From Escherichia coli (GTDB lineage: Bacteria > Pseudomonadota > Gammaproteobacteria > Enterobacterales > Enterobacteriaceae): a DNA stretch of 64,000 bases. Numbering within the stretch: position 1 is the first letter of the stretch; the number at the start of each line of letters is the position of its first letter. Shown piece after piece: positions 1-64,000 of the stretch. The notes below the pieces were generated by a model. That model was not told the origin of the DNA and did no database searches. It saw only the letters and a list, made by a program, of their open reading frames with translations. The position numbers and the translations under genes are program-made. Location: the NCBI GenBank assembly GCA_025336725.1, contig GCA_025336725.1_3647.1; one strand, written 5' to 3'.

Positions 1-158
1 TTGCACATACCAATCGCCATCATCATTACGTAAAAAATATCCGGTGTATGCCGTGTAATCCTCAACCTCCTGAGGAGTCAGCTCCTTGGTCTCCTTGTTG
101 GTGTAGTATTCGCCAGATCCCGGTTGGTAAAGTTTAAACTCTTGAAGTATTTTCATGC
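1..158 (-). CDS. hypothetical protein, 5' part only (continues beyond window start)
   Basis: ATG at 156-158 (minus) preceded by GGAGGA 7 nt upstream; frame stays open to the window edge. Not in the ORF track because it is truncated. Confidence 0.45.
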
Positions 159-170
159 TAGTCCTCCGAT

Positions 171-956
171 CTATGCATAATTAACAGTGATCCATTGACC
201 ATTTACAAGTTTTTGTAAAGGTCCTGCCCAGTAGGTTGAACCACGCATCTCTTTTTTGTCACCGAAATGCCAGCCTGTGACAACGTAGCCGTTGCGGATT
301 GGAGATTCAGAAACGCCGTCCACAAGTCTTGCACCGATTCTGATGTCTTGCACACCTGTCTGCGGGATAGTGATCGTTACATCACCGTTACCGTTAGCCG
401 TCACTCCGTTCACAGAGCGAACCACATTTCTGTTACCTACAACACAGTGCTGGCTTCTTACAACCATACTGTCACAACTTGCACCACCATTAACATATAC
501 TGACCCAGCCGTCAACTGACTGGCAACATTACAGTTGGTGAATGTTGCTGTATTGCTGATAGTAAGGTTATTGCACCTCATGTTATCGACAACTTCAACA
601 TTGCCTACCACTTTCAACAGCGCACGGTTAGCCGTGATCGCGTTAAGGTACATCAAAGTGAACTCTGGATTAATATCCGGCTGAGTTGGCTGGAATCTCC
701 AACGAAACGCATCTACTGTAGATGTGCCACCATCATCAAACGCCCCAGTGTTATCACTTAACCCAAAGTCGAGAGTTGTCTTATCTGGACCGATAGTTGT
801 CTCTATCCAAGCCTTATCTGTCTCGGCAGCTTTAAAGTTGATACGCTGCAAACCTAAGGGGCCTGTCATTGTATCGCCTGTAACTTTTACATACCTGGCG
901 TCTGCCTCTTCCTTAGTAATAATCCCAAGGTTTCTACGGGCAACAGGAATGTTCAA
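171..956 (-). CDS. tail fibre protein (short)
   Basis: 261 aa; N-terminal VTGDTMTGPL motif typical of phage tail fibre shafts; Gly/Asn/Thr/Val-rich beta-type sequence; sits in the fibre cluster. Track start is TTG with no clear RBS, so the true start is uncertain. Confidence 0.5.
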   Translation of the reverse strand: MNIPVARRNLGIITKEEADARYVKVTGDTMTGPLGLQRINFKAAETDKAWIETTIGPDKTTLDFGLSDNTGAFDDGGTSTVDAFRWRFQPTQPDINPEFTLMYLNAITANRALLKVVGNVEVVDNMRCNNLTISNTATFTNCNVASQLTAGSVYVNGGASCDSMVVRSQHCVVGNRNVVRSVNGVTANGNGDVTITIPQTGVQDIRIGARLVDGVSESPIRNGYVVTGWHFGDKKEMRGSTYWAGPLQKLVNGQWITVNYA

Positions 957-971
957 AAATCGCTCAGGTTA

Positions 972-990
972 TTATCACGTATTGTGATAA
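972..990. promoter_or_regulatory. perfect inverted repeat TTATCAC-N5-GTGATAA in intergenic gap
   Basis: Seen directly in the 62-nt gap between two fibre-cluster genes; 7-bp arms. Function unknown (operator-like site or RNA hairpin). Confidence 0.3.
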
Positions 991-1018
991 CGGCCCTCTG
1001 TAAGGTGGGATCTGCTCG

Positions 1019-1213
1019 TCAGCAATATATTTTGCCCAAGTCCCGGAGCATATTGAAAATATAGTTAAGTTCTTCACATGACGGCTTTTGACCAAGATCC
1101 CAACCTTTTCTCCACAAATCATCAATCGGGCGTAGCCTGTTCTGTCTGTGGGTGTTAGGCAGAACCTGATCCTCCTCTGCCCAAATCTCTAATGGAAAAC
1201 TAGGTTTTGACAT
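1019..1213 (-). CDS. hypothetical small protein
   Basis: 64 aa ORF; ATG preceded by AGGAG 5 nt upstream; start overlaps the stop of the upstream gene (translational coupling). Confidence 0.45.
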   Translation of the reverse strand: MSKPSFPLEIWAEEDQVLPNTHRQNRLRPIDDLWRKGWDLGQKPSCEELNYIFNMLRDLGKIYC

Positions 1214-1225
1214 TTTATCTCCTGA

Positions 1226-3298
1226 TTATGAGAAGTCTGGCGGGACAACATCTTCTACATACCCTTTCAGAGCAACCTGCCCCATATGAAGCACGGTAGA
1301 ATCTCTGGCGGTAACAGTGATGCTGTCAGACATTACTTGCGGGTATGCCCACACATACTGTTTTACCTCAGGGTATCTATACTCTATGGTTGCCATGTTC
1401 CCGCAGATACATCTCCATAAAAATTCTTGGTAATTCCTGGTTGGGTCGTAGCCATATACCGGAGCAAGCTCTTTGCTAGGAACGAACCCTGCAAGGTATT
1501 GTATTTCAGACGGTTGCCAACCTAACTTAACGATAGGTATGTTTACAGACTCTTTTGCCTTTTCAATACCACCCTGCATCACCCAATCGTAGCACTCAGT
1601 GCAGAAGAAATCAAGAGCACCTGCTTCCTTTTTATATTGGTCAGCAAGGTTCAGCTTTTGCGTAAGCTCGGTTTCCATAATGGTCGGAAAAAACAGCAAA
1701 GCTGTCATCTGAGCCGATGCAGCGTGTGCTTTTATTGCCTTTGAAATAGCTGCAATACGAGCGCCAAGCTTACCACGACAAAATGCTACATACTTGTCAT
1801 AAACACCACCAGTTTTAGGATCGTCAATAGTCCCAATATCTAATGCATACTCGCCTGTCTCATCATAAAACGCCTGTTTTGTAGGGTAATCATAAATACA
1901 AGGTCTACGAGTATCGGTATTGTACCACCACCATGGTTCACCAACCTGCATAATCACTGGCAGGTTGTTTCTCATAGCGGCTGATGCAAAATTCTTAAAT
2001 ACTGCAGTAAGGAAATTCATACCCTCTTCAATGGTTGGAGACAGGAGGTAGCTACAAGGTGTATACCCTGTTTTAGCGTAGTTATCGTTCCAGTCTCTTT
2101 GGGTCCATTCCAACGGACAGGCATCGCTGAAAAGCTCAAAACTTACAGATTGCATAACGTCGAAGTTATGTCGTTTGGCATTGTACATAAAATCATCATG
2201 CCATTTATAAGCTGCAGCGTTTAGAGCTCCTGTTTTGTTTATAGACCATTGGGTTCCTGACCATGTGTAGTCATAATAATGGCTCATACCAACATAATGG
2301 TTTATGGTTCCTGTATAGCCCAGACGCTTGATATTGCTCAACACCCTTAAAGGGGATACGTTCCACATATCGTCATATGCGGTGCAGATCCCAACGTCAT
2401 GCTCTTTCACTTGAATATTGTTAAGTTGCATCATTTTCCAACCTGTGTCTGGCTGAAGCAGATCTAGGCGCAACTCACACTCTACATTTTCCGTTCTTGG
2501 GTCTGTGCTATTGCTTACCCAATCTTTAGGCATAAGCGGTATTAAAATCCTTCTCACCTGTCGAGGATCAACACCCATCATGTTGTTGTTCTGGTCCATC
2601 CCGACGCAGTCCTCGAAATCAATATGAATTTCTGCAACATTCTTATCCTCTGAGATGCTGACAGCATATTGAGCTAAAGGAACATAGATGATTGTGCCAT
2701 CAACAAGGTCTACAGTCATAATCATCTTTTCAGGGGTGGAGAAGTTGCTGGCATTAGTTATTGACATTCTGAACCAAAGCTTGGTGTTTCTCATCTCATA
2801 GTGATCATCAAATCCAATGCCGAAATGGTCATACTTGTCAACTGTTTCCCAAATGCACCCAGCCATGCCTCCATATGTTCTTGACACTAAACGGTTAATA
2901 CAGCAGTTATTATCCGCAACAATACAGGTGCTTTCAGTCTGCTGTGTGTTTGTAACCCAATATCTTGGGTGAAACATTCTCTCCTCAACGGTATCCCAAG
3001 ATATTCTGTCAAGATTCTCATCTGAAACTATTGTACATTTTGCTCTTTGTGTTCCAATCATAACCCCTTGGGAGTTTGATGAAAACTCCATAAAGAAGCT
3101 TCTTGGCAACCTGTTTGGCAATTTGTCAACAATTTCTACAGGAATCTCAATACTGGTTGCCCCAACCGGGATAGTTACATCGCCCTCAACATGATCATAA
3201 TCCCTACCTGGAACGGCAGTATCTTGAACTGTGCGATAATGAAACCGTGCAGCCATTGTAGAGTAATCACGGTAAGGTTTAAAAACAGCTATTGCCAT
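1226..3298 (-). CDS. tail fibre/tailspike-like protein with Calx-beta-like N-terminal motif
   Basis: 690 aa; N-terminus contains GRDYDHVEGDVTIPVGATSIEIPVEIVDK resembling Calx-beta repeats; large Trp/Tyr-rich C-terminal domain; located between an I-like baseplate gene and a short fibre gene. Confidence 0.4.
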   Translation of the reverse strand: MAIAVFKPYRDYSTMAARFHYRTVQDTAVPGRDYDHVEGDVTIPVGATSIEIPVEIVDKLPNRLPRSFFMEFSSNSQGVMIGTQRAKCTIVSDENLDRISWDTVEERMFHPRYWVTNTQQTESTCIVADNNCCINRLVSRTYGGMAGCIWETVDKYDHFGIGFDDHYEMRNTKLWFRMSITNASNFSTPEKMIMTVDLVDGTIIYVPLAQYAVSISEDKNVAEIHIDFEDCVGMDQNNNMMGVDPRQVRRILIPLMPKDWVSNSTDPRTENVECELRLDLLQPDTGWKMMQLNNIQVKEHDVGICTAYDDMWNVSPLRVLSNIKRLGYTGTINHYVGMSHYYDYTWSGTQWSINKTGALNAAAYKWHDDFMYNAKRHNFDVMQSVSFELFSDACPLEWTQRDWNDNYAKTGYTPCSYLLSPTIEEGMNFLTAVFKNFASAAMRNNLPVIMQVGEPWWWYNTDTRRPCIYDYPTKQAFYDETGEYALDIGTIDDPKTGGVYDKYVAFCRGKLGARIAAISKAIKAHAASAQMTALLFFPTIMETELTQKLNLADQYKKEAGALDFFCTECYDWVMQGGIEKAKESVNIPIVKLGWQPSEIQYLAGFVPSKELAPVYGYDPTRNYQEFLWRCICGNMATIEYRYPEVKQYVWAYPQVMSDSITVTARDSTVLHMGQVALKGYVEDVVPPDFS

Positions 3299-3984
3299 TA
3301 ACCCTCCTGTCTAGTTGCGTTTACTGTAATACTTTCACAATAAATAGTTGTGGTGTCCCAATCAGGTCTTACGTCAGGAACATACAGCAAAGTAGCCAGC
3401 CCACCAACTCCGAACTGGTTTTCTTCCCATACTGATCCGAAGCCAAGAGCTGTGGAGTCTCCTTCAAAACCAAAAGCTTGCCCTTGCGATTCTGTAAGAC
3501 GCAAATGACAAGGCAATGGCAGCATATCTAAGATCTGATCGATGGACTGCAATATGTCAAAGCAGGTTTTTCTAATGTTTATGTCAAATCTAAAGTTGTC
3601 ACCTTTCCACGTATCGAAATTATCTCTTCCGAACAATTGTCGCAAGGTTGAGATGACATCTTCACGAGTCCCGCCCCTCGATGCTGCTGCCTGCTGAATA
3701 ATTAGGGTAGCACGAAAATCAGCATCTGAAAGCCCATTCCGAAGAATACCGAGTTGATTACCAACTTCGTCAAGGTATCTTCCGCTGGCATTGTTAAGCA
3801 ATCTTCCTTCAGCTAAGCCTACCAGCATCTTATCAACATTCTCCAACCTTTTAAGGTACACGGTTAAGAATGTGACTAAATTAACCTTCTCAGCCAGAAA
3901 ATCTCCAGGTAGGTAGTCAAGACCTCCCTGAACAAAATCTGGCAGAGTGTGGATGTGGTTGACATCCGACTTAATCTCTGCCAT
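3298..3984 (-). CDS. baseplate protein (P2 gpI / Mu gp48-like, DUF2313-type)
   Basis: 228 aa; central region LENVDKMLVGLAEGRLLNNASGRYLDEVGNQLGI...ATLIIQQAAASRGGTREDV fits the conserved pattern of I-like baseplate proteins; lies directly downstream of a J-like gene as in P2/Mu. Confidence 0.4.
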   Translation of the reverse strand: MAEIKSDVNHIHTLPDFVQGGLDYLPGDFLAEKVNLVTFLTVYLKRLENVDKMLVGLAEGRLLNNASGRYLDEVGNQLGILRNGLSDADFRATLIIQQAAASRGGTREDVISTLRQLFGRDNFDTWKGDNFRFDINIRKTCFDILQSIDQILDMLPLPCHLRLTESQGQAFGFEGDSTALGFGSVWEENQFGVGGLATLLYVPDVRPDWDTTTIYCESITVNATRQEG

Positions 3985-3995
3985 ATCTCGCCGCC

Positions 3996-5516
3996 TTAAA
4001 TAGTTTGTTGGAAAGTTATATTACTTTCGTCGAGGTCAAACACTTCGGTCATGTTTGCAACAACATCGTTTGTAGTGTAAGCTTCGTCAGAGGCTCCCAC
4101 AGGTTTAACTTGAATTACAAGTCTGTTAAATCTGCCTATTGACACAGCAGCCGATGCAGCGCCAACTAATTGGATATTATACAACGTGTCTGCAACATCC
4201 AAGCCGTTAACAACCTGCAAAAGAGCCTCTGTAATGGCATCTTTTTCGGTAGTGGAAAGTGCAGCACCCGAGTAAGTAATTCTCATATCCAAGCGGTAAG
4301 TGTTTGCCTTAGAATAATAAATCCTTTCAGTCTGACCGTCTGATGTGGTAATATCGTAGAAGATATTCCCATAAGTTCTGTTTGTGCAAGCTATGGTTTG
4401 ATACAGCGCTTGACAAATATCCTCTGTTGCACCACCAAACACTACCACTTGAAATTTGTAAGGTGGTATACCTTTCGCATCCGTTTTATCGGTGTTGTTA
4501 GAGAACACTCTTACTTTCTCAACACCTTTCACTTCGCTTACAGCGCTAAGGATTGCAGGGCGGGTAGCTTTAGATGTCAACTGTTTAGTGCTGGAGGCTC
4601 TTAGGCGGTACTCTGAGTCTTTCTCAACATCTCTGCCCTCATTGAATCTTTCTCGGTTGGTAAGCTTGATAAATCCGCTGGGGGTAGGTGACATTGTTGT
4701 TACAGTTTCTGCCTCTCTTGACAGCTCGCCTGCCTCATTAGCAATAACATCCAAAGTGATAGTTCTTTCCCCTACAATCGGGGATACTCTGAAATCTACT
4801 CTACTATTAAGTCCAACTTGATCAAGATTTGAATTGTACCCTATCCACAACGTTCCTGTCAACATATCGATCTGAATCAAATCGTCGTTCAACAGGGTTG
4901 TATTATCGACAATGAATTGCTTAATCTCTCCGTAAAAGCTTGGCAAATCAGAAGAGTCCAGAGACTTATCTGTTAAAACCAGACTTTTTGTTTTGATACT
5001 TCCATCTGTCTGGTTGGTAATTTGAAAGTTGTATTTCCCAATTCTTAGATCTGGAGCATTTATTCTGTGAGCAATAAGATTCCCTGCTACTTGCACATCA
5101 TTGCTAAGAACAAAGTTGCCACTATCCAGCGTATAAGTTTTGGAATCGTAAATCATATTGTACGGCACAGTTGTGTTGATCGTCAACTGGCAGGTACCTG
5201 ATGATTTAGAACGGCCTCTTCGGTAAATACCCTGTCTTCCAAGAAGTTCGTCTAGGTAAATACCTTCTGCCCCATACAGCGTCTGTGATGCGTATACAGA
5301 TGCTGCCATAAGAATAAGTTGATACTCTCGCTCGTTGAAGATAGTGGTCAGCTTATCCGCAACGGAGTTACTCTGTACGTTGAAGTTTTCGCCAAAAGCA
5401 CGGATCAGGCTTTGCTTAGTTTCAACGATTAGGTCATTTAGGGTTGGTATAACGAAACCAGCCTCTGTCAATCCATACTTAGCCACGTCACTCCTCCGGT
5501 ATGAAAATCTATACAA
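3996..5516 (-). CDS. baseplate wedge protein (J-like)
   Basis: 506 aa; gene order V-like ... J-like, I-like, fibre matches the P2/Mu baseplate module. Assignment by position and size only. Confidence 0.35.
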   Translation of the reverse strand: MYRFSYRRSDVAKYGLTEAGFVIPTLNDLIVETKQSLIRAFGENFNVQSNSVADKLTTIFNEREYQLILMAASVYASQTLYGAEGIYLDELLGRQGIYRRGRSKSSGTCQLTINTTVPYNMIYDSKTYTLDSGNFVLSNDVQVAGNLIAHRINAPDLRIGKYNFQITNQTDGSIKTKSLVLTDKSLDSSDLPSFYGEIKQFIVDNTTLLNDDLIQIDMLTGTLWIGYNSNLDQVGLNSRVDFRVSPIVGERTITLDVIANEAGELSREAETVTTMSPTPSGFIKLTNRERFNEGRDVEKDSEYRLRASSTKQLTSKATRPAILSAVSEVKGVEKVRVFSNNTDKTDAKGIPPYKFQVVVFGGATEDICQALYQTIACTNRTYGNIFYDITTSDGQTERIYYSKANTYRLDMRITYSGAALSTTEKDAITEALLQVVNGLDVADTLYNIQLVGAASAAVSIGRFNRLVIQVKPVGASDEAYTTNDVVANMTEVFDLDESNITFQQTI

Positions 5517-5552
5517 GGTATTTTACCAAATTTTGTAACAATAGTCAATCTG

Positions 5553-5582
5553 AGCATAAAAATAAACCCCGCCGAAGCGGGG
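5553..5582 (-). terminator. rho-independent terminator
   Basis: Minus-strand hairpin CCCCGC-CGAA-GCGGGG (5567-5582) followed by UUUAUUUUUAU on the transcript; lies between the large fibre gene and the J-like gene. Confidence 0.7.
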
Positions 5583-5591
5583 CTTTAAAGG

Positions 5592-6144
5592 TTAGTCGTG
5601 AGACTCGTTCCAAGGTCCCTGGAAGCTTGAGTTAGAACGGCTTACCACAACAGTAGGACAGGATATTGCGACCCCTGTTACAGAAGACGTTGACCATGGT
5701 GTGTAGATTTCAACAACAATATCTATGGTTTGTTCACCAAGACCTGTTATCCCTACCGCACACATGCCGTTGTTGTCGTTTCCGTATTTCTTACCTGCAA
5801 GGATTTGATGTCCGGCTATCCAAACGTTGAGCTGGGGTTTCGGCAAGAGTAGCCATTCAGTTTAAAGAAGAATGTTACGTTCTTACCCTGACCTGAAACG
5901 TTATCTACGTATCTCCACCTCCAACGGCAAACCCTTTGCTTGGGAGTTATATACTGGAGCACAATCCCCGTAAGTCCCTGTGTGTGCAACAATTGCACCG
6001 AACTGGTTAGCACGGATAACAGAAGCTTCTACACGACCACGGAAGGTATCTCCGGTTGCATCTATGGTGCCTCTAAAGCTACCATTATTGGCATAAATAT
6101 CCCCACGGAAGGTACCACTAGTGGCGTTAACTGCCCCCGTGAAG
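5592..6144 (-). CDS. C-terminal continuation of the large tail fibre gene, split over shifted frames
   Basis: Just past the stop of the 1199-aa ORF, a shifted frame reads ...SGNFTGAVNATSGTFRGDIYANNGSFRGTIDATGDTFRGRVEASVIRANQFGAIVAHTGTYGD... and continues into the track ORFs 5816-6013 and 5592-5846; no intergenic signals in this stretch. Confidence 0.45.
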
Positions 6145-9100
6145 TTACCAGAACTGGCGTTGAGCGTTGCCTTTCACCCACACATCCATAAATTGGGGCG
6201 TGCCCGTTCTTGTTAATATACCAACCGTATTTATGGTACTTCCGTTGCCATCGTAGTTGTTTGACGAAATCTCCTGTGCAATCTTGGCTGAAGAGATCGT
6301 GCCATTTTCTATGAAGGCATCTTTCAAGAACGCTTGGTTGTTCTTGATTGCGAAAGCAAGGGTTGCTGTTCCGTTTCCAGGGTTATATACCGCAAAATTG
6401 TTTGCACTAACCATAAAGTAGGATTGAACTTGGCCCCCAGACCCTTCCATCCCCAACTGGATACCTGCAACATATTTATTCCCTGCGGAGTCCACCTGTA
6501 TTTTTGTGCCCCACTGAGCGTTTACTTTACCCTCTAAGTCGGTTACAGCCTTAGATGTTGTAGCTACTGCAGCCCTGATCTCGGACACATCTCCAACATC
6601 ATCAATGATCTCCTGCTTAGCAACAGCAAGTTCTTGACGAATAGCTGACGCTGTTCCGTTAATCAGGTCAACAGTGGCCTGATTAGTTTCAGAAATATTT
6701 GCAGACAAATCTTTCTTAGCTTGGGTAAGCTTATTATCCAACCCCGTAATATTGTTGGTGTTGGTTGTAATCTGCCCTTTAGCAGAGGTTAATTGTTCAG
6801 ATAAGGCTGCAGTTTTCTGATTCAGCAGGTCCGTTGTGGCCTTGTTGGTGGTAGAGATCAATGTATTGAGATCAGATTTAGTGGTGTTGATCTTGCCATC
6901 TAGAGTGGTGTAGTTTTTAGATACCGTGGCGTTAGTCTGGCTAATCTTCTGGTCAAGAGTCTGAGAAGTTCTATTCAGCAAATCCACAGTGGCCTGATTG
7001 GTGCTCAGAATGCTTGCATCCAGCTCAGATCTCTGAGTATTCAACTTACCTTCCAGGCTCTTATCTCCAGCCAGATATCCTTTTTCAACATCACCGATCT
7101 GCTCGGTTAGCTCACCTTGTGCAGCAACCAGTTTTTCATCCAACGCATCTGTTTTCTTGTTAAGAAGATCAGTGGTGGATTTGTTGGTTGTCTCAATCAA
7201 CGACGACAGTTTGGCACTCTCATTATTCAAGTTGTTGGTCAACTCACCTTTCGTTGCCGTCAGCTTATTGTCCAGTGCCTCGGTTTTCCGATTAAGGAGA
7301 TCTGTAGTCGTCTTATTGGTTGATACAATCAGAGAGTTCAGCTCAGAGCTTTCCTGTGCTAAAGCATCTTCCAACTCCCCCCTTGTTGAAACAATCTTCT
7401 CGTCCAAAGCTTCAGTTTTCTGATTTAGCAGATCGGTTGTAGCTTTGTTAGTGGTCTGGATTAGAGAAGTCAGCTTGCCACTTTCTTTAGAAAGATCATC
7501 TGCAAACTTGTTCTGAGTGGCTACCAGTTTCTGGTCTAGAGTGGTAAGCGTTCCATTAACGTCCTGGAAGTTGTCGTGGGTTTCTTGGATGAATATTCCA
7601 ACCCTATCCCCCAACTGAGCATACAGCTTGTCTACTCTAGAGAACTCACCTTCCATGTGGTCAAAAGCCTCGTCAACTCTACCATCCATGTACCTGTTAA
7701 GTTCTGTGACACGATTTTCAACCTCTTCAATAGAGGAATCCAAAGTGCTCATCAACTCTTTATAAGTTTCTGTCTTTTTGAATTCAGCATCTATCTGAGG
7801 CATCAAATCCTCGATAGAGGTGTAGCAGCGTGCAGCGCATTCTACAAACTGAGAGCTACCAAAAGCGTTTGTGGTTCGAATATACCAATAATAAACCTTA
7901 TCGTTCTGCAGGCCTTCAGATGTCCAAGTTGAACCAACACCCATACGGGTGGCGTTTGAAGTAACGGTTGCATCGCTGGTGTCGGGCAACCTTGTCATAC
8001 CAGATGTCCAAAAGTCATACTGGGTGCTTACACTTGCTAAATCCCTGCTGTGTGGAATCAAGGTGATAGCAAAGTATCCCTGCTTAACCTCTACAGAAAC
8101 AGGAGCTTCAGGTGCCTGAATGTTAAACTCGCAGTACGCTTCTGGAGATACACCACCTTTATAAGATGTTGCAACCACGGTTGCTGTGTATGATCCTTTG
8201 GTCAAGCCTTCTACTCGGACAAACTGCTCAACTGTCTGTGCTGTCCAAACAATCTCTCCGTTCTTTCTTACCTGCACAATATTTTGAGCGTAAGTTCCAA
8301 CGTTGTCCCAAGCCAAAACACCGTGAGTTACTTCCCCGGCTTGGAGAACGGAATACCTGAAGTTTTGCGGTTGAGCTACACCAGATGGAGATATCGGAAT
8401 ATCTACATTACCAGAGTCCGGAAGTTGTCCTGTGGCATCATTCCACTCTTTAGCATCTTGACGGAGTTTTACCTTGACACCACCCTTTTTAGTAAACTCC
8501 CATTCAAGAACCCTCATTTCTTGGCCCACTATACCAATACTTGGGAGGTTCATTGTAACGTAACGACCAGGTTTAAATTTAAAACCTCGCATATTGCAGG
8601 TGACTTCAATAATCCTGCCAGCTCTAGCGCGTCTTAAGAAGATTGCAGAAACACGCTGGGCTTGATAAGGGCTGGTAACAAAGCGATAGTCTATATCGAT
8701 TATCTTTCTTTCTCCATCCTTCTCTATCCACTCTGGGACAAACACTGATGGAAAATCTGTTTCAGAATATCCTTTGGTCGGGCTAGTGAATCTGCCAGTT
8801 ATTGTGTTGGATCTTTTGTCAAACGAGGCTTCCGGATAGATCTTAACCTCACCACAGACACAGTCCTCACTCAGTGTCATTGTTGCAGGGCCATAGTATG
8901 CACCAACCAGCAAACCATACTTACCAGCAACATAACTAAGATCTGCACCACAGGCTTTCAGCATTTCTGCCATAATACTTGCTGGGGCCTCATCCATGTC
9001 GAACTCACCGTTAATTGTGTAACGTCGCTCACTGGTTCCGTCAGCGTTTTTTACCGCCTCGTCGCATATGTTGGCAGCCTCCTTGAAGGACTCCCAGTTG

Positions 9101-9744
9101 ATGGTCTCGTCAGGACATTTAAGGTACGTTCTTAAATAGTCTAGGATCACCAAGGCAGCGTTATTGGTATACACCTCTTTACTGATACGAGGATCATAGC
9201 ATTTTTTACCAACCTTGACGAGTGTGACGTTTGGCAACCCAAAAGGAAACTTGTTAGGGTCAAACTTGAAGCTGGCACGTAGCCAACTGATCCCTCTACC
9301 TATCATGTCTGGTGACCAAGATGGGCAGTGTGTCCCCATGAAAGGATCAGCTGTTTTTCTGTCGTTATGTAGCTCCCACGATACCAAATCTCCATACGAG
9401 GAAATAGGATTACCATCGATAAGTATATCTTCTATACCTTCCAGAGGGTGATTGGCAAGAACAATAGCACAATGAAGAGTTTTGTCTCTATCCTGCTCCA
9501 AAAACGCAAGCAATCCGGATGTGCGTGTCTTACCATACACTACAGAGCAAGGTGCAGCAGAAGATCTGAGAAGCTTTTGTCTATCTTGCTGACTTCTGTA
9601 AGATTTGTTGCCCTCAAAAATCTTATCCAGAGTTCTGGTGGTAACAGTGTTCAGGCTGTCAGCCAGAGCTGCCTTGGATGCGTTCCAGTCATAACTTGAA
9701 GATCTTGCAGAAGCAACGATGTTATCAATCATTGCAATTGGCAT
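6145..9744 (-). CDS. large tail fibre / host-specificity protein (lambda gpJ-like C-terminal domain, coiled-coil repeats)
   Basis: 1199 aa; central ~40-aa repeats (xLxSLIxTTNKxTTDLLNxKTxALDxKL) predicted coiled coil; fibronectin-III-like segment; C-terminal YFMVSANNFAVYNPGNG...AFIENGTISSAKI as in gpJ-type fibres. The ORF is truncated by a frameshift at about 6145. Confidence 0.6.
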   Translation of the reverse strand: MPIAMIDNIVASARSSSYDWNASKAALADSLNTVTTRTLDKIFEGNKSYRSQQDRQKLLRSSAAPCSVVYGKTRTSGLLAFLEQDRDKTLHCAIVLANHPLEGIEDILIDGNPISSYGDLVSWELHNDRKTADPFMGTHCPSWSPDMIGRGISWLRASFKFDPNKFPFGLPNVTLVKVGKKCYDPRISKEVYTNNAALVILDYLRTYLKCPDETINWESFKEAANICDEAVKNADGTSERRYTINGEFDMDEAPASIMAEMLKACGADLSYVAGKYGLLVGAYYGPATMTLSEDCVCGEVKIYPEASFDKRSNTITGRFTSPTKGYSETDFPSVFVPEWIEKDGERKIIDIDYRFVTSPYQAQRVSAIFLRRARAGRIIEVTCNMRGFKFKPGRYVTMNLPSIGIVGQEMRVLEWEFTKKGGVKVKLRQDAKEWNDATGQLPDSGNVDIPISPSGVAQPQNFRYSVLQAGEVTHGVLAWDNVGTYAQNIVQVRKNGEIVWTAQTVEQFVRVEGLTKGSYTATVVATSYKGGVSPEAYCEFNIQAPEAPVSVEVKQGYFAITLIPHSRDLASVSTQYDFWTSGMTRLPDTSDATVTSNATRMGVGSTWTSEGLQNDKVYYWYIRTTNAFGSSQFVECAARCYTSIEDLMPQIDAEFKKTETYKELMSTLDSSIEEVENRVTELNRYMDGRVDEAFDHMEGEFSRVDKLYAQLGDRVGIFIQETHDNFQDVNGTLTTLDQKLVATQNKFADDLSKESGKLTSLIQTTNKATTDLLNQKTEALDEKIVSTRGELEDALAQESSELNSLIVSTNKTTTDLLNRKTEALDNKLTATKGELTNNLNNESAKLSSLIETTNKSTTDLLNKKTDALDEKLVAAQGELTEQIGDVEKGYLAGDKSLEGKLNTQRSELDASILSTNQATVDLLNRTSQTLDQKISQTNATVSKNYTTLDGKINTTKSDLNTLISTTNKATTDLLNQKTAALSEQLTSAKGQITTNTNNITGLDNKLTQAKKDLSANISETNQATVDLINGTASAIRQELAVAKQEIIDDVGDVSEIRAAVATTSKAVTDLEGKVNAQWGTKIQVDSAGNKYVAGIQLGMEGSGGQVQSYFMVSANNFAVYNPGNGTATLAFAIKNNQAFLKDAFIENGTISSAKIAQEISSNNYDGNGSTINTVGILTRTGTPQFMDVWVKGNAQRQFW

Positions 9745-10181
9745 TAATACCTCCAGACATCAACAACGATAGAATCTTTCATGTCGAACATAAAGACCCC
9801 TTTATCACCTTTCGCCCAAATCTGGTTGTTCCAGAACACACCAGCGGTGAGCCCGTTCAGACCTTCGAAAATAACAATATCTCCACGCTGAACCTGCTTA
9901 GGAGTGTCCAGTCGAGTCATAAAGAAATCAAAAATAGTAGGCAGGTGTGTAGTTTTGAAACGAAGCATGCACCATCTTTTGCTTTCCAACTCTGTTTTAT
10001 ACGTCCCTTCGAAGTTAGAAAGAAAATCTGTTCCGTATTGGGCATCAACACACTTAGCTGCAAAGGTGCAACAATCGTGGAATCCCCATTCAAAAGGTAT
10101 GGTGGCCTCCTCGTCAAACACTTTCCACAATCTTTCTTGCCAATCCACTAAACGAGGGTGTGTGCTCATTAAACCTCCCAA
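9744..10181 (-). CDS. tail-associated protein with Cys/His motif (possible NlpC/P60-like or assembly factor)
   Basis: 145 aa; FEWGFHDCCTF...QRGDIVIFEG motif; directly upstream of the large fibre gene and translationally coupled to it. Confidence 0.3.
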   Translation of the reverse strand: MGGLMSTHPRLVDWQERLWKVFDEEATIPFEWGFHDCCTFAAKCVDAQYGTDFLSNFEGTYKTELESKRWCMLRFKTTHLPTIFDFFMTRLDTPKQVQRGDIVIFEGLNGLTAGVFWNNQIWAKGDKGVFMFDMKDSIVVDVWRY

Positions 10182-10735
10182 ATGATCGGGCGGCTCGCCA
10201 CCTGATCCACATATTTAAAAAATCTGTCGTTATCGTTTCTTGAGCTGTGGCTTTCCTCCGTGTACCGATAAGGAAAACCTCTTAACCAGCTGTTGAAGAT
10301 GGAAGAGATGGATATGGACAAAGCGCTATTCTCTCCTGTCTGAATAGCCATATCTGTTATAAGGCCGTCAAACAAGCCATTAGTTGTGACAGGCAGACCA
10401 TTCTCCATAGCGGTAATGTACAACGTGGCACGACAACCAGAATACTCCGTCTTCAGCAGATCACCCACATACTTAGGATCAAACCCGTTTAATGTTGCTA
10501 CCACAGATCCGAAGTTGGTGGCATCTTTCTCAGACACAGCAGTTAATGTTGCTGATCCACCTATCCCTATAAAATGTTGCCCCTCAATTACTACAACACC
10601 AGTGCCTGAGCACACCCTAACAGTTCCTGTCGGTAGCTCCAGCTTTGCAGCAATTAAGATCTCAACACCATCAAGCTCCAGCTTTTCAAGAAATAAATTA
10701 TCTAATGGCGCTCTGATCATCTTAGAAATCCTCAA
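10169..10735 (-). CDS. hypothetical tail/baseplate-associated protein
   Basis: 188 aa ORF inside the tightly packed fibre cluster; no recognisable motif. Confidence 0.35.
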   Translation of the reverse strand: MRISKMIRAPLDNLFLEKLELDGVEILIAAKLELPTGTVRVCSGTGVVVIEGQHFIGIGGSATLTAVSEKDATNFGSVVATLNGFDPKYVGDLLKTEYSGCRATLYITAMENGLPVTTNGLFDGLITDMAIQTGENSALSISISSIFNSWLRGFPYRYTEESHSSRNDNDRFFKYVDQVASRPIIWEV

Positions 10736-11312
10736 AGAAGTTGATAACTATATTATCACCTTTTTGCATAGCATCGACTTTTTGCTTAATTTTATAAATA
10801 TCTCTGATATGAAACCTACCCTTCGGGGATTGAGTTATTATCTTCATAGTGTCCCCTGCGGCAATAGGTTTTCTAAGTCTTGGAGATATGCTTATAACAG
10901 CAGACCCAACACCATCGCTACGCACTGGAGCTGTTACCACTTTCAATTCATCATTGACAGATATTTTATCCCCAGCTCTGGCTATGTCTCTGTTTGGCTC
11001 CCACCCAACCGTCCTCAAAAAATCATCGTTACCAGTAGGCCCAAGGGCGATTGGCTCATTAGCTGTTACTGAGTGACCGTAAGTTTTAATAAGAAAGATG
11101 TTTCCATCTTTATACACCTGATCAACAAAGCTCTTAAGCTCTAGCAACTGTGACTCGCTGATATTGGAAACCGTCAAAGTGCCTTTCCAGTTAGGTGTGG
11201 CATAGGTTACTTTTTGCGTTTTACCTGTAAACGGACTTTTAAACGTAACAATATCTGCCAGTAGCTCCAATCTAATATCTGGAAGGTATCTAGGCCTTTC
11301 CCATAAAAACAT
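10722..11312 (-). CDS. hypothetical tail/baseplate-associated protein
   Basis: 196 aa ORF in the fibre cluster, overlapping its neighbour by 14 nt. Confidence 0.35.
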   Translation of the reverse strand: MFLWERPRYLPDIRLELLADIVTFKSPFTGKTQKVTYATPNWKGTLTVSNISESQLLELKSFVDQVYKDGNIFLIKTYGHSVTANEPIALGPTGNDDFLRTVGWEPNRDIARAGDKISVNDELKVVTAPVRSDGVGSAVISISPRLRKPIAAGDTMKIITQSPKGRFHIRDIYKIKQKVDAMQKGDNIVINFFEDF

Positions 11313-11369
11313 TGTGCCTCCAGGTTAAACAATCATGATAGTTATTTTACCAGATTTTGAGTTAATACG

Positions 11370-11404
11370 CAATACAAACAAAAAGCCCCCGCCGAAGCGA
11401 GGGC
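11370..11404 (-). terminator. rho-independent terminator
   Basis: Minus-strand hairpin GCCCUCGC-UUCG-GCGGGGGC followed by UUUUUGUUUGUAUU, immediately after the stop of the 1269-aa fibre gene. Confidence 0.7.
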
Positions 11405-11411
11405 AAAACAG

Positions 11412-14400
11412 TTACTTCAGTTTCTCTTGCAACCCAGTAACAACCTCTGTCAATTTTTTAACCTGCTCCTCAAGGGCGGTTATTTTATCATCCTGTTCCC
11501 TGCAAACCTGGACAAGCAAGCCTGTAACAGCTGCGTAGTCAACGTTATAGAACCTTTCCTCGGTCATCAGAGGAATACCGTCTTGAGTAGGACCTTCTAT
11601 TTCCTTCCTTTTCACGAAAGACCCTACTGCCTCTGGCAATGCTTCCATAACCTCTTGAGCAATCACGCCTGCATAAGGCATACCATTCTCTTTCAAGGTG
11701 TAGGTATAGCCTTTCATCTTTCTAATTGCTTCCAGAGCGTTAGGTATGACCTCTATATTATCCTTCAGGTCACGGTCAGAACTTTGACTAACAGTGGTGC
11801 ACTCTACCGTGCCGTTGACAGCAAAATATCTTGATTTAGCCTCATCTGCCTTAGCTCCACAGTGGAATACCCAGCTGGCGGCTGTTGAGTTATCACTTAT
11901 CTGAAGCTCCAGCACACTCTTCCTATCCGCGCCATTACCCCAATAGAATAATCTAGCATTATCAGCAGGTAGGTTACCGTTGTTGCTGGGATCTTCAGAA
12001 CCACCAACATGAATGCATAGCTCTTTATCTGTTTCATCAACATTTCGATTCGGGCGTAACTGGATAGCTTTACCAGAATCATGCCGCCAAACTTCCCACA
12101 TATAAGTGGAGCCAGTTCTATCCATGTTACCAACACGCGTGTATCTGTCACCAAAACGTGTGATGTACTCCTGTACGCATCCTTTCGGATTGTTTGCATT
12201 GTTCTGGTAAACAATCAGAGTACCAGCGTACGGTGCTGGGTAATGTCTTTCAGATGTCGAGTTGGCATCAAGATGTTGGTGATAGATGCCCTCACAAGTA
12301 CCATCGTAAGTGTTTAGGTCTGTAGATTCAAGACCTGCACCTCTGTGTGAGAAGATCTTGTTCCACGGTCTGTGAGCACCACCCTCAATAGATCTGGTAT
12401 ACAACCTATCAAGGCGACCAGCTATCTGGAAAGCATAATTCCCAGAAAATGCCACAGACAGACCGCCAACAACCATCGAACCTTCCGGCCCGTTGACATT
12501 GCCAGCCATTATCTTGGAGGGGTTTGTATTACCAAACTGATTGTTCCAGTCAGCACCTGTCTGGCAAACATAGCCTCCCGGAGGGAAAAATGTGCCGTCT
12601 TTGTTGAAATTGTAGAACTTATGAGCTGTACCTACAACATCGCGAACGATAACTTGACCAGCTTCCGGAGTAGATCTGAACTCTGCCTGGCCTTGCAGTC
12701 TTGCACCATTACCACATTTAGAGGTAAAGGTGTTGTTGATCAGATCCTCTGTTCCTTCCGATGCAGCCTGGAACCCTGCATTAGAGAACAGTGCTTTTCG
12801 AGTAGTCTGACTACCTGGGCAGATGTAGTTAAGACCGTTGCACCATAACTCTGTCAGGCCAAACTCTGTTTTATTGGACAGGAAATATCTGTCAGAAGAC
12901 CCACGATACATCCACTGATTGGTGTAGAAACCTGTTACACCATTAAATTCAGCCAGAGGTCGAGTGTTTGTTACATTGTCACCTTTGATTGCTAGATTCA
13001 AGTCAGCAGATGCTAGAGGTGCACAGAATTTAACACCGTCTTGGTTGTTTGTTACATTGCCAACCTGCCAGTCTTCCTCTCTTGTTGACACCTCTATTAC
13101 GTCAGCGCTGGCATACACTGTTACAGGGAAGGCACGTGCCTCCACATAGAACGCAACATACTCTTGTTTACCCCTTGTTGGAGCAACGCACCCAAGTATC
13201 GCCTTCTCATTCTGGTAGAAATTTATCGACCCGGTAAAGAAGTCACCACGATCAGTCCAGCCACCAGTTCTGTAGTGGCACTGCAGTGTAGCACAGTTCA
13301 TAGGATCGTTGCCAGAAGAAGATCTGGTAACGATGGTTAAATCTGTCCCGATTGTTGGCGCATGGTTAGGATCGGTTCTGACAATAATCGGATAATACTT
13401 GCCATCCTGCATCGCTGCAGTTCTAGGCAGGTTTATATATGGTCTGACACCTGCTGCAAGAGGGATTCTGAATTGTGCCTGGGCATCTCCCACAGTCCTA
13501 GCACTGGTGCCACCGCAACCTATCGGCAAAGGTTCCCATTTAGCCTTGCGGTTGTTATAAACACCCCATTCCAGAGTACCATTACCGGATTCATCCATCC
13601 CTCCATCCCAGATTACCATTTTTGCGGCTTTCTTGGATCCCCAGAACCCTCTTTCTGCTCCTGAACTACGGATCCATTCTCCAAGACCCCAGTTTGTCAG
13701 CTGACCAGTAAGATCCCCAACCTGCATGTATTTAGGGCAGTCTAACACGCCATCTTCGCGGAAACCTAAATATCTATGAGTTTCAGATCCTTTTGCGCCT
13801 TTGTGCAGGTGGAGTGTCAACCAAGCCTTATTGTCGTTTCTTACCTCAGAGTAGATCCTATACCCATGCTCAAGGACACCGTCAGCGCTGTATTTGTCCC
13901 CGTTAACAATACCTGATGCTGACTTAACATCTCCAGAGTATTGAGCTAAGTAAAGGTGCCCGAAGGCTGGTGAGTTGTTTTTACCAAGGCCGATATGAGA
14001 TCTGAAGGTATCATCGTTACGAGGTCTGACCATCGGCTGCCATGCAGTCCACTGATTTGTGTTGGCCTGATAGGTTCTCAAATACCAAACATCTACGTTA
14101 GAGAATGGATAGTATTCCTGACGACAACCTGTACCGCCGTTAGCGTTGTTCTGCCAAACAATCAAGTGACCAGCACCAGAACCTGCAGGGTAACCATTTG
14201 CCTCAGTTGCATAAGCAGTCATCGGCTGGTAGTATATACCATCCTGATTACCAGTCAAGTTATTGATATTGAAATTTGGCTCAAGGGCTGCACGTTGCTT
14301 ATAGAAAGCACCGATATTGGTACGGATTCCAGCGGCATCTCTAGCCCCTGTGCCGCCCTGCTCTATAGCAAGAGGCTGCCAAGAAGCTGTTTGTTGGTTC

Positions 14401-15221
14401 CACATACCCCAACGGCCTGTTGCATCAAGCTGCAAGTACCCTGCCGTGTTTAAATCATCTCCAGCACGGATAACTGTTCTTGTTGGGTTGTTTGCCTCCA
14501 GGCGTTTAAATTCGTCACGAAGTGCTATTCTTTTTGTTGTTGCTACACCGTTGGTTACTGCAATGGTATACATGGCTCCAGAGGTAGCGCCACGGAAAAT
14601 GCCATCAACAGTTGTAGTATCACGACGAGATACCACACCGTTCAGAAATTTTTCACCAGCCGCTTCAGAAGGGTAATTAGTAGTTCTTCCCTCTTCAATA
14701 ACTGCAGGACCAACAAAGTTGACAAGGTGAATAACATCGCCTACAGTATGCACTGTGCCAAAATCTACCCGCTGTGCAAGTGCTTTAGCATCGTTGGCTG
14801 TCTGAACAGTAACATCCATTACATCCTGGACAGACTGCCCTTCGGCTGTCATGATCATAGATGCGCCAATGGTAGACTCCAGCTCCTCCCTTAAGGACGG
14901 ATCTGTATATACCATCCACGCAGCGTCAGTAATCCCACCGTCAGAATATGGTGAAGACAGTGCAGGGACAGTGTGTGGAAATTCGCCTTTCCAACGCAGG
15001 TATAGATCTTCCTCTTCGAAGTAGGCAAAATCCATTGGGCCGTTTAACTTACCACCTTCCTTAAAGGAGATTACATGAGAAACAGTCCCATCCACATGGA
15101 CAACATCGCCAATTTTTACACGACGGGTCAGGTCTGGTTGTTGAACAACCAGGTAATCATCCTCTGTCACTGCGGTAGTGGCAGGAAGAGATTCAATTCT
15201 GACAACTTTAATATCAGCCAT
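11412..15221 (-). CDS. tail fibre/tailspike with C-terminal intramolecular chaperone (peptidase S74-type) domain
   Basis: 1269 aa; N-terminal anchor region similar to the 17856-18524 product; IEQGGTGARDAAGIR fibre motif; C-terminus ...SSDRDLKDNIEVIPNALEAIRKMKGYTYTLKENG...ITALEEQVKKL matches the auto-cleaving chaperone domain of endosialidase-type fibres. RBS AGGAGAAAGA before ATG. Confidence 0.7.
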   Translation of the reverse strand: MADIKVVRIESLPATTAVTEDDYLVVQQPDLTRRVKIGDVVHVDGTVSHVISFKEGGKLNGPMDFAYFEEEDLYLRWKGEFPHTVPALSSPYSDGGITDAAWMVYTDPSLREELESTIGASMIMTAEGQSVQDVMDVTVQTANDAKALAQRVDFGTVHTVGDVIHLVNFVGPAVIEEGRTTNYPSEAAGEKFLNGVVSRRDTTTVDGIFRGATSGAMYTIAVTNGVATTKRIALRDEFKRLEANNPTRTVIRAGDDLNTAGYLQLDATGRWGMWNQQTASWQPLAIEQGGTGARDAAGIRTNIGAFYKQRAALEPNFNINNLTGNQDGIYYQPMTAYATEANGYPAGSGAGHLIVWQNNANGGTGCRQEYYPFSNVDVWYLRTYQANTNQWTAWQPMVRPRNDDTFRSHIGLGKNNSPAFGHLYLAQYSGDVKSASGIVNGDKYSADGVLEHGYRIYSEVRNDNKAWLTLHLHKGAKGSETHRYLGFREDGVLDCPKYMQVGDLTGQLTNWGLGEWIRSSGAERGFWGSKKAAKMVIWDGGMDESGNGTLEWGVYNNRKAKWEPLPIGCGGTSARTVGDAQAQFRIPLAAGVRPYINLPRTAAMQDGKYYPIIVRTDPNHAPTIGTDLTIVTRSSSGNDPMNCATLQCHYRTGGWTDRGDFFTGSINFYQNEKAILGCVAPTRGKQEYVAFYVEARAFPVTVYASADVIEVSTREEDWQVGNVTNNQDGVKFCAPLASADLNLAIKGDNVTNTRPLAEFNGVTGFYTNQWMYRGSSDRYFLSNKTEFGLTELWCNGLNYICPGSQTTRKALFSNAGFQAASEGTEDLINNTFTSKCGNGARLQGQAEFRSTPEAGQVIVRDVVGTAHKFYNFNKDGTFFPPGGYVCQTGADWNNQFGNTNPSKIMAGNVNGPEGSMVVGGLSVAFSGNYAFQIAGRLDRLYTRSIEGGAHRPWNKIFSHRGAGLESTDLNTYDGTCEGIYHQHLDANSTSERHYPAPYAGTLIVYQNNANNPKGCVQEYITRFGDRYTRVGNMDRTGSTYMWEVWRHDSGKAIQLRPNRNVDETDKELCIHVGGSEDPSNNGNLPADNARLFYWGNGADRKSVLELQISDNSTAASWVFHCGAKADEAKSRYFAVNGTVECTTVSQSSDRDLKDNIEVIPNALEAIRKMKGYTYTLKENGMPYAGVIAQEVMEALPEAVGSFVKRKEIEGPTQDGIPLMTEERFYNVDYAAVTGLLVQVCREQDDKITALEEQVKKLTEVVTGLQEKLK

Positions 15222-15236
15222 TCTTTCTCCTGAAAG

Positions 15237-15253
15237 GGGGCAAACAGCCCCCT
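15237..15253 (-). terminator. intercistronic hairpin (attenuator or weak terminator)
   Basis: GGGGGC-N5-GCCCCC hairpin between the tailspike stop and the next fibre gene's RBS; weak U-tract (UUUC). Confidence 0.35.
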
Positions 15254-15256
15254 ATG

Positions 15257-17854
15257 TTAAAGGTACAATCCACGGTATTGAGCATAAAGTCCCAGACCGC
15301 GAAGGATTTCGCCAGAGTGATAGCCTACCGGATCAGAAACTGCCCAGCAGCCGTTTAAAACATTATCCCCGTTAATGAAGTGGTGCTTTTGCAGTAACTT
15401 CACACAGGCTTCTACAACAATATCTATTTGGGGTATTGTCTCTGAATACCCGCACAGACCTAGCCAGCAGCAACCTGCAAGCCATTCACCAACCACCCAC
15501 ATCCTGTCTCCTCTGTCTTGATAAGAATATCCCCCAGAGGTGTTAAAGTCTGTAGGCAGATTTCCTGAATGAGATGACTGGAATCTGTTGAGGAACCATG
15601 CCCATTTCTGGCAGAACAGGAATAGTCTTTCATCAACAGGTTCTTTATGTTTCTTGAGCTCATATATTGTTCGGCACGCAGCAACAAAAGATCTTGACTG
15701 GAGTTTAGAGTTATCTACCATCTCCCACCAACCAGTCAATCCTTCATTACCTCTCTGCCATACATAACGTGAGGCAACTGGACCCTCTGTCTTAAATGTA
15801 TTATTATACCAGACTTGAGCGTCATACAGAAAGCCTATTGTATTTGACAATCTATGGCGATCTATGTTTTCTGCACCCATGCAGTAGACTGCTGGGTATT
15901 GCATACCAGGGTATGGCCAATTTGGCTTTTCCTCTAAGAGATAGTTTTCCTTATCTATCACCTTTCCGGCAGGGAACACACCCGGTGTGTGCCTGTATGC
16001 ACCTTGCTTGTAGTTTCTGACATAGCAATCACCAACCTTAGCGGTTGATTCTGTCTTGCTTGCCATCCACACGCTAAACCATATTAGATAAGCATCCCTA
16101 TCTGCAATATAGAACTGCGGCAGCGTGTTTACGCAGTACAGATCAAACAAGCCATTACCTATCTGCCTGTCGCTTAGACTGAAATCTACAGAGGTGAGCC
16201 CTTTAGGATTAGCAAAGAAAGGTTTAATCTCTTCTTCGGTGTGATGAGGTTGTGTCGGATCTAGTTTGAAATCTCCTAGAGTAAGAGTTTCTGTTATCCA
16301 TTGTCCATTAGTGGCATATAGATCAGCATACCATAACCACCTATCTTTGTCAAGAAATTTGACCCTTACCATCTCATCATCTGACCGATAAGTTACTGAA
16401 TTTAAAGAAATCTCTCTCCCAAAATTGAAAGTTACTTTACCTCTTGCTATATTACAACGGGTGAAGTTGTCAGAGTGGTTGTAAATGTCGGTATCATACT
16501 GCATACTAACACTAGCGCCACCGCTTACGACAATGTTTTCCTCTTTAGGTAAGAGATACGGATTACCGTCTTTACCAACTACCTCTACGAAATCAGTGAC
16601 CTTGGCAACTGTCTCTGTTACCTCTGACCCTCCAAAAGGGACCCCTATCCTATACTGTTTTTTGTTATTGTTGCCATCATTAAGGATGAAATGTGGCTGG
16701 AACAGAACTCCTTCTCCTCCGAAATTCATAACAATTTCAGCATCTCTGCCGATCTTGTATGTGGTCCCTTTTTGGATTATTTCACAAGGCTGGCGTGCGT
16801 TCATTCTAAAATTGATATACCCGTCGCTGTCCCTACTCATGACAGGAACTGTTCCTGCAACGAGACAGGCTCCATCTGTGAACGGTGCCTTAATCAACGT
16901 GGTCTTTCTAAACAACTTGTCGTAGGCATTTATATCACTGAAATTAAGCAACTTGTTGTAAGACTGTTTAAACGCGGTGTAATACTTTTCCTCACCTGTC
17001 AAGGTGTAGAGTTGATAACAAGCGTCGCACCACATTTCTTCCCCGTCCAACTCTGGGGCTTGATTATCTGCAACCACATTTATAGGATTTACAATTACAG
17101 GGGATCCAGCAGGTATCACCGATCCACCCTGCTCTTGTGGCAATCTCACACAGTAGGTTACCTTGTGGCTGCCTGTAACACCCTTATCCTGCAGTTGGAT
17201 TGTGCCGAACTCTGCAGACGTATGACCACTATCGGCTATGCTACCGTTGGCCCAATAGCGGTTACCGTCCCATGCTATATACCACTCAACCCACCAACTT
17301 AATCCAGATGTTGTCCAATTTGGGTTAGCATCTGTGCCGCCGTAAACATCAGAGTCTACAGTGTTTCTTCCTAACACACCGTTATACGCTTGGAATGCCT
17401 TGTCCAGGTATTCCCCCCATGTTGGAGATCCAGCTGGGATTTTTCCTCTACCGTTGGTAAAAGACACCACCACATCTTTAAACCCACCGTGTGATGGGAC
17501 CCCATCTGTGGATAGAGGGTAGTGGGACAATCTTTGCATTTTACTTTCTACGGCATATGCACCCAGAAGATGACTATTGTACGCTTCCCAAGCATCTTTT
17601 GCCCTATCCAGATAGAAATAGCTTTTCGATGCCCTGTATGCTTCAATGTATCCCAGAATCAACACAGCTTGGGACTCATGCATTGCCCAATCATTATTTA
17701 TCTTACTCCCTGACCAACCTGACGCTATAAGTCCATCTTGGTTTACCAGCTTGTTCTGCGTAGGAAGATTGGTAATACCTGTGTTGTTATCGAGGCACTT
17801 CCTGTGCCCCTCAATCATCTGGAATACGTTATCAATGTTGTGTTGAATACGCAT
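15257..17854 (-). CDS. tailspike-like receptor-binding protein with probable enzymatic domain
   Basis: 865 aa, Trp/Tyr/Gly-rich; translationally coupled (GGAG in the upstream gene's end) to the anchor-like gene; catalytic domain type not assignable by eye. Confidence 0.4.
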   Translation of the reverse strand: MRIQHNIDNVFQMIEGHRKCLDNNTGITNLPTQNKLVNQDGLIASGWSGSKINNDWAMHESQAVLILGYIEAYRASKSYFYLDRAKDAWEAYNSHLLGAYAVESKMQRLSHYPLSTDGVPSHGGFKDVVVSFTNGRGKIPAGSPTWGEYLDKAFQAYNGVLGRNTVDSDVYGGTDANPNWTTSGLSWWVEWYIAWDGNRYWANGSIADSGHTSAEFGTIQLQDKGVTGSHKVTYCVRLPQEQGGSVIPAGSPVIVNPINVVADNQAPELDGEEMWCDACYQLYTLTGEEKYYTAFKQSYNKLLNFSDINAYDKLFRKTTLIKAPFTDGACLVAGTVPVMSRDSDGYINFRMNARQPCEIIQKGTTYKIGRDAEIVMNFGGEGVLFQPHFILNDGNNNKKQYRIGVPFGGSEVTETVAKVTDFVEVVGKDGNPYLLPKEENIVVSGGASVSMQYDTDIYNHSDNFTRCNIARGKVTFNFGREISLNSVTYRSDDEMVRVKFLDKDRWLWYADLYATNGQWITETLTLGDFKLDPTQPHHTEEEIKPFFANPKGLTSVDFSLSDRQIGNGLFDLYCVNTLPQFYIADRDAYLIWFSVWMASKTESTAKVGDCYVRNYKQGAYRHTPGVFPAGKVIDKENYLLEEKPNWPYPGMQYPAVYCMGAENIDRHRLSNTIGFLYDAQVWYNNTFKTEGPVASRYVWQRGNEGLTGWWEMVDNSKLQSRSFVAACRTIYELKKHKEPVDERLFLFCQKWAWFLNRFQSSHSGNLPTDFNTSGGYSYQDRGDRMWVVGEWLAGCCWLGLCGYSETIPQIDIVVEACVKLLQKHHFINGDNVLNGCWAVSDPVGYHSGEILRGLGLYAQYRGLYL

Positions 17855-17855
17855 C

Positions 17856-18524
17856 TTAGATAGCTCCTGCGATAATCAGTGCTCCGTACCAAGTTAACCC
17901 GTTGTCGTAGGTTTCCAACTTGAAAATGTCTGTTGCACCAGCTGTAAATGTCAGGATAGGATCTCTTCCGTATGCCCATTTAACATTATCAGGCCAATAG
18001 ACTTTGTTACCGCCAGAGGTCTGAGTAATGCATACGGTTATAGTTCTCGCCACACCTTCAAGACCTTCTGTTTGATTTTCAAAAGAGATTGTGGTGTTTG
18101 AAGTTAGTCGAACTTTAAAAGTGTCAGCAACTTCAAGATCCATATCAAGCTGACCACCAATAGATCCGTAATCAACTATTCTGCCAGAAGAAGTTGCAGC
18201 AAGCTCACCAAAAACAGACCAGGCTTTTGCAGACACACCCCCAGCACCCTCTACAGTGGAGTCTGGGAGGATTATTTTAGGATAATCCCCGTTCCACGTG
18301 TAGTAGCGCTTAGTTTCTGGGTCATAAGCAAAGTCCTTCTTGCTCTTAAGATAACCACCCTCTGTGAAATAGACTATCTTAGTAATGCTAAGATCGTTGA
18401 CAACATCGTCAATCTTAGCCTTTCTTGTCCCATCAGTCTGGTTGACAACCAAGAAGTCATCACTCAGGACTGTTTCTGCATCTTCAAGATCTGGAATTGG
18501 TATTGTAGGATAAGCTACAGCCAT
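17856..18524 (-). CDS. fibre/spike N-terminal anchor-like (adaptor) protein
   Basis: 222 aa; residues ~20-60 (LVVNQTDGTRKAKIDDVVNDLS...FTEGGYLKSKKDFAY) parallel the N-terminus of the 1269-aa fibre (LVVQQPDLTRRVKIGDVVHVDG...FKEGGKLNGPMDFAY). Confidence 0.5.
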   Translation of the reverse strand: MAVAYPTIPIPDLEDAETVLSDDFLVVNQTDGTRKAKIDDVVNDLSITKIVYFTEGGYLKSKKDFAYDPETKRYYTWNGDYPKIILPDSTVEGAGGVSAKAWSVFGELAATSSGRIVDYGSIGGQLDMDLEVADTFKVRLTSNTTISFENQTEGLEGVARTITVCITQTSGGNKVYWPDNVKWAYGRDPILTFTAGATDIFKLETYDNGLTWYGALIIAGAI

Positions 18525-18533
18525 GATTTCTCC

Positions 18534-19118
18534 TTAGTTAACATCAATAGCACGACCAGACTGGTTGGCAATAGCCTCATCATTGGAGGTAGCAATAACA
18601 CCAGAGTATTCGCGCTCATCTGGAGCAAGCGTCCAGGTATTGCGGTTAATGGTTTGTTCTGCCTCAGTCATCAGCAGATCTTTATCCTGAGTCAACAGAG
18701 AGCCTACAGGGATCGGGTTTTCCATCTCAGGACCAGCATACTGGTTCCACCATGTGGCATCTCCGGTTCTAGGCAATCTGAAGTTGATCAGGTAGTACAG
18801 TTTATTAGCCCACTTAATCCAACCCTCATCATCACAGAGAGAGGTTGTCCCAGAATCAGGCTGTGGGTAGGTGAACTGATCAAGACCTACGAAAGCCAGC
18901 CTTACAATCTCGTTCTCTTTGGTAACAACCTCAAAGAACGCTTGGTATGTTCTAGATCTTCGATCCATGGTAGACTGGAAGTTTATGATGTTTAGCACAT
19001 CCGGCTCTTGTCTTGCCACTTCCATAATCTTGTTATCAAGAACAGTCTTCATGACCTTCTTGCTGAGAAAGTCCATATAAGGGAGCAAACAGCTCGTCAG
19101 CAGCCAGCTCCCTTCCAC
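18534..19118 (-). CDS. hypothetical baseplate-associated protein
   Basis: 194 aa ORF between the spike gene and the fibre cluster; true start may be an internal Met. Confidence 0.35.
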   Translation of the reverse strand: MEGSWLLTSCLLPYMDFLSKKVMKTVLDNKIMEVARQEPDVLNIINFQSTMDRRSRTYQAFFEVVTKENEIVRLAFVGLDQFTYPQPDSGTTSLCDDEGWIKWANKLYYLINFRLPRTGDATWWNQYAGPEMENPIPVGSLLTQDKDLLMTEAEQTINRNTWTLAPDEREYSGVIATSNDEAIANQSGRAIDVN

Positions 19119-19258
19119 GTATTAAACCTCATCCACAAGCGCTGGCGCAGACTTACCTGGTTTGAATCTATCAACTCAAGACCTTTGTCTATCGCCAAAT
19201 CGCCTGTCTGCGGGTCCATCAATATGTCACTATAAAGCGTAGCCATGAAAGCCCTCTA

Positions 19259-19936
19259 TTAGTGCGGTCCACTTGTCTCGCCATCAGGGCAAGAGTGGGT
19301 ATGACCTTTATATTCTGCATAGAATGAATCCAAATCCACACCTGCAGCAGTTATAATTCTACCAGACGGGTCTATTGTGGCACCATTCATTCTGATATTT
19401 CCATCCACAGCAGCTCGCAAATTGGCAGCCCCGTTAGTAAAAGAGAACTCCCCGCTGCTGTCGCACCGTAGTGTCCCACCAGGTGTTTGAAGCTCAAAAT
19501 CTCCAGAAGGTGTCAGTTTAAAATAAACCCTATCATTCCATAACTCTACGTTATCAGGATCGATCTGTAAAGCGTTTGAGTCTGAATGAACAGAGGTTAT
19601 TGCCCACCCAGGAAACAGACCGTGAGTTTGTTGATCGTCGTTATTGTTTTCATTTCTCTCTGAAAACTGCAATCCTACAACATCTCCAGCCTTAATAGGG
19701 AGTGTTAACCTTGCCTTTCCGCTGTTTGCAGACATCACCTGAATTGGAACATCATAGATAAGGGGATACCTCTCTACATCCCCGTCATCAAACATGGTTT
19801 CGGCTATTGGTTGCACGGCTGCAGAGGGGATACTATAATCTACACTGACAACTCTGGCCCTAATACTGGTGTGGTAGTCCCTCATTATTTTTTCTATAAA
19901 GGATCTTACAGCAGCATCTTTCCTGTTTATTGCCAT
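19259..19936 (-). CDS. baseplate central spike protein (P2 gpV / Mu gp45 / T4 gp5-like)
   Basis: 225 aa; N-terminal OB-fold-like segment (DVPIQVMSANSGKARLTLPIKAGDVVGLQF); C-terminal His/Cys motif YKGHTHSCPDGETSGPH consistent with a metal-binding spike apex. Confidence 0.5.
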   Translation of the reverse strand: MAINRKDAAVRSFIEKIMRDYHTSIRARVVSVDYSIPSAAVQPIAETMFDDGDVERYPLIYDVPIQVMSANSGKARLTLPIKAGDVVGLQFSERNENNNDDQQTHGLFPGWAITSVHSDSNALQIDPDNVELWNDRVYFKLTPSGDFELQTPGGTLRCDSSGEFSFTNGAANLRAAVDGNIRMNGATIDPSGRIITAAGVDLDSFYAEYKGHTHSCPDGETSGPH

Positions 19937-20940
19937 TATACCTCCTCAGTTTTGTCAACAACTCCACCCACTGCTTCTCCAAGTCCAAGCTCTGTAATGT
20001 AATCACCACCTTCGATGGTGCCTTTGTGGTGCACCGTGATCACCTTGTAGAAGCCTGTGTATTGTCTACTCTTAAGATAGATGGTGGACTCTGGAAGGAT
20101 AGCCCCGTTAAGGCATGTGGTCACGGTAAGACCAACGTCCTCTTTCGGGTTTTTCTTTTTCTTTTTAGATGTTGAACCGCCTTTTGCAGCAGCTTTAGCT
20201 TTTCGTTTTCTAGCAGGCTCTGGGTTTTTAGGGGTGGGCGATCCATGCATCCCAGACTCTACACTGATTTCAAATACAGAGTCCTTGAACCTTTTTCCAA
20301 CTTTGGTCCAATACAAAGCCCCGTCCTGAACGCTAAATGTTGAGTTGGTCAGTCTTGCAAACCTGCGGAGGTTCTCTGCAGTGTTTCCAGAGAAAGCCAT
20401 AGAGTATTGCAAAGTCTGGTTTCCAAAACCCACAACCCTACCTTTTGGCAAGTTCATATCCTTCAGTAGGTCATTAAGCACAGAGTTCAGAGGTGTGCCT
20501 TTCTGATAAGATCTTGTGCTTTGGCACTTAATGATGTTCTCAGTACCATCCCCAAAGATGAACTTAGTTTTTCTGGTAGGACCTTCCCATCTGTCTTCAA
20601 CAAACTCCACAGTTCCGGAGAATATCAACTGGTTCTCATTATCATAGCCAGCCTCAAACATCACTGCAAGAGCATCAGCTTGGTGCATGTCCAGATAGTT
20701 AACCGTATCGTCAGACAGGTTGTAAACTATCACATAGCCTTTGTTTGGCTCTTTGGTATTGTCCTTTTGTATGTCAAACTCTATATTGGCAGCACCTGTG
20801 TCTGAGCTAACCTCATAAACGCCAGAATCACTTTCTCCTTTCTTTTCAACAGATTTTGGGATATTGGTTTTTGATTTTCCGCCATGTTCTACAGGGCGAC
20901 CAAACAATAATCGCCATGTTCTACGTCTATACTCTGCCAT
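19936..20940 (-). CDS. hypothetical baseplate protein
   Basis: 334 aa; contains a Lys-rich low-complexity patch (KRKAKAAAKGGSTSKKKKKNPKED); position within the baseplate module. Confidence 0.35.
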   Translation of the reverse strand: MAEYRRRTWRLLFGRPVEHGGKSKTNIPKSVEKKGESDSGVYEVSSDTGAANIEFDIQKDNTKEPNKGYVIVYNLSDDTVNYLDMHQADALAVMFEAGYDNENQLIFSGTVEFVEDRWEGPTRKTKFIFGDGTENIIKCQSTRSYQKGTPLNSVLNDLLKDMNLPKGRVVGFGNQTLQYSMAFSGNTAENLRRFARLTNSTFSVQDGALYWTKVGKRFKDSVFEISVESGMHGSPTPKNPEPARKRKAKAAAKGGSTSKKKKKNPKEDVGLTVTTCLNGAILPESTIYLKSRQYTGFYKVITVHHKGTIEGGDYITELGLGEAVGGVVDKTEEV

Positions 20941-21320
20941 TATGCTAACCCTTGCTGTTCCTTGTAAAGATCAACTGGGGTGCCGTATACAAGTTGTAGC
21001 TCAGATCTGGCCCCAAGGTTGTATCTTCCAACCCTGCCCCAATATTGATCGTCTTTAAACGACAGAGCCATCAGCCTACCCTTCGGTAAATCGTCTCTGT
21101 AATGCAGCCCGTCTAAAATGTCTTGACAAGCTGTTACTTTTCTGGTTACTAAAGGACTGTCGCCTACTGGACCAAGGGATAACCACCAGGACTCATCCCT
21201 CTCGTTCCATTGCATACGCATTTCATAGGTTTCATTATCTAAAACCACACGCATGGTCTGATCAGGAAAGCCGTCAATGTCCCACACAAAGGTGATTATG
21301 CACCAATCTTTAAGCTCCAT
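20940..21320 (-). CDS. small baseplate protein (possibly gpW/gp25-like)
   Basis: 126 aa; size and position next to the spike gene only. Confidence 0.3.
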   Translation of the reverse strand: MELKDWCIITFVWDIDGFPDQTMRVVLDNETYEMRMQWNERDESWWLSLGPVGDSPLVTRKVTACQDILDGLHYRDDLPKGRLMALSFKDDQYWGRVGRYNLGARSELQLVYGTPVDLYKEQQGLA

Positions 21321-21332
21321 TACACGCTCCCC

Positions 21333-21878
21333 TTATTTTCCGTTAACTTTGTTGTAGTTCCCCTGCTCAGATGGGACTATGGTGGAAGGTCTTCCATATT
21401 CCTGATAATACCAATCTGCAGCCGATTGGGTAACACCGTTTTCATCTGTCCACATCATGGATTTGTATGGCTGCCACTCTTCTGCAGCATTTGTGGACGC
21501 GGTGTCTGCAAATGCCCCTGTGTCTCTCTTGTTACCTACGTTACTACCATTCTTGCAATCGTTGACAGCCCCTTTTTGCTGGGTCTTGCCGACCTTCTTG
21601 GGGTTGCTGTATACAGTTGCATTAACAACCTTGTTCAAGTAGAATGTGCGGAATTCTGTAAGTTCCACATCAAACACCATTGCAGCACCCTCACCAACAG
21701 ACTTGTTGGCAGAAAGACTGGTTATAATGTAGTTTTCAAGGAGTCTCTCTTCAGTAACTAAAGAAACCAACTGCCGCTTATTAATGATCTCGTCAAAGTT
21801 TCCAGTGCAGCGCCGCAAGTCGCATAGACGCTGCAGGGTTTTTAGAGTCAGTATTCCTGTCAATGTAGTTTTGCTCAT
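21333..21878 (-). CDS. hypothetical structural protein
   Basis: 181 aa ORF; its first 86 nt overlap the upstream ORF in another frame, so either the start is downstream or the two form one frameshifted gene. Confidence 0.35.
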   Translation of the reverse strand: MSKTTLTGILTLKTLQRLCDLRRCTGNFDEIINKRQLVSLVTEERLLENYIITSLSANKSVGEGAAMVFDVELTEFRTFYLNKVVNATVYSNPKKVGKTQQKGAVNDCKNGSNVGNKRDTGAFADTASTNAAEEWQPYKSMMWTDENGVTQSAADWYYQEYGRPSTIVPSEQGNYNKVNGK

Positions 21879-22218
21879 AGATTATATGTGGTGATGTATT
21901 TACCCTACCAGTAAAAGAAAATACACCATCTTTAATTACAGCGTGGTCTGACAGGGTAGATTTATCTTCCACCGCAAACCCAGTCTTATCAACAGAATGT
22001 TTGAAAGAATAGTTCTCAACCTGGTCGAAGATAATGGCAAGATCGTTAGTAAAGTTTTTACCCTTCATCTCCGTATTGCGACCACCATAGTTAAGACCGC
22101 TGACAAACATAGTATACTTTACATCGCTTTCAGTTTGCTGCTCTGCCTTTTCAGCCTTTGGAGATTTAACCTCTTGAGGCTTGTACAGGTCTTTTTCATC
22201 AACTATATTGCTTGGCAT
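21793..22218 (-). CDS. hypothetical structural protein
   Basis: 141 aa ORF; overlaps the following ORF by 86 nt in a different frame. Confidence 0.35.
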   Translation of the reverse strand: MPSNIVDEKDLYKPQEVKSPKAEKAEQQTESDVKYTMFVSGLNYGGRNTEMKGKNFTNDLAIIFDQVENYSFKHSVDKTGFAVEDKSTLSDHAVIKDGVFSFTGRVNTSPHIIYEQNYIDRNTDSKNPAASMRLAALHWKL

Positions 22219-22282
22219 AACCTCTCCAGGACACTCCTATACCATCTAGATATTGTATCATAAACAGCTACGTTTTTACAAC

Positions 22283-22312
22283 ACCGATAAAATAAAGGGG
22301 GCCGGAGCCCCC
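22283..22312 (-). terminator. rho-independent terminator
   Basis: Minus-strand hairpin GGGGGC-UCCG-GCCCCC followed by UUUAUUUUAUCGG; separates the tape-measure region from the baseplate genes. Confidence 0.7.
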
Positions 22313-22637
22313 TGCACAGTTTATTACCAAAGGTCGGTAGACATGAAGTTGATATCTTTATTGTTCTCCCACTCAAGTTTTGCATCAAATATTTTGTTAA
22401 ACTCGCCCTCATCTATTGAAATCGTGATTTTCCCATCACTGATCTCTAAAGGTAGCATTTCCATAGTTCTTAATTGAGAAGCAAAACCGAGGCCACCCCG
22501 GCAACGGAAAATCCCGCCCCATTAAGGTGTCCAAAGGATTAACAAACCCGTTACCTCAAATGAAAGTATCTTTGCGAATCATATCGCTGATAGCATCCAG
22601 CTGCTGATTTCTTTCACTTAGTGGGTTGTAACGGTCA

Positions 22638-23099
22638 TTAAATAATTCCGGCGCTTAGTATTATACCGATAATGCCCAGCTTACCGAGCAGACCAACTTT
22701 GCCACCAGGTGTCTTGAGGCCACCCCCACCTTTTCCTGCCGGAGCTCCACCACCAGATCCTTCTGTAGTAGCGGCACCAGCTGCTGCTGCTGCTCCAGCT
22801 GCACCCCTTAGAGAGTTAAGGAATTTAAAGGTTTTTACAAGCATGGATGCCATGACAAAACCTTTTGTTAGGGCGTTGACTACCAGCATGATGGCAGCAG
22901 CAAACCCTGCCCATTTAGCATAGCTAAAGGTGTCATGAAGCTCTTCAGAATATTCCTTCGTCTTAGCTGTTATGAATCCCCATTTAATCCCCCATTCAAG
23001 GAAAAACATGCGGATCTTGACTATAGTGTTGTTTAGTTCACCAACTACCCAGTTAAGGCCTCTCACAAACCCGCTAACAAAATCACCAGAGGCATCCAC
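22638..23099 (-). CDS. probable C-terminal fragment of the tape measure protein (hydrophobic, Gly-rich)
   Basis: 153 aa; hydrophobic segments plus GAAGAAAAAGAATTEGSGGGAPAGKGGGG...GIIGIILSAGII, as at tape-measure C-termini; lies downstream of the 415-aa helical ORF in another frame. Confidence 0.35.
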   Translation of the reverse strand: MDASGDFVSGFVRGLNWVVGELNNTIVKIRMFFLEWGIKWGFITAKTKEYSEELHDTFSYAKWAGFAAAIMLVVNALTKGFVMASMLVKTFKFLNSLRGAAGAAAAAGAATTEGSGGGAPAGKGGGGLKTPGGKVGLLGKLGIIGIILSAGII

Positions 23100-23161
23100 A
23101 CAAATTACGGGGAGTCTCGCCAGTGCGAATCAGTGTATAATGAACTCTGTTAATTCATCGC

Positions 23162-23371
23162 TTAACGGGTGAACAGCTTCTGACAGGATAATTCGATGAA
23201 GGTTTTCAGTCTGTTTTCTGCCAATGCGTTAGACTTCTGCATTCTTTCATAACCGGCTGCAGATGCCTCGTTCATATACTTAGCCACATACTTCATGATC
23301 TTGGCTGTCTTAACCTCACCTTTCTTCATCATGTCCATGAACTGATCCATGGACAGTTCAGAAAAGACCAA
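23162..23371 (-). CDS. short ORF between tape-measure fragments (possible frameshifted segment)
   Basis: 69 aa ORF (TTG start; first ATG is internal at MDQFMDMM) between the 415-aa and 153-aa tape-measure-like ORFs. Confidence 0.25.
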   Translation of the reverse strand: MVFSELSMDQFMDMMKKGEVKTAKIMKYVAKYMNEASAAGYERMQKSNALAENRLKTFIELSCQKLFTR

Positions 23372-23414
23372 AAGCCTCTTTGGTGGCTTTGATAAAGGTT
23401 ATGCGGGCAATGCT

Positions 23415-24662
23415 TCAGCAAGTTGTTGCTTCAGTTCTTCGGACATTACCTGTCCTTTCCCGAGCAATTTGCTGGATTGCCATGATACCACGCTGGTATT
23501 TTACCTCATCGGCACCATAAGCAGCAGCATACTGTGAGTATGCAGAAAACAGCTCATGCACTTCCTGATTTGTCATCTGGTTTTTGGCGTTTACCGACAT
23601 CTGGGCGTAACCTTGAAGACCAGATTTGAGATCAAAACCAAGACGCATAGCCTCTTGCTGGACAAACGCAACCTCACTGTTGGCTTTGTTTGGATCTCCA
23701 GTAACAGCAGTAAGAGCAGCACTTGCCCCCTCCATCATGTGACCAGATCTGTTCACAGCAGTAAATCCAGAGAAAGCCGTATACGCAGCTGTTGCATTAA
23801 TAACAGACCTACGTAAGTCTCTCATGGCATCACCAAGTGTAAGCGTTTGGCTGGTGGCGCTTTTAAATCCAGACTGCAGAGCTGACAGGTGGGCGTTAAA
23901 GGTTGACTTTTTCATCTCCCCGCGAGCAAACCTGGACTCTAACTCTGAGTATCCAGGCAAGCTTCCACGGAATCCGGCTCCATACTTGGCAGAAAGTCTT
24001 ATCGCAGAGTTGTAGAGGTGGGTTCTCCTTGCCTCACGATCCGACATAAGCCTATTATCCATGCCAGCTTTACTGTCCCTTCTTAGCTGTCTATGATAAC
24101 GATTCATAGCAGCTGTCTGAGCTTTCACAAGGTTAGGGTCGGAAGCCACACCACCCATATTAGGGTTACCAGGGATATACTTGAAAGATTTGGCATTAGC
24201 CAAAACTCTTGCCTTAGGTGCCTTATAACCGCCGTAAGACACTGGTGTAGATTTGGCAGCCTTTTTGGCCTCTTTAGCTTGCTGCTGGTAGAACTTACGC
24301 ATCCTAGCCATTTCTGGATTTTTAGCGGTAAGATTGCCTACAGCTTGTTTACGTCTCGCGTTCTCCCTACGTTCTATTGCGGCCCTTACTGCAGCCTCTT
24401 TCTTGGCTTGTGCTACGCTCTCCCTGTGCAGTTTAGCATTTGCCTGAGATTGCTGTCTGGCAACCCGCTGCATTGTTTGCTGGGTTTTAACAGCCACTGC
24501 CTGCCATCTACTCATCGGGTTGGCTGAGTTAAAATCCTCGCCAAGTTTCCTGAACTCCCTCCCAATACTGCGAATTTTCTCTACAGCTTTTTTGTAGGAG
24601 GAGTTCTCTATCTCAAAGCCAATCTTGTTGACTGTTGTGGCAACTATTTTGTTTGTAGCCAT
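23415..24662 (-). CDS. tail tape measure protein (N-terminal and central part)
   Basis: 415 aa, Ala/Lys/Arg/Gln-rich helical sequence; canonical position after the chaperone pair and before the baseplate genes; RBS GAGGAAAG before ATG. Confidence 0.45.
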   Translation of the reverse strand: MATNKIVATTVNKIGFEIENSSYKKAVEKIRSIGREFRKLGEDFNSANPMSRWQAVAVKTQQTMQRVARQQSQANAKLHRESVAQAKKEAAVRAAIERRENARRKQAVGNLTAKNPEMARMRKFYQQQAKEAKKAAKSTPVSYGGYKAPKARVLANAKSFKYIPGNPNMGGVASDPNLVKAQTAAMNRYHRQLRRDSKAGMDNRLMSDREARRTHLYNSAIRLSAKYGAGFRGSLPGYSELESRFARGEMKKSTFNAHLSALQSGFKSATSQTLTLGDAMRDLRRSVINATAAYTAFSGFTAVNRSGHMMEGASAALTAVTGDPNKANSEVAFVQQEAMRLGFDLKSGLQGYAQMSVNAKNQMTNQEVHELFSAYSQYAAAYGADEVKYQRGIMAIQQIARERTGNVRRTEATTC

Positions 24663-24670
24663 GCTTTCCT

Positions 24671-24711
24671 CATAATAAAAAGGGCCAGATCCCAGAAAAG
24701 GAATCCGGCCC
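24671..24711 (-). terminator. terminator-like hairpin between chaperone and tape-measure genes (possible attenuator)
   Basis: Imperfect 12-bp stem (GGGCCAGATCCC / GGAATCCGGCCC) with 6-nt loop, followed by UUUUUAUUAUG and then the tape-measure RBS. Confidence 0.4.
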
Positions 24712-24716
24712 TTAGA

Positions 24717-24965
24717 TTATCCTCTCCTGCGCTTAGCTTTCGCAGCAGCTGCGGCAGCCTTCTGCTCCCGCTCCATTTCCCTGTTTTGGACGGTATCTAG
24801 GAATTCTTCGATATCAAGATACTCACAGAGCTTCAGGAAATACGCCATATCTGCAAGATTTAGCGATTCAAAATTTTCCCCTTTGAAATTCTTGAGCACC
24901 CTGCACCAAAGAAAGTCGAACCAGTTAAGTGAACTGTTCTTGGCTGCCCACTCACTGGCCCTCAC
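24717..24965 (-). CDS. possible frameshift-extension ORF of the tail assembly chaperone
   Basis: 82 aa ORF (GTG start) in the +1 frame, overlapping the end of the 157-aa ORF by 13 nt; this frame stays open upstream across the overlap. Confidence 0.3.
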   Translation of the reverse strand: MRASEWAAKNSSLNWFDFLWCRVLKNFKGENFESLNLADMAYFLKLCEYLDIEEFLDTVQNREMEREQKAAAAAAKAKRRRG

Positions 24966-24976
24966 AACAACCTTGC

Positions 24977-25450
24977 TTATTCCTGCTCTTCCGGAGTCTG
25001 ATCCAGATTGTTCACCTGCTGGATCATACCCATCTGCTGTAACATCTCCAGAAGGCTTCCTAAACCGTCTTGTGTGAAAAAACAGCCGTAGTTAACCTCC
25101 AGAACCTTACCTGCCAGCTTAATCATCTCCAGCAGATGCCCTGCAAACACAACATCAGGGTTAAGCTTATCCACACCATCCACGGTAATATCTTCGAACA
25201 AGATTTTAAATAACTCTTCAATAGAGTTATCATCAAGTTCCTGGAACAGGTAAGCTAGGGCTGTAGGAAGGACCTCTGCCATATTCTGACCGCCTGAGAG
25301 AATAGATCCACCGATAGCACCTAGCGGGACAGCCACAATCTTACCGATTTTAGGCATGTTTTTCATTGCTTTCATCGGCCCCCAGTGAGTGATCACAAAG
25401 TTGTGCCCTGCTAAATCAATCTCTGTTGTAGGTCTAAAGTTTATAGCCAT
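24977..25450 (-). CDS. tail assembly chaperone
   Basis: 157 aa, acidic C-terminus; located between tube and tape measure, the conserved chaperone position. Confidence 0.4.
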   Translation of the reverse strand: MAINFRPTTEIDLAGHNFVITHWGPMKAMKNMPKIGKIVAVPLGAIGGSILSGGQNMAEVLPTALAYLFQELDDNSIEELFKILFEDITVDGVDKLNPDVVFAGHLLEMIKLAGKVLEVNYGCFFTQDGLGSLLEMLQQMGMIQQVNNLDQTPEEQE

Positions 25451-25523
25451 TTTATAGCATCCTTATTAGTCATGTTGTGCACCATATTTGTGTATTTTAC
25501 CATGATTATAGCGCATTGTCAAT

Positions 25524-26762
25524 TTAACCTTTCAACCAATCCAAGTATGCAGGATCATTTTTACCTTCATCGCTGTGCCATTCGAAGCGAGAGTTGCCGC
25601 TGTTTTCAAGGATATAGCAGCCTGCATTTTTAGCATTCCACTCTTGTGTTTTCTCAGGATCGTATAAGGACTCGTCCAACCCTAAATGCTTCAGTGTCTC
25701 TTGGATGTTTGACTTCCACCAAGCCTGTCTTGGCATTCTGCCACCACGGTAGCTCCAGAAGCTGGTAGATACCTGATCGTCCTCTGCCAAAATCCAGCCA
25801 TCCTCCTCCTTATAGGACACACCTGTGAAGTAATCCCTGTCAAGGAAGGATTGAACATGATCCATCTTAAACTCTTTTTGGATATGCTTAAACAGCTTAC
25901 TACGCCCACCAGGAACGTTACAGCTTGTTGCATACCTTACCATGTCCCACATAACGAAAGGGGTTACCTTTTGATCTCTGTTTTTCAATACCTTAAAACT
26001 CATACAAGCTACCAGCTCACCGTCAGATGTAAACAGACCCTTCTTCACTTCCTTGGCGGGAGCATACCCTTGAATGTGGTTTTTCTCCATAAAGTCACGG
26101 TAAGTTTTATTGTCCACATCCCTAACTGTGCACTTTCTGGCATAGACGGTCTTCTCGTCTTTGACTCCTAAAGCATTCTTAAGATATCTCTCAATGATAG
26201 GTCTTTTCCGAGCATCCTGCCAATCACAATCCCATATAGACAACATGCGAATACCTTGTTTTTCACAGGCCTTCCTTTTCAGGATGTGGTACCATTTCCC
26301 CTTACTATCCACGGAGTGCCAATAGGCACCATTATATTCCACAGCAAGCTTAAGCTCCGGGATATAAATGTCCAGCTCCATCTTTTTCTTGGAAGGATCT
26401 TTAAAGTTGTCCAGAATCCGCACGTTCTCTTCAATATCTCCGCTATAGACACTTTTAATGAACGTCAGGATCTCTTTTTCACCATTAGACTGATTGCGAC
26501 AGCAACGAGGGCATCCTTGTCCTTTCCCGTAATGGAATTCAGGACGCTGCATGAAGATATTCCCACACTCTTTGTGGCGCATCATCATAGGCGTTGAGGC
26601 GTTCACATAAGAGTCTTCAAAATACTCATAATCCCCACCATGAACTTCTACACATCTCTCAACTATTTCTTGGAAGCTAGGAACTTTTTTCACAGAAACA
26701 GACCTTGCTGCGCAAGTCTTGCACCCTTGCCCAGATAAATGCTTGCTGGGTTTCTGATACAT
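25524..26762 (-). CDS. homing-endonuclease-like protein (Zn-ribbon N-domain plus restriction-endonuclease-like core)
   Basis: 412 aa; N-terminal VHGGDYEYF...C...GQGCPRC zinc-ribbon; then GEKEILTFIKS...LDIYIPELKLAVEYNGAYWHS resembling Vsr/DUF559-type nuclease folds; inserted between tail genes. Confidence 0.45.
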   Translation of the reverse strand: MYQKPSKHLSGQGCKTCAARSVSVKKVPSFQEIVERCVEVHGGDYEYFEDSYVNASTPMMMRHKECGNIFMQRPEFHYGKGQGCPRCCRNQSNGEKEILTFIKSVYSGDIEENVRILDNFKDPSKKKMELDIYIPELKLAVEYNGAYWHSVDSKGKWYHILKRKACEKQGIRMLSIWDCDWQDARKRPIIERYLKNALGVKDEKTVYARKCTVRDVDNKTYRDFMEKNHIQGYAPAKEVKKGLFTSDGELVACMSFKVLKNRDQKVTPFVMWDMVRYATSCNVPGGRSKLFKHIQKEFKMDHVQSFLDRDYFTGVSYKEEDGWILAEDDQVSTSFWSYRGGRMPRQAWWKSNIQETLKHLGLDESLYDPEKTQEWNAKNAGCYILENSGNSRFEWHSDEGKNDPAYLDWLKG

Positions 26763-26849
26763 TATTCTTCCGCACGTTTTGCAATGAATCTCAACCTTAT
26801 CCCAGAGGTCTTGCTTACTACATGGCTATGACCATACTTTTCAGCATTT

Positions 26850-27149
26850 TCAAGGATATCTTTTTAATACCTTTTTGATCCACTCCTCGGTAGTGCACCT
26901 GTTACCACGCTCATGTGGGAATTTCTTACCCTTTCTTGATTTTGCAGATCTCTCAGCTCCACAAACAGGGCATCCTCTTTTTAGATTTATATGGTTATCA
27001 GGTGTCTGGTTGAAGTGGTTACCGCAGGTATTGCAGACTATTTCTACCTTATCTTTGCATGTTTTGTATTCTATAAGAGAATAATCGTACTTATCTCCGT
27101 GAACCCTACGAGCTTTTTCGATAAACCTTTCTGCACTCAATTTAGCCAT
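26850..27149 (-). CDS. Zn-ribbon protein paralogous to the N-domain of the adjacent endonuclease-like gene
   Basis: 99 aa; ARRVHGDKYDYSLIEY...CNTCGNHF...GCPVC parallels the N-terminus of the 25524-26762 product. Confidence 0.45.
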   Translation of the reverse strand: MAKLSAERFIEKARRVHGDKYDYSLIEYKTCKDKVEIVCNTCGNHFNQTPDNHINLKRGCPVCGAERSAKSRKGKKFPHERGNRCTTEEWIKKVLKRYP

Positions 27150-27199
27150 AACTGTCTCCTCCTTTATTGTAGGATACTAAAAACAAACAAATATGTCAA

Positions 27200-27237
27200 A
27201 ACCCTAAAAGCAAAAAAGCCCCACCCGAAGGTGAGGC
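27200..27237 (-). terminator. rho-independent terminator
   Basis: Minus-strand hairpin GCCUCACC-UUCG-GGUGGGGC followed by UUUUUUGCUUUUAGGGUUUUG, immediately after the tail tube gene. Confidence 0.65.
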
Positions 27238-27255
27238 TTATACTAAAGTGTGCCC

Positions 27256-27729
27256 TTAGATAATACCTGCAAGACCTGCGAGGCCAGTGAGAGCACCAGT
27301 GATGTTGTCACGGTTGAGCCATGCATCCAGAATACCGATATCCCAGTCCAGTTGACCTACTTCGGTTCCGTAAGTCAGGTCAGGCTGTTTCTGGATCCAA
27401 CCGATTGTAGAAATACCAGGGCCTTGGCTACCTTCCAGCAGAACCGGGAAGAATACCAGACCAGTAATCGATGCCTGTTTCTGCCAGTCGGAAAGGTAGG
27501 CGTTCCATACAGAAGTGTTCTGCAAAGATACAGTCATAACACCGGATTGGTTACGAGACAGAGCCGCAGACATTTCGCCATCCACACCAACGTGAGGGTA
27601 GATGTTGTCTTCATTTCTTGAAACAACGATCTTGGTGTCAGCAGCGAAGCCAGTGACACGCTGCTGCATCAGATACAGTTTGACCTTTTTAGGGTCATAC
27701 GCATAAGGAGTTAAAATTTGAGTTTCCAT
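27256..27729 (-). CDS. tail tube protein
   Basis: 157 aa; directly downstream of the sheath-like gene; size typical of myoviral tube proteins. Confidence 0.5.
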   Translation of the reverse strand: METQILTPYAYDPKKVKLYLMQQRVTGFAADTKIVVSRNEDNIYPHVGVDGEMSAALSRNQSGVMTVSLQNTSVWNAYLSDWQKQASITGLVFFPVLLEGSQGPGISTIGWIQKQPDLTYGTEVGQLDWDIGILDAWLNRDNITGALTGLAGLAGII

Positions 27730-27739
27730 CTAGTATTCC

Positions 27740-29116
27740 TTATTCAGTCATTGCAACAGCATTGGTGGATTTAGAACCAACTTTGTCCAGAAGAACGTTG
27801 ATCCGGATACGAACGAAGTGCAGAGCGTTGTTATACACCAGTTCTACTTTCACACCTTCCAGAACACGAGCAGCCAACTGGTTGGTCGGGATTTCTGCAC
27901 GTTTTGGAACTGTAATGATCGGGTCGTAGAATACATTGTTGTCTTCGTCAAAACCTGTCAGGATAGCACCGTTCTTAATGCCCGTATTGATCGGGTTGTT
28001 CATCAGAACAGACTTGATAACTGGCAGATCATCATCAGACATCTTCATGCTCAGGCCCATATTAGAGCGGCGGTGCATATATCCGAACATGGACTCTTCA
28101 GATCTAAACTTAATCCAGTGAGCGAAGCGGATAGCATCTGCATACTGACCAGAGGCACATTTACCTTCCCAGAAAGCACCAACACCGTTGATTGTTCTGT
28201 AGAAGTTAATGTTGTTCTCCCAAATCGCCATGCGCTGGGTCAATGTCAGTGATGGTGCAAGCACACCAGGCATCTGTTTTAAGTGTAAGCTGTCTCCGTA
28301 AGATGGATCGTTGGATGCCATAGCACCGATAATACCGCCCTCTGGGAAGTCTTTGTCGGCGCGAGGGTCGTACATACCAACACTGTCATATTTTGCAGCT
28401 TTCAGTTTAGCGGCGATGTTGCTGTCTTTACCAGTTACATCTTCTGAAGTAGAGTAGACATGTAACTTGTAGTTAGCCTGAGCCCACTTAGCACACGCCT
28501 CAATGTCTGTGTGGTCTTCATGACACAGGAAGTACCAATTGTCCCGCTCAGCATTGATCTTGTCAATTACTGTAGAAGGTTTTTCAGCATTGGCGATATT
28601 TTTGATTGTATAGTTACCAGTATGATAACCAACAGTGCAGTCACCAGTGATGGTGAGAACACCTTCAGAAGCCTCTACAGTGATATCGTTCAAGCTATCA
28701 TCTGCTTCAATTTTAGTCTTCATTGACTCTGCAATCTGAGTTGCACCTGTTCCACCAGAAACAGGGACTATCAAGGCAGTATTGTAGTCACCTTTTGCAA
28801 TAGTCATTACGACATCGGTATCAGCTGCAGCAGCAATGCCTTTGAAATCTACAGTGGTTTTTTCTTTGGCTTGTCTGCCGATCATAACATATTGTGGAGG
28901 GAATACACCACCAAAAGCTTTTGCTGCAAACTCATATGCTGCAGAGCCTTGTGCGAAACCATCTTCCACCATCTGGTCCAGCTCAGCATATACGCGAGCT
29001 CGCTCAGTAAAGTTATTGTGGATAGCGATGAACAGGGGAGTTTCGAAACCTACAGTGTCAATAGGCTGGGTTCCGAGGTTAACTGTAACATCTACCACTT
29101 TATCTAAATATGGCAT
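27740..29116 (-). CDS. tail sheath protein
   Basis: 458 aa; paired with a 157-aa tube gene and followed by chaperones and tape measure, the canonical contractile-tail order. Confidence 0.5.
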   Translation of the reverse strand: MPYLDKVVDVTVNLGTQPIDTVGFETPLFIAIHNNFTERARVYAELDQMVEDGFAQGSAAYEFAAKAFGGVFPPQYVMIGRQAKEKTTVDFKGIAAAADTDVVMTIAKGDYNTALIVPVSGGTGATQIAESMKTKIEADDSLNDITVEASEGVLTITGDCTVGYHTGNYTIKNIANAEKPSTVIDKINAERDNWYFLCHEDHTDIEACAKWAQANYKLHVYSTSEDVTGKDSNIAAKLKAAKYDSVGMYDPRADKDFPEGGIIGAMASNDPSYGDSLHLKQMPGVLAPSLTLTQRMAIWENNINFYRTINGVGAFWEGKCASGQYADAIRFAHWIKFRSEESMFGYMHRRSNMGLSMKMSDDDLPVIKSVLMNNPINTGIKNGAILTGFDEDNNVFYDPIITVPKRAEIPTNQLAARVLEGVKVELVYNNALHFVRIRINVLLDKVGSKSTNAVAMTE

Positions 29117-29188
29117 TTGTTTCCTCTTAATATCTGTGCACGGATATCAAACACGCAGTGTAATCATTACACTACACAATTATAACGA

Positions 29189-29740
29189 TTACTGACCGCT
29201 GTCTGTAACCGCTTGACCAGCATCGGGTGAAGGGAAATGTGTGGTTACTTCAGCCTTTATTCCCTGGAGATCTTCAAAAGCCCCAATGTCTGTCTCAACA
29301 AACCTTACGTTAAATGTCAACATTACAGTGGCTCTATTTTCATACGTCTGCTTATTCAACGGCACCCTTTGAGGTGAGATTGTTGAATTGTTAGAGTAGG
29401 CAAAGCACGATCCCAGAGGGAAATACTTGTCATAAAACATTGGGAGATTTATTGCTTGCAGCACTCTACTCAGTGCAGCATATGCCCTGCCACGATAAGC
29501 TGTTAACAGATAAGTAACAGTGTAACTATGGGTGACGTAAGCATTACCCTCCGCATCTTGAAACTCATTGTCTTCCCAAGTGGTAGGATTGATCGCCAAT
29601 GTTTGTAAAAGTACAAACTCACCTTCCGGCTTCGGTATGGTAGAACTTTCTGCCAGAACCACAGTTCTTCCTGTAGCAACCTTGACGAGTTTAGCAATAG
29701 TGGTTTCAAGATCAGAAAAAACTTTTTCGAAAGCTTCCAT
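29189..29740 (-). CDS. hypothetical head-tail joining / tail completion protein
   Basis: 183 aa ORF between the head and tail modules. Confidence 0.35.
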   Translation of the reverse strand: MEAFEKVFSDLETTIAKLVKVATGRTVVLAESSTIPKPEGEFVLLQTLAINPTTWEDNEFQDAEGNAYVTHSYTVTYLLTAYRGRAYAALSRVLQAINLPMFYDKYFPLGSCFAYSNNSTISPQRVPLNKQTYENRATVMLTFNVRFVETDIGAFEDLQGIKAEVTTHFPSPDAGQAVTDSGQ

Positions 29741-30165
29741 TAGTTTTCTCCTTCAGGCTCTTCTACCACAAAAAATCTATATCTTCCCCCACCAGACGTG
29801 ATATATGCATCACACTTTAAAACGGTAAACCATTTCAAGTCACCGCGGATGTCAGGCAGTTGAATTTGATCAGCCATTGCATACGTTCCTTCATCCGGAC
29901 TATACAACTTGGTTGATGAGTAAACTGTAAAAGCCTCATACTGTCTGTCACCCTCAGGGTTTATTTGAGAGGAGTAATCTTTAGCTGCCCTTCCTGTCAA
30001 CGGCTGCACAACACACTCTAAGACATCAAACTCTTCATATTCAAGTTCTAACCCCTCGTTAGCAAAAGGCCCACCAATTGTTTTGTTATACACTCTGTGG
30101 CGACCTTTGAATGTTTTACGAGGTATTAGCCTGTTCTTTCCTATCAGCCTATAACCTGCTGCCAC
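29740..30165 (-). CDS. hypothetical head-tail joining protein
   Basis: 141 aa ORF between the head and tail modules; start overlaps the upstream stop. Confidence 0.35.
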   Translation of the reverse strand: MAAGYRLIGKNRLIPRKTFKGRHRVYNKTIGGPFANEGLELEYEEFDVLECVVQPLTGRAAKDYSSQINPEGDRQYEAFTVYSSTKLYSPDEGTYAMADQIQLPDIRGDLKWFTVLKCDAYITSGGGRYRFFVVEEPEGEN

Positions 30166-30174
30166 TCAACCCCC

Positions 30175-30651
30175 TTATTTTTGCTGTCCAATTTTAAAGG
30201 TTGCAGATTCAAGCAGCACATCGTAATGCCGCATAGCTTCGTTGAAGCCCTTCTCTTGTGCCCACTGCTCACTAACCGTAGGATTACTAAACTGCCCCGC
30301 CTCAATAACAAACTGGATAGCTTTAGCCCCTGTATCCCCCATCTGCTTAAGAATAGCCTCTGCACTTGATCCTCTAGCCATAGCTCTCAACAATTTTTCT
30401 GTCAAGGTCTGCAGTTGCGTGCTGTGAAATGCAAAGGCCGTCTCCATGAAATTGCGAACAGGCAGCCCGTTCCAACCGAAGTTGTGAATAGCTGCCAATG
30501 TTGCCATATTTAAGCCTGACGGGTGAGGTTCATCATAAAAGCCGTAGGTTATTGTTTTGCTTTCTAGTTTCACAAGGTCTTTGTAAAAGCGATCTAAACG
30601 CTTTAGGTTGAACCTGGTTTGACATCTAACCTTTAGCATTATATTCCTCAC
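30175..30651 (-). CDS. hypothetical head-tail joining / neck protein
   Basis: 158 aa ORF between the head and tail modules. Confidence 0.35.
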   Translation of the reverse strand: MRNIMLKVRCQTRFNLKRLDRFYKDLVKLESKTITYGFYDEPHPSGLNMATLAAIHNFGWNGLPVRNFMETAFAFHSTQLQTLTEKLLRAMARGSSAEAILKQMGDTGAKAIQFVIEAGQFSNPTVSEQWAQEKGFNEAMRHYDVLLESATFKIGQQK

Positions 30652-30692
30652 TAATGTATTTTACCACAAAGATACATCAAAAGCAACAATTT

Positions 30693-31313
30693 TTAAAAAC
30701 TGCGTTTGCGTCTTGGGTGGCGAGGAGGTTGGTTATTTAGACCACTGATAGGTGTAATCCCCTGGACATCGAACGGTCCGTTGCTGTTTTCATTAAATTT
30801 AACCCGAATTCCTTCATCTACACGAACACCCCCAATGATAATCATTCTGCTGTAAGCATCTAGCTCAGAATCTACATAGTCTGGGTTTGCCAGCAACCAA
30901 TCAAGGAAATCTTTCCATTGGGCGTAGGAAGATCCACCACGAATCTCTATGGTCTCATCACCTATTTTTTCCAGACGGGAAGTTATACTTGCATTACCGC
31001 TGGACACTTCCTGCATCATCAGCCACCGCACAAGCTGCACAAGCACATTGTACTTAAGTAGGGGAAGCTTATCAGGGTCTGCCGGATAATTTAATTTCAA
31101 CTTTTCCATGTCAAGGAATGTTTTAATTACCTCATCAGGGAGGGTTTCCTCATCAACATTGCCAAGCAACAACCTCATAATATTAATAAGAGGTTGGTCT
31201 GGATCAGGTTCCGGAGGTACAGGATCTTCTTTTGGTGGTTCTTCTGGGGTATCGACTACACCATCATGGTTAGGCGGGGACGGGATAATCTCTTCATCTT
31301 CATACCATGCCAT
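30693..31313 (-). CDS. hypothetical structural protein (Pro/Glu-rich N-terminal linker)
   Basis: Track ORF 30693-31370 reads through the upstream hairpin; likely start is ATG at 31311-31313 (MAWYEDEE) with GAGG RBS; contains PPKEDPVPPEPDPDQP linker. Confidence 0.4.
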   Translation of the reverse strand: MAWYEDEEIIPSPPNHDGVVDTPEEPPKEDPVPPEPDPDQPLINIMRLLLGNVDEETLPDEVIKTFLDMEKLKLNYPADPDKLPLLKYNVLVQLVRWLMMQEVSSGNASITSRLEKIGDETIEIRGGSSYAQWKDFLDWLLANPDYVDSELDAYSRMIIIGGVRVDEGIRVKFNENSNGPFDVQGITPISGLNNQPPRHPRRKRSF

Positions 31314-31326
31314 TTGAAAATACCTC

Positions 31327-31362
31327 GTAAAAATAAAGCCCCATTCCTGATTTGGAAGGGGC
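31327..31362 (-). terminator. intercistronic hairpin / weak terminator
   Basis: GCCCC / GGGGC stem with 15-nt loop followed by UUUAUUUUUAC on the minus transcript. Confidence 0.35.
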
Positions 31363-31372
31363 CTTAACAAAA

Positions 31373-32188
31373 TTATGCCAGTGCAGCCTCAAAATCTTTC
31401 ATCATATTTTGGAAAGTTTTTGCCTTACTTAAGGTAACACCGTGCTCTTTAGCGAAGGTTTGGAGTGCATCTTTTGAACCACTTTTGTCATCTTCGTTGT
31501 TAAGAGCTGCGGCCTGTTTAAGGATTTCATCCTTATTCTCAACAGCTGCAGATGCGAAAGAGGCTACAGTCACATCTTGTGGATCTGCTACAGGACCTTC
31601 ACCGTCACCCTCAAGAGGTGGTTCCGGAACTTCAGGTTCAGGCTCTGGGGCCACTGTAGAGGTCAGCCCAAGATTTACAACCTGAGAGCGTTTCTTAGGC
31701 CATTCGATGGTGAAAGTTTGGGTATCTTCTTCATAAACAATGTTGCATTGCTCATCGTTTATGGTCACTTTCTTAGGCATACCTTCAGGGTCCCACAGAT
31801 GGCCCTCTGCAACGGAAACTTGGAAAGCAGCATCTACTTCTTTAAATACTGACGGGGTGAGTGTGATATTGACATCCCCACTTTGCAGTGTTAAAGTGCT
31901 TTCATCAAGGTTTTCTGTGAAGAACAGAAGAATAACACCCATACGGATAGTTGAAATACCAGTATCAATTGGCAGGCCTGTGTGTTTTGCAATCTTCTGG
32001 AAGAAGTCTACAATCGTTCTACATGGATAGTGAACACTGCCAATAACGAATTCTGTTGGGGGCAGCAGAGCTGATAAACCAACATTGATTTCTGGATTGT
32101 ATTGTGCTAAAAATTGATAAAAACTTAATTGATTGTTGAAAACTCTTAATAGAGGATCATACTCAACTGGATATACGGCTCTCTTCAC
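31373..32188 (-). CDS. hypothetical head-associated protein
   Basis: 271 aa; immediately downstream of the capsid gene; contains PEPEPEVPEPP linker. Confidence 0.35.
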   Translation of the reverse strand: MKRAVYPVEYDPLLRVFNNQLSFYQFLAQYNPEINVGLSALLPPTEFVIGSVHYPCRTIVDFFQKIAKHTGLPIDTGISTIRMGVILLFFTENLDESTLTLQSGDVNITLTPSVFKEVDAAFQVSVAEGHLWDPEGMPKKVTINDEQCNIVYEEDTQTFTIEWPKKRSQVVNLGLTSTVAPEPEPEVPEPPLEGDGEGPVADPQDVTVASFASAAVENKDEILKQAAALNNEDDKSGSKDALQTFAKEHGVTLSKAKTFQNMMKDFEAALA

Positions 32189-32267
32189 GGGACACTCCTG
32201 TTAAACCCTAATAAAATAAAAAAGGGGGGGAGAACCCCTCCCCATATGGGATGAATCACCTTAGTGA

Positions 32268-33278
32268 TTAGCCACCGTTTTTCAGAGTTACTTTAACAAC
32301 CAGCTCTGGACGGGTGTTAACTGCCAGCATAGAAGTTTCAGATTCAATCTTCTCTTCACGCAGGTATGCAGAGTGTTTATACCACATATACAGTTCCTGT
32401 GCTGGGGTATTTGCTTCGTTAACATCGTCTGCCGGAGCAAAGTGCAGCTGGAACATCTGATCAATACCCATCGGCAGAATGCGAGCTTCTTTCGTAGGAA
32501 TATTGCCAGAGATATCTTCGATAAAGGTGATACCTTTATGCTCAAACACACGGTATACGCTGTCTTGACCGCCAGCACCAAGACGGCGACGCAGAGGTTC
32601 CTGAGCAGAGCCGTAATAGGTGTATGCCAGTTCTACCAGAGGGTGATGGGTAATAGCACTGAAGAACTCCGGTGAGCACAGAGCTACAATACGATAGCCA
32701 GCTGCGTTATCGCCAGCTTGCAGCGCGATGTGCAGACGAGCTTCTTCCAGAACCTCCATCGGATCCTGATCTGCTTTTGCAGGGTCGATCTCAACAGATT
32801 TCTGAGACACACCCCACAGAGTGTAGTAGTCATACTGACAAGTTGTGTCGCCAGGTGCATAGGATTTACCCAGAATAGCCTGGAACAGCGCTTTCTCACG
32901 CAGTGCTTCATGAGAAACACGGATACGGCGAACAACGCGGGTTACTACGTCCTGAACAGTTTTCGGAGCATCAGGGGTGAAGTAACGACGGAAGTTCTGA
33001 ACATCTGCGGCAGTGATGCCTTTATCCAGAGGGAAGAACGGGATGTTCAGGTTTTTAACCTGGGCACGTTCACTACCAACGTAGTTACGCTCACCACCAC
33101 GACGGCGTGCCGGAATGTCGGTTACAACTTCATCAACACGCTCGATCTGAGCAATTGTTGAGGTGCCGAGACGGGTTTCGAACAGATCCATACCAGTGAT
33201 CAGTCGGAATTGGCGCGGAACAAGGTCCAGAGTAGCACCTAAATCAACAATGCCAAATTCATCTTTACGAGTAATCAT
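32268..33278 (-). CDS. major capsid protein (lambda gpE-like)
   Basis: 336 aa; directly downstream of a decoration-like and a scaffold-like gene (portal-scaffold-D-E order as in lambda); size matches gpE-family capsid proteins. Confidence 0.6.
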   Translation of the reverse strand: MITRKDEFGIVDLGATLDLVPRQFRLITGMDLFETRLGTSTIAQIERVDEVVTDIPARRRGGERNYVGSERAQVKNLNIPFFPLDKGITAADVQNFRRYFTPDAPKTVQDVVTRVVRRIRVSHEALREKALFQAILGKSYAPGDTTCQYDYYTLWGVSQKSVEIDPAKADQDPMEVLEEARLHIALQAGDNAAGYRIVALCSPEFFSAITHHPLVELAYTYYGSAQEPLRRRLGAGGQDSVYRVFEHKGITFIEDISGNIPTKEARILPMGIDQMFQLHFAPADDVNEANTPAQELYMWYKHSAYLREEKIESETSMLAVNTRPELVVKVTLKNGG

Positions 33279-33328
33279 TTATTTCTCCAAAGTAAAACTT
33301 AAATATTTCCCGAACAATTTAGGGCTTA

Positions 33329-33715
33329 TTATTCACCAATAGTCTGGACGTGAACTTTGTTACCTAAAGCTTCCAACTTATCCAGAATTCTTTGGTCTGC
33401 TTTAGCTCCGTCTGCACCTAACAGCATATCTTTTGCAAAGGTAACACCGTGGACGGCAACAACCAGGTTATAGGACTGACCCACTTCTAATGGTTTTGCA
33501 AGATGAACTTTTCCTGCATCTTTGACAAGAGCACGGTCAACAAGAACGCCGTACACATCAGAACCGTCTGCGTTAGCGATAGTCCCAGTTTTTGTTACAA
33601 CAGTGCCAGCGTGGTGATGCTCTGTCAGTGTTACCTTGATCTCTTTAAAATTGTAGCCAGCATCGCTAGAATCAACTTTGCCGAGCACGATATCAGAATA
33701 TTGAGCGGTAATCAT
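33329..33715 (-). CDS. head decoration protein (lambda gpD-like)
   Basis: 128 aa; position immediately upstream of the capsid gene; Gly/Val/Ala-rich beta-type sequence. Confidence 0.45.
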   Translation of the reverse strand: MITAQYSDIVLGKVDSSDAGYNFKEIKVTLTEHHHAGTVVTKTGTIANADGSDVYGVLVDRALVKDAGKVHLAKPLEVGQSYNLVVAVHGVTFAKDMLLGADGAKADQRILDKLEALGNKVHVQTIGE

Positions 33716-33735
33716 TTATTTCCCCCGTTAATGTC

Positions 33736-34209
33736 TTATTTGTTAGATTCTGCACGTGCACGAGCAAGTGCTTTTGCAACGTTTTCAGCAAGAATTTCTT
33801 CTGCGGATTTTGCAATATCATCCACAACAGGTTCGCCATCATTACCATGTTCAGTGGTGGCAAACTCTTCTTTGGTTTTATGCACCTCTGCTTCCAGCTC
33901 TTCAATTTTTGCTTGAGCTTTCTCCAGCATAGCTACGATAGGTTCGTTAGCTTTTTCCAGCATGAAGTCAACCAGGGTTGCATGATCTTCTTCACCAACA
34001 AAGCTTAAAGCTTGAGCTTTAGCCAGCATTTTAGCTTTTTCAACTTCAACCTGGGCCTTGATGATTTCTTCAGCTTTACTCTGGGTTGCTTTCAGCTCTT
34101 CTACTTGCTTCAGCAGATCCAGATACTCTTTAGTTTTGGTTACGTCCACCGGATTCTCCTCGGTATTTGCGGATTTTGCAACATCATCCACCTCGGTAGT
34201 TTTATCCAC
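33736..34209 (-). CDS. scaffolding protein
   Basis: 157 aa, highly charged and helical (EELKATQSKAEEIIKAQVEVEKAKMLAKAQ...KIEELEAEVHKTKEE); located between portal and capsid genes. Confidence 0.5.
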   Translation of the reverse strand: MDKTTEVDDVAKSANTEENPVDVTKTKEYLDLLKQVEELKATQSKAEEIIKAQVEVEKAKMLAKAQALSFVGEEDHATLVDFMLEKANEPIVAMLEKAQAKIEELEAEVHKTKEEFATTEHGNDGEPVVDDIAKSAEEILAENVAKALARARAESNK

Positions 34210-34229
34210 CTCAGCAGGTTCCTGTCTAC

Positions 34230-34715
34230 TTAACAGATCAGGTTCCCTTCTTTATCGAAGAGATCAGCGGTTACTTGTTCAAAAATCTGTTGTGTTTTTA
34301 ACGAACTGCTCTGATCTACCACGTTAAGCTGCTTGCCTTCTTTTGCAGCTTTATGAATGGTCACGTTATCACAACGCTCTTCCAGCCATGCAATGCAAGA
34401 CTCTGCGTCAGCTTGCGCCCATTCCCAATCAGGATGCTCTTTAGCCCAAGCTTCCTCTTCAATCTCAAAACCAAGCATGTGTGCGAGTGCTTTGGCATCG
34501 TCATACCACATATCGAAGAAACGACGCAGGTATTCTTCAAAACTCAGCTCCACAGTAACTTGGCGAAGTGCCTTAACAATATCGTCTGTTAACTGCTCAG
34601 GCTGAAGATCACTCTTCATCAAAAGAGATACAGGTCTGTTGTTAGCGCTATAGCCTTGCGCCTTATGGCACAGGGCAATCCCCTTCTCTTTAATAGTGAT
34701 TGTTTTTTCAGACAT
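34230..34715 (-). CDS. hypothetical head morphogenesis protein
   Basis: 161 aa ORF in the head module. Confidence 0.35.
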   Translation of the reverse strand: MSEKTITIKEKGIALCHKAQGYSANNRPVSLLMKSDLQPEQLTDDIVKALRQVTVELSFEEYLRRFFDMWYDDAKALAHMLGFEIEEEAWAKEHPDWEWAQADAESCIAWLEERCDNVTIHKAAKEGKQLNVVDQSSSLKTQQIFEQVTADLFDKEGNLIC

Positions 34716-35134
34716 TATTCATTGCCCTCTTCTACAACACTGATCCCGAAATTTACATTGGTAATTTCGCCCGTCTCTTCATCAACATTACCTGTTGCCT
34801 GAATGCTTAGGCCACCAACAATGCCAGCCTTCTTAGCTTCCCATAATTCAGGATTATTGTATTTAACTTTAGCAACCCAAGAGCCAGCCTTGATGACCTG
34901 CTCAGTACCAATTACTACAACATCAAACTCTTCTTGAATCCACGTCTTTTCAATAGTGAAAGCATCTGTAGAGGTCAAGTGAAAAAGGTTTTCAGAAACT
35001 AGGCCTGCGGCGTATGCTGCGTCCCAATTATCTTTAGCCTTTTTGATAGTGTCTTTACTCATCCACTCACCGTGAGCATCTTTAGTGTCAGGTTCGTAGA
35101 TGATTTCGTAGGAAATCATTTCTTCCTGTGGCAT
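34715..35134 (-). CDS. hypothetical head morphogenesis protein (possible prohead protease)
   Basis: Track ORF 34715-35290 overlaps the portal gene by 88 nt; likely start is the internal ATG at 35132-35134 (MPQEEMISYEI). Function by position only. Confidence 0.3.
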   Translation of the reverse strand: MPQEEMISYEIIYEPDTKDAHGEWMSKDTIKKAKDNWDAAYAAGLVSENLFHLTSTDAFTIEKTWIQEEFDVVVIGTEQVIKAGSWVAKVKYNNPELWEAKKAGIVGGLSIQATGNVDEETGEITNVNFGISVVEEGNE

Positions 35135-35201
35135 CTTATTCCCCATGTGGATTATTTTATCACGCCAAAGGAGGTTTTGCAACCCCCTGTGTTGATAATT
35201 T

Positions 35202-36758
35202 TTAATTTTCCATGTTAGATATGGAATTATCTCTGGTTGATGACATCTTAGAAGTGCCGTTGCCAGTGGATCCTGCAGCCATACCATCACCAGCTCTACT
35301 GATGTCCTGGCCCAAGAGTTTCATTAGCTCTTCCTGATCCATGTCCTCGTCAAATCTTTCATCAAACCCGCCTACTTCAAGAATCTTATTAATTACTGCA
35401 GGAGTTTTTGGCAAGTAACCTACAGCACCGATCCTCTGGACAAACTTGGAGAAGCTCTCCATGTCCACTTCTTCAATCAGACCGGGTTTCAGTTTAGGCA
35501 TATCATCATCTTCAAGGATGATACCATTCAATGCCAGAAGCTGTGGAATAAGATCTTTATTGAAGGCCTCAGTGATAATATCTATATCACGCTGAACAAA
35601 ATGCCCATGGATAGACTGTTTTGACTCAGACAGGGAGAAGGATCCAACGTTATCGTTACCGAGGTTAATAAATCCAGCACCGAAACGGTCAAGAATCGCC
35701 TTCTTACGGGCATCAATCAAATCTTTAGTTGAATACTGCTTACCCATGCCGTCAACACCCTTCAGGGTCATGGAGTAAAGCTCTTTACCAGACTTATCTC
35801 TATCAGACGGAAGTATAAAGAAACTTTGCTCCCCACTGTGGGCATTTGCTGCGTCAAGCATAAGATCTGCAACCATTCTCCCTTCCATTGAATTCGGGTC
35901 AATACTGGCCTTGTTCAGAATATTGGAAGGAATTTTCAGCTCAAGCACACCACCAAGGTCTTTGGAGCAGCCAACAACCTCAAGGTTTTCAATCAGAACT
36001 TTCTCACGGAAAGATCTGTAGCAACCTATCATCGGTGACACACCTGCAGGATTAGACTCTGTTCCTGACAAGGTCATGAGCATAAGCTTCTTGGCAGGGA
36101 TGAAAATTTCAGGCTCATTAAAGCCTTTTGAAGGCATTGCAGCAAGAGGACCAGCCCAGCGTGCATTCTGCGTGTTTAGAAATGCATTAGGTGATTGATA
36201 AATACCTGTCAGTGTTCTACTATTCTTGTCAAAGACAAACGGCTCTGATCTGGACAAACTGGCCTGAGGTCGGAATGCAATTTTATCAATAAGAAGCATC
36301 CCGGCATATTTACCTTCTTTCTCTCTGCGGTATACTTTCTCAAACAGTGAAAAACCATACTCGTTAAAGGTAGCTGCGCTTCTTGCAATATCTCGAAGAG
36401 TTTGCTGGTTTGCCAAATTACGCAAAGAATACTCTATAAGCTCGGCAGCTTTCCTAGAGTCTTCACTTTTAACATTATAAAGGATCTTAAAATCATTAAA
36501 TGCTTTCGTGATGAAAACATATTTTGTATCTAAGGCAGTAGCAACTGTGGAATCACATTTCATAGTCTCCACTGTGGCAATCAGCTGAGGCCAACGCAAT
36601 TCCTCAACCATCATAGATTGTGATTCTGCCATAATTTGGGAAAGTGCGCCAGAACCGATCTCACTCATACGAACATTATGAGTTGGTGCGCCTGCGTTCC
36701 CAGATTTATTCACAGTTTTGGCTGTGGCGTTGTGTTTCCTGCGGTTCTTTTTGGACAC
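35202..36758 (-). CDS. portal protein
   Basis: 518 aa; immediately downstream of the terminase gene; acidic C-terminus; GTG start with GAGGGG RBS (an internal ATG start is also possible). Confidence 0.6.
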   Translation of the reverse strand: MSKKNRRKHNATAKTVNKSGNAGAPTHNVRMSEIGSGALSQIMAESQSMMVEELRWPQLIATVETMKCDSTVATALDTKYVFITKAFNDFKILYNVKSEDSRKAAELIEYSLRNLANQQTLRDIARSAATFNEYGFSLFEKVYRREKEGKYAGMLLIDKIAFRPQASLSRSEPFVFDKNSRTLTGIYQSPNAFLNTQNARWAGPLAAMPSKGFNEPEIFIPAKKLMLMTLSGTESNPAGVSPMIGCYRSFREKVLIENLEVVGCSKDLGGVLELKIPSNILNKASIDPNSMEGRMVADLMLDAANAHSGEQSFFILPSDRDKSGKELYSMTLKGVDGMGKQYSTKDLIDARKKAILDRFGAGFINLGNDNVGSFSLSESKQSIHGHFVQRDIDIITEAFNKDLIPQLLALNGIILEDDDMPKLKPGLIEEVDMESFSKFVQRIGAVGYLPKTPAVINKILEVGGFDERFDEDMDQEELMKLLGQDISRAGDGMAAGSTGNGTSKMSSTRDNSISNMEN

Positions 36759-36775
36759 AAGCTTTACCCCTCAAA

Positions 36776-36810
36776 ACAGTATAACAAAATAGCCCTCGTG
36801 TCAGAGGGCT
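36776..36810 (-). terminator. terminator/attenuator hairpin between terminase and portal genes
   Basis: Hairpin AGCCCUC-N6-GAGGGCU followed by AUUUUGUUAUACUGUUUUG on the minus transcript. Confidence 0.45.
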
Positions 36811-36860
36811 AGTATCTCCGATTACTCTATTCTACCACATCTAATTAAGATTGGCAACAC

Positions 36861-38003
36861 TTAGATAAAACGCTTGAACATAGAGGGTGATGAGATTGAT
36901 GGAATCACACAAGGCAGCGCTACCTCCTCTTTCTCCAGGAAATTAATCGCAGAAGCTACACAGTCGGCCCAGTCGTCTTTTCTGTTAAATGTTGATCTTT
37001 CCCCGTTGAATTTTTCAAGTTCAGTCAGAAATGCTTCCAGAGTATCAGGATGAAAACTGGATTTTACAATCCTCACCATCCCTTGTTGGGCAAGATTGGC
37101 AAAAGGTGAGAACCTTGTCAGTTTAGATTTGTTGGAAGGCATTGGGTCTTCTTCAACCCTGAACCCTTCGGCGAGCAAGGATCTGGATGAGGTTAAGAAC
37201 TCACTCTTACCTGCCTGACCAGGGTCCACAGAAAATACGATTATGCAATCATCTCCATCAAACTGCGCCTGTTTTCTGATGATCACATCTCGTTCCCCAG
37301 CCTTTTTACAGAACTTGCCTTCCAGACCTGTGGAATACCTCCCGTCATCCACGTTCTCAGGACAATAGTCCCCAGATAGGTAATAAAAGCCGTCGCTATC
37401 TTTACTTACCTTAACACTGGCGGTAAAGTCAGGAAATTTATTACCGGAAGTTCTCTCGGTTCCTGCCTTATCCCATGCCCTGCAAGATACTGATCCAAGA
37501 GGTACTCTATCGGCATCACGAAGGAAAGATCTTTGGAAATAGTTTGCACCCTCAGGTTTGGCAAACCAGTTGCCATGAAGAAGCTGGGCTTTTTCCAGCT
37601 CTGGCAGACCTTCAAGGAAAGCAAGGTATTCTGGGTTGTCTCTCAGGCATACAGGATTATCGAAAATTGTTGCGCCTATAAACGAGAATGACAACGGTCT
37701 TGGCTTGATTTCCACACCTAGTCCATTGACCGTAGTGTATTTCTCTATTAACTCCTCTTTAGAGTCTCCCCAGATAAACTCACCGTCGCGTCGGATAAAA
37801 TATCTTTTCTTACCACATTTCTCCGGATCTGGATACCCTTCATCGTCCAACCACCACCTAACCAGTTTGGCAAGCATGTGTTCTGAGTCGGGGTTACAAC
37901 TGATAACCATTCTTGATGGATACTTTGACTGAGATCGCAGACGAGACATCAAATAGTCTATCTGCTCCCATTCGAATTGCGTGCCTTCATCGAAGCAAAC
38001 CAT
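36861..38003 (-). CDS. terminase large subunit, C-terminal portion (Walker B plus nuclease domain)
   Basis: 380 aa; starts ...MVCFDEGTQF (hydrophobic run plus DE = Walker B). In the same reading frame as the upstream 125-aa ORF, separated only by TAA at 38031-38033. Confidence 0.6.
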   Translation of the reverse strand: MVCFDEGTQFEWEQIDYLMSRLRSQSKYPSRMVISCNPDSEHMLAKLVRWWLDDEGYPDPEKCGKKRYFIRRDGEFIWGDSKEELIEKYTTVNGLGVEIKPRPLSFSFIGATIFDNPVCLRDNPEYLAFLEGLPELEKAQLLHGNWFAKPEGANYFQRSFLRDADRVPLGSVSCRAWDKAGTERTSGNKFPDFTASVKVSKDSDGFYYLSGDYCPENVDDGRYSTGLEGKFCKKAGERDVIIRKQAQFDGDDCIIVFSVDPGQAGKSEFLTSSRSLLAEGFRVEEDPMPSNKSKLTRFSPFANLAQQGMVRIVKSSFHPDTLEAFLTELEKFNGERSTFNRKDDWADCVASAINFLEKEEVALPCVIPSISSPSMFKRFI

Positions 38004-38030
38004 GGTGTATTCAAGTCCTTGATGGTTAGT

Positions 38031-38408
38031 TTATCTTGGACATACTCCATGTGGCAGTATTTTACAACGGCCTCCTTTTTTGCTCCTGTCCCACTTGCCA
38101 GTGCTCGGATCAAACCGTGGAAAAATAAACTTATGATCCTTCTCTCTGAACTTTGGTTTAATGTTTTCAGGCAGATCACTGTAAATAGCTACTGCTTTAG
38201 GCCATAGCCCACCCTCACCTTCCAACTGTGGAGTTGTTCTTCGGAACATAACCACAGAGCTGTGTGGGTCATCAATAATTTTAAGTGGCATTAGCTGCAA
38301 GAGGAACGACTTGCCAGAACCGGCTGCACCTCCGATCACCAAAATATCTGCATCGTTCTCAAGGATCATCTTCTGCTTTTCAGAACACGGTCCGTAAATC
38401 TTAGACAT
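38031..38408 (-). CDS. terminase large subunit, N-terminal ATPase portion (Walker A)
   Basis: 125 aa; Walker A VIGGAAGSGKSF; ends at an in-frame TAA 27 nt before the Walker-B ORF. Confidence 0.6.
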   Translation of the reverse strand: MSKIYGPCSEKQKMILENDADILVIGGAAGSGKSFLLQLMPLKIIDDPHSSVVMFRRTTPQLEGEGGLWPKAVAIYSDLPENIKPKFREKDHKFIFPRFDPSTGKWDRSKKGGRCKILPHGVCPR

Positions 38409-38695
38409 TAACCTCTCTCCTTTGGAAACAGTGTTCTTATATAGTCTTGCAAAATGATCAATTTAGCTCTATCATTACTACAAGACAGGTTATTATCCCT
38501 CATAATGCCAGAATTCACCGCATCTGGCGCACCTTTCTTCAAAGGGATAGCTTTAGCAGGTGGTTTCATAGCACCCTCGGGAGGTTTAACAATCAACCTT
38601 CCTACATCAGGAGGGTCAATCTTATATTCTTTTTCGACACTTGTCGCACATCCGCACAGCAGTAAGCAAGCAACTAACAATACGGTGGCTCTCAT
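38408..38695 (-). CDS. o-spanin (Rz1-like outer-membrane lipoprotein)
   Basis: 95 aa; signal peptide with lipobox-like LLLCGC; Pro-rich mature region (PPDVGRLIVKPPEGAMKPPAKAIPLKKGAPD); overlaps the i-spanin gene end by 4 nt. Confidence 0.5.
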   Translation of the reverse strand: MRATVLLVACLLLCGCATSVEKEYKIDPPDVGRLIVKPPEGAMKPPAKAIPLKKGAPDAVNSGIMRDNNLSCSNDRAKLIILQDYIRTLFPKERG

Positions 38696-39090
38696 CTACC
38701 CTCCTGATTTATACTCTCATTATAAATCTCTATAAGCTGATCAGGGAGTGTTGACTTCTTACCCTCAGGAGACTGGAGGTAAATAATCTGCTTTTCTTTA
38801 CCTGCCTTCTCAGCTATACTTAATTTATCCTGCAGGTCAGAAAGGGATTTTTCAAGGTTTTTAACCTCCTCTGCGTGACCCATTTTAATCCTGTCCGCTT
38901 GCTTTTGTTGCTGATCAAGGATCCGTTCCCACTTCAACTCTGTTGCTGTCACACCTTCCTGGTAAGCAGTGTCAAGCTTAGAATTAAACCAATATACGGC
39001 ACCAAGATAGGCTATACCAAGAGTTGCTGCAAAAACTAAACCTTTTATGACCCCTTTATACCTGCCCAGTCCTGTTAAAACTGAAATCAT
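38692..39090 (-). CDS. i-spanin (Rz-like)
   Basis: Likely start ATG 39088-39090 (MISVLTGLG...) with GGAG RBS; N-terminal transmembrane helix then coiled-coil periplasmic domain (QQQKQADRIKMGHAEEVKNLEKSLSDLQDKL). Confidence 0.5.
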   Translation of the reverse strand: MISVLTGLGRYKGVIKGLVFAATLGIAYLGAVYWFNSKLDTAYQEGVTATELKWERILDQQQKQADRIKMGHAEEVKNLEKSLSDLQDKLSIAEKAGKEKQIIYLQSPEGKKSTLPDQLIEIYNESINQEGR

Positions 39091-39195
39091 TTTACGGCTC
39101 CAGAAACGAAAAAACCCCGCAGCCATACAGCTAACGGGGCGGGTTAAAATTGAGTAACCTAAATAGATCGAAACTAACTAAAAGGAGACTAATAC

Positions 39196-39465
39196 TTATC
39201 GAGGCACTCGGTGGATGATTCTAACAGTAACTGCATTCTCATTCATCAAGTAAGCATCCACATCTCTGTAAATATAAAACTTCTGCTCGCTATCAACAAC
39301 ACAAGCTACTGCCCCTTCAGAGTTGTCTTCAAAGAAGACCACTACTGCATCGCAGCTTAGTTCATGATACGACTCTCGAAGATTTACAGCAAGAGGGTTG
39401 AAATCGTCACGAAAATCTACAGTATGGGTTGGATTTACACGTTCTACAATTTTAAGTGTATACAT
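39196..39465 (-). CDS. hypothetical protein
   Basis: Track ORF 39196-39621 runs into the tRNA-Pro gene; realistic start is ATG at 39463-39465 (MYTLKIVERV...) with AAAGGAA RBS; 89 aa. Confidence 0.4.
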   Translation of the reverse strand: MYTLKIVERVNPTHTVDFRDDFNPLAVNLRESYHELSCDAVVVFFEDNSEGAVACVVDSEQKFYIYRDVDAYLMNENAVTVRIIHRVPR

Positions 39466-39508
39466 TTTTAGGATTCCTTTTGTATATATGTTTAAGGTAT
39501 GGTGAAAT

Positions 39509-39585
39509 TGGTCTCCACGGAGTGATTCGAACACTCGACCTCCTGATCCCAAATCAGGCGCTCTACCAAGCTGAGCTACGCGGAG
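39509..39585 (-). tRNA. tRNA-Pro (anticodon UGG)
   Basis: Manual cloverleaf: 7-bp acceptor (one G-U), D-stem GCTC/GAGC, anticodon loop UUUGGGA, T-loop TTCGAAT, encoded CCA; 77 nt. Confidence 0.8.
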
Positions 39586-39594
39586 TTTATAATT

Positions 39595-39669
39595 TGGTGG
39601 CCCTGGGTGGAATTGAACCACCGTCTGGCGATTATGAGTCGCTTGCTTGAACCTTCCAGCTACAGGGCC
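39595..39669 (-). tRNA. tRNA-Met or tRNA-Ile2 (anticodon CAU)
   Basis: Manual fold: acceptor GGCCCTG/CAGGGCC, anticodon loop CUCAUAA, T-arm GGTGG-TTCAATT-CCACC, encoded CCA; D-stem only 3 bp; 75 nt. Confidence 0.65.
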
Positions 39670-39670
39670 A

Positions 39671-39746
39671 TGGTGCTGATGGCAGGACTCGAACCTGCAA
39701 CCTATTGATTACAAATCAATTGCACTACCAATTGTGCTACATCAGC
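39671..39746 (-). tRNA. tRNA-Thr (anticodon UGU)
   Basis: Manual fold: perfect 7-bp acceptor GCTGATG/CATCAGC, D-stem GCAC/GTGC, anticodon stem ATTGA/TCAAT, loop UUUGUAA, T-arm GCAGG-TTCGAGT-CCTGC, CCA; 76 nt. Confidence 0.8.
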
Positions 39747-39751
39747 AAAAA

Positions 39752-39850
39752 GGTGCTAGGCGATGGAATCGAACCACCTATGTATTCAACGACTACTTCG
39801 TCTATTTTCAGGATTAAAAATCCTCGCCCTTGCCAAAGGGCCTACCTAGC
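39752..39850 (-). tRNA. aberrant tRNA-like element (Lys-UUU-like anticodon loop, ~30-nt extra segment); possible pseudo-tRNA
   Basis: Good acceptor (GCTAGGT / GCCTAGC), D-arm (GCCC-N8-GGGC) and T-arm (GGTGG-TTCGATT-CCATC), but the anticodon stem is only 4 bp (loop UUUUUAA) and ~30 nt separate it from the T-arm; no encoded CCA; 99 nt. Confidence 0.3.
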
Positions 39851-39948
39851 ATATTATGCGAATCATGCTGCTAGTCGGCGATGACGACTGTAACATTTGT
39901 TAATCCGGTTCTGCTTCCGGAGCTCGCTTAATTTCATGATCCACGATC

Positions 39949-40038
39949 TGGCAGAGAGTAATGGAATCGAACCATCATCGAGGATATCTCAACGGGACGG
40001 TTTTCAAGACCGCTTGAGCACCATGCTCCCTACTCTCT
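39949..40038 (-). tRNA. tRNA-Ser (anticodon UGA)
   Basis: Manual fold: acceptor AGAGAGT/ACTCTCT, anticodon stem-loop GCGGT-CUUGAAA-ACCGT, ~20-nt variable arm with small hairpin, T-arm GATGG-TTCGATT-CCATT, CCA; 90 nt (type II). Confidence 0.7.
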
Positions 40039-40150
40039 TTTTATAAACAACACTGATAATGACACTGATTTTCGAACAGTTAGTGACTAGTATAAACGAC
40101 GATAAACATCAATGTCATTATCTATGTTATTTATCACAAATATGTAATTT

Positions 40151-40237
40151 TGGTGGGGAGTGATGGAGTCGAACCACCCGAGTCGCAATGACAATAGATT
40201 TACAGTCTACACCGCTACCCCTACGGTATAACTCCCC
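40151..40237 (-). tRNA. tRNA-Tyr (anticodon GUA)
   Basis: Manual fold: acceptor GGGGAGT/ACTCCCC, anticodon loop CUGUAAA, 15-nt variable arm hairpin (GTC-ATTGC-GAC), T-arm GGTGG-TTCGACT-CCATC, CCA; 87 nt. Confidence 0.75.
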
Positions 40238-40241
40238 GATT

Positions 40242-40316
40242 TGGCACCCCGTACTGGACTCGAACCAGTGTCAACGGCTTAGAAGGCCGCTGCTTTATCC
40301 ACTAAGCTAACAGGGC
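40242..40316 (-). tRNA. tRNA-Arg (anticodon UCU)
   Basis: Manual fold: acceptor GCCCTGT/ACGGGGT (two G-U pairs), D-stem GCTT/AAGC, anticodon stem GCGGC/GCCGT, loop CUUCUAA, T-arm ACTGG-TTCGAGT-CCAGT, CCA; 75 nt. Confidence 0.7.
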
Positions 40317-40374
40317 ACTGGGTGGCTTTCTTTTACACCTGAGCCGCCAGAAAAGGTGGGAGACCATGTTTATA

Positions 40375-40403
40375 ATATTACACTGTTAAGCAAAGTTTGT
40401 CAA
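40375..40403 (-). promoter_or_regulatory. sigma70-like promoter upstream of the tRNA cluster
   Basis: On the minus strand: TTGACA, 17-bp spacer ending in TG, then TAATAT; about 60 nt upstream of the tRNA-Arg 5' end. Confidence 0.5.
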
Positions 40404-40412
40404 GAAAATATT

Positions 40413-40606
40413 TTAACTGTTGCTAACAGGCTGTATTTCGGTGGTAAACGGCATAAAAGGTGCTGGTTTTTCAGCCTCTTCTACTACCACCTCTTCTTCC
40501 TCTTCACCAAACATCTCATCATATTCTTCCTGCATTCTGTCTGCCTTGTCAAGGACATACTCTGCAATGCTTTGACGAATATTTTGTTTGGTTTTCGGAT
40601 CCAACA
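40413..40606 (-). CDS. hypothetical acidic protein (may extend into the assembly gap)
   Basis: ATG at 40604-40606 (MLDPKTKQNIRQ...), Glu-rich C-terminus; the track ORF extends through the N-run, which cannot be trusted. Confidence 0.35.
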
Positions 40607-40607
40607 T

Positions 40608-40708
40608 CNNNNNNNNNNNNNNNNNNNNNNNNNNNNNNNNNNNNNNNNNNNNNNNNNNNNNNNNNNNNNNNNNNNNNNNNNNNNNNNNNNNNNNNNNNNN
40701 NNNNNNNN
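40608..40708. other. assembly gap (run of N)
   Basis: Unresolved bases seen directly in the sequence. Confidence 0.99.
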
Positions 40709-40716
40709 AAACAACC

Positions 40717-40959
40717 TCATTGTAAAGCACAAATAAATAAAACATACTTAATTTGTTTGTTATCGGGCTCAGGGTAGAAGTAGAAGATCTTGCTATCACC
40801 AATCTGAACACCACCATCCCAACAACATAAACCATAACCCGTATTCATACAAGCTAAGTCGTTGGCAAAATCTATTGCATCATCTAGTGCACGAAATTCA
40901 CCTTCATCTTCTAAATAATCCTCATTCATGGAGCGGAAAACGAGCTTAACCTTAAACAT
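40717..40959 (-). CDS. hypothetical protein
   Basis: 80 aa ORF; ATG with AGGTAA 6 nt upstream; stop lies just before the N-run. Confidence 0.4.
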   Translation of the reverse strand: MFKVKLVFRSMNEDYLEDEGEFRALDDAIDFANDLACMNTGYGLCCWDGGVQIGDSKIFYFYPEPDNKQIKYVLFICALQ

Positions 40960-41035
40960 AGCATTACCTGTAGACCTCGTAAGTTAAAATTGCATCACAT
41001 CATATTGCAGATCTTATCAGGTAACACTGTTTTTG

Positions 41036-41224
41036 TCAACAGATTCCGGCCTTATCCTTCCTGTCTGCGTACTCTTTAATCGCAATCTCATCTGCATTGA
41101 GGGCCAAGCCTTCAAAGTAATCCTCAAGCTCCTCGTCAATATCAGGAGACCAGCTCTTTTTCCTGTCAGTGTGAATTGCAGACTTGTTGAACTTATTACA
41201 GTTCTTTGCTACCGGATTGTTCAT
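41036..41224 (-). CDS. hypothetical protein
   Basis: 62 aa ORF; ATG preceded by GAGGAG RBS. Confidence 0.45.
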   Translation of the reverse strand: MNNPVAKNCNKFNKSAIHTDRKKSWSPDIDEELEDYFEGLALNADEIAIKEYADRKDKAGIC

Positions 41225-41244
41225 TAGCTCTCCTCAGCGTTCAT

Positions 41245-41480
41245 AGTAAATTTTATTTAACATTACCTCATTCTTTGCAGAAAGAATACCGAGATATGCA
41301 TCACCGAACCTACCTGCAACAACCTCTGCATGATACATCACTTCGTTAATATCGTCAAGAGTGATAACTGGATGACCGTATCTCTCTGAATATTGTCTTA
41401 GAGTGCGATGTAGAGAGTCGTCATCGTAGGCAGACTTTTTAATATCGCAAACACGACGAATAGCCTTGATGTCGAAAAAC
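41245..41480 (-). CDS. open frame without start codon; probable frameshifted C-terminal continuation of the upstream gene
   Basis: About 75 codons open in a shifted frame (...GFFDIKAIRRVCDIKKSAYDDDSLHRTLRQYSERYGHPVITLDDINEVMYHAEVVAGRFGDAYLGILSAKNEVMLNKIYYER) directly after the stop of the 41492-41812 ORF; no in-frame ATG until the last 35 codons. Confidence 0.3.
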
Positions 41481-41491
41481 CCTGTGCGATA

Positions 41492-41812
41492 CTAACCAAA
41501 GGAAAGTGTCTCATCAGTATCAACATCTACATCAATACTAGCAAGAACCTTATCTACAAGATAGCTGTCATCCTTTGGACTAGCTTCCTTAGTGCGAATG
41601 TAGTTGCCATCTTTCCCTGGTGACAACTCCTTCTCATCACCAACTCGCATGTCATCGTTTGGCGGTGTTAACCACTTATCTGGATGCTTACGATCACGAG
41701 CGTCCGAATGATTGCGCTGGAAACCTGGCTTCCACTTGAAAGTTTTCCCCATCTGTTCTTCATCCTGATAACGTTTTGCAATCTTTTCTCGGTCATGTTT
41801 GCGTGAGCTCAT
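41492..41812 (-). CDS. hypothetical basic protein
   Basis: 106 aa ORF; ATG preceded by GAGGAG RBS. Confidence 0.45.
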   Translation of the reverse strand: MSSRKHDREKIAKRYQDEEQMGKTFKWKPGFQRNHSDARDRKHPDKWLTPPNDDMRVGDEKELSPGKDGNYIRTKEASPKDDSYLVDKVLASIDVDVDTDETLSFG

Positions 41813-41934
41813 AGCTGACTCCTCTTCAGGTTATAGAAAAACTCACTGTATCGCTTTGTAACAAGCTTTTCTATCAATCTGGTGTGATTGCCTTACCTAA
41901 TGTAGTTCACACAGCTGTAGAGCGATTTAGAGGC

Positions 41935-42180
41935 CTTCTTGCCAGTTTCCACACATAAACTTTAAACAAACTCGCGCGGGAGACTCTCAACCGACTCCTT
42001 ACGGCGCTTGCAAGCTTTCGTCGGCGGTCCACATTAGTGCTCGGCCTTTGGCCTGCGCTATAGCTTCGCTACCACACATGTGAACAGTCATGCATGTATG
42101 CACGCCTGTTATTGTGTGCACTATGGAGGCCCGGCATCTCGCCCCTCATAGGCGAGTGCCAATGAAGGGCCGACACTATA
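41935..42180. other. GC-rich non-coding island with nested inverted repeats (candidate structured RNA or cis element)
   Basis: No ORF of 60 aa or more on the minus strand; visibly GC-richer than flanks; perfect palindrome GCTTGCAAGC; hairpins GGCC-TTT-GGCC and CTCGCC-N7-GGCGAG nested within GGCCC...GGGCC. Confidence 0.3.
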
Positions 42181-42315
42181 CCAGTAAGTAATAAATTTAA
42201 AACATAATACTTTAGATCTAGTATATTCTACATAAGTTAAGTATATGTACTTTAGTACCATAAGTACTAGATCTTTTATTTTTTATTATTTAGTTATTTT
42301 AGTTATATTCTTTAT
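42181..42315. promoter_or_regulatory. AT-rich region with 10-bp inverted repeat pair (possible DNA-unwinding element)
   Basis: Highly AT-rich; AGATCTAGTA (42214-42223) and its reverse complement TACTAGATCT (42265-42274); lies directly beside the palindrome array. Confidence 0.3.
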
Positions 42316-42398
42316 GTGTCCGTATCACGGACAGTTAGTGTCCGTATTACGGACAGATGTGTCCGCGTGGCGGACAGTAGTGTCCGTCTCACGGACAG
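42316..42398. repeat. array of four tandem 17-bp palindromes TGTCCGY-N3-RCGGACA at 21-22 bp spacing (iteron/operator array)
   Basis: Four units start at 42316, 42338, 42359 and 42380: GTGTCCGTATCACGGACAG, GTGTCCGTATTACGGACAG, GTGTCCGCGTGGCGGACAG, GTGTCCGTCTCACGGACAG; each core is a perfect inverted repeat with 7-bp arms and 3-bp spacer. Confidence 0.8.
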
Positions 42399-42419
42399 TT
42401 GGTAATCTTTGTGCTGTTG

Positions 42420-42448
42420 TGGACATAAAACATACATACCTTTATAAT
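42420..42448 (+). promoter_or_regulatory. sigma70-like promoter adjacent to the palindrome array
   Basis: TGGACA (42420-42425), 17-bp spacer, TATAAT (42443-42448); the -35 overlaps a DnaA-box-like TTGTGGACA; it would fire antisense to the winged-helix gene. Confidence 0.4.
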
Positions 42449-42472
42449 ACAAATATTTAAGTTTTTACTGGT

Positions 42473-42823
42473 CTAACCAGTTGTCGACATGTGAATCACT
42501 TCTTCTGGTGGTAAAACTTTAGAAAATGTGCATCTTTTCCCTCTCCCTTGTGTGGAAGTTTCAACTATCCCAGCACACTCTAAAGTTCTAACGCATTCTG
42601 CTGCTTTCGTTTTCTTAATCCCTGTATCAGCTGCAATTTTCCTTGTGCTTGGTGTGAATCGTGAATTTCCTCCAAGCTTATACCAGTTGTGCAGATAGCA
42701 GTATACTACCTTGTCATACAGATCAAGAATAACCACCTCTCCTGTTGTAGTATTCAAAACTTTCGACAGAGAAAGTATCCCAAGCGGGACTTTAAGATAG
42801 GGCAGCTTATCCTCATCTTTCAT
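42473..42823 (-). CDS. putative winged-helix DNA-binding protein (candidate iteron/operator binder)
   Basis: 116 aa; C-terminal half PSTRKIAADTGIKKTKAAECVRTLECAGIVE looks like a helix-turn-helix/winged-helix recognition segment; stop lies 75 bp from the palindrome array. Confidence 0.4.
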   Translation of the reverse strand: MKDEDKLPYLKVPLGILSLSKVLNTTTGEVVILDLYDKVVYCYLHNWYKLGGNSRFTPSTRKIAADTGIKKTKAAECVRTLECAGIVETSTQGRGKRCTFSKVLPPEEVIHMSTTG

Positions 42824-42870
42824 ATCTCCTGATTCTCCTTGTGTGGATATTTTCTTTAATATAGCAGGGA

Positions 42871-43425
42871 TTACTCCCTGCTGTCAATATCAAAACCCAT
42901 TGCAAGGCCGTATGCCTCTTCTAGCGGTAACAGTCTCCCCCACACATCCCAACCAACATCCAACTGCCTGCCAAATAACTGTTGTGTGGTTCCGTGAGCA
43001 TGACCAAACAGTTGAACTGATCCGTGGGGCTTTCTGTTCCACGTTGCAAACTGGTAATGGCTCATACAGATCAGATTCTTGTTGTGGCGAAGCTCGTAAT
43101 AATCTACAACCTCATGACAGAACTCTTTCATAATTCTGACAGTCGTCCTTGTGTCATGGTTACCACGAACAAGAATAATATGTCCGTTCAGCATATTTAG
43201 AATTTCAGGCAGTAAGTTGTTGATATTCTTATCCTTAGTGCATGCAATGTCTCCCAAGTGGAACACGGTGTCCCATGGTGACACAATTGAGTTCCACTTG
43301 TCTATGATCCCTGCATTCATGCTATCAAGATCGTGGTTATACTGCGATCTGTGCTTTTGACAAGAATCGAACTCCATAACACGCTGGTGGAGAAAGTGTG
43401 TGTCACTTGTTATAAAATATTTCAT
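42871..43425 (-). CDS. calcineurin-like metallophosphatase (candidate RNA 3'-phosphatase)
   Basis: 184 aa; metallophosphoesterase motifs ITSDTHF, GD (HLGDIA), VRGNHD, and a His cluster (HAHG); adjacent to a P-loop kinase and divergent from an Rnl1-like ligase. Confidence 0.6.
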   Translation of the reverse strand: MKYFITSDTHFLHQRVMEFDSCQKHRSQYNHDLDSMNAGIIDKWNSIVSPWDTVFHLGDIACTKDKNINNLLPEILNMLNGHIILVRGNHDTRTTVRIMKEFCHEVVDYYELRHNKNLICMSHYQFATWNRKPHGSVQLFGHAHGTTQQLFGRQLDVGWDVWGRLLPLEEAYGLAMGFDIDSRE

Positions 43426-43432
43426 ACTATCC

Positions 43433-43843
43433 TCATTTAAGTTTAATACAGTTTTTCAGTTCACGTTCCATACGATCCACAACCCTTTCTGGAACATTGT
43501 GGATACTTTTGTTACCGTGGCGATTCTCCACCACGATTACGGTGTAATTATACCCATTACGGATCGCCATGTCAATATACTCTTGCACATGCTTTTCTTT
43601 TGTGAATGTGTTGCTTACCACGACACGGTCGTATCCCATACGCATCATATCTTCTATATTATCTTTGCACCATTTTGCAGCAAGTGTGACTTTACTTGCA
43701 TCCCAGTTGTAATTTCCATCATCGTCGTACCAGAACATGTCGTTCTCAAAATGTGGATACAGACCTTCTAAAGATAGCGCATTTGCCAGTGTTGATTTGC
43801 CAGACCCTGGTAGACCACGCACGATATACAGCATTTTAGACAT
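43433..43843 (-). CDS. polynucleotide-kinase-like P-loop kinase
   Basis: Likely start ATG 43841-43843 (MSKMLYIVRGLPGSGKST...) with GGAGGG RBS; Walker A GLPGSGKST and VVVSNT segment resemble the T4 Pnk kinase domain. Confidence 0.55.
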   Translation of the reverse strand: MSKMLYIVRGLPGSGKSTLANALSLEGLYPHFENDMFWYDDDGNYNWDASKVTLAAKWCKDNIEDMMRMGYDRVVVSNTFTKEKHVQEYIDMAIRNGYNYTVIVVENRHGNKSIHNVPERVVDRMERELKNCIKLK

Positions 43844-43961
43844 AGCGACCCTCCGTTTTAATTTTAACGACAGTATACCGTGTTCTTTTGAACATTTCAA
43901 GTGTTGACATGATGCTGTTTGTGTGGGAAGATTGTGTAACAAAATGACAAACGAGGAACGT

Positions 43962-44879
43962 ATGATGAAGTATTTTAATGCAGATGATTTAGTGGATAAA
44001 GGTCTTGTAACCAGTCGGTATTATCCAAATCTCGGATTAAAGATCTACAAATATGCCAGAAAAGTATTCTACAACAATTTATGGCATTTGTCTCCGCGTC
44101 TACTGGAGTGCCGAGGCATTGTTGTCGGTAACGAGGGGAATGTTGTGGCATGGCCCTTCACAAAAGTGTTTAACTTAGGAGAAAACTCCACCAACCTACC
44201 TGACAATAAGCTTGTGACGGCTGTAGAGAAAAAGAACGGGTTCCTTGGCGTGGTATCCTCTCATAAAGGTGAACTATTGTTCTCAACGACTGGGTCTCTT
44301 GATTCTCCATATTGTAACCTTGCAAAGGAAACCATCCAGGAGCAATGTGGCAATTTAGATCTTATCAAGAAGGTTATGGGCCATGAAAACATGACATTTA
44401 TGTTTGAAATTTGTCACCCTTCAGACCCGCATATTGTTCATGAGGATCATGGTGCGTATTTGATAGGTTGTAGATACAATGATTCTGGAATAATGCTACC
44501 AGAAGCGGCTTTAGACGGTATTGCCAAGTATCTTGGTGCAAAACGTCCTCACACTGTGCGTGAAATTCCGTTCAGCTATGCAAAAGAATTAGCTGCAGAA
44601 ACAAGAGGTGAAGGGTATATGATTCGTAAGCCTTACTACCCTTATGATCTGCAGCTGAAGATCAAGTCTCCATACTATTTGGCACGGAAGGCCGTAATGA
44701 GGGGTAAAGCTTGGAAGATTTGGGATGATGATATCTTTAAACGTGTTGACGAAGAGTTTTATGGCATGGTAAACTTCATTCGTAGCAATTACACAGAAGA
44801 TGTGTGGAACTGCCTCCTGGAGCAAGAACGTCGTGAGATACTTGACTGCTATTTCCACAACGAGGACTATATGCAATGA
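43962..44879 (+). CDS. RNA ligase, T4 Rnl1-like
   Basis: Shares LECRGI, KVFNLGEN (T4 KFFNLNEN) and nucleotidyltransferase motif I lysine VEKKNGFLG (T4 KEDG); motif IV EGYMIRK and V LKIKSP. Track start is GTG 43923; ATG 43962 has GAGGAA RBS. Confidence 0.7.
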   Translation: MMKYFNADDLVDKGLVTSRYYPNLGLKIYKYARKVFYNNLWHLSPRLLECRGIVVGNEGNVVAWPFTKVFNLGENSTNLPDNKLVTAVEKKNGFLGVVSSHKGELLFSTTGSLDSPYCNLAKETIQEQCGNLDLIKKVMGHENMTFMFEICHPSDPHIVHEDHGAYLIGCRYNDSGIMLPEAALDGIAKYLGAKRPHTVREIPFSYAKELAAETRGEGYMIRKPYYPYDLQLKIKSPYYLARKAVMRGKAWKIWDDDIFKRVDEEFYGMVNFIRSNYTEDVWNCLLEQERREILDCYFHNEDYMQ

Positions 44880-44924
44880 AGAAGTGGAAAGTTCTTTTTA
44901 ATCATTCCAGCTTAAGGGAGCTGT

Positions 44925-45533
44925 ATGAAACTTGTGCATGGTGTTGGTGTTAATGATGCAGACTATCCTGTCAGGGTTTTAGACAAGGATACCGGAAAGA
45001 GAATCATGTGTCCTTTTTATATGACATGGTCAAATATGCTAGGAAGGTGCTACCTTAAAAACAAGAAATTTGAAGCTTATGCTATGGTAGAAGTTTGTGA
45101 AGAATGGAAAATCTTCAGCAACTTTAAGCGCTGGATGGAAAAACAAGATTGGCGGGATAAATTTTTAGATAAAGATATCCTGTTTGAAAATAATCTTATA
45201 TACTGTCCAGAAGCGTGTATTTTTGTTCCTCGTGAAATAAACAACTTCTTTGTAGCAAGGGTACCACAAAGAGGGGAGTGTTTGATGGGAGTAAGAAGAA
45301 AAGGCCCATCTTTTGCTGCCTATTGCAAAGATGGGGTTAATGACACACAGGTTTATCTTGGAACCTTTCCCACGCAGATTGAGGCACATATGAAATACTT
45401 GGAATGCAAACTGCAACTTCTTAGAGACTTGATTAGAACTGTAGATGACAGTAGGTTGCTATTAGGATTACGAAGAATTGAGAGTAAGATAGTTTTAGCT
45501 TTATCTTCAAAAACACCGATAGAAAATTTTTAG
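44925..45533 (+). CDS. homing-endonuclease-like protein with AP2-type DNA-binding domain
   Basis: 202 aa; N-terminal YMTWSNMLGRCY...EAYAMVEVCEEW motif common to phage endonuclease-associated domains; C-terminal VYLGTFPTQIEAHMKY AP2-like segment. Confidence 0.45.
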   Translation: MKLVHGVGVNDADYPVRVLDKDTGKRIMCPFYMTWSNMLGRCYLKNKKFEAYAMVEVCEEWKIFSNFKRWMEKQDWRDKFLDKDILFENNLIYCPEACIFVPREINNFFVARVPQRGECLMGVRRKGPSFAAYCKDGVNDTQVYLGTFPTQIEAHMKYLECKLQLLRDLIRTVDDSRLLLGLRRIESKIVLALSSKTPIENF

Positions 45534-45541
45534 AGGGATGT

Positions 45542-45889
45542 ATGAAAGTCTGGATAGATGATTTGCGTAACCCAGCTGATTACGGACAGGCAGATGCAGT
45601 TTGGTTTAAAACTTCACAAGAGGCTATGGAGTTTCTCAATACTCCTGCTAAAATGTATCGAAGAGTGACAGAGTGGTTTTTTGACCACGATTTGGGTGAA
45701 GACTCTGATCAAGACGGGTATGCTGTTTTATTGCGCCTGGAAGAGCTATTTGTATTTGGCAAGCCACCTGTTGTTGACAACGTGAAGATTTTCGTGCATA
45801 CTTCTAACCCATCAGCAGCTCGTAAATTTATGCTTGCTGCAGATTCGTTCAGAAAGTTTGGAATAGAGATCAAACAGAACATTTACTGA
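45542..45889 (+). CDS. hypothetical protein
   Basis: 115 aa ORF; conserved-looking Asp-rich motifs (WIDDLRNP, DHDLGEDSDQDG); function unknown. Confidence 0.4.
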   Translation: MKVWIDDLRNPADYGQADAVWFKTSQEAMEFLNTPAKMYRRVTEWFFDHDLGEDSDQDGYAVLLRLEELFVFGKPPVVDNVKIFVHTSNPSAARKFMLAADSFRKFGIEIKQNIY

Positions 45890-45897
45890 GGACACCT

Positions 45898-46659
45898 ATG
45901 CGACGACTGATTATTATCTCTGGTGCTGGCTTGAGTGCTGAATCCGGTATCCCCACCTTTCGATCTGGTAGCACTGCAATGTGGGAGAATTTCAGCATCG
46001 ATGAGGTGTGTAACATCCACACCTTTGCCAAGAACTACTATAAGGTGCATGACTTTTACAATGCACGGCGTGTAGCTCTGGGTAGTGTTGAGCCCAATCT
46101 TGCACATCTCCGGATCGCCGAGTGGTATTCTCGCTGGTCTGGTCGTGTAATCAACCTGACCACCAATGTAGATGATTTGCTGGAGCGTGCTGGTGTAAAA
46201 CATGAAGATATTTTACATGTCCACGGGTATTTGCCAGAAATAGTCTATGAGGACGATGAAGGAAGTAATGTCATTAAAGACGTTGGGTATTCGGAGGTAG
46301 ATGCAGGAGAGTATATTTGGGTTAAGCCTAATGTGGTATTCTTCGGAGAAGTTGCTCCAAAGTACACAGACATGTATGACCTATTGACTTCTCTGACAAG
46401 CAATGATATGGTTATCCTTGTAGGGTGCTCAAACACAGTTATCAATTTTAACTGGGAGCTGTTCCCTGCCTGTAACAAGGGCACTAAGCTGTTGATTGTT
46501 AACAAATACGACTCACAGCATTTGGAGGAGAATGGCATTTCACGTAGTGACATTTACCAGTATGAGGATCGCGGCATTCCTGTTTGGTTTAACGGGGCGG
46601 TTGACGCTTTCTCTGATAAAACATTTATTGAAACTGTAGAAAACTTCATGGAACTTTAA
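45898..46659 (+). CDS. Sir2 (sirtuin)-family NAD-binding protein
   Basis: 253 aa; sirtuin Rossmann motif GAGLSAESGIPTFRSG, catalytic-type His (ILHVHGY), VVFFGE and LVGCSNTV motifs; no obvious Zn-ribbon Cys pairs. Confidence 0.7.
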   Translation: MRRLIIISGAGLSAESGIPTFRSGSTAMWENFSIDEVCNIHTFAKNYYKVHDFYNARRVALGSVEPNLAHLRIAEWYSRWSGRVINLTTNVDDLLERAGVKHEDILHVHGYLPEIVYEDDEGSNVIKDVGYSEVDAGEYIWVKPNVVFFGEVAPKYTDMYDLLTSLTSNDMVILVGCSNTVINFNWELFPACNKGTKLLIVNKYDSQHLEENGISRSDIYQYEDRGIPVWFNGAVDAFSDKTFIETVENFMEL

Positions 46660-46672
46660 AAGGAGACCTTTA

Positions 46673-47386
46673 ATGCTGAATACTAAGTTAATTGACAATC
46701 TGGAAAAACTGTCCCAACCTGAAAACTACCTTTGGTCTGCCAACTGGGTGGAAAACTGGAACCGTGTGGCAGCTAAAGTGAAAAAATCATACACACCATT
46801 CGAATTACAGCTTAGCTTCATTGAGGAAGAGTTTAATGAAGTTCTGGAAGAGCTGGAGAAAGGTGATGGTGGAGATCATCTGCTAAAAGAGGCCTGCGAT
46901 CTTCATGTTGTTACAAGCTATGCCGCTTATCTTGTTAATGATAATCATGAAAAGTGGTCAAACCTGTTTGATAATCCGCGAGGTCTTAAGTTTAAGATCG
47001 GTGAGTTCTATGACACACTGATCGCTGCGAAAAACACCTCCAAGCAAAAAGCTTCTGCTTACCGCCTGGCGGAGTTGTCAACAGCTTTGCTATTCCAGCT
47101 TCGCGGTGATGTGTGCGGGATGATGCGGAAGGTTCTCAAATCTAATGACAGCAAGTTTGCACGGGTCAACCATCTACGGTATTCACACGGTGCCAGTGCA
47201 GATATGCCTGCTGAACAACTCGTAGAGTTAGAGATTAAAGATCTTGAGCGACGCTTCGATGGTCGATATGAAGGTTTTGTTGCTAAAGAAGAATTCTACA
47301 ACGGTAATAAGGTTATCATCTTCCTTGACAGCAAAGGTAAGATCATGAAGCCTTCAAGCTTCAAGGATGTAACAGAGTATATTTAA
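46673..47386 (+). CDS. hypothetical protein, possibly MazG-like NTP pyrophosphohydrolase domain
   Basis: 237 aa; N-terminal FIEEEFNEVLEELEKGDGGDHLLKEACDLHVV resembles the MazG/HisE helical EExxE...D motif. Confidence 0.3.
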   Translation: MLNTKLIDNLEKLSQPENYLWSANWVENWNRVAAKVKKSYTPFELQLSFIEEEFNEVLEELEKGDGGDHLLKEACDLHVVTSYAAYLVNDNHEKWSNLFDNPRGLKFKIGEFYDTLIAAKNTSKQKASAYRLAELSTALLFQLRGDVCGMMRKVLKSNDSKFARVNHLRYSHGASADMPAEQLVELEIKDLERRFDGRYEGFVAKEEFYNGNKVIIFLDSKGKIMKPSSFKDVTEYI

Positions 47387-47392
47387 CAACAT

Positions 47393-47418
47393 AGCCGGGG
47401 TTACCCGGCTTTACCTGT
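47393..47418 (+). terminator. rho-independent terminator-like hairpin
   Basis: AGCCGGG-GTTA-CCCGGCT followed by TTACCTGTTGTGG; immediately after the stop of the 46673-47386 gene. Confidence 0.45.
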
Positions 47419-47449
47419 TGTGGAAAGTAGTAAAGTGAGGTAGTTAGTT

Positions 47450-47758
47450 ATGTACAAGCACTCCAGGTATCTTGAAAACGATGCTGTGTTTGGGGATCAG
47501 ATGAAAGAATTGGTTAAACTTATAGGCAGGATAGAGGATAAGTTTGACACTAAGATCTACATCGACAGCAAGGTCTTCAACCACAAAATATGGACAAATG
47601 TGTGTGTTGGACTACATGGGGATAGAGATGTAGTAAATTTAGTTGTAATTAAGTTCATAGTGTGGCAGAATAAGACTATAAGTTATTACGATCCACATCT
47701 GCTTGTTTACCCGATAAAAGATCTATTAGAGAAGGAGGACTGCAATGCCATTATTTAA
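47450..47758 (+). CDS. hypothetical protein
   Basis: 102 aa ORF; GTGAGGTAG RBS-like sequence upstream. Confidence 0.4.
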   Translation: MYKHSRYLENDAVFGDQMKELVKLIGRIEDKFDTKIYIDSKVFNHKIWTNVCVGLHGDRDVVNLVVIKFIVWQNKTISYYDPHLLVYPIKDLLEKEDCNAII

Positions 47759-48011
47759 TCTTGCTAAACCTGTAGAAGCACACCAGTTTGATGGAAGCTC
47801 TTCCTCAGCATCTGATCTGCAACGGTGGATTGATACAGGTGAGTTTACATCGTCACCTGTTCGGACCAGAGATATTCGTCGCATGTGTGAGCTTGTCGAG
47901 CGTTTGGTAACCTGGTCTTTTACAGGGGATTGGTTAGTTGACTTTATGGGAGACTGGCTGGTAATGAGTAAAGAAGAAATGTTTAAAATTTTTAAGGAGG
48001 AGACTGAGTAA
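47745..48011 (+). CDS. hypothetical protein
   Basis: 88 aa ORF overlapping its neighbours by a few nt (operon packing). Confidence 0.4.
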   Translation: MPLFNLAKPVEAHQFDGSSSSASDLQRWIDTGEFTSSPVRTRDIRRMCELVERLVTWSFTGDWLVDFMGDWLVMSKEEMFKIFKEETE

Positions 48012-49312
48012 TGCATCAAATCAAAACACCCCTGTACGCACTAAACAAAGATGGCAGTTACCAGCAGTGGAAAGTATTCACAGATGGTGAAAAGGTTATC
48101 GTAGAGTTTGGCAAGCTTGGCGGTAAATTGCAGTATAAAGAAACAGTATGCACGCCTAAGAACGTAGGTCGATCCAACGAGACTACAGCTGAGCAACAGG
48201 CCGAGCTGGAAGCGATCAGTAAGTGGGAAAAACAAGTTCGCCTGGGGTATGTTGAGAATATGGAAAATTGCGAGCAGGGTGTTGACCTTTTACCCATGCT
48301 GGTGCATGACTACCTGAAGCGTGGCAAGGCACTTAAATTACCTTGCTGGATCTTGCGTAAGTTAGATGGCCTTCGTCTGCTTGTTGTTTTCCAAAATGGT
48401 GAGCCTAAATTTATTTCCCGTGGTAATAAGTCCTACCCTATTCAAGGAAAGCTTTTAGAGCAACTTCGTTCTTTCCATTCTACCACTGGGATTAAACAAC
48501 TTGATGGGGAACTATACATTCATGGTCTTCCTTTGCAGAAAATAGTGTCTCTTGCTAAACGGTGGCGCACACAGGAAGAGATTCAGGCCGAGATCGATAA
48601 AGACTACGAGGCAGATAAAAAACGCCGTCATGCCGCAATTAAGGCAGGCTTATCAACATACAAAAACTTCAATAAGGTAGATATTCCTGTTGATGTTGAG
48701 CCTGTTCGTGATGATTTGCGTTACGGAGGGTATTGTAGCTATGACTTAGAGTATCATATTTTCGACATCCCTAGCGACAAGGTATGGTGGGATCCGGAAA
48801 CAGAATCTGGACGCTGTAAGGATCTTATGGATGCAGAAAATACCATTACCACTCTGATGCTTGACCATATCAAGGTTGTTGACGCAGAACTTGCGTACAC
48901 AGTTGATCATTGCGAAGAATCTGTTGGTGTATTCATGTCCGAAGGGTATGAAGGCACTATCATGCGTAACTTCTGTGGTAAATATGAATACGGTCAGCGA
49001 ACATCTGAAGCGTTGAAATGGAAAAAATTCAACGACACGGAAGCCAAAGTGGTGGATGTAGAAAAGGATAAGAACGATGAGGGTGTTCTTGTCTGTGTTG
49101 ACAAGGAAGGTGTTGTTGTTAAAATGAAGATGAAAGGGACGCACGAGGAGCGTAGTTATGACCGGATGCTGGAGTTGATTGGTAAGTTTGTGACTTTTAA
49201 ATATCAGGCGCGAACAGAGGATAACAACTTCCAGTTCCCGGTGGCTATATGCGTCCGAAATGTTAACCAGACACTTGGGAGGTGCTGGAATAATATAGGG
49301 TTTAGTAGGTAA
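48011..49312 (+). CDS. ATP-dependent DNA ligase (nucleotidyltransferase superfamily)
   Basis: 433 aa; motif I KxDGxR (LRKLDGLRLLVV), motif IV EGYEGTIMR, motif V ALKWKKF. DNA versus RNA ligase not resolved by eye. Confidence 0.55.
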   Translation: MHQIKTPLYALNKDGSYQQWKVFTDGEKVIVEFGKLGGKLQYKETVCTPKNVGRSNETTAEQQAELEAISKWEKQVRLGYVENMENCEQGVDLLPMLVHDYLKRGKALKLPCWILRKLDGLRLLVVFQNGEPKFISRGNKSYPIQGKLLEQLRSFHSTTGIKQLDGELYIHGLPLQKIVSLAKRWRTQEEIQAEIDKDYEADKKRRHAAIKAGLSTYKNFNKVDIPVDVEPVRDDLRYGGYCSYDLEYHIFDIPSDKVWWDPETESGRCKDLMDAENTITTLMLDHIKVVDAELAYTVDHCEESVGVFMSEGYEGTIMRNFCGKYEYGQRTSEALKWKKFNDTEAKVVDVEKDKNDEGVLVCVDKEGVVVKMKMKGTHEERSYDRMLELIGKFVTFKYQARTEDNNFQFPVAICVRNVNQTLGRCWNNIGFSR

Positions 49313-49326
49313 CGGGGGTCAATTGA

Positions 49327-49428
49327 ATGATGGTTTTTCAATTGTCTCCTGCATATGCCCTGATATTCTCACTGTGCAACATAACCATGCTGTGCAGTGT
49401 TGTTGATCGGGTTCGTTATGAGTGAACT
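49327..49428 (+). CDS. tiny hydrophobic ORF upstream of the endolysin (speculative membrane peptide)
   Basis: 33 codons (MMVFQLSPAYALIFSLCNITMLCSVVDRVRYE) with one hydrophobic stretch; G-rich sequence upstream; below the ORF-track size cutoff. Confidence 0.2.
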
Positions 49429-49442
49429 GGAGAGTATGGAAA

Positions 49443-49931
49443 ATGAAACTTGATAAAAATGTTCAACGAAAAGCTTTCTTGGATATGATCGCATATTCAG
49501 AAGGCACAGATAATGGTAGACAACCTACCAAGGATCGGGGATACGATGTCATAGTTGGTGGCAAGCTGTTTAGCGATTACAGCAAGCATCCAGGTGTGTA
49601 CGTTAAGCTAAATTCTAAACTTACCTCCTCTGCCGCTGGTCGTTACCAAGTTTTGGAGAAGTTTGCTAAACACTATATGAAGCAGTTAGGATTGCCAGAT
49701 TTTGGCCCTGACAGTCAGGATAAGATTGCCTTACAGCTAATCCGTGAGTGCAAGGCACTTGATGATATTGATGAAGGGCGTATTCATCAGGCCATTTATA
49801 AATGCCGCAGCCGCTGGGCAAGCTTCCCACCACCACCAGGGGCTGGAAAGCTGTACAATCAGCGAGCAGAAAGTATAGACAAGATGCTGGAGATCTTTAA
49901 GAAGGCAGGTGGAGTTGTTACAGATGAGTAA
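49443..49931 (+). CDS. endolysin, lambda R-like lytic transglycosylase
   Basis: From ATG 49443 (GGAGAG RBS): MKLDKNVQRKAFLDMIAYSEGTDNGRQPTKDRGYDVIVGG...AAGRYQ closely parallels lambda R (NQRKAFLDMLAWSEGTDNGRQ...GYDVIVGG...GAGRYQ). Confidence 0.75.
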   Translation: MKLDKNVQRKAFLDMIAYSEGTDNGRQPTKDRGYDVIVGGKLFSDYSKHPGVYVKLNSKLTSSAAGRYQVLEKFAKHYMKQLGLPDFGPDSQDKIALQLIRECKALDDIDEGRIHQAIYKCRSRWASFPPPPGAGKLYNQRAESIDKMLEIFKKAGGVVTDE

Positions 49932-50607
49932 CGGGATTGACTGGTGGAGTGTCTTTAGATACGATACAGGCACTGGAAGGTTGTTTTGGAAGTCCCCACC
50001 AAAAAACAAACCTCAACTGATGGGAAAGGAGGCTGGATGTACTAACATGGACGGGTACAGGGATATAATCTATCGCGGCGTGCATTACTACAGGCATAGA
50101 TTGGTGTGGGAGATGCATTATGGACCAATTCCAGAAGGGTACGAAGTTGATCACATAAAGCCACTTTTCTATTCCGATGGTGTTGCTGATGACAGGATAG
50201 AAAACCTACAGCTGTTAACACCAGAAGAAAACGCAAAAAAGGCGGCAGATGACGGATGCCTGGCACGCAAGATACCTAAATCTAACACTGGACACTTGGG
50301 TGTATATTTTCATGCTAGAACTGGAAGGTATGCTGCTTTTGGTAAGGTAGGTCATTACTATAAGAAAGACCTAGGAGAATACGATACCTTAGAAGAGGCC
50401 CTTGCTGCTCAAAAGTCTTTTGAAAGTGGCACGTTTGTCAGGGAATATCGTGGACAGCCTTTAGGGAGGGATAAATCTAGAGGTGTCAGATTTGAAGCAG
50501 ATAGGGGCAAATGGAAAGTAACTTTCAGAGGAAAAACGATAGGCAGGTTTGACACCAAAGAGTCTGCTGAAGCGTGTTACGCAAAGGCTCTTGCTGAAAG
50601 ATTGTAA
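49909..50607 (+). CDS. HNH homing endonuclease with AP2 domains
   Basis: 232 aa; HNH motif YRHRLVWEMHYGPIPEGYEVDHI...ENLQLLTPEEN; two AP2-like segments (GVYFHARTGRYAAFGK, GVRFEADRGKWKVTFRGKTIGRFDTKESAEACY). Confidence 0.7.
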   Translation: MELLQMSNGIDWWSVFRYDTGTGRLFWKSPPKNKPQLMGKEAGCTNMDGYRDIIYRGVHYYRHRLVWEMHYGPIPEGYEVDHIKPLFYSDGVADDRIENLQLLTPEENAKKAADDGCLARKIPKSNTGHLGVYFHARTGRYAAFGKVGHYYKKDLGEYDTLEEALAAQKSFESGTFVREYRGQPLGRDKSRGVRFEADRGKWKVTFRGKTIGRFDTKESAEACYAKALAERL

Positions 50608-50615
50608 CAGTATCA

Positions 50616-50644
50616 TTGACATGACCACACGGACGTGGTATTGT
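50616..50644 (+). promoter_or_regulatory. candidate sigma70-like promoter
   Basis: TTGACA (50616-50621), 17-bp spacer, TATTGT; followed by AAGGAGGG RBS and ATG of the 50676 gene. Confidence 0.35.
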
Positions 50645-50675
50645 TTCCTCATAAAATATTAAGGAGGGTTTAACC

Positions 50676-50882
50676 ATGAAAGATTTTCTGTTGGCAATTT
50701 TGTTCATGGTAGCATGTTTGGCCTGTGGTGTCGTATTTGCAGGTGAAACAGCGTACCTTGTCGATGTATATCGAGACAATGGTAAACGTATTTGCCTTTA
50801 TGAAACAAGCCAAGGTGAACTCTATGAGCTTGTGAAACAAGGCGAGGCAGGTTCCTGTCCTCGCACCCATTTCTTTGAATGA
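50676..50882 (+). CDS. small secreted or membrane protein
   Basis: 68 aa; N-terminal hydrophobic signal/TM segment (FLLAILFMVACLACGVVFA); strong RBS AAGGAGGG. Confidence 0.45.
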   Translation: MKDFLLAILFMVACLACGVVFAGETAYLVDVYRDNGKRICLYETSQGELYELVKQGEAGSCPRTHFFE

Positions 50883-50894
50883 GCGGGGGATTAC

Positions 50895-51357
50895 GTGGAA
50901 GACGGTCGTTTAATGAAGTCTGAACGCAGGCTTATTGTGCAGCTGATCCCAGAAACAGCTTGGTATAATAACCTACGAAACGCTGTGAAGAAGAGCGAGT
51001 GGGATAAGATCCGTAAGAAGTGCTACAGAGAGGCCAACTACACTTGTGAGGTGTGTGGCGGTAAAGGTAGCAAACACCCAGAATTAGTGTCATGAACTTT
51101 ACACTTTCGAAGGGGGTGATCGGCTTGTAGGACTGATAGCGTTGTGCCCAGACTGTCACACATCGGTGCATCCAGGGTTAGCAAATATCCGTGGAAAGTA
51201 TGCTCAGGCAGTTAATCAGTTGGCTAAGGTGAATAAGATCACCAAGGGTATGGCAGAGGCCTATTACCGAGACTGCTTTGCAGAGTGGCGTGAGCTTAGT
51301 AAAGTTCCAGAATGGAAGACTGACTTTTCGTGGATAGAGGGTTACCTTGATGGCTAA
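50895..51357 (+). pseudogene. HNH-type nuclease split by a frameshift near 51085-51095
   Basis: ORF 50895-51095 ends ...CEVCGGKGSKHPELVS; the next frame is open from 51088 and reads CHELYTFEGGDRLVGLIALCPDCHTSVHPG...; together they give a CxxC...H...CxxCH...H HNH signature. Confidence 0.45.
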
Positions 51358-51640
51358 GAAACCTGCAAAAGAGAAATTTGATAAGACAGCTTTTGTATTC
51401 GATACACCTTTGGACGATATCATCAGAGGTATGCAAGCCTTGTATCGGAAGTCTGAATCTGAGCAGTTGTCGGAATCAGAGCTTTACTGGTTGGGTTGGT
51501 GGGAGCTTAATCTGCCTAAAGCTGAAAGCTCTAATCTAAAAATCGTTAAAACGTGTGCCCAAGAAAATGCTGCACTTGGGATTTACCACAAAAGAAAAAG
51601 ATCAACAAAAAGCTCTCCAAGAAAGACTAAAAAGTCTTGA
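51347..51640 (+). CDS. hypothetical protein (basic C-terminus)
   Basis: 97 aa ORF ending in a Lys/Arg-rich tail. Confidence 0.4.
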   Translation: MMAKKPAKEKFDKTAFVFDTPLDDIIRGMQALYRKSESEQLSESELYWLGWWELNLPKAESSNLKIVKTCAQENAALGIYHKRKRSTKSSPRKTKKS

Positions 51641-51666
51641 CAAAAGTGTTATTAATCTGATATTAT
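51637..51666 (+). promoter_or_regulatory. candidate sigma70-like promoter
   Basis: TTGACA (51637-51642), 18-bp spacer, TATTAT (51661-51666); upstream of the RBS (AGGAGAA) and ATG at 51700. Confidence 0.45.
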
Positions 51667-51699
51667 CGGTCAGATACATATAAACTAGGAGAACTAGAT

Positions 51700-52008
51700 A
51701 TGCTTAAAATTTTTATTGTTGAAGATAAAGATATTGTCCAGTTGTATGCAAACGAGAATCATAAAGGTATGATTCTGAAGAAGGCAAGCAACCTTCATGA
51801 AAACACAATTCAACCTGGTGATGTAATTAAGATCTGTGGTTATATGATGCCAGACTCCTTGATGAAAATAACCCACCACTGGGGGTCTAATCCGTTCCTT
51901 TTTGAAAAGTATTGGGATGTTGAATCACTTATTGCAGAGAGTGATGATGCATTCCATTACAGCATCCAACCATCTTGCAGAATAACTAACAGGAGGGTCT
52001 TTGAGTAG
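51700..52008 (+). CDS. hypothetical protein
   Basis: 102 aa ORF with AGGAGAA RBS. Confidence 0.4.
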   Translation: MLKIFIVEDKDIVQLYANENHKGMILKKASNLHENTIQPGDVIKICGYMMPDSLMKITHHWGSNPFLFEKYWDVESLIAESDDAFHYSIQPSCRITNRRVFE

Positions 52009-53140
52009 AGAATATCCACTTATTGAGTCCATAGATTGTCTGGCTGATCTTCTTGAACCTGACGCTATAGTTTATTATGACTTCGATCAGGTTGCGTATC
52101 AAGCTGCAGCAAGTTGTGAAAAAAGGACAATTGAGGTAACACACAAAGCCTCCGGACGTAAGAAGATGTTTAAAACACGAACAGAGTTCTGGGGGCGGCA
52201 GAAGAACACCGTTGGTGGTTGGTTAAAAGCTGAGAATACCAACCGTGAAGCTGCATGTAAAAAGGCTGGCAAGGAGTTTATTCCGTGGACACGAGAAGAT
52301 TTCGATGTCTTGGATATCCAAACACCTGATCCTGTAGAGAACTGCTTGCACACAATTAAGTGTAAAGCTAATGCAGTTCTTAATTATCTTGGTATTCCTG
52401 AAGATCGGTGCGTGGGGGTACTTGGAGGCACAGGTAATTTCAGACTAGATCTTCCCATGCCGGAAAGATATAAAGCCAACCGTAACAATACTCTTCGACC
52501 ACTGCTGCTTGGAGATGCAAGACAGTATCTCCAAAAGCAGTATAATGCTCAAGTGATCAACGGTATCGAGGCTGACGACTGGTTAGCTATCCAGCAATTT
52601 GAAGGTTGGAACCACTACCAAAAAACAGGTAAGTTCAACAAGTTTATTATCTCTATTGATAAGGACCAAAGAACACTACCGGGGCTTGTGTTCGATCCCA
52701 TGCGAAACGATAAGGGAGATTTTGTAAGGGAAACCCCTATGCTGATCGATAACGGTATGGGGAACATCTTCATGAAGCCTAATGGAGAGGTTGGTGGTTA
52801 CGGAATGCTGTTCTTCGGATACCAAATGCTGTGTGGTGACTCTGCTGACAACATCAAGCCGTATCAAGGACTTATCGGTAAGGGTAAGTTCGGGGATGCC
52901 TCAGCATTCTACCTGCTGTCTCAGTGCAGCACTCCAAAGGAGATGTGGGTGGCTATTATTGATCAGTACAAGAAGTGGTTCCCGAAAGGTGTTGTTAAGT
53001 ATACTGACTTCAATGGTATTGATCGTAGAATTTCCGTAGGTCAATGGATGAGTATAATTTTTGACTGTTTGTATATGAAGCGAACATTCAATGATCAAAC
53101 AAAACTTGTTAACGTTCTTAGAAATGTTGGAGCAATTTGA
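52001..53140 (+). CDS. 5'-3' exonuclease / flap endonuclease (RNase H-like)
   Basis: 379 aa; motifs IEADDWLA and LCGDSADNIKPYQG typical of FEN/Pol I 5'-nuclease family. Confidence 0.6.
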   Translation: MSREYPLIESIDCLADLLEPDAIVYYDFDQVAYQAAASCEKRTIEVTHKASGRKKMFKTRTEFWGRQKNTVGGWLKAENTNREAACKKAGKEFIPWTREDFDVLDIQTPDPVENCLHTIKCKANAVLNYLGIPEDRCVGVLGGTGNFRLDLPMPERYKANRNNTLRPLLLGDARQYLQKQYNAQVINGIEADDWLAIQQFEGWNHYQKTGKFNKFIISIDKDQRTLPGLVFDPMRNDKGDFVRETPMLIDNGMGNIFMKPNGEVGGYGMLFFGYQMLCGDSADNIKPYQGLIGKGKFGDASAFYLLSQCSTPKEMWVAIIDQYKKWFPKGVVKYTDFNGIDRRISVGQWMSIIFDCLYMKRTFNDQTKLVNVLRNVGAI

Positions 53141-53472
53141 TGACTAAAAATGCTGTAGATAACGCAATTATGGAAGCTGTTTTTGAGGATGACCATACAA
53201 CAGGGACACTTAAAACAAAAAACACATTCGTTGTTGCCACAGGTATGTGGCGGTTGTATGAAGATGACACCATTTCATACATCCTGTACACGGATGATTA
53301 CGCAGATGACCGTGTATGGTCTGCTGTTTTAAAAGAGGATTGTGAGCTGATTGATGGCGAGCGGTTATGCATGTTCACCAGTGTGGAAACCGATGTTAAG
53401 CTTTGCTCTCTCGTCTTGTTCAAAGATAAGGCTTATGCTCCTGATGAAGGAGAGGAGGATAAGGAAGCATGA
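53137..53472 (+). CDS. hypothetical acidic protein
   Basis: 111 aa ORF. Confidence 0.4.
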   Translation: MMTKNAVDNAIMEAVFEDDHTTGTLKTKNTFVVATGMWRLYEDDTISYILYTDDYADDRVWSAVLKEDCELIDGERLCMFTSVETDVKLCSLVLFKDKAYAPDEGEEDKEA

Positions 53473-54096
53473 GAGAGCGTCTATTATCCATAGACCAGTC
53501 GTTGACACACACAGCTTGTGTTGTATGGGACGATGGAAAGCCTGTTCATAAGGTTGTATTACGAACTCAAAGCTCATCTGCAAAAGAGAAGAAACCAGGG
53601 ACGGTTTCTTTTGCAACAGCTGCTGAGCGTATTGACTGGATCTGCAAACAGGTCAGATATTATATCCACACGCACGGAGTTGACACCGTGGTTATGGAAG
53701 GGCTTTCCTTTGGATCACGCGGGGATGCCACACGTGAACTGGCGGGTTGTTTTACGGTCTCGAAGTATGCTTTGGGATGCTTTAGCAGATTGTGAAAATG
53801 ACGGCCTGTTTAAGGTCCACACAGTAACACCGACAACCGCCAAAAAGTTTGCTCGTAGTCATCTTCCTGAAGAACTTGCTTTTGAGGAGAAGAAAAAGCT
53901 TGACAAAAAGACAGGTAAAGAGCATACTGTGAAGAAACCTGTTACGATGGATAAAAAGTTAATGGTTAAGGCCTGTGAAGTATCTGAACCAGGGTTTCTG
54001 GATGGGATCAATTTAAGATACAAGGTAAGGCCGATCTGCAGATGCCTACGGATAGGCAGGGCGCATCTGGAGGGATTATCGCAAAGCGTAAAATAA
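53469..54096 (+). CDS. RuvC-like resolvase-family protein, reading frame shifted near 53770-53800
   Basis: Frame A (53469-53795) has LLSIDQSLTHTACVVWDDG...VVMEGLSFGS (RuvC-like Asp/Glu motifs); frame A then hits stops while frame B continues ...LWDALADCENDGLF... to 54096. Confidence 0.35.
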
Positions 54097-54651
54097 GAAA
54101 GAAAGCTGTCAAAGCTCCCGTTCATAGCGGGTGGCTAAAAGATTCTAAGGACATAGCCAACTTTCGGAAAGAATTGTCAGAAGAGCAGGATGGCCTTGAT
54201 CCGATCTTGTGCGAGCCACTTCGTAAGCCTTGTTTAGATCATGATCATCTGACTGGTCGTTGCAGAGGTGTTTTGTCCCAATGCACTAATACCTTTGAAA
54301 GATATGTGCTTAAATACTGGATGAAATACTGTAGCGAGTATCAGGTGCAGTTTATCAGAGGCGTTGCGCCGGATGGCTGACTATCTGGAGAAAGACTACA
54401 GCGACTTCCCGCTCCACAAAAACTACAGAGACGATATGACAAAGTTCTTGAGGAGATGCTCTAAAGCCACAATTATTGCACGAGCAGAATCGGATCTCGA
54501 TCTTGTCATTAATCCAGAGTACACTAAGCATGAGGCTATTGAAGCCTACATGCAGGAGTTCATAAAGAAAACTGAGGAGAGAGACTTCTATGGGGATGAA
54601 AAAGGTATTCAATCCTTGCGATTCAGTTCTGATCAGGATGAAATACCGTAA
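54042..54651 (+). CDS. endonuclease VII-like resolvase (T4 gp49-like), reading frame shifted near 54365
   Basis: Frame A has QDGLDPILCEPL...CLDHDHLTGRCRGVLSQCTN (T4 gp49: QNGKCLICQREL...LDHDHELNG...RGLLCNLCN); after the stop at 54378-54380 the next frame continues ADYLEKDYSDF... (T4: VDYLEWLENLL). Confidence 0.45.
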
Positions 54652-54811
54652 CTGGAAAGGTGTTGTTGCAGATCGCCGCGTTACTGAACCTAATTTATGG
54701 TTTGGTTCTACAGAGTATCATAAAGAAGAGCAGTGGTTGATGCATGCCTTTGATGTAGACAAGGGCGAATATCGTGACTTCGCTTTAAAAGACATTCTTC
54801 AGTTTTACTAA
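54590..54811 (+). CDS. hypothetical protein
   Basis: 73 aa ORF; overlaps the end of the resolvase reading frame, so its start is uncertain. Confidence 0.3.
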   Translation: MGMKKVFNPCDSVLIRMKYRNWKGVVADRRVTEPNLWFGSTEYHKEEQWLMHAFDVDKGEYRDFALKDILQFY

Positions 54812-54823
54812 GGAATCTTAACG

Positions 54824-55807
54824 ATGATGACAAAGTTAACTCTTGAGCAAATTTTAACACTAAAGCAACAGGGATACACTAATAGACAAATTGCTCGTGA
54901 ATTTTTAGGCCGTGAGTCACGTGAGAGCTGGATCCGACTACAGCTTAAACGTGCACAAGAGAATATGTCAGAGATTGTAGGAGAAGCAACGGAGCGCTTC
55001 CTTGAAGAGCACAAAGGCGCTAAAGTTTGGGTGTATGATACAGAGACATCCCCAACAAACGGCTGGTTCTTTGGGCACTATAAGACCAACATTCAAACCT
55101 GTGGTATTGAAGTTATGCCTTATATGCTAACTTTCGCAGGTAAGTGGTTAGACAGCCCTAGTGTGGTTGACTGCGCTCTTCCCGATTACAAAATGTGGAA
55201 TGAGGATATTCACAATGATCTCGAATTGATTCAGGATTTGTGGTATTATCTGGATAAATGTGATGTCGCAGTAGCCCACAATTCAGGTTTTGACTGTGGG
55301 TGGGCCAACCAACGATTTGCATTTCACGGGTTGCCGCCAACAAGCCCATACAAAGAGGTTGACACCCTCAAAATGATCAAGAAGGCATTCCGTTTGAATG
55401 CAAACACTTTGGAGTATGCATGCAAATACTTCCAACTTGCCAGACAGAAACTGATTGACCACACATTTGAAATGTGGATCAAGTGTGTTCACGGTGATCT
55501 TGAGGCGTTTAAACAGATGCGGGAGTACAATGTTGGTGATATCCTATCTCTGGAAGGCCTGTATTTGCTGGCTCGTCCGTTTGCTAAGCAGCACCCCAAC
55601 ATGTCATTGTACTACCAGGACGAGGAGCCAAAAGTTCGTTGCCCACGCTGTGGTGGAGAACACCTTCACGAGGAAGAAGCTTTGGCGTATACTCAATTGA
55701 GTGCATTTAAAACATACCGCTGCGAAGGTTGTGGATCTGTTGTTCGTGATCGTAACAACATCCGTACCAGAGAAGAAATGAAAAACACCCTGATTCAGAT
55801 AGTCTAA
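54824..55807 (+). CDS. DnaQ-like 3'-5' exonuclease with N-terminal HTH and C-terminal zinc ribbon
   Basis: 327 aa; HTH-like N-terminus (LTLKQQGYTNRQIAREF); DEDD exonuclease motifs VWVYDTETSP and VAHNSGFDCGW; C-terminal CPRCGG...CEGCGS. Confidence 0.5.
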   Translation: MMTKLTLEQILTLKQQGYTNRQIAREFLGRESRESWIRLQLKRAQENMSEIVGEATERFLEEHKGAKVWVYDTETSPTNGWFFGHYKTNIQTCGIEVMPYMLTFAGKWLDSPSVVDCALPDYKMWNEDIHNDLELIQDLWYYLDKCDVAVAHNSGFDCGWANQRFAFHGLPPTSPYKEVDTLKMIKKAFRLNANTLEYACKYFQLARQKLIDHTFEMWIKCVHGDLEAFKQMREYNVGDILSLEGLYLLARPFAKQHPNMSLYYQDEEPKVRCPRCGGEHLHEEEALAYTQLSAFKTYRCEGCGSVVRDRNNIRTREEMKNTLIQIV

Positions 55808-55815
55808 CAATTATA

Positions 55816-55843
55816 GGGAGGCTTGCGCCTCCCTTTTCATTTT
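55816..55843 (+). terminator. rho-independent terminator
   Basis: GGGAGGC-TTGC-GCCTCCC followed by TTTTCATTTT, immediately after the exonuclease gene. Confidence 0.75.
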
Positions 55844-55852
55844 GGAGGCACT

Positions 55853-56671
55853 TTGAGCAAGAAAGAGTCCAACGACAAATATTACACAAACCCTGAGTAT
55901 GCAGAATACCTTGTTGGTAAAGTAAAAGATAAGTATGGGAATTGTGCATACGTTGAGCCTTCTGCTGGAAGGGGTTCTTTTTCAAAACTATTTTCAGAGA
56001 TACTGTCGTACGATTTAGTACCAGATCCTGAATTTGAAGGACCAACACCGTGCATTCAGGCAAACTTCTTGGAGGTGTATCCCAAGGCAGATGTCTTCAT
56101 AGGTAACCCACCATTTGGCAAGAATTCATCCTTAGCTTGCAAATTCTTTAACCATTGTGCATCATTGCTGGAGATTGGAGGAGCTATAGCCTTCATCTTG
56201 CCACGGACATTTGAAAAAATATTTTTTGCAAACAAACTTAACCTGTCGATGCACATTGTCTACAGCGAAAGGTGCCCTAAGAACTCGTTTTTACTTAATG
56301 GCAAACCTTATGACGTGCCATGTGTTTTCCAAATTTGGGAGAAAAAGGCGTGCAATAGGGATCCTGTAGAGGTTGGAGAGAATAAGTTATTTTCTTTTAG
56401 CACTCCAGATGACTACGACTTCTGTGTAAGACGTGTTGGGTATAATGCTGGAAAAGTATTGGAGGAGGATGACCCAAAATCTGAAGAATCAACATATTTC
56501 ATAAAATCTTTAGTTGACGGTGTTGACAGAGTGTTTGCTGAATGCTATTCTTCCTTTCAAGAAGAAGCAGGTAAGACTGCCGGAATGAAGAGTATAGGTA
56601 AGAAAGAACTACAATACATTTTGGAGACTAGGTATGATCAAAAGCATAGACTTGACCAAAGAACTTACTGA
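55853..56671 (+). CDS. DNA N6-adenine methyltransferase (orphan)
   Basis: Motif I-like VEPSAGRGSF and catalytic motif IV NPPF (FIGNPPFG). Track ORF starts at TTG 55823 inside the terminator hairpin; a TTG at 55853 after GGAGG is the more likely start. Confidence 0.6.
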   Translation: MSKKESNDKYYTNPEYAEYLVGKVKDKYGNCAYVEPSAGRGSFSKLFSEILSYDLVPDPEFEGPTPCIQANFLEVYPKADVFIGNPPFGKNSSLACKFFNHCASLLEIGGAIAFILPRTFEKIFFANKLNLSMHIVYSERCPKNSFLLNGKPYDVPCVFQIWEKKACNRDPVEVGENKLFSFSTPDDYDFCVRRVGYNAGKVLEEDDPKSEESTYFIKSLVDGVDRVFAECYSSFQEEAGKTAGMKSIGKKELQYILETRYDQKHRLDQRTY

Positions 56672-57092
56672 TGCAAAAGCTTTTGGTGAGACAGCGGTAC
56701 AAAGGGGGCAGGCGATGGGACTGGCACTACCTTTCGTCTTAAAAGAGCACTTTACAGATTTTCAACTTATCAAGGGTGATAAGGGAATGCTTATTCTGGA
56801 GCATAAGTTGAGTAAGAAACGCTACAAAGTTGTTTTTAATTCTAAAGCCCCAACAAAACTAGGATTCAGAACTTACAATCTCAACCCATCCTACACCAAG
56901 GGTGTTGGAAGGGTAGAACAACAACATTTCAGTGCCAGAGCTTCTTTAGCCCCTTTGATGCTAAATTTCTCAGGGGTGGCTTTAGGATACCTTGATAAGA
57001 AAAGAGTTCTTCATGTTCGTTTCACAGACTTTGTAACGCTTTTAGCTAACAACGAGGTTGATGAAAAGGGACGTGTAAAAACAAACTTCTAA
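56634..57092 (+). CDS. hypothetical protein
   Basis: 152 aa ORF directly downstream of, and overlapping, the methyltransferase gene. Confidence 0.4.
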   Translation: MIKSIDLTKELTDAKAFGETAVQRGQAMGLALPFVLKEHFTDFQLIKGDKGMLILEHKLSKKRYKVVFNSKAPTKLGFRTYNLNPSYTKGVGRVEQQHFSARASLAPLMLNFSGVALGYLDKKRVLHVRFTDFVTLLANNEVDEKGRVKTNF

Positions 57093-57107
57093 TAACGCAT
57101 AGTATGA

Positions 57108-57311
57108 TTGGAGGCCACAATGACACTAAAGTTAACAATTCCAGACAGCTTTTCAGAAAACTTTATCCCAGAAATGATGGATAAGATGCGATCATTGCTT
57201 GATCAGATCGAGGAAGCTGTTTGGGAAGACGATGCTGTAGTGGCTAACGAGCTGGTAGATAAGTGTAAAAGTATTATTGATGCAGTTGAAGAATACCACG
57301 GAGGTTTTTGA
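57108..57311 (+). CDS. hypothetical acidic protein
   Basis: 67 aa ORF with GGAGG RBS. Confidence 0.4.
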   Translation: MEATMTLKLTIPDSFSENFIPEMMDKMRSLLDQIEEAVWEDDAVVANELVDKCKSIIDAVEEYHGGF

Positions 57312-58879
57312 TGGATATTATTGTTCTTAATGCACCACCGTGCTGCGTCCCGAGTGGTACAGAGTTCCTCACCAAATCCGGGTGGAAAAGTATAGAAGAT
57401 TTTGATAATGATTTCGTGGCGGTGTGCGATAAATTTGGGGCAATGCATTGGGAGATACCTGAATTTATTGAAGGCAATACTCCAGTTTTTGAAAAGGGCG
57501 TTTTTGCCACATGGTCTATGGTTTTAACACCTAACCACAAAGTTCTGTATGAAAACAGAAGAGGATCAAGAATTGCTAGAGAGTGGTCAGAGATAACTTT
57601 GGAATCCAAAACTGGCTACGATGGATATATACCTGCCACCTTCCATCAAGAGTCTGGAGAGGATGTGGACGATTTTGACCTGCTTAGAGTTGCAATCCTA
57701 GCAGACTCTTCTGAGGTTAAAAACCGAGAAGGTGTGTTAATGTTTAATATTAAAAAGGACCGTAAAAAGGAGAGGCTGCGATACTTATTTAAAAGAACTG
57801 GAGTAACCTTTTCCGAAAAAGAGTTTGAGAGTATGCCTGGTTACACCCGTTTTTTCATTCACAACAGCCCTTTCATGAAGAAAGATGGTATACCTAGCCA
57901 CTGGTGGAATCTCTCTTCCAAGGCCAGTGAAAAACTACTAAACGAGATGCTGAAATGGGATGGGTGCGAGAAATACAAATCTTTCTCAACCACTTCTAAA
58001 GAGGAGGCAGATCTATTTCAGCTTTTAGCAGCAAAATGTGGGAGAAAGGCCAAAATTGAAATAGATAACTACAAAAGGGAGTGTGATGAAGAGAGCAGAA
58101 CTCGTAGCGTTTGCTATGCGGTAAAAATTCTAAAGTCAGACTCTTATTCGATGCGTAAAAGTGGCGGATATGATAATCCCGATAAAGCTTTTCAACCTTA
58201 CAAAGAGGAGTTACCTGGGGGTAAGTGTTACTGCTTTACCACAACAACCGGATTTTGGGTGGCAAGACAAAACGGTATGGTGTTTTTAACAGGTAACAGT
58301 GGAAAAGACCATATTGCAGATCTCTTGTTGGAAGCTATTCCTAACTCACACCACCGTGAGGTTAAGGAGATGCTATTCAGTGTGGCAATTAAGGCAGCTG
58401 GTGTAACTCCTCAGCTCTGGAATGCACTTTATGACCGCCACTACAAAGAAGAGCCTTGCCCTTTCTTAATGATAGACGGCAAGCATGTTTCTCCGCGAGA
58501 ATGGATGATCCATTGTAGTGAAAATCTGATTAAACCTATCTTTGGTGAAGATGCTTTCGGTAAAGCCGCAGTCGCATCTTTGAAGAAAGATTTCCCTGAA
58601 GGTAAAGGGGTTATTGTTTACTCCGATGGTGGATTCAAAGAGGAGCTGGCATGCCTTAGTGAGTACGCATACAGCACAGGTGGAGATCTGTTGTTGTTCC
58701 GTATTCACCGTGTCGGATATGACTGGGGAAATGATTCCAGAACCTATCTAAGTCTGGAAAAGAACGGAATAAAAGGGATTGAGTTTGATGTTGTAAACCC
58801 TGAAGGTGCACCTTGGGAATGTGCATCGGAGATTGTGTGCAAGTATATTGATGCTAAAGAGGCACAAGAAGAATGTTAA
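57311..58879 (+). CDS. dNMP-kinase-like P-loop kinase interrupted by an intein
   Basis: ATG 57311 after GGAGG. Exteins MDIIVLNAPPC + SGKDHIADLL... reconstitute a T4 gp1-like P-loop (T4: MKLIFLSGVKRSGKDTTADFI); the C-extein (193 aa) has further kinase-like segments. Confidence 0.5.
   Translation: MDIIVLNAPPCCVPSGTEFLTKSGWKSIEDFDNDFVAVCDKFGAMHWEIPEFIEGNTPVFEKGVFATWSMVLTPNHKVLYENRRGSRIAREWSEITLESKTGYDGYIPATFHQESGEDVDDFDLLRVAILADSSEVKNREGVLMFNIKKDRKKERLRYLFKRTGVTFSEKEFESMPGYTRFFIHNSPFMKKDGIPSHWWNLSSKASEKLLNEMLKWDGCEKYKSFSTTSKEEADLFQLLAAKCGRKAKIEIDNYKRECDEESRTRSVCYAVKILKSDSYSMRKSGGYDNPDKAFQPYKEELPGGKCYCFTTTTGFWVARQNGMVFLTGNSGKDHIADLLLEAIPNSHHREVKEMLFSVAIKAAGVTPQLWNALYDRHYKEEPCPFLMIDGKHVSPREWMIHCSENLIKPIFGEDAFGKAAVASLKKDFPEGKGVIVYSDGGFKEELACLSEYAYSTGGDLLLFRIHRVGYDWGNDSRTYLSLEKNGIKGIEFDVVNPEGAPWECASEIVCKYIDAKEAQEEC
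57344..58297 (+). mobile_element. intein (Hint domain with LAGLIDADG-like endonuclease segment) in the kinase P-loop
   Basis: Starts CVPSGTEFLTKSGWKSIEDF (Hint block A), has TPNH (block B), LAGLIDADG-like LLRVAILADSS and FQLLAAKCG, ends ...MVFLTGN followed by Ser +1; 318 aa. Confidence 0.5.
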
Positions 58880-59466
58880 TCGGAATTGATGTAGATTTGA
58901 CACTGGTAGATTCAGGAACAGCATGGTGGGAGTGGTTGGAGCGTTTGTATGGTCCAGCCAGTAAGACAGTCGCTAAACCTTCTAACGGACTGATGTATTA
59001 CGATCTGTCAAAGTATTGGCCTGATCGCCCCAAAGAAAACATCATAGGGCCTTTTGATTTTTGGAGTGACCCGTTCCTCTACGACTTTCTTAAGCCTGAA
59101 GAGGGGGCTATTGAGGTTATGAAAGATTTGGTGGCTCGTGGTCACAAGCTTGCATTTATCTCGGTATGCAAGAAAGGTCACCTTGCATCTAAATCAAGGT
59201 TCTTAAAGCGTTGGACCAGTGATTTTATGGATCTTGACGATCACACCCAGGGCCACGGCTTCTACGCCACACATTTCAAAGGAAATGTGGCTGTAGATGT
59301 TATAATTGACGACAGGCATGAATACCTAAACCAATTCGCTTCACGACCTGAAGTTATTAAAATCCTAAAAGATACGCCTTATGAGCAATTCGAGGAGTTA
59401 AAGGTCAGTGTTGACTATACCGCTAATAGCTGGTATAAAATAGGAAAGTTTTTAGAAGGTATTTGA
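58873..59466 (+). CDS. HAD-superfamily phosphatase (probable 5'-deoxynucleotidase)
   Basis: 197 aa; N-terminal HAD motif I IGIDVDLTLVDS (DxDxT) and later Asp motif VIIDDR; sits among nucleotide-metabolism genes. Confidence 0.55.
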   Translation: MLIGIDVDLTLVDSGTAWWEWLERLYGPASKTVAKPSNGLMYYDLSKYWPDRPKENIIGPFDFWSDPFLYDFLKPEEGAIEVMKDLVARGHKLAFISVCKKGHLASKSRFLKRWTSDFMDLDDHTQGHGFYATHFKGNVAVDVIIDDRHEYLNQFASRPEVIKILKDTPYEQFEELKVSVDYTANSWYKIGKFLEGI

Positions 59467-59467
59467 A

Positions 59468-59668
59468 ATGGGCAGATGTTCTAAAGGTGGCGATCCTGTA
59501 GTCAGATACGGTGACTGGCTAGAGGTGTATGATCTGGGAGGTAAGCTGGTGTATGCCTCCAGGATCACCCAAGACATGTGCTCCGATATGTTCAACAGAT
59601 ACCTTGCATTTAAGGCCAACATAAACCCAGACGAAATTTCCAAAATTAAAACAAGGAGAGCTAAATAA
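59468..59668 (+). CDS. hypothetical protein
   Basis: 66 aa ORF between the phosphatase and thyX. Confidence 0.35.
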   Translation: MGRCSKGGDPVVRYGDWLEVYDLGGKLVYASRITQDMCSDMFNRYLAFKANINPDEISKIKTRRAK

Positions 59669-60651
59669 TGCTAAAACTGTGCACTGCAAAGATCATTGCT
59701 GACAGCATTTCCGAGAAAGGTAAGCGCATCACCACTTTTGAGCTAGAGTATCCTCGAATTATTCACTCAGAGCTTATGACGCATCGAGTATTCAGCCGAA
59801 ACGCCATGTCTTCCCGTGCAGTTCCTGTCGGCAAGATGCTGCAACAGATTGTGGAGAATCCTGCAATGCCAGTTCGCTTCGGTGCAAATAAGCGAGGGAT
59901 GGAAGATGGTGGGGAACACGATCAAAAGATCCGTGTAGAGTACACTGACATGGAGTTAACTCCTGAAGAATTTTGGAAAGAAGCTGCAAAAAACGCCGCT
60001 TGGCATGCAGAGAAGTTCGCACTTGCTGGTTACCATAAGCAAGTATGTAACCGCTTAGTGGAGCCTTTTCAACGCATGAAAACAGTTGTAACAAGCACCG
60101 AGTGGAATAATTTTTTCCACCTCCGTTGCTGGCACGATGCGGATCCTACGATTCAGATGTTGGCTAATTGTATGTGGGAAGCTCTTGTGAATAGCACCCC
60201 TGAGATCCTTAAACCAGGTCAATGGCACACCCCATATGTAGAGCACGTTTATTTGGACGGAGAGTTTAACTACGCTGTACGTGACACAGAAGGAAAGCTC
60301 TGCATCCTCGATACTAAAGAAGCTCTGTCTATCAGTGCTAGTTGCTGTGCACAAGTATCTTATCGAAATATTGACAGCACGTTTGAAAAGGCAGACAGTG
60401 TGGCTAAAAAATTGATTGGTGGGGATCGTATTCATGCAAGCCCTTACGAGCACCAGGCAACACCTATGGATCACGATAACGCAATGGAACGTTTAAACTA
60501 CTATCTATCTTCATGTGAAATCACACAAGACAGCTGTGTTTGGCAGGAAGGTGTAACCCATCAAGACCGTGATGGTAAATTCTGGTCTGCCAACTTTTGT
60601 GGGTGGGTTCAGCACAGACAACTGCTTAATAACCACTTCGTGAAAGGTTAA
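59668..60651 (+). CDS. thyX: flavin-dependent thymidylate synthase ThyX-like
   Basis: 327 aa; TFELEYPRIIHSELMTHRVFSRNAMSSRA matches the ThyX signature region (..[30 protein letters not shown] in T. maritima); longer than typical ThyX. Confidence 0.6.
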   Translation: MLKLCTAKIIADSISEKGKRITTFELEYPRIIHSELMTHRVFSRNAMSSRAVPVGKMLQQIVENPAMPVRFGANKRGMEDGGEHDQKIRVEYTDMELTPEEFWKEAAKNAAWHAEKFALAGYHKQVCNRLVEPFQRMKTVVTSTEWNNFFHLRCWHDADPTIQMLANCMWEALVNSTPEILKPGQWHTPYVEHVYLDGEFNYAVRDTEGKLCILDTKEALSISASCCAQVSYRNIDSTFEKADSVAKKLIGGDRIHASPYEHQATPMDHDNAMERLNYYLSSCEITQDSCVWQEGVTHQDRDGKFWSANFCGWVQHRQLLNNHFVKG

Positions 60652-60680
60652 TCCTATCACAGCGATAGGTAACTTCTGTG

Positions 60681-60709
60681 TTGACTAATACTATCAGATA
60701 ATCTATAAT
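60681..60709 (+). promoter_or_regulatory. near-consensus sigma70-like promoter
   Basis: TTGACT (60681-60686), 17-bp spacer, TATAAT (60704-60709); preceded by hairpin CCTATC-N5-GATAGG. The -10 abuts the first ATG of the downstream ORF. Confidence 0.5.
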
Positions 60710-60710
60710 A

Positions 60711-61211
60711 ATGGCTCACTTTGTTGGTGAGCCAGAAATGGAGACAGATATGAGTAATGTTATGATTCCTAAAAAGACATTTATTTCAGTTACTTTAGAT
60801 TTTCTATCTACCGTTCCCGGGTTTAACGTTCGCACACGAAACGGTCTCCGAGCTGCACTCTTTGCCATAGGGTTTGATTTAAAAAGTATTGATGTTCTTC
60901 GTGGAAAAAACGTTCGATGCAGAAATAAGCCAACACATTATCGAAAGACAGATGTATTTGCTGGTGTCATGCGTGCAGACTTTAGATACCCACAAATGTA
61001 TAACGGTGTAGATATTTTAGATGTAGATAAAGCACCCGGTGAGGCAATGCTTGTTCAAGATCTTCCGTATGATATCCCTGTAGAGGATCGTGTTAATGTA
61101 AGAAAGTATACAAAACAATCTGAAAAGGCTGAAGATATTCATATTGTTGATGAACCTTTCAATTTTGAAGATCTGCATCGCCTGGAAAAATTATTCGGTA
61201 TTGAAAGCTAA
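60711..61211 (+). CDS. hypothetical protein (start probably at internal ATG 60738 or 60750)
   Basis: 166 aa ORF; first ATG lies one nt after the -10 hexamer, so a downstream start with GGAG RBS is more plausible. Confidence 0.4.
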   Translation: MAHFVGEPEMETDMSNVMIPKKTFISVTLDFLSTVPGFNVRTRNGLRAALFAIGFDLKSIDVLRGKNVRCRNKPTHYRKTDVFAGVMRADFRYPQMYNGVDILDVDKAPGEAMLVQDLPYDIPVEDRVNVRKYTKQSEKAEDIHIVDEPFNFEDLHRLEKLFGIES

Positions 61212-61221
61212 GGTGGTGAAG

Positions 61222-61452
61222 ATGAGTCATAACTCCAAGTGGAAGGATCTTGGTTTTGCAAGTCGGGCAGAATATGTTGGTTGGCTTTGGTTCAACGGTC
61301 TGACAAACGATATTAAAATGTATGATGATGTTTATTATGACGAGTATACAGGTAAAATTATAAATATCTCTGTAGAAGAGGATACCTTTACTCGGCAAGA
61401 TACTGATACCTGCCTTGATAAATACGTGGATGAAGTGGAGGAAGCAAATTGA
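61222..61452 (+). CDS. hypothetical protein
   Basis: Track ORF 61144-61452; likely start ATG 61222 (MSHNSKWKDL...) with AAGGTGG RBS; about 76 aa. Confidence 0.4.
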   Translation: MSHNSKWKDLGFASRAEYVGWLWFNGLTNDIKMYDDVYYDEYTGKIINISVEEDTFTRQDTDTCLDKYVDEVEEAN

Positions 61453-63764
61453 TCACCAAAGTAATTAAAAGTAACGGATGTGAAGTTGAATTCGATCCAG
61501 AACGTTTAAATAAGGCAGCTATTTTCGGTGACGACGGTAACGGCAATTGGTCACATATTGCAATGGATGCATACAAACGTCTGTATGATGGATGCACAAC
61601 CAAAGAAGTTAACCAAGCTATTATAGATTCATGTGTTAGCCGTAAAGACGAAGCACATTCCCGTATGGCTGGTCGTGTTCTTATTGGTCAGATCTATAAA
61701 GAGGCTTTTGGAGGGTTTACAAAGATCCCTTCCTTACCATCATTCTACAATACCATGGTTGAGAAAGGGTATTGGGAGGATATGGGTTATAGCTTTACTG
61801 AGTTAAACACTTTAAACACTGTTATTGATCACAGTAAAGATCTCGGTTATGGCTATGCAGTCCTTAAACAGTTTCGTGACAAATACGGGATCAAGGATAC
61901 TCTTAAAGACACCCTGTTTGAATCTCCCCAGATGATGTTTATGGGGATAGCAATGGCTGTAATGAAGAATATGCCTAAAGAACGCCGTATTAACGATGTT
62001 GTAAAATTATACACTTATCTGTCAGACTTAAAGATCAATGCCCCGACACCGTACTTAAACGGTCTACGCACAGGCAAGACAGGGTATGCATCTTGTTGCG
62101 TAATAAAAGCTGACGATACAGCAAAGTCTATTGGTGTGGCACGTGAAGTTGCTTACACAATGACGGTTAACCAAGCAGGCATTGGCTACTATTTATCGTC
62201 AAGATCTGCAGGTGATGGTGTTCGTGGTAACACGATTAAACATATGGGAAAGCTCCCATATTATCGTGGTATTGATGCTGGGGTTAAGGAGAATAGACAA
62301 CAATCCCGTGGTGGTTCGGCAACAGTGTCATTCCTTGCACTGGATCCTCAGATTGATGAGCTAATCCGTTTGAGAAACCCTATGACTGTTGCTTCAAAAA
62401 GAATCAACACTATGGATTATTCCATAGGTATTAATAGGTCGTTTATCAACCGTGTGGCTAAAAATTTAGATTGGATGCTTGTTTCTTATAAGCACGCACC
62501 TCAGCTGCATGAAGGCATCTTCACCATGTCTATGGAGGAGTTTGATGCAGAGGTTGATCGGATCGCTAAAGATGACAGTATTCCTAAAACATGGATCCGT
62601 GCTAGAGATCTTGCTGCTGAACTTATCACGCAGCGTACTGAGGTAGGAAGACTGTATGTATACTGGACAGACGAGATGAATAGGCATACACCTTTTAAAG
62701 ATGTAATCTATTCAAGCAACCTGTGTGCAGAGATAGCCCTTCCGACAAAAGGCTATTCAGATATGCGTAATATCTTCAAGTATGATGCTGATGATGGTGA
62801 GGTTGCATTGTGCTTCCTATCATCTCTTGTAGCTGGGAGGGTTACCCCAGAGGAGTATGAGGACGTTGCATACTACACGGTGCTTATGATTGACAATGTT
62901 ATGGAAATCATGACATATCCGTATGAAAATATGGAGAGCACTGTTAAAAAACGCAGATCCATCGGGGTTGGCCTTACCAATGTTGCACATTTTATTGCCA
63001 GCCACAAGGTTACTTACGGATCTCCTGAAAGTAAACAGCTTGTTCACGATCTTGCAGAACTCCACAGCTACAGCTTGCATAAGGCAAGTTTACGGTTGGC
63101 AAAAGAGCGTGGTGTCTGCGAGTGGATGCATAAAACAAAATATCCAGAAGGTTGGTTACCAATCGACACCTATAACAAAGAGGTCGATAGCGTGGTGAAA
63201 GATCCTTCTCTTAAACAGGATTGGGAAGGGTTACGTAAAGAAATAATTGAAAATGGTGGGCTACGTAATAGCGTTCTTGAAGCATATATGCCTAATGAAA
63301 GCTCTTCGCTGGCAACAAACACCACTAACGGGGTTTATCCTGTCCGTGAGCACATTATCTTTAAAAAGTCGCCACAAGGGCAGGTGCTGTTTATCGTTCC
63401 TGACTATGATGAGTTGAAAGAGTATTACACTTCGGCTTGGGACGTTGATACTAACGACATGATCGATATGTATGCTGTGATTCAAAAATTCACAGGTCAG
63501 GCAATCAGCGCGGATTTATACATCGACTACACCAAGTTGAAAGATGGTAAAATTTCAATGAAGGAGCAGCTGGGTTACCTTATCCGTGCTACTAAATTCG
63601 GGATGAAGACATGGTATTATTTAAACTCCAGGGTTGGTGCTGGTGACTCCTTGGCAGAGGAACTTCATGCCAAGAAACAGGCTGAAGATGAAACCAGAAA
63701 GAACTATCCTTTGATTGCAGATAGTTCAGTTGAAGATCCGTATTGCGAAAGCTGTGCACTATAA
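61449..63764 (+). CDS. nrdA: ribonucleoside-diphosphate reductase alpha subunit (class Ia)
   Basis: 771 aa; active-site SNLCAEIALPT...EVALCFLSSL as in E. coli NrdA (SNLCLEIALPT...EIALCTLSAF); N-terminal ATP-cone-like segment; C-terminal CESC pair. TTG start with GGAGG RBS. Confidence 0.9.
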   Translation: MITKVIKSNGCEVEFDPERLNKAAIFGDDGNGNWSHIAMDAYKRLYDGCTTKEVNQAIIDSCVSRKDEAHSRMAGRVLIGQIYKEAFGGFTKIPSLPSFYNTMVEKGYWEDMGYSFTELNTLNTVIDHSKDLGYGYAVLKQFRDKYGIKDTLKDTLFESPQMMFMGIAMAVMKNMPKERRINDVVKLYTYLSDLKINAPTPYLNGLRTGKTGYASCCVIKADDTAKSIGVAREVAYTMTVNQAGIGYYLSSRSAGDGVRGNTIKHMGKLPYYRGIDAGVKENRQQSRGGSATVSFLALDPQIDELIRLRNPMTVASKRINTMDYSIGINRSFINRVAKNLDWMLVSYKHAPQLHEGIFTMSMEEFDAEVDRIAKDDSIPKTWIRARDLAAELITQRTEVGRLYVYWTDEMNRHTPFKDVIYSSNLCAEIALPTKGYSDMRNIFKYDADDGEVALCFLSSLVAGRVTPEEYEDVAYYTVLMIDNVMEIMTYPYENMESTVKKRRSIGVGLTNVAHFIASHKVTYGSPESKQLVHDLAELHSYSLHKASLRLAKERGVCEWMHKTKYPEGWLPIDTYNKEVDSVVKDPSLKQDWEGLRKEIIENGGLRNSVLEAYMPNESSSLATNTTNGVYPVREHIIFKKSPQGQVLFIVPDYDELKEYYTSAWDVDTNDMIDMYAVIQKFTGQAISADLYIDYTKLKDGKISMKEQLGYLIRATKFGMKTWYYLNSRVGAGDSLAEELHAKKQAEDETRKNYPLIADSSVEDPYCESCAL

Positions 63765-63771
63765 TTTTAAA

Positions 63772-63790
63772 GGGGCTTCGGCCCCATTTT
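63772..63790 (+). terminator. intercistronic hairpin between nrdA and nrdB (attenuator or weak terminator)
   Basis: GGGGC-TTCG-GCCCC followed by ATTTT, then the nrdB RBS AGAGGTAGAATA. Confidence 0.4.
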
Positions 63791-63801
63791 AGAGGTAGAA
63801 T

Positions 63802-64000
63802 AATGGCTGTATTTAATGCTGAGAACACCGCTCATAAAACTGGTGACTATCCGCTGTTTCTGGGACAGCAAATGGGCATGTACGACTCTATCAACAAAAA
63901 ATATCCACAACTGTTTGAACTATACAAAAAACAAAAAGAGCAAGATTGGGCAGAGGATGAAGTGGATTTGTCGCAATCTATTTCAGATTTTGTAACATGC
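63802..64000 (+). CDS. nrdB: ribonucleoside-diphosphate reductase beta subunit, 5' part (continues beyond window)
   Basis: N-terminus MAVFNAENTAHKTGDYPLFLGQQMGMYDSINKKYPQLFELYKKQKEQDWAEDEVDLSQS parallels E. coli NrdB (..[44 protein letters not shown]). Confidence 0.8.

Follow-up and report, generated by a model that had tools for sequence, protein, structure and literature searches.

Comparative sequence analysis showed that a 99-nt element within a tRNA gene array of the window (the whole 64,000-nt stretch of DNA analysed here, from Escherichia coli assembly GCA_025336725.1) belongs to a conserved family of tRNA-shaped non-coding RNAs that enterobacterial phages carry in their tRNA arrays, and is the copy found in the rV5 lineage. 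We put at about 0.9 the probability that the element is no remnant but a conserved, non-canonical tRNA-like RNA with a function. The replicon that hosts the element is an rV5-like (Vequintavirus) phage, and members of the family are present in the Vequintavirinae genera Vequinta-, Avuna-, Seuna-, Mydo- and Henunavirus, as well as in at least one N4-like Schitoviridae phage.

As a sequence-only reading of the window had proposed, the element lies between tRNA-Thr and tRNA-Ser. From the sequence and the family covariance model R1, the RNA is encoded on the minus strand (39752..39850) and runs from its 5' end at 39850 to 39752; ARAGORN places tRNA-Ser(UGA) upstream in the same array (39949..40038, minus strand) and tRNA-Thr(UGU) 5 nt downstream (39671..39746, minus strand). 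The acceptor stem, D-arm and T-arm described in that reading are all present, each on the minus strand like every other part of the RNA. The acceptor stem has 7 bp, including U7.G66, and is formed by nt 1-7 (GCUAGGU, 39844..39850) and nt 90-96 (GCCUAGC, 39755..39761), with compensatory changes among homologues supporting both strands. The D-arm (nt 10-25, GCCCUU-UGGC-AAGGGC, 39826..39841), in which three pairs covary (C-G to G-C or A-U), can be read either as 4 bp with an 8-nt loop or as 6 bp with a 4-nt loop, and the T-arm (nt 73-89, GGUGG-UUCGAUU-CCAUC, 39762..39778) has 100% of cells paired and one compensatory pair. The elbow bases are G19 of the D-loop (39833) and C56 of the T-loop (39771). 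Bases 8 and 14 are A and U, versus the usual U and A.

The anticodon-like hairpin (nt 27-41, AGGA-UUUUUAA-UCCU, 39810..39824) has 15 nt versus the canonical 17; both conservation and covariation (A-U to G-C) are seen at its outer pairs. The 4-bp stem, UUUUUAA loop and UUU anticodon noted earlier are legible in it (AGGAUUUUUAAUCCU), with U33 and A37 flanking the anticodon if the hairpin is read as a tRNA arm; its minimum-free-energy fold instead has 6 bp and a UUU triloop. Some 30 extra nucleotides had been claimed ahead of the T-arm, and 31 nt indeed separate the anticodon-like hairpin from the T-stem. This variable region comprises a 5' linker (nt 42-48, GAAAAUA, 39803..39809) with conserved GAAAA, a hairpin (nt 49-63, GACGA-AGUAG-UCGUU, 39788..39802) in which pair 53:59 covaries, and a 3' linker (nt 64-72, GAAUACAUA, 39779..39787) with invariant AUACAUA. 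The RNA ends in the discriminator A73 and CC (39752..39754) with no encoded A76, followed by UUUUU and then tRNA-Thr, so that, as reported, CCA is not encoded by the element and is encoded at the end of all six neighbouring tRNAs. The element has a folding energy of -33.8 kcal/mol (z = -3.45), and none of 200 shuffled sequences folded as well.

Neither ARAGORN, including its intron option, nor the Rfam tRNA model found a clean canonical fold of the element. With default settings ARAGORN made no tRNA call at the element and found no tmRNA in the window. When its threshold was lowered, the element was called 'tRNA-?(Asp|Gly)(atcc)', with an anticodon of four bases, and when introns were searched for it was forced into 'tRNA-Leu(taa) plus 17-nt intron'. 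The Rfam tRNA model (RF00005) had no match at the element, and an Rfam search of the element itself (E up to 10) returned neither tmRNA nor YrlA; an ordinary tRNA that the earlier reading had overlooked is therefore rejected by both ARAGORN at default settings and Rfam. A canonical tRNA-Lys UUU elongator likewise does not match the element, as the variable region is 31 nt versus a short 4-5-nt loop and the anticodon arm is not canonical. Bacterial tRNA-Sec has an 8/5 arrangement of acceptor and T-stems. Its model (RF01852), the sole Rfam match, scored 29.5 bits against a gathering score of 47; we discarded tRNA-Sec because the element is 7/5, with an A.C mismatch (cmscan) as its eighth acceptor pair, and carries the anticodon UUU, UCA being found in some lineages only and there with A33.

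Family model R1 aligned the window at 39850-39751 over all 108 model positions (104.5 bits, E = 5e-23). Family members scored 91-116 bits and true tRNAs at most 29 bits, the next-best matches after the family being Tyr, Ser, Leu and Thr tRNAs. The features that define the family are A8, a D-arm G-NNN-UUUG-K-Y-AA-NNN-C, a 14-16-nt hairpin, a GAAAA linker, a variable hairpin, an AUACAUA linker, a T-arm GGYGGUUMGAUUCCRYC and a 7-bp acceptor stem. All invariant columns of the family were found in the window copy.

When 32 distinct sequences, drawn from at least five genera and two phage families, were aligned to the model, covariation was evident. All 704 cells of the 22 modelled pairs were paired, and compensatory double changes occurred in 11 of the 22. 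A MAFFT alignment of 28 distinct members gave a similar picture, with 99.8% of cells paired and double changes in 10 of 21 pairs, versus at most 51% of cells paired in slid controls. The acceptor stem, paired in 100% of cells, had compensatory double changes in five of its seven pairs, and the tertiary elbow pair 19:56 was G:C in 21 and U:A in 11 of the 32 sequences, without exception. In the T-arm, G-U alternates with G-C at pair 50:64. The bases of a possible D-stem extension (U14-A21, U15-A20) are invariant, and hence show no covariation either way. Since the G-U pairs at 7:66, 50:64 and 1:72 would be A.C mismatches on the opposite strand, they identify the tRNA-sense RNA as the functional strand. 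Together these patterns indicate that selection maintains the acceptor stem, D-arm, T-arm and elbow pair, that is, the L-shaped body of a tRNA, along with the two single-stranded linkers. The scaffold is conserved as strongly as the genuine neighbouring tRNA-Thr, with identities between genera of 0.74-0.96 for the element versus 0.63-0.91 for the tRNA.

These results bear directly on the suggestion that the element is an inert remnant, either a tRNA-Lys pseudogene in decay or a tRNA with a small intervening sequence. Standard tRNA predictors fail on the element, CCA is encoded by all six neighbours but not by it, and the ARAGORN intron search yields a fit; all three would suit a remnant. Nevertheless, the comparative data contradict this explanation; we reject both forms of it and assign it a close to negligible probability. 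A decaying tRNA-Lys does not accord with complete maintenance of pairs and compensatory changes at 11 of them, in five genera plus a further phage family, with a scaffold identity like that of tRNA-Thr, or with relatives in other genera that lack a Lys anticodon, and neither broken pairs nor relaxed constraint, as expected of a tRNA pseudogene, were seen among the 32 sequences. The intervening sequence fares no better, as the extra ~30 nt lie in the variable region, not the anticodon loop, and are an ancient family trait, a covarying hairpin between two conserved linkers in all members. In addition, pair A30-U59 of the intron model becomes A.C in Av-05, where the hairpin pair 53:59 compensates by changing from A-U to G-C. 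Between rV5 and Avunavirus genera only the element (query 9-106) could be aligned; because the flanks are unalignable, the homologues are not recent copies of one sequence.

More than 200 phages of enterobacteria carry a homologue among their clustered tRNA genes. An rV5-type query matched 148 GenBank records, about 136 of them rV5-like and the remainder matching a lambda-like spacer only, and a Seunavirus-type query matched 74 (Seuna-, Mydo-, Henuna- and Avunavirus phages); the element was also found in one N4-like Schitoviridae phage, on 12 IMG/VR contigs and on 21 metagenome contigs. Phages of the BASEL collection that grow on E. coli K-12 include family members. The element is present in one copy per genome, always inside a tRNA array, and in every lineage has a tRNA 2-5 nt away on one side and a long spacer on the other. 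The flanking tRNA varies with phage type, the element following Thr, Leu or Ser; in the Vequintavirinae, tRNA-Thr or an irregular tRNA following tRNA-Thr directly adjoins it. The side of the adjoining tRNA switches as well (upstream position in rV5, downstream elsewhere), with the element unchanged. No match was found in 5,426 E. coli genomes or 185,579 species genomes, and an origin from a host tRNA or prophage was accordingly dropped for that set. Similarly, more distant phages that share the neighbouring tail-fibre-like gene (L056-L061) had no member within the 4-kb flanks on either side, and BLAST did not find the family in Pectobacterium phages. We found no description of the RNA in the literature on rV5 tRNAs, suppressor tRNAs of the Vequintavirinae and Hena1, or on noncanonical phage tRNAs and tRNA-like anti-defence RNAs. 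GenBank labels for the same gene disagree, ranging from tRNA-Lys, tRNA-OTHER, tRNA-TERM (suppressor) and tRNA-??? to hypothetical protein or none. Such inconsistent annotation distorts and inflates tRNA counts and implies suppressor tRNAs where none has been shown, for which a covariance model of the family would be a remedy.

The canonical traits that the family keeps are the 7-bp acceptor stem, the 5-bp T-stem with its 7-nt T-loop, and the elbow with the D-arm; the canonical 5-bp anticodon stem and 7-nt loop with U33 and a purine at 37 are not conserved among orthologues. In every member the anticodon-like hairpin is 14-16 nt long, 1-3 nt under the 17 nt of a real anticodon arm. Its loops are not conserved (UUUUUAA, UUUAUAA, CAUCAAA, UAUCAAA, CNNCCA and GUGAUA). 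The 6-nt CNNCCA loops are found in the Seuna- and Mydovirus lineages, U33 is absent from the Henunavirus and N4-like lineages, Henunavirus-type loops (CAUCAAA) carrying A33, and loop positions 2-3 hold six different dinucleotides on near-identical scaffolds. The apparent anticodon across orthologues is UUU, UAU, UCA or none, and the Lys anticodon is never present in relatives from other genera. U73-CCA is encoded in 23 of the 32 distinct sequences, its absence being specific to the rV5 and Avunavirus lineages. By these comparisons, the Lys-like loop, A73 and lost CCA that characterize the window copy are features of the rV5 lineage and not of the family.

The variable region, 31-41 nt long across the family, combines fixed and exchangeable parts. 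The 5' linker GAAAA is identical in 31 of the 32 sequences (GUAAA in UTK0002) and the 3' linker AUACAUA is invariant; this invariance is not only a matter of ascertainment, as a pattern built from the 5' half alone retrieved the same 12 IMG/VR contigs. At pair 53:59 of the variable hairpin, rV5-like phages have A-U where Avunavirus has G-C, and in other genera unrelated hairpins of 3-8 bp fill the same slot. A 14-nt hairpin loop, GAAYUAACAGUACG, is conserved in the Henunavirus/Mydovirus type. A kissing interaction between the anticodon-like and variable-hairpin loops was considered, as UCCA/UGGA in Seunavirus and L024 and GCCA/UGGC in L026 resembled covariation, and was rejected as not general: in KE22 the UGGA is part of the stem, and no complement exists in the Mydovirus and Henunavirus types. 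Pairing of the UUUUU loop with the GAAAA linker as an H-type pseudoknot was also rejected, because GAAAA is kept in 31 of 32 sequences although other lineages have no U-run. Descent from tRNA-Gly was only suggestive, with CNNCCA loops readable as NCC anticodons together with U73, G1:C72 and C2:G71; the 3:70 pair is at odds with it, as are the 6-nt loop and the lack of U at position 33.

Retention of the tRNA body together with loss of a proper anticodon arm argues for a tRNA mimic rather than a decoder, and we tentatively favor a non-decoding mimic or bait mechanism, at somewhat less than even odds. The RNA would be transcribed together with the tRNA array and excised by RNase P and 3' trimming as its neighbouring tRNAs would be, the nearest of them 2-5 nt away on one side. 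Its 3' end would be CCA; most lineages encode it as U73-CCA, and for rV5 and Avunavirus the CCA-adding enzyme of the host would need to complete it. The RNA would decode no codons and would act as a tRNA mimic; the putative partner is a protein shared by Enterobacterales hosts, one that reads tRNA by its acceptor/T-arm/elbow part, and the likeliest use would be as a bait or a competitor against a host defence or toxin that targets tRNAs. Such use accords with the part in counter-defence that phage tRNA arrays are now given.

The 14-16-nt hairpin, the 6-nt or U33-less loops and the free loop positions 2-3 all count against decoding. Because the anticodon-like loop is the least conserved part family-wide, mimicry of one particular anticodon cannot be the function of the family, and since bait for an anticodon nuclease should conserve the loop, the target of such a mimic would recognise the tRNA body or the 3' end. 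Entry of the element into a Schitoviridae tRNA array without any protein gene alongside points to a host-encoded partner. Against the mimic, the encoded CCA is mutated in rV5 and Avunavirus, which would be odd if the 3' end were central, though host enzymes rebuild CCA, and phage V18, in which a deletion destroys the element, tRNA-Ser and tRNA-Tyr, was viable when isolated, so that the host used for isolation, at least, supports growth without the element. Simple mimicry also does not account for the conserved linkers or for the requirement for a variable hairpin.

The same genomic setting could be explained by a cis-acting processing or stability module, in which the tRNA shape is an RNase P/RNase Z handle or the protective end of a polycistronic tRNA transcript, for example in a dimeric precursor with tRNA-Thr, and the excised RNA is functionless by itself. 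The constant placement of a tRNA 2-5 nt away opposite a long spacer, covariation concentrated in the acceptor/T-arm and elbow that RNase P reads, and the viability of V18 are consistent with such a module. We nonetheless judge it unlikely: ordinary tRNAs in these arrays mature without any such aid, the neighbour (Thr, Leu, Ser or an odd tRNA) and its side change while the element stays constant, and the invariance of the D-arm and of the GAAAA and AUACAUA linkers, the length of the hairpin and the U73-CCA encoded in 23 of 32 sequences are left unexplained.

A quite improbable but specific explanation of the rV5 and Avunavirus copies, which refines the anticodon-nuclease decoy suggested in the sequence-only reading, is that their hairpin has been remodelled to imitate the anticodon arm of tRNA-Lys(UUU), binding or absorbing Lys-specific nucleases such as PARIS AriB or PrrC, with the RNA acting alongside phage kinase, phosphatase and Rnl1 repair genes. 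The RNA-repair module noticed near the element in the sequence-only reading is present 3-5 kb away (genes at 42871-45889), a distance that would suit such a decoy, and consists of a metallophosphoesterase (42871-43425, minus strand), a P-loop kinase (43433-43942, minus strand), a T4 Rnl1-type RNA ligase (43923-44879, plus strand) and a cyclic-phosphate-processing receiver domain (45542-45889, plus strand). Homologous repair genes in phage DrSchubert are annotated as phosphoesterase, polynucleotide kinase and RNA ligase. The hairpin stretch GA-UUUUUAA-UC equals at 10 of 11 positions GA-CUUUUAA-UC, which we take to be the corresponding stretch in the anticodon arm of E. coli tRNA-Lys. PrrC prefers a modified wobble base, which weighs against the decoy.

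The AriB nuclease of PARIS recognises a UAAUC motif in tRNA-Lys, and the hairpin contains this motif, U36-A-A-U-C, which surrounds the point where AriB cleaves (U36AAUC|A41; PMC12409363). Within the family, UAAUC is found only in the E. coli-infecting rV5 and Avunavirus lineages, and UAAUCC is retained in Avunavirus despite a different middle anticodon base. The base that follows UAAUC in the element is C, as in the minor AriB target tRNA-Asn and the cleavage-reducing Mut2 (PMC12409363). The D-loop of the element also has U16, a base contacted by AriB (PMC12409363), and its immediate neighbour, tRNA-Thr(UGU), is the other prime type of AriB target. On the other side, the rV5 and Avunavirus hairpins differ by one base, so that the shared motif may reflect plain common ancestry, and by our estimate about 1/16 of random 7-nt loops are tRNA-like, while one of ~4-5 independent lineages has such a loop. 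Finally, as the hairpin stem is one pair short, the distance from loop to body differs from that in real tRNA-Lys, and AriB needs contacts beyond the anticodon arm (PMC12409363).

The Lys-like features of the window copy could also indicate an unconventional working decoder, with the rV5 scaffold recruited as a nuclease-resistant tRNA-Lys(UUU) and the Henunavirus copy serving as a UGA suppressor. The main identity elements of E. coli LysRS include U34, U35, U36 and A73. The rV5 lineage has UUU with A73, the family ancestor having U73 and other loops, and it is the only lineage to combine UUU, U33, A37 and A73. ARAGORN found no second tRNA-Lys encoded in the window, several GenBank records call the element tRNA-Lys or tRNA-TERM, and T5 must have its own resistant tRNA-Lys to escape PARIS (PMC12409363). 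We consider decoding very improbable, however, given the 4-bp anticodon stem, the 31-nt variable region, A8/U14 instead of U8/A14, and the rejection of the element by ARAGORN at default settings and by the Rfam tRNA model. Sister lineages carry UAU or 6-nt loops on the same scaffold, which argues that the scaffold is conserved for a non-decoding reason; Henunavirus-type loops have A33, and one array (L046) holds an ordinary tRNA-Lys(UUU) alongside the element.

Returning to the non-decoding mimic, numerous E. coli defences cut tRNAs, among them PARIS AriB (PMC12409363, PMC11464382) and retron Eco2 (PMC12916289), and phage tRNAs counteract such defences (PMC11555353). Phage tRNA arrays are being reinterpreted as counter-measures to bacterial immune systems that cut or modify tRNAs, and here one array member keeps the acceptor stem, the elbow and usually CCA, the traits by which processing and tRNA-binding proteins recognise a tRNA, yet appears freed from decoding, in a family that has crossed between unrelated phage families. 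We speculate, without expecting it to be the likely outcome, that the family represents a novel kind of counter-defence RNA in phages, a mobile, non-decoding, tRNA-matured mimic that titrates or blocks a tRNA-attacking host enzyme, and that the rV5/Avunavirus hairpin (UAAUC, U16, A73) has additionally been re-tailored for tRNA-Lys nucleases such as PARIS AriB or PrrC. If true, a counter-defence mimic would move horizontally within tRNA arrays and would be recognised through its tRNA body or 3' end.

Comparison with known systems places the family beside several tRNA-related RNAs. Like the element, T4 rnaC and rnaD (species 1 and 2 RNAs) are stable non-tRNA RNAs of a phage tRNA cluster, theirs lying at its end, and rnaC has near its 3' end a T-arm-like CCGGG-UUCGAAU-CCCGG akin to the T-arm of the element; their function was still called unknown in 2022 (PMC9697503). 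No homology to them was detected, as model R1 with filters off scored rnaC at 9.2 bits (E = 0.31) and had no match on the sense strand of rnaD. The T4 RNAs are longer (139 and 119 nt, respectively) and their predicted minimum-free-energy folds lack a full cloverleaf, whereas the family retains its elbow pair, all three of the acceptor, D- and T-arms, and mostly U73-CCA. The family offers a tractable entry to the role of non-decoding tRNA mimics in infection, a question open since T4 RNAs C and D.

Class II tRNAs and, in part, tRNA-Sec resemble the element in its acceptor stem of 7 bp, its T-arm of 5 bp with the loop UUCGAUU, the D-arm GG, the elbow and an extra hairpin, and the element may have the 6-bp D-stem with 4-nt loop of tRNA-Sec. 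Unlike class II tRNAs, the family has an anticodon arm of 14-16 nt, not 17, whose loop length and sequence are unconserved, and conserved single-stranded segments, 7-9 nt long, set its extra hairpin off from the stems on both sides. The T5 tRNA-Lys, tRNA-Thr and tRNA-Asn that act against PARIS, and tRNA-Tyr against retron Eco7, likewise come from the tRNA array of an E. coli phage, and, as in T5 tRNA-Lys, the element has C at position 41 near the AriB site, unlike host tRNA-Lys (PMC12409363). In contrast, the T5 tRNAs are canonical, decoding tRNAs with few point changes, and the element has a truncated anticodon arm and an anticodon that is unconserved family-wide.

Within the same subfamily, pseudo-ToxI of the rV5-like Pectobacterium phage PhiTE provides a precedent for a non-coding RNA mimic directed against abortive infection, in this case ToxIN (PMC3475682). 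Pseudo-ToxI mimics a repetitive antitoxin RNA, not a tRNA, and has no sequence or structural relation to the family. Bacillus cereus tRNA-Other, the tRNA-like domain of the YrlA Y RNA and that of tmRNA use tRNA enzymes or partners without ordinary decoding. Compared with tmRNA and YrlA, the element has no tag reading frame and no Ro-binding stem, and it retains a full four-arm cloverleaf.

Analysis of the tRNA array in this Vequintavirus, an rV5-like myovirus that matches many rV5-like phages at 93-94% identity over 39400-40450, revealed a conserved, L-shaped tRNA-like RNA gene that lies inside tRNA arrays and lacks a conserved anticodon. ARAGORN placed six tRNA genes in the window, all on the minus strand and transcribed in the order Arg(UCU), Tyr(GUA), Ser(UGA), gap, Thr(UGU), Met(CAU) and Pro(UGG); the gap between tRNA-Ser and tRNA-Thr holds the element, whose RNA strand runs from 39850 to 39752. 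The RNA consists of an acceptor stem (GCUAGGU/GCCUAGC), A8 and G9, a D-arm (GCCCUU-UGGC-AAGGGC), G26, an anticodon-like hairpin (AGGA-UUUUUAA-UCCU), a 5' linker (GAAAAUA), a variable-region hairpin (GACGA-AGUAG-UCGUU), a 3' linker (GAAUACAUA) and a T-arm (GGUGG-UUCGAUU-CCAUC), and ends in A73, C, C, followed by UUUUU and tRNA-Thr. Its fold far beats that of shuffled sequence (z = -3.45). The sequence-only reading had described the element correctly in every detail of sequence, fold and neighbours, including the absence of an encoded CCA, which all six neighbouring tRNAs carry. The RNA-repair module it had placed nearby was also found, as kinase, phosphoesterase and Rnl1 RNA-ligase genes 3-5 kb from the element. 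This repair cluster (42871-46659) is wider than kinase, phosphatase and ligase, with a cyclic-phosphate-processing receiver domain protein (45542-45889), a SIR2-family protein (45898-46659) and, between ligase and receiver domain, a 202-aa ORF (44925-45533). Just upstream of the array, in or beside an ORF, are 100 N (40610-40709), a masked stretch or assembly gap. The CAU-anticodon tRNA (39595-39669) is Met according to ARAGORN, and its homologue in a record of the BASEL phage collection is annotated as a tRNA-Ile reading AUA, in which case it would be lysidine-type.

ARAGORN did not call the element at default settings, called it with a four-base "anticodon" at a lowered threshold, and in an intron search forced a Leu(taa) fit with a 17-nt intron; the ARAGORN check that had been proposed, intron option included, gave no clean canonical call. 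The only Rfam match was a sub-threshold one to tRNA-Sec (29.5 bits versus 47), and no Rfam 15 family covers the element. GenBank labels for the same gene in relatives are tRNA-Lys, tRNA-OTHER, tRNA-???(atcc) or none. The element goes unmentioned in the original rV5 genome paper, where six tRNAs are listed (PMC3606486), and literature searches found no description of it.

Homologues were found well beyond the rV5-like phages. In Avunavirus (Av-05, 19-1-2) the element is ~92% identical although the flanks are unalignable, and it lies directly after tRNA-Thr, not before. Further copies occur in Henunavirus phages of Erwinia (annotated "tRNA-TERM, suppressor"), Mydovirus phages of Klebsiella, Raoultella and Proteus, Seunavirus phages of Salmonella, Cronobacter and Enterobacter, 12 IMG/VR contigs, 21 metagenome contigs, and the tRNA array of the N4-like Schitoviridae Salmonella phage UTK0002, between tRNA-Ser and tRNA-Asn. 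Searches with a pattern for the 5' half alone and with one for the 3' half retrieved an identical set of 12 IMG/VR contigs, indicating that the conserved halves always travel together. A covariance model built on 28 distinct members separated the family (91-116 bits) from every genuine tRNA (at most 29 bits) and found one copy per genome. Nothing similar to the element was present among 5,426 complete E. coli genomes, and across 185,579 species genomes of bacteria and archaea the 3' pattern had no match.

Selection maintains the fold. In a MAFFT alignment, the 21 modelled pairs were standard in 99.8% of cells, and in 10 pairs both bases had changed; when the 3' partners were shifted by 1-3 columns, pairing fell to 34-51%. 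A model-based alignment of 32 distinct sequences, which leans towards structure because it is fitted to the model, agreed with this result (paired cells 704/704; compensatory pairs 11/22). Among these 32 sequences, the covarying pairs comprised five in the acceptor, three in the D-stem and one each in the anticodon-like stem and T-stem. The tertiary elbow pair covaried perfectly (G19:C56 versus U19:A56), with D-loop UGGC and T-loop UUCGAUU in 21 sequences and UGUC and UUAGAUU in 11. At 7:66, 50:64 and 1:72, G-U alternates with G-C or A-U; since G-U would be an A.C mismatch on the opposite strand, the selected molecule is the tRNA-sense RNA. Identity between genera was 0.74-0.96 for the scaffold, variable hairpin excluded, versus 0.63-0.91 for the adjacent genuine tRNA-Thr. 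The element is therefore as constrained as a working tRNA, which rules out the earlier suggestion of a decaying tRNA-Lys; that it is an inert remnant is highly improbable. We consider it most probably (about 0.9) a functional, non-canonical tRNA-like RNA.

The ~30 "extra" nucleotides, previously read as a possible small intervening sequence, are instead the family's variable region, consisting of a 5' linker (GAAAA in 31 of the 32 sequences), a hairpin and an invariant AUACAUA. The hairpin stem covaries: pair 53:59 changes from A-U in the rV5-like copies to G-C in Avunavirus, and the Henunavirus, metagenome and Mydovirus types have stems of GUC/GAC, GCG/CGC or GCC/GGC. In Av-05 the ARAGORN intron fit loses pair A30-U59 at the very position where a compensatory pair appears in the hairpin model, and we reject the intron reading. 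Loci L021, L024, L026 and L013 carry wholly unrelated variable hairpins on otherwise identical scaffolds. In Raoultella phage Ro1 (L015 1672-2064), an HNH homing-endonuclease gene is inserted precisely at the junction of tRNA-Thr and the element, and gene conversion driven by the endonuclease could account for the mosaic hairpin swapping.

The anticodon-like hairpin is always short in family members (14-16 nt versus the canonical 17), and no part of the molecule varies more than its loop. The loop is UUUUUAA in rV5-like phages, UUUAUAA in Avunavirus, CAUCAAA or UAUCAAA in Henunavirus, the N4-like phage and some metagenome contigs, GUGAUA in one metagenome contig, and 6 nt on a 5-bp stem in Seunavirus and Mydovirus (CAUCCA, CCUCCA, CCGCCA, CUUCCA, CAGCCA, CCACCA). 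Most family loops lack U33 or the 7-nt length. This variability, together with an ordinary tRNA-Lys(UUU) alongside the element in the L046 metagenomic array, indicates that the Lys-like loop belongs to the rV5 genus and not to the family, which, judged from its sequences, does not decode in any usual way. The metagenomic arrays with a CAUCAAA-type element also hold a CUA-anticodon tRNA (L046 2791-2865, L036 7862-7934; "Pyl" in ARAGORN) that may act as an amber suppressor.

The reading as a lineage-specific decoy for Lys-tRNA nucleases is rather unlikely, and its one concrete lead concerns AriB. This PARIS nuclease cleaves within U36AAUC|A41 of E. coli tRNA-Lys and tRNA-Thr and makes contact with U16 (PMC12409363); U-A-A-U-C-C is the hairpin sequence in both rV5 and Avunavirus, and U16 is present in the D-loop. 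Changing A41 to C lowers AriB cleavage, and the resistant tRNA-Lys of T5 likewise has C41 (PMC12409363). However, the two hairpins are one base apart and the stem is one pair short, making this a weak lead. That the element is a recruited, nuclease-resistant tRNA-Lys is slightly less probable still. The phage's own tRNA-Thr(UGU) (39671-39746) reads U36-A-A-U-C-A41, identical to the AriB motif of the E. coli tRNAs, and so by the motif criterion is not obviously a resistant variant.

The missing CCA is real yet lineage-specific: 23 of the 32 distinct sequences encode U73-CCA, rV5-like 3' ends are ACC or ACA, and Avunavirus ends are UAC or CAC, with C74 changed to A. Host enzymes can rebuild CCA, as the E. 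coli CCA-adding enzyme and the CCA-less T4 tRNAs illustrate. The element is always 2-5 nt from a tRNA on one side (pattern CCA-AU-G1). It follows tRNA-Thr, or an odd tRNA behind tRNA-Thr, in the Vequintavirinae genera except Vequintavirus, tRNA-Leu(UAA) in loci L036, L046 and L035, and tRNA-Ser in UTK0002, and it precedes tRNA-Thr by 5 nt in rV5-like phages. A role purely as a cis-acting processing module within such arrays is unlikely, though less so than the Lys-specific readings. In phage V18 (L007 2501-2597), a natural deletion joins the tRNA-Tyr 5' half to the element's last 47 nt and removes tRNA-Ser; element, tRNA-Tyr and tRNA-Ser are thus dispensable for this isolate on at least one host.

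Two further features accompany these arrays. In Seunavirus and Mydovirus phages, another irregular tRNA-like gene, ~75 nt long, sits between tRNA-Thr and the element (L013 1669-1743, L016 1670-1745, L064 325-398, L066 324-398, L063 323-398); the window has no copy of it. Its cloverleaf body is normal and CCA is present, but the anticodon loops are 6-8 nt, differ between phages and in most copies lack U33; records annotate it as Ser, Ile, Arg or "???". In addition, a ~60-nt block, AAUUAAGCGA..CCGGAAGCAGAACCGGAU..CAAAUG.UACAG.CGUCAUCGCCG.C.AGC, is ~84% identical among rV5-like phages, phage lambda and the P1-like phages P7 and D6. It occupies the spacer from tRNA-Ser to the element in the window (39866-39933), lies between orf-64 and S in lambda (44866-44934; L004 1201-1269), the slot in which Stx phages carry tRNA genes, and between tRNA-Thr/Asn and terB in P7 (72368-72432; L071 1201-1265). 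At every site it runs in the same direction as the local tRNAs or late transcript. Rfam gives no match for the block, which may be a boundary or RNA element that mobile tRNA cassettes share.

We propose that the element is co-transcribed with the tRNA array and cut out by RNase P and 3' trimming, and that the excised RNA would carry CCA and act as a tRNA mimic towards a protein reading acceptor, T-arm and elbow. The element moved into a Schitoviridae array where only tRNA genes surround it, suggesting that any protein partner is probably host-encoded and common to Enterobacterales. The most likely use, put forward tentatively, is as bait or competitor against tRNA-directed defence, because many E. 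coli defences cleave tRNAs, for example PARIS AriB (PMC12409363) and retron Eco2, a defence that acts on Vequintavirinae (PMC12916289), such defences are countered by phage tRNAs (PMC11555353, PMC11464382), and an RNA mimic directed against ToxIN is already known from an rV5-like phage (PMC3475682). The earlier interpretation is partly supported: of its three readings, remnant and intron give way to a putative non-decoding tRNA-like RNA. The gene is widespread and mis-annotated, its structural evidence is unusually clean, and its role is directly testable in BASEL phages.

Compared with known systems, the element does not belong with canonical tRNA-Lys, tRNA-Sec, intron-containing tRNAs, pseudogenes, tmRNA or YrlA. 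The stable RNAs C and D of T4, whose genes close the T4 tRNA cluster, come closest to it in kind, and rnaC has a T-arm-like 3' part; they show no homology to the family, and their function is still unknown (PMC9697503). In sum, sequence comparison defines the element well as a tRNA-like RNA, putatively non-decoding, that is encoded among phage tRNA genes.

Follow-up and report, generated by a model that had tools for sequence, protein, structure and literature searches.

A GC-rich hairpin array of rV5-like coliphages as a candidate structured RNA gene with counterparts in satellite-like plasmids

Introduction

What is the function of a stretch of some 250 bp that lies among the genes of a virulent coliphage, encodes no evident protein, stands out from its surroundings by its GC content and is packed with inverted repeats? 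The window analysed here, a 64,000-nt stretch of DNA from an Escherichia coli assembly (GCA_025336725.1, contig GCA_025336725.1_3647.1), is the genome sequence of a Vequintavirus, that is, of an rV5-like coliphage. A preliminary description of the window, made from its letters alone, drew attention to such an island, named three of its inverted repeats and proposed that it was a structured RNA or a cis-acting DNA site such as a packaging signal, rather than a spacer. A search of the literature for satellites of rV5 or for an RNA in the island region found neither. The island is considered below in the light of its relatives in other phages and in a group of plasmids.

Results

Composition and conservation of the island

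The gap described at the outset is real. The island (41,922-42,174) is 54.5% GC against 43.5% for the whole window, and in 200-nt windows its GC fraction is 0.505-0.525 compared with 0.34-0.44 on each side. Both the phage and the plasmids discussed below are about 44% GC overall, and the tRNA genes near the island are likewise GC-enriched; structured RNAs of AT-rich genomes typically are. The open reading frames that overlap the island are short (33-46 aa) and none is conserved; given that copies in relatives carry 1-nt indels and deletions of 17-21 nt, the island is taken to be non-coding. ARAGORN places a cluster of six tRNA genes at 39.5-40.3 kb, five of which are also matched by Rfam, and neither finds a tRNA or tmRNA within the island, so that this identity was rejected.

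The conserved element begins at 41,922, about 13 nt to the left of the start first given for it. It occurs as a single copy in all 119 Vequintavirus records, with identities of 84-98%, and the mean column identity is 94% when 19 phage copies are aligned. Between the window phage and 13 relatives, with respect to which it is called divergent, two segments of the island, block A and block B, are 94.9% and 97.2% identical and thus exceed the flanking coding sequences (87-88% in the same 13 relatives). That the blocks are better conserved than neighbouring coding DNA, and that their stems covary (see below), bears out the earlier view that the island is something other than a spacer. No match to the island was found in E. 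coli chromosomes, only in plasmids, and the capture of host DNA was rejected.

A string of linkers and hairpins

The predicted structured non-coding RNA body (41,922-42,174, plus strand) opens at the conserved GCGATTTAGAGG and closes where the block B hairpin ends (GGGCCGAC), these being the points at which homology to the plasmid arrays begins and ceases; the strand is assigned from the plus-strand terminators of its homologues. The array unit is a single-stranded CCACACA linker followed by one to three short hairpins, and every cassette of the plasmid arrays is opened by the same 7-9-nt linker. All of the following features are given on the plus strand. Linker 1 (CCACACA, 41,949-41,955) starts cassette P1. 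The core cassette, block A (41,973-42,035), is 86% identical to plasmid cassette M1 by blastn, and in it the arms of helix Ha, CCGAC (41,991-41,995) and GTCGG (42,020-42,024), pair around a 24-nt loop, TCCTTACGGCGCTTGCAAGCTTTC (41,996-42,019), that is near-invariant in phages and plasmids. Used as a search pattern, this loop retrieved phage and satellite copies only, plus one unrelated GC-rich contig. The loop also holds the perfect palindrome singled out by the preliminary description, GCTTGCAAGC, which is indeed present (42,006-42,015) but is specific to the lineage of the window, GCTGGCAAGC replacing it in other phages and in all plasmids, and is therefore incidental.

Cassette P2 (42,029-42,071) comprises a degenerate linker, CCACAT, and two hairpins: GGCC-TTT-GGCC (42,043-42,053), the second of the repeats first named, which is invariant among the phages and consequently uninformative for covariation, and TAGC-TTC-GCTA (42,061-42,071). 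Linker 3 (CCACACA, 42,072-42,078) starts cassette P3 and is followed by a variable hairpin, AACAG...CTGTT with inner stem TGCAT/ATGCA (42,083-42,110), which is partly deleted in Murica, MaxTheCat and typing phage 5 and whose stem is re-registered as ACAGC/GCTGT in the divergent phage L020. Block B (42,125-42,177), the 3'-terminal nested hairpin, is 89% identical to plasmid cassette M7 by blastn. Its inner stem CTCGCC/GGCGAG (42,138-42,143 with 42,151-42,156) is the remaining repeat of the preliminary description, CTCGCC-N7-GGCGAG at 42,138-42,156, and is nested as described, within a middle stem GGCA/TGCC (42,133-42,136 with 42,157-42,160) and an outer stem GGCCC/GGGCC (42,128-42,132 with 42,167-42,171). 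In the plasmids, M7 occupies the slot otherwise held by the terminator cassette M8.

Sequence and length vary from cassette to cassette, and TRF found no tandem repeats in 41,922-42,174. Linkers of the form CCACA(C/T)A number three in the phage and three to six in the plasmids, always between hairpins, at a spacing of 37-98 bp without helical phasing. In the window as a whole CCACACA occurs 22 times against 10.6 expected, some copies lying just upstream of start codons (42,846 and 43,926); a role as a general gene-upstream signal was rejected, the fraction near an ATG being that of chance.

Satellite-like plasmids

Blocks of the island also occur in circular E. coli plasmids of 13-14 kb that carry genes homologous to four structural genes of rV5 (capsid, tape-measure, Dit-like and neck) and no recognisable terminase or portal; strain 190 (NZ_CP020521.1) bears one such plasmid, of 13 kb. 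From this gene content the plasmids are probably satellites of rV5-type phages. The island is the sole nucleotide similarity found between the phage's island region (1.6 kb tested) and the plasmids, which are otherwise non-homologous to the phage at the nucleotide level. Their arrays consist of three to six shuffled cassettes, some nearly identical to those of the phage, and both the cassette architecture and the shuffling recur in more than 15 plasmid copies. Five plasmids (L030, L031, L033, L034 and L035) have no phage-type block A, block B is present among the plasmids only in L004 and L036, and 4.3 kb of L030 that include its main non-coding regions have no match in any phage. Beyond the array the plasmids carry at least four types of iteron, and their Rep-like proteins match HTH_36 weakly. 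Homology between these proteins and the winged-helix protein of the phage was rejected, as BLASTP found none. No toxin family was found among the plasmid proteins scanned, and within the array region nothing is encoded downstream on the minus strand.

Covariation and the choice of strand

Folded as a single sequence, the island only marginally beats chance (z = -1.95 on the plus strand and -1.75 on the minus strand, equalled by 9-10 of 200 shuffles). The structure is held to be real on the comparative evidence, namely the conservation of the blocks and the covariation of their stems. Between phage and plasmid, all eight substitutions within four helices form compensatory pairs, four in number: helix Ha changes from CCGAC/GTCGG to CTGCC/GGCAG by two compensatory double changes, and in block B two more convert GGCA/TGCC to GTCA/TGAC and CTCGCC/GGCGAG to CTCTCC/GGAGAG. 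Covariation is likewise strong in the homologous three-hairpin cassettes of the plasmids, in which 98.8% of cells are paired and 7 of 12 pairs show double changes; none of 500 shuffles reached the covariation score, and slid controls scored 0.01-0.15 against an observed 0.53. Among the phages alone no pair has a double change, a comparison that is uninformative given that the 19 copies are 94% identical.

As the hairpins are Watson-Crick paired on both strands, they are compatible with single-stranded DNA as well as with RNA. Helices defined by hand, with boundaries chosen by the analyst, contain 190 Watson-Crick pairs, six G:T and no A:C; since G:T is a wobble pair on the plus strand only, the count of six to zero favours that strand. 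Folding energy does not pick a strand: rich in G and U, the minus strand comes out lower every time (cassette-summed minimum free energies of -790 against -729 kcal/mol for the plus strand), and this criterion was dropped as uninformative.

Transcription signals

At the end of the plasmid arrays stands a canonical plus-strand intrinsic terminator, an 11-bp stem and then TTTCATTTGT, and in phage L020 a plus-strand terminator lies directly 3' of block B. These terminators at the array's 3' end, together with the compensatory changes, the covariation and the GC enrichment, lend support to the structured-RNA half of the preliminary proposal. In the window itself, block B is followed by GACACTATACC, which has no U-tract, and no terminator precedes the AT-rich block beyond. 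A sigma-70 scan of the plus strand returned no promoter. A candidate extended -10 element (41,898-41,906, plus strand) reads TGGTATAGT in most relatives and resembles an rV5 motif, TGGTAAAATA (PMC3606486, Table S4); it is degenerate in the window (TAATGTAGT) and likewise in L020, and so weighs little. In plasmids L034 and L035 a TATACT -10 stands immediately ahead of the first linker. On the minus strand, an extended -10-like TGGTATAGT (42,175-42,183), found only in the lineage of the window, might initiate leftward transcription across the island, in this phage alone. A further sequence, CGATTTAGAGG, was rejected as a recurring promoter-like motif since it is not enriched.

The neighbourhood

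An AT-rich block of about 125 bp (42,185-42,310; approximately 34-35% GC in 200-nt windows) adjoins the island on the right, is 96-98% identical across the genus and lies outside the RNA's homology with the plasmids. Next to it stand four copies of a 17-bp palindrome, TGTCCGnnnnnCGGACA, spaced at 21-22 bp (42,317-42,397; 0.05 copies expected), one copy of which is missing in each of EdH4 and V18. A 116-aa winged-helix (wHTH) protein encoded beyond them (42,473-42,823, minus strand) matches PHROG 12838, 'replication initiation protein', at 1e-71 and the Pfam family HTH_36 just at threshold. It is presumed to bind the palindromes, consists of a DNA-binding domain alone and could be a repressor; in L020 the palindromes and the wHTH gene are swapped for a different cassette. 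Several repeats and an AT-rich region, the traits of iteron origins, are thus found beside the island and not within it. The array always points at an iteron-type region, an arrangement no less consistent with an origin-linked role than with action in trans.

The left neighbour (41,492-41,812, minus strand), a member of PHROG 12226, a family of unknown function, is transcribed in the direction leading away from the island. The minus strand carries all the neighbouring genes, no plus-strand gene lies downstream of the island, and the gene for the terminase large subunit is about 4 kb away. The wHTH and PHROG 12226 proteins are restricted to the same roughly 120 Vequintavirus records, beyond which neither flanking protein led to more distant phage homologues, and a search of viral contigs with the wHTH protein returned nothing.

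Comparison with described RNA families

At the gathering threshold, Rfam 15 found five tRNA matches in the window and nothing else. With E up to 10 the island region yielded only a sub-threshold match to rli43 (25 bits where 100 are required), most of it lying in the AT-rich block; five homologous loci gave no match, and a plasmid array searched at E up to 5 gave only noise. A described Rfam family was therefore rejected at gathering and permissive thresholds alike, in phage and plasmids. The preliminary description had looked to Rfam and to conservation among relatives to decide its case, and the two part company: the former is silent, whereas conservation and covariation are strong. A pattern scan of genome and viral contigs for three CCCACACA linkers 30-60 nt apart was swamped by CRISPR arrays, presumably of a type I-E-like kind, whose repeats contain CCCCACACACGTGGGG; with none of 173 loci similar to the island cassettes, these were rejected as relatives.

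Discussion

A candidate structured RNA

On balance, the island appears to be a conserved gene whose product, a structured non-coding RNA of about 250 nt, is encoded on the plus strand and belongs to a family absent from Rfam; the plasmid counterparts would be of 320-430 nt. There is a good chance that its product is RNA rather than single-stranded DNA, and a reasonably good one that the plus strand is the functional strand. The RNA would be read from left to right, from about 41,915 to 42,175 and antisense to the neighbouring phage genes, as a string of cassettes, each with a C/A linker (CCACACA) and then one to three GC-rich hairpins. In the first cassette, block A, a 5-bp helix would close the invariant 24-nt loop, and the last, block B, would form a nested 15-bp hairpin at the position that the terminator takes in related arrays. 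The hairpins may serve to hold the repeated linkers and the conserved loops single-stranded for a protein, of the phage or of the host, that both phage and satellite need. Whether such an RNA acts in trans, as a decoy or scaffold with multiple sites, can be answered only with a tentative perhaps. Antisense action on targets in the window or a plasmid was rejected, the best matches being of 10-13 nt with E of 0.3 or more, which is the level of chance; nor did a binding partner emerge.

Among known RNAs, the sponges CsrB/CsrC, RsmY/Z and CrcZ resemble the island in being strings of short hairpins with a repeated single-stranded motif, in the variation of unit number among relatives and, as regards the arrays of the plasmids and of L020, in ending with a 3' intrinsic terminator. 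Where sponge RNAs present GGA in loops or A-rich boxes, however, the motif repeated single-stranded along the island RNA is the CCACA(C/T)A of its linkers. The many GGA of sponges are lacking: the phage RNA has only two (GCGGGAGAC and TGGAGGCC), neither in a hairpin loop, and the loops of the plasmids carry GTA, GAA, ATG and AGA as often as GGA. Further, the hairpins between the linkers of the island are themselves conserved and covarying, there is no Rfam match, and the RNA would be encoded by a virulent phage and by plasmids instead of the host chromosome. ToxI, a tandem array of identical 36-nt units beside a toxin gene, offers a second comparison; a pseudo-ToxI is reportedly carried by Pectobacterium phage PhiTE, which belongs to the subfamily of the rV5-like phages, and provides both a non-coding RNA array with plasmid homologues in an rV5-related phage and a precedent for RNA mimicry in the conflict of phage and host. 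In contrast to ToxI, the island has dissimilar cassettes and no toxin partner was seen, and TRF found none of the near-identical tandem repeats of about 34-45 nt that mark type III antitoxins. P4 CI and the C4 RNAs of P1 and P7 are likewise small structured RNAs, found in the leader or control region of a plasmid-capable satellite and of related phages; the island RNA differs from them in being much longer and modular, with no Rfam C4 match and no complementary targets.

Alternative explanations

The foremost alternative makes the island the priming or activating part of an origin, acting with the AT-rich block and with iterons bound by the wHTH protein, and is regarded as unlikely. Replication that is activated or primed by a transcript is familiar from the T7 primary origin, the R-loops of T4 ori and ColE1 RNA II, and in one version of this explanation a rightward transcript into the AT-rich block would activate or prime DNA synthesis. 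In a second version the hairpins, whose pairing on both strands suits single-stranded DNA too, would extrude on unwound DNA as an entry site for primase or primosome (ssi). On either version, the replication machinery of the helper would copy those satellites that share the blocks. The orientation of the array speaks for such a role, since iteron-like repeats lie within about 130-260 bp ahead of it in three non-homologous contexts: this phage type, L020 with its different repeats and different wHTH protein, and the plasmids with their several iteron types. So do the regularly spaced palindromes beside an AT-rich block, which we take to recall the lambda origin, the replication-initiation and HTH_36 matches of the wHTH protein with their weak counterpart in the plasmid Rep-like proteins, the conservation of the AT-rich block, and the unobstructed path from block B into that block in the window. 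Structured transcripts aimed at an AT-rich region or at initiator repeats are also exemplified by ColE1 RNA II, T4 ori(uvsY) and ori(34), the T7 primary origin and lambda oop, from which the island nevertheless differs in that most of its homologues have their terminator ahead of the repeats, neither an RNA-DNA hybrid motif nor a processing site could be identified, and no sequence or Rfam similarity links them. The strong plus-strand terminator between array and repeats in most plasmids and in L020 favours a discrete RNA over a primer reading into an origin. Blocks A and B are, moreover, missing from about a third of the plasmids, the palindromes are assigned an origin function by inference and could be operators, and the rV5 study failed to find an origin (PMC3606486).

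It is improbable that the minus strand is the functional one, with the island forming a structured leader or intercistronic spacer of a leftward operon (wHTH gene, PHROG 12226, tRNAs) and controlling read-through, processing or translation of the downstream gene. Such an arrangement would agree with the minus-strand orientation of every neighbouring gene, the lack of a terminator after the wHTH gene, the TGGTATAGT just upstream of the island in this lineage (42,183-42,175) and minus-strand folds at least as stable as those of the plus strand, as well as with the leftward unit of rV5 (genes 81 to 27), which starts 1.8 kb to the right (PMC3606486). Yet the same TGGTATAGT is absent from the other 100 and more phages, the plasmids encode nothing downstream there within the array region, the terminal hairpin is a terminator on the plus strand only, and the G:T count sides with that strand.

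A packaging signal, the other half of the preliminary proposal, is not supported and must be considered highly improbable. The island would in that case be a pac site at which the helper's terminase starts packaging, copied by satellites much as P2 and P4 have in common cos, a non-coding segment retained by helper and satellite despite diverged genomes. That this segment is the only nucleotide similarity found between the phage's island region and the plasmids, that the latter have no recognisable terminase, and that the large terminase subunit is encoded nearby, is consistent with such a site. However, recognition of duplex DNA does not need compensatory changes in stems, nor does it lead one to expect a 3' terminator; unlike cos, the island is under base-pairing constraint, has homologues that end in a terminator and, as regards its phage-type blocks, is not found in roughly one satellite-like plasmid in three, among them the five without block A, one of which matches no phage over the 4.3 kb that hold its main non-coding regions. 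The linkers show no phasing, and rV5-like phages are reported to be circularly permuted, without fixed termini (PMC8407724). Finally, that the island has no function at all, as a GC-rich spacer, a decayed gene or a set of chance inverted repeats, is scarcely credible, for although the modest single-sequence z of about -1.8 to -1.95 and the unconserved palindrome GCTTGCAAGC would suit it, this reading is already contradicted by comparison of the sequences, in which blocks more conserved than neighbouring coding DNA covary and are common to the phage and otherwise non-homologous plasmids.

Phage, putative satellite and a possible shared RNA

If the island does encode a structured RNA, it is conceivable, albeit speculative, that the RNA is a molecular link between rV5-like virulent phages and an undescribed family of plasmid-borne satellites. 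A factor encoded by the helper would recognise the shared RNA cassettes, in replication priming, induction or packaging; the satellite would have copied the cassettes in order to be amplified and mobilised, or to titrate the factor away from the phage; and the rapid shuffling of cassettes in satellites would be the trace of a conflict between the two.

The structured RNAs of virulent phages are poorly known, and the one predicted here is genus-wide, has no described family and belongs to a genus that includes phages used in biocontrol and therapy work. A 2025 review counts a single plasmid with a demonstrated role as a phage satellite (PMC12282955). Against that background, a plasmid that served as satellite to a large virulent myovirus and was linked to it by a shared RNA would, if true, represent a new kind of helper-satellite relationship.

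Conservation and base pairing of the island

The GC-rich, hairpin-filled island at 41922-42174 is a conserved, base-paired and modular non-coding element common to phages and putative satellites. For the 901 bases around it, 119 matching phage records (84-98% identity) were found, all from rV5-like myoviruses of the genus Vequintavirus (best phage match to the island region, OX460980.1, 98%), and each genome carries one island copy (119/119). When the window's rather divergent phage is aligned with 13 relatives, identity to the others is 94.9% in block A, the core cassette at 41973-42035, and 97.2% in block B, the 3'-terminal nested hairpin at 42125-42177, versus 87-88% in the flanking coding DNA and 86% in the stretch between the blocks, which is the site of deletions. 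Conservation in relatives, proposed as a check in the preliminary description, is borne out by these figures. The inverted repeats named there all lie where they were placed, and the island is GC-rich as claimed (54.5% GC versus 43.5% for the window); the perfect palindrome GCTTGCAAGC is present but peculiar to the window's lineage, reading GCTGGCAAGC elsewhere. Overlapping ORFs span only 33-46 aa, and, given the 1-nt indels and the deletions of 17-21 nt in relatives, the island is non-coding, in agreement with the initial view that it holds no ORF. The Rfam scan suggested at that stage matched nothing in the island, which belongs to no Rfam family.

As a single sequence, the island makes a weak case for a structured RNA; its fold is marginally better than shuffles (z = -1.75 and -1.95 on the two strands). 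Between phage and plasmid copies, 8 of 8 substitutions within four helices are compensatory, amounting to four pairs in one phage-to-plasmid comparison. Helix Ha of block A (41991-41995 paired with 42020-42024) changes from CCGAC/GTCGG in the phage to CTGCC/GGCAG in the plasmid, the middle stem of block B from GGCA/TGCC to GTCA/TGAC, and its inner stem from CTCGCC/GGCGAG to CTCTCC/GGAGAG; other differences are confined to loops or linkers. At 94% identity, and with no double change among them, the 19 phage copies do not permit a covariation test of their own. An alignment of seven variants of the plasmid three-hairpin cassette served as an independent test: 98.8% of cells are paired, 7 of 12 pairs have changes on both sides, and the covariation score of 0.53 exceeds that of shuffled alignments (0.21 ± 0.04; 0/500 reach 0.53) and of slid-partner controls (0.01-0.15). 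Covariation, likewise proposed as a check, is thus seen both between phage and plasmid helices and among plasmid cassettes. Judged from these comparisons, the island's structure is under selection, and the comparative data exclude the functionless spacer against which the preliminary description had argued.

Cassette architecture

When phage and plasmid sequences are split at CCACA(C/T), the element resolves into an array of cassettes, each made of a C/A linker, usually CCCACACA, and then one to three hairpins, whose stems are 4-7 bp and whose loops are mostly 3-4 nt long. In the phage, the array begins with a 5' part (41922-41948), after which come three cassettes: P1 (block A), P2 (42029-42071) and P3 (42072-42174), the last ending in block B. 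Plasmid arrays consist of a longer 5' part, block A or its variant M1', one to four pool cassettes and a terminal cassette (15/15 extracted arrays), and the pool cassettes are combined differently even where capsid proteins are identical. In two plasmids, L036 and L004 (NZ_CP020521.1), the terminal cassette is block B; otherwise it consists of a perfect 10-bp hairpin and, after it, TTTCATTTGT. Phage-type block A is absent from about a third of the 15 arrays, and 4.3 kb of one such plasmid, including its main non-coding regions, gave no phage match.

The linker motif has a wider distribution. In plasmids L004, L021 and L030, CCACAC is several-fold over-represented (25 copies in 13.7 kb versus about 7 estimated by chance), mostly in non-coding DNA and on both strands, some copies being paired in inverted orientation, for example as CCACACAG-N18-CTGTGTGG roughly 300 bp upstream of the capsid operon. 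In the phage window CCACACA is about two-fold enriched (22 versus 10.6 expected) and clusters at 41.9-43.9 kb. A contig scan with the linker pattern matched CRISPR repeats and found no relatives of the element outside E. coli; the matching loci (L040-L119) are CRISPR arrays from many phyla, with type I-E-like repeats bearing the hairpin CCCCAC-ACAC-GTGGGG (e.g. GTGTTCCCCACACACGTGGGGATGAACCG), and were rejected as having no similarity to the cassettes.

Putative satellite plasmids

When E. coli genomes and plasmids were searched with sensitive settings, blocks A (86% identity) and B (89%) turned up in unannotated parts of small circular plasmids, with no chromosomal match in the genomes searched. 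The blocks occur in NZ_CP020521.1 (13.7 kb; 13,689 bp), NZ_CP035869.1, CP148565.1, NZ_CP178698.1 and NZ_CP043822.1 (39.6 kb), the last a trimer of three tandem plasmid copies, and are spaced by 186 nt in the plasmid versus 90 nt in the phage. The plasmids encode homologues of four structural proteins from the window itself: a Dit-like baseplate protein (47-53% identity, E = 3e-46), a tail-completion/neck protein (45%, E = 1e-34), the major capsid protein (23.5%, E = 3e-8) and a tape-measure protein whose best phage-database matches are Vequintavirus tape measures. Their capsid family forms 18 clusters, one with 441 members, all in E. coli and on contigs mostly of 13.4-14.3 kb; the circular 13-14 kb E. 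coli plasmids of this family include L003, L004, L005-L007, L021, L024 and L030-L039. Because they combine rV5-type structural genes with their own iterons and winged-helix Rep-like protein, and contain no recognisable terminase or portal, these plasmids are, on gene content only, probably plasmid-borne satellites of rV5-type virulent phages. No description of them was found in the literature searched, and a 2025 review knows only one plasmid shown to be a phage satellite (PMC12282955). Beside the array, at L004 11875-12250 and the equivalent site in the other plasmids, lies a strong, divergently oriented sigma-70 promoter with repeated ATTGTCAA boxes. Three coding sequences are predicted to be under its control: the Rep-like gene, an ORF of 69 aa and one of 49 aa, whose hydrophobic product resembles a small membrane toxin or a holin-like protein.

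An origin-like neighbourhood

In the phage, a gap of 660 bp that contains the island separates two genes of the minus strand, which encode a PHROG 12226 protein on the left (41812..41492) and a 116-aa winged-helix protein on the right (42823..42473; Pfam HTH_36; PHROG 12838 'replication initiation protein'). Leftward from the winged-helix gene, this gap contains four 17-bp palindromes at 42317-42397, then a 125-bp AT-rich block at 42185-42310, then the island. The palindromes, TGTCCGnnnnnCGGACA, are dyad-symmetric and spaced 21-22 bp (0.05 expected), and one is absent in phages EdH4 and V18; the AT-rich block is 96-98% identical across the genus. Four dyad-symmetric sites, an AT-rich block and a gene with an initiator-like DNA-binding domain form a layout that we take to recall the lambda origin. 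The rV5 authors were unable to place the origin (PMC3606486). In a divergent 137-kb metagenome phage (L020/L026) the island and left-hand gene are retained; since the palindromes and the 116-aa protein are jointly swapped in L020 for ATCTGATGCA-type repeats and a 143-aa winged-helix protein, the island is, on the evidence of this exchange, a unit separate from the palindrome cassette. The array points towards iteron-like repeats, which follow it within about 130-260 bp, in all three settings: the window's phage type, the divergent phage and the plasmids.

Several features of the surrounding region are recorded here. A strong sigma-70-like promoter directly right of the palindromes (42420-42448, +; TGGACA-17-TATAAT, 11/12; TGAACA-17-TATAGT in relatives) is oriented to the right and reads into the winged-helix gene at its 3' end, in antisense. 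The PHROG 12226 gene (41234-41812, -) has a 106-aa ORF in the window versus 192 aa in all annotated relatives and L020, and tblastn of the protein against the 98%-identical OX460980.1 covers all 192 residues, which suggests a frameshift or sequencing error near 41500 in the window. A tRNA-repair-like set (42871-44879) beside the tRNA cluster comprises a metallophosphoesterase (42871-43425, -), an AAA_33 polynucleotide-kinase-like ATPase (43433-43942, -) and a divergent RNA ligase (43923-44879, +); in phage LL12, Sir2-like genes follow this set. The cluster holds six tRNA genes (Pro, Met, Thr, Ser, Tyr, Arg; 39509-40316, -); LL12 is annotated with a seventh, odd 'tRNA-Lys' in the stretch equivalent to 39747-39948, for which ARAGORN and Rfam made no call in the window. 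To the right of the cluster, before the small genes there, 40500-40800 is extremely AT-rich (GC 0.17-0.22 in 200-nt windows). Eighteen 'Campylobacter phage' records (C. jejuni host in 16), about 90% identical to the window's phage across the region, look like mislabelled rV5-like coliphages.

Strand and proposed role

The best reading of the island would be an RNA of the + strand; that the hairpins act as single-stranded DNA is possible. Intrinsic terminators are predicted on the strand equivalent to the window's + strand in two settings: at the terminal hairpin of the plasmid arrays, and in L020/L026, where block B is followed by a further linker, CCACACC, then a hairpin and a long T-run. The hand-defined helices contain 190 Watson-Crick pairs, 6 G:T and 0 A:C; G:T would form a wobble only in an RNA of the + strand, and the count favours that strand, weakly because helix ends were chosen by the analyst. 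Folding energy is no help in choosing the strand, since the G/U-rich minus strand always folds lower. No sigma-70 promoter for a + strand RNA was found. At the position of 41898-41906, which reads TAATGTAGT in the window, most relatives carry an extended -10, TGGTATAGT, and in the window this nonamer occurs on the minus strand at 42183-42175. The relatives' version resembles the rV5 motif TGGTAAAATA (PMC3606486, Table S4).

We would class the island as a structured regulatory RNA of phage and plasmid. The + strand would yield a discrete RNA, which, as a tentative proposal, would serve in trans as a decoy or scaffold; this role is favoured because the single-stranded linker is the only feature repeated in every cassette, because cassette number varies freely and because the arrays are cleanly terminated. 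A search for a partner or antisense target of the RNA found none. The main rival is an origin-linked role, in which a transcript would prime or activate DNA synthesis, or hairpins in single-stranded DNA would do the priming; this role would account for the constant position beside iterons but leaves the terminators unexplained, and we consider it rather unlikely. A minus-strand leader fits less well and is improbable. The preliminary description had offered a structured RNA or a packaging signal: the base-paired non-coding element stands, whereas a packaging site fits less well and is very improbable, since a shared pac or cos site should be in all satellites, an expectation that the island fails.

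Among known systems, sponge RNAs are like the island in form and logic, and origin-proximal transcripts are like it in position. The GGA motifs of Csr/Rsm sponges are absent, however, and the island's motif is not that of CsrA; similarly, the island is not a ToxI-like tandem array and lacks the target complementarity of C4/CI RNAs. What would be unusual in the island RNA is its sharing between helper and satellite, together with the shuffling of its cassettes.

Follow-up and report, generated by a model that had tools for sequence, protein, structure and literature searches.

A candidate iteron-type replication origin beside a winged-helix protein gene in rV5-like phages

The replication origin of phage lambda consists of four dyad-symmetric sites beside an AT-rich region, bound by dimers of the N-terminal winged-helix domain of the O protein, and its activation is tied to transcription through the region. 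In the Rep protein of the plasmid pSK41, a 120-residue domain binds DNA, and four Rep boxes situated in a dispensable linker constitute the origin (PMC5703833); the C-terminal domain of the same protein is essential and binds the host DnaG primase (PMC5703833). RepA_N-like initiators are rare in Gram-negative systems, where the RepA protein of PLE, a satellite of Vibrio cholerae, was reported as the first to be characterised (PMC7145576). PLE RepA binds semi-palindromic iterons in gel shifts, and both the protein and the iterons are required for replication (PMC7145576; PMC8263062).

The rV5-like phages form a large group used in Escherichia coli O157 typing, biocontrol and therapy, and their origin has hitherto been unlocated. 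Kropinski et al. tried skew analysis of rV5 and found that the origin could not be defined (PMC3606486). Our literature searches for the TGTCCG box described below, for its array or for any Vequintavirinae origin found nothing relevant, and no marker-frequency data on replication start at this site were found in the literature. Here we analyse a locus within a stretch of 64,000 nucleotides (the window) and compare it with these systems.

Sequence search with the 1.7 kb around the array matches 119 phage records, the closest being Vequintavirinae sp. EcoIv14a_Aya at 98% identity; the remaining records lie at ~90% and include rV5, FV3 and many other Vequintavirus genomes. Judged by these matches, the window is Vequintavirus (rV5-like myophage) DNA, and it corresponds to roughly positions 23-87 kb of rV5. 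For whole-genome tests we used the complete rV5 genome (137,947 bp), joined from three pieces.

A phased array of boxes and its AT-rich neighbour

Four boxes of the pattern TGTCCG-N5-CGGACA stand in tandem, with box-to-box spacings of 22, 21 and 21 bp: box 1, TGTCCGTATCACGGACA, at 42317-42333, a predicted candidate dimer site of the 116-aa protein encoded nearby; box 2, TGTCCGTATTACGGACA, at 42339-42355; box 3, TGTCCGCGTGGCGGACA, at 42360-42376; and box 4, TGTCCGTCTCACGGACA, at 42381-42397. The initial annotation had recorded all four palindromes, with coordinates one base too far to the left, on the G before each box. Its description of them as perfect 17-bp palindromes with Y/R arms is accurate for the window, but the 7-bp arms and the perfection of all four boxes are confined to this lineage. 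The exact pattern has four matches, as against 0.00 in 100 dinucleotide-preserving shuffles, and no additional box occurs in the 64-kb window when up to 2 mismatches are allowed. In the complete rV5 genome, allowing up to 1 mismatch brings up no boxes beyond the four of the array, at 65152-65232. A search of E. coli genomes likewise returned no copy of the array, and thus gave no sign of a satellite carrying the same boxes.

The array lies between a tRNA cluster (six tRNAs, 39509-40316) and the point at ~43.93 kb from which transcription diverges, in agreement with the earlier placement between a late/tRNA block and a divergent early block. Box 4 is separated from the stop codon of the 116-aa open reading frame by 75 bp (42398-42472), exactly the distance given before; the array is therefore 3' of the gene and not in its promoter. 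The initial annotation made no mention of this downstream position. The locus thus presents what is expected of an iteron origin in its sites, at least three in tandem, helically phased and in cis with a candidate initiator gene. Two metagenomic contigs terminate just past the array, which we attribute to assembly breaks at internal repeats and not to physical genome ends.

Adjoining box 1 is an AT-rich tract of 136 bp with 19% GC (42181-42316), a candidate DNA-unwinding element and, as had been noted, the flank of the array; it is the AT-richest part of the window, where no other N-free 136-bp segment has 20% GC or less. In rV5, no 120-bp window in the 137,947 bp has a lower GC content than that in the tract beside the array (19% versus a genome mean of 43.6%). 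By composition, this supplies the AT-rich element that an iteron origin has next to its sites; the unwinding itself is predicted. Within the tract, 10 bp from box 1, the unit TTTAGTTAT occurs twice in tandem (42289-42306); the tract also has a 10-bp inverted repeat bearing GATC, AGATCTAGTA at 42214-42223 and TACTAGATCT at 42265-42274, which the initial annotation had also reported. GATC enrichment was considered as a sign of an origin and set aside, since the two sites in 400 bp are no more than the genome average (5.1 per kb) predicts.

Beyond the tract, away from the array, is a GC-rich, conserved non-coding block (41900-42180), whose membership in the element is uncertain. Substitutions in this block are distributed 8/10/9 over the codon positions, with no periodicity, as compared with 7/8/29 in real genes; RNA folding z-scores are only -1.9 and -2.4; and the sole overlapping Rfam match, rli43, reaches 25 bits where the gathering score is 100. 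A hidden C-terminal domain or a non-coding RNA in the block was rejected on these grounds. The rV5 'ORF 78' is probably not a gene.

The cumulative GC skew of rV5 has its global minimum at ~67 kb, ~2 kb from the array at 65.15-65.23 kb. This minimum coincides with the switch in gene orientation (divergent transcription), so that skew is uninformative taken alone; we rejected it as an origin locator, since it tracks gene orientation and is compatible with an origin but not diagnostic of one. Kropinski et al. likewise describe the rV5 skew as tracking gene orientation and not locating the origin (PMC3606486). A second non-coding region of rV5, repeat-rich and 2.6 kb long (104.0-106.6 kb, outside the window), could be the main or a second origin, and we do not claim the array as the sole one.

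Comparison with related genomes reveals how strongly these parts are maintained. Percent identities, computed for the locus against three relatives of the 90% clade, are 96% for the array and 95% for the AT-rich tract (98-100% for 42240-42319), as against 87% for the 116-aa gene and 90-92% for neighbouring genes; array and tract are conserved above coding DNA. The initial annotation had proposed comparing the palindrome with related phages, and the array proves to be conserved in 12 Vequintavirus sequences, all 12 of which keep the 22/21/21 spacing unchanged. The left half-site TGTCCG is invariant in 48 of 48 boxes. Right half-sites vary only at box position 15 (the third base of the half-site), where G replaces A, giving CGGGCA in box 2 of 11 of the 12 genus members, and the rest of the variation falls within the central 5 bp, as in box 3, where most relatives have C/A at positions 7/11. 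These substitutions are not compensatory on either strand, a pattern that speaks for a protein reading the sequence and against an RNA hairpin.

Conservation is lost in the spacer between box 4 and the gene stop (42398-42472), which is 76% identical overall and includes, at 42400-42439, the least conserved 40 bp of the locus (63% identity to the three relatives); on this sequence comparison, the spacer probably contributes nothing to the function of the element. It holds two features singled out in the initial annotation. The DnaA-box-like TTGTGGACA (42417-42425) matches what we take to be the DnaA-box consensus at 7 of 9 positions, and a promoter-like TGGACA-17-TATAAT on the + strand (42420-42448), 23 bp from box 4, agrees with the sigma-70 consensus at 11 of 12 positions. 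Both are present in the window, but the DnaA-like site, lying in the 63%-identity stretch, is not conserved, and the -35 element falls in the same least conserved 40 bp: most relatives read GCGAACA or GTGAACA at the shared site, one keeps GTGGACA, and the relatives' version of the promoter is CGAACA...TATAGT. We dropped both as functional parts for this poor conservation, and the locus is without the conserved DnaA boxes of a DnaA-dependent origin.

The 116-aa gene itself would be transcribed from a sigma-70-like promoter on the - strand, TTGACA-18-TATATT with an upstream TG (42858-42887), at the same position as promoter P76 of the rV5 annotation. No terminator-like site is predicted between the gene and the array, so transcription from 42887-42858 may run into the array and the AT-rich tract. 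Among the predicted promoters, none overlaps the boxes.

A protein resembling the DNA-binding domain of RepA initiators

The gene at 42473-42823 (- strand) encodes a 116-aa winged-helix protein (rV5 ORF 79, gp79), a candidate origin-binding initiator. The initial annotation had already called it a winged-helix gene with a helix-turn-helix-like segment, in line with the profile and fold matches below. In Pfam, the protein just clears the cut-off of 25 bits for HTH_36, with 25.1; DUF6945 (PF22182), the best-scoring model, reaches 26.6 against 28, and RepA_N (PF06970) gives no match at E <= 10; by the curated thresholds for DUF6945 and RepA_N, the protein falls outside the RepA_N/PLE-RepA class. 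Its PHROGs family, 12838, is labelled 'replication initiation protein', and the weaker PHROG matches with a named function, weak ones to 'replication initiation O-like' families among them, are all replication initiators except for one transcriptional-regulator family (E 0.008), these labels being propagated annotation and not experiment. Three further weaker matches carry no assigned function. Several GenBank records label the gene 'replication initiation protein' by automated annotation, and some mark the array as 'repeat_region'.

Similarity to a validated member of the RepA_N/PLE-RepA class is found at the level of sequence. The family profile matches PDB entry 4RO3 with E 3e-10 over residues 6-107, the only convincing solved structure, and the single 116-aa sequence matches it with E 3.9e-5. 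This entry is the N-terminal domain of PLE RepA (PMC7145576), to which the 116-aa protein is distantly related, at 28% identity. An AlphaFold2 model built on a six-sequence alignment (pLDDT 80, pTM 0.78; the single-sequence model, at pLDDT 43, was unusable) retrieves in Foldseek, at E <= 1e-3, only 4RO3, 4PQL, 5KBJ and 4PT7, with 4PTA following at 1.7e-3. Entry 4PQL carries a generic title only; 4PT7 and 4PTA are N-terminal domains of staphylococcal RepA proteins, and 5KBJ is such a domain bound to its iteron (Barth et al., PMC7145576). The best match is thus 4RO3 by both sequence and fold, with the staphylococcal RepA_N initiators next. The predicted model contains the full-length fold, in which the winged helix is accompanied by N-terminal strands and a C-terminal helix. 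The putative assignment as an initiator domain draws on this full-length match of a predicted structure together with the sequence statistics, and not on fold class alone.

The protein stops at residue 116, with no codon-periodic substitutions in the GC-rich block tested within the 660 bp downstream, and so lacks the C-terminal domain with which RepA_N proteins serve initiation and host-factor recruitment; with that domain absent, it might bind its site without initiating. We searched for the family exhaustively by HMMER in 1.8 billion representatives, and by an indexed search of 5.8 billion proteins. The family proves very small: outside Vequintavirus these searches gave a single distant relative, the 194-aa metagenomic protein P0004, with which no related viral locus could be connected, and the metagenomic fragment P0010. 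The HMMER search also gave spurious matches to repeat proteins. The 4RO3 sequence, used as a query, returned a V. cholerae fragment only.

Proposed origin function and alternative roles

We consider the locus most likely to be an iteron-type replication origin of rV5-like (Vequintavirus) phages, a reading drawn from sequence to which we give a probability of about 0.6. It is favoured because the protein matches the DNA-binding domain of proven replication initiators, because the array occurs once in the genome, directly beside the AT-richest tract, because array and tract are conserved above coding DNA, and because the same box forms arrays inside initiator-like genes elsewhere, as set out below. 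The initial annotation had held an origin and an operator to be equally possible; the evidence favours the first of these and leaves the second unsupported.

At such an origin, the 116-aa protein would be expressed from its own sigma-70-like promoter (42887-42858), and its dimers would occupy the four dyad-symmetric boxes just 3' of the gene, the two-turn spacing placing all of them on one face of the helix. The resulting protein-DNA complex could bend or strain the DNA and so open the adjoining 136-bp AT-rich tract, with transcription from the gene into the array perhaps assisting, by analogy with the lambda origin. The opened DNA might then be entered by the T7-gp4-like primase-helicase (rV5 ORF 230) or by the Pif1/RecD-like helicase (ORF 237). 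Helicases of the T7 gp4 type are able to load themselves on exposed single strands, and for this reason the missing recruitment domain fits a phage that brings its own helicase. The result offers a concrete 220-bp candidate origin with a named candidate binding protein, of possible use for phage-dependent replicons and for the engineering of rV5-like phages; if the reading is true, a natural domain-only initiator would show the minimal origin-opening function needed when the replisome loads itself.

It is unlikely, in our estimate, that the array instead serves as an operator or roadblock, at which the 116-aa protein as a regulator would control transcription to the downstream ORFs and tRNAs, or an antisense promoter by the array. 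The winged-helix fold is common to many repressors, rV5 ORF 79 is annotated as a 'putative transcriptional regulator', and iteron-binding initiators often double as autorepressors, but the best full-length sequence and fold matches of the protein are replication initiators and not repressors. Location can be read both ways: the array stands between the 116-aa gene and downstream genes on the same strand, and the analogous repeats of Mydovirus and Seunavirus do occupy their gene's promoter region, yet here the gene's own promoter is ~460 bp from the boxes, which have no predicted promoter overlapping them. The + strand promoter-like sequence near box 4, for all its 11 of 12 consensus positions, has its -35 in the least conserved part of the locus and is altered in relatives. 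As for the 'master operator' put forward in the initial annotation, no conserved promoter overlaps the boxes and no other site (at most 1 mismatch) exists in 137,947 bp, so that neither the controlled promoter of a repressor-operator system nor the further sites of a global regulator are found. An operator would also leave unexplained the strongly conserved, AT-richest tract beside the array.

Less probable again is that the array is a cis site of another kind, such as one for packaging (pac), for a partition-like function in a carrier state or for blocking replication. The rV5 genome is reported to be circularly permuted, and an rV5-like genome recorded for an E. coli isolate as a circular 'plasmid' of 137.6 kb hints at episomal carriage. 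The absence of a C-terminal domain would also suit a protein that binds without initiating. Circular permutation in such phages implies headful packaging from a pac site, yet to be located; against such a site here, the large terminase gene lies ~4.3 kb from the array, on the far side of the tRNA cluster. The protein, moreover, resembles initiator domains and not small terminase subunits or ParB or ribbon-helix-helix partition proteins, and the extreme AT-rich tract abutting the array is a hallmark of an unwinding element.

Finally, it is very improbable that the boxes act at the RNA level, as a series of four stem-loops by which the 3' untranslated region of the 116-aa gene's mRNA would stabilise, process or terminate the transcript. 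Each could pair as a hairpin of 6-7 bp, and transcription from 42887-42858, with no terminator between, probably covers the array, but the recurrent box change gives an uncompensated C-A mismatch on the sense strand and the C/A at positions 7/11 of box 3 in most relatives does so on the other, the near-invariant six-base half-sites point to recognition of sequence and not to pairing, the hairpins are not followed by a U-tract, Rfam offers no credible match, and the exact box sequence recurs within coding regions of unrelated genomes.

Recurrence of the box and comparison with known systems

To look at the box beyond Vequintavirus, we scanned IMG/VR for two adjacent boxes of the TGTCCG type, a search into which invariance of the half-sites across loci is built. 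The scan yielded eight loci on unrelated contigs of 49-70% GC, as against none for two control palindromes with scrambled half-sites of equal composition. Each locus holds 2-7 exact boxes (3-7 in seven of the eight) at periods of 20-25 bp. In seven of the eight, the array lies clearly inside an ORF of 284-419 aa, following an N-terminal winged helix and being translated as a repetitive linker; after the array come short, locally AT-rich direct repeats with TTAG/CTAA, and then a C-terminal domain. Of the eight proteins scanned, four match replication-initiator PHROGs (phrog_270 or phrog_16167). The arrangement recurs in a Treponema genome bin, where HTH_36 is clearly recognised (38 bits). In a cyanophage homologue of one of the box-carrying initiators the layout is the same but the repeats are different, so that not every protein of this fold goes with this box. 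When the 116-aa family was compared with the winged helices of the box-carrying proteins, no specific homology could be demonstrated (hhalign probability 41%, pairwise E 0.003), and some two-copy box pairs in bacterial genomes adjoin unrelated, non-replication genes.

From these loci we raise, tentatively and with considerable doubt, the proposal that TGTCCG-N5-CGGACA arrays mark a widespread, undescribed class of phage and mobile-element origins with HTH_36/RepA_N-like initiators in unrelated hosts (enterobacterial myophages, high-GC uncultured viruses and Treponema), of which the Vequintavirinae form would be a stripped-down version. If so, the Vequintavirinae initiator would have lost its recruitment domain and the origin would have moved out of the gene, and a T7-like, self-loading primase-helicase would need nothing more than an opened origin. 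That one box recurs in unrelated initiator genes also suggests a recognition code that could be used for predicting the origins of metagenomic phages.

Compared in detail, the loci from uncultured viruses and the Treponema bin (L012-L019 and L023) share with the rV5-like locus identical half-sites, a similar period (20-25 bp in those loci, over 3-7 copies) and flanking AT-rich short repeats with TTAG/CTAA. They differ in that their arrays are inside the linker of 284-419-aa proteins with a C-terminal domain, and their genomes, of 46-70% GC, are unrelated to Vequintavirus.

Within the same subfamily, Mydovirus and Seunavirus encode a 105-aa initiator-like protein (phrog_8102, E 1e-35), which matches only the first third of this 337-position initiator family. 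Its gene is at a divergent intergenic region, beside two 23-bp dyad repeats and a long AT-rich tract. The likeness to the present locus thus comprises an initiator DNA-binding domain on its own, dyad repeats with a two-turn period, an AT-rich tract and a switch in the direction of transcription. The two proteins themselves share only ~29% identity, over 48 residues, and the Mydovirus/Seunavirus repeats are two, GCTCAAWTTGAGC-like and upstream of the gene, whereas here four different boxes lie downstream. A stand-alone initiator domain with phased dyads and an AT-rich tract appears to be a feature of the subfamily, with proteins and sites varying by genus.

The lambda origin resembles this locus in its four dyad sites and AT-rich region; unlike here, it is inside the O gene, the C-terminal domain of O recruits P-DnaB, and the iteron sequences are unrelated. 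PLE offers the closest protein, but its RepA has a C-terminal domain where the 116-aa protein corresponds to the N-terminal domain only. Its origin consists of three ~30-bp repeats with poly-A centres (PMC7145576), as opposed to four 17-bp sites with a GC-rich core, and PLE is a satellite, whereas the array belongs to a lytic phage of 137 kb that encodes its own polymerase and primase-helicase. With the staphylococcal RepA_N plasmids (pSK41 and pTZ2162; 4PT7, 4PTA and 5KBJ) the locus shares four boxes placed right after the part that codes for the DNA-binding domain. The TGTCCG arrays of unrelated viral contigs have the whole pSK41 layout of domain, boxes in the linker and C-terminal domain; here, unlike in pSK41, a stop codon closes the reading frame 75 bp short of the boxes, and nothing encodes a C-terminal domain. 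It is in lacking this recruitment domain that the 116-aa protein departs most from known RepA_N initiators. In other respects the element can be classed with the known iteron origins served by a winged-helix initiator, though its form is unusual: the candidate initiator is reduced to its DNA-binding domain, and the putative origin lies just outside the gene.

Sequence elements at the 116-aa gene

Inspection of the winged-helix gene beside the TGTCCG array (116 aa, minus strand) revealed a direct repeat in the window, with copies CCTTGTGTGGATATTT at 42837-42852 and CCTTGTGTGGAAGTTT at 42546-42561. By our own reading, the CCTTGTGTGGATATTT copy includes a DnaA-box-like sequence, ATATCCACA, which lies on the minus strand, agrees at 8/9 positions and is situated just downstream of the -10 element of the gene's promoter; one relative, the 543-bp metagenomic contig L004, carries ATTGCCACA at this position. 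In the same contig, the 116-aa gene occurs as a variant in which an internal deletion removes the helix-turn-helix to leave an 88-aa product, and the array is intact. L004 and a further contig, L005, both terminate only a few bases from the array, and these ends probably reflect assembly breaks caused by the internal repeats. The window itself contains an assembly gap, a run of 100 N (40609-40708), among the small ORFs that separate the tRNA cluster from the array locus.

Flanking and distant regions

The AT-rich tract adjoins a GC-rich block (window 41900-42180) that is 88% conserved. The rV5 annotation places a 56-aa 'ORF 78' in the matching block, yet the block is non-coding. Substitutions within it lack codon periodicity (8/10/9, versus 7/8/29 in real genes), and the corresponding block of rV5 bears an 18-bp deletion. 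RNA folding z-scores for the block reach only -1.9 and -2.4, and Rfam returned no credible match to it.

Outside the window, rV5 contains 2.6 kb devoid of ORFs at a point of convergent transcription (rV5 104.0-106.6 kb; 3950-6650 in comparison locus L009). Short repeats abound there, both ACTGTTTAC-like units and GCAACTAT/ATAGTTGC inverted repeats, and an exact 20-mer is present twice, 294 bp apart; no TGTCCG boxes occur in this region. It might serve as another origin, as a terminus or in packaging.

Elsewhere in the window (45542-46659), a 115-aa gene lies downstream of an RNA ligase gene and immediately upstream of a SIR2-family gene. Pfam cREC_REC is listed for its counterpart in a relative's contig, and the arrangement could constitute an anti-defence or NAD-related module.

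The array in other records

A complete rV5-like genome with both array and 116-aa gene intact (CP057073.1; 137,565 bp, circular) was deposited as a 'plasmid', pRHB39-C03_2, from an E. coli strain isolated from cattle. The phage may persist there in a carrier state, or its DNA may have been co-assembled with that of the host. Across the array locus, eighteen 'Campylobacter phage' records (MG0656xx) share ~90% identity with rV5-like phages of E. coli; Campylobacter looks doubtful as their host.

TGTCCG-N5-CGGACA pairs or arrays are also carried by highly diverse genomes (L012-L019 from IMG/VR; L020-L030, bacterial). Often the array is itself coding sequence and forms a repetitive linker, with motifs such as VRxxD or CPxxGQ, within an initiator-like protein. 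In L028, a pair and a Prim-Pol/DnaB-like gene are ~400 bp apart; other pairs adjoin a terminase (L024) and a RES toxin (L027).

Counterparts in Mydovirus and Seunavirus

In these sister genera, the initiator-like protein (L006 2489-2760; L007 2454-2726) comprises 105 aa and a DNA-binding domain only (phrog_8102). Its gene is adjoined by a pair of 23-bp repeats with dyad symmetry (GCTCAAWTTGAGC-like) and, here too, by an AT-rich tract, in which AGATCT sites are paired; directly behind the gene lie NAD-salvage genes encoding nicotinamide phosphoribosyltransferase and ribose-phosphate pyrophosphokinase.
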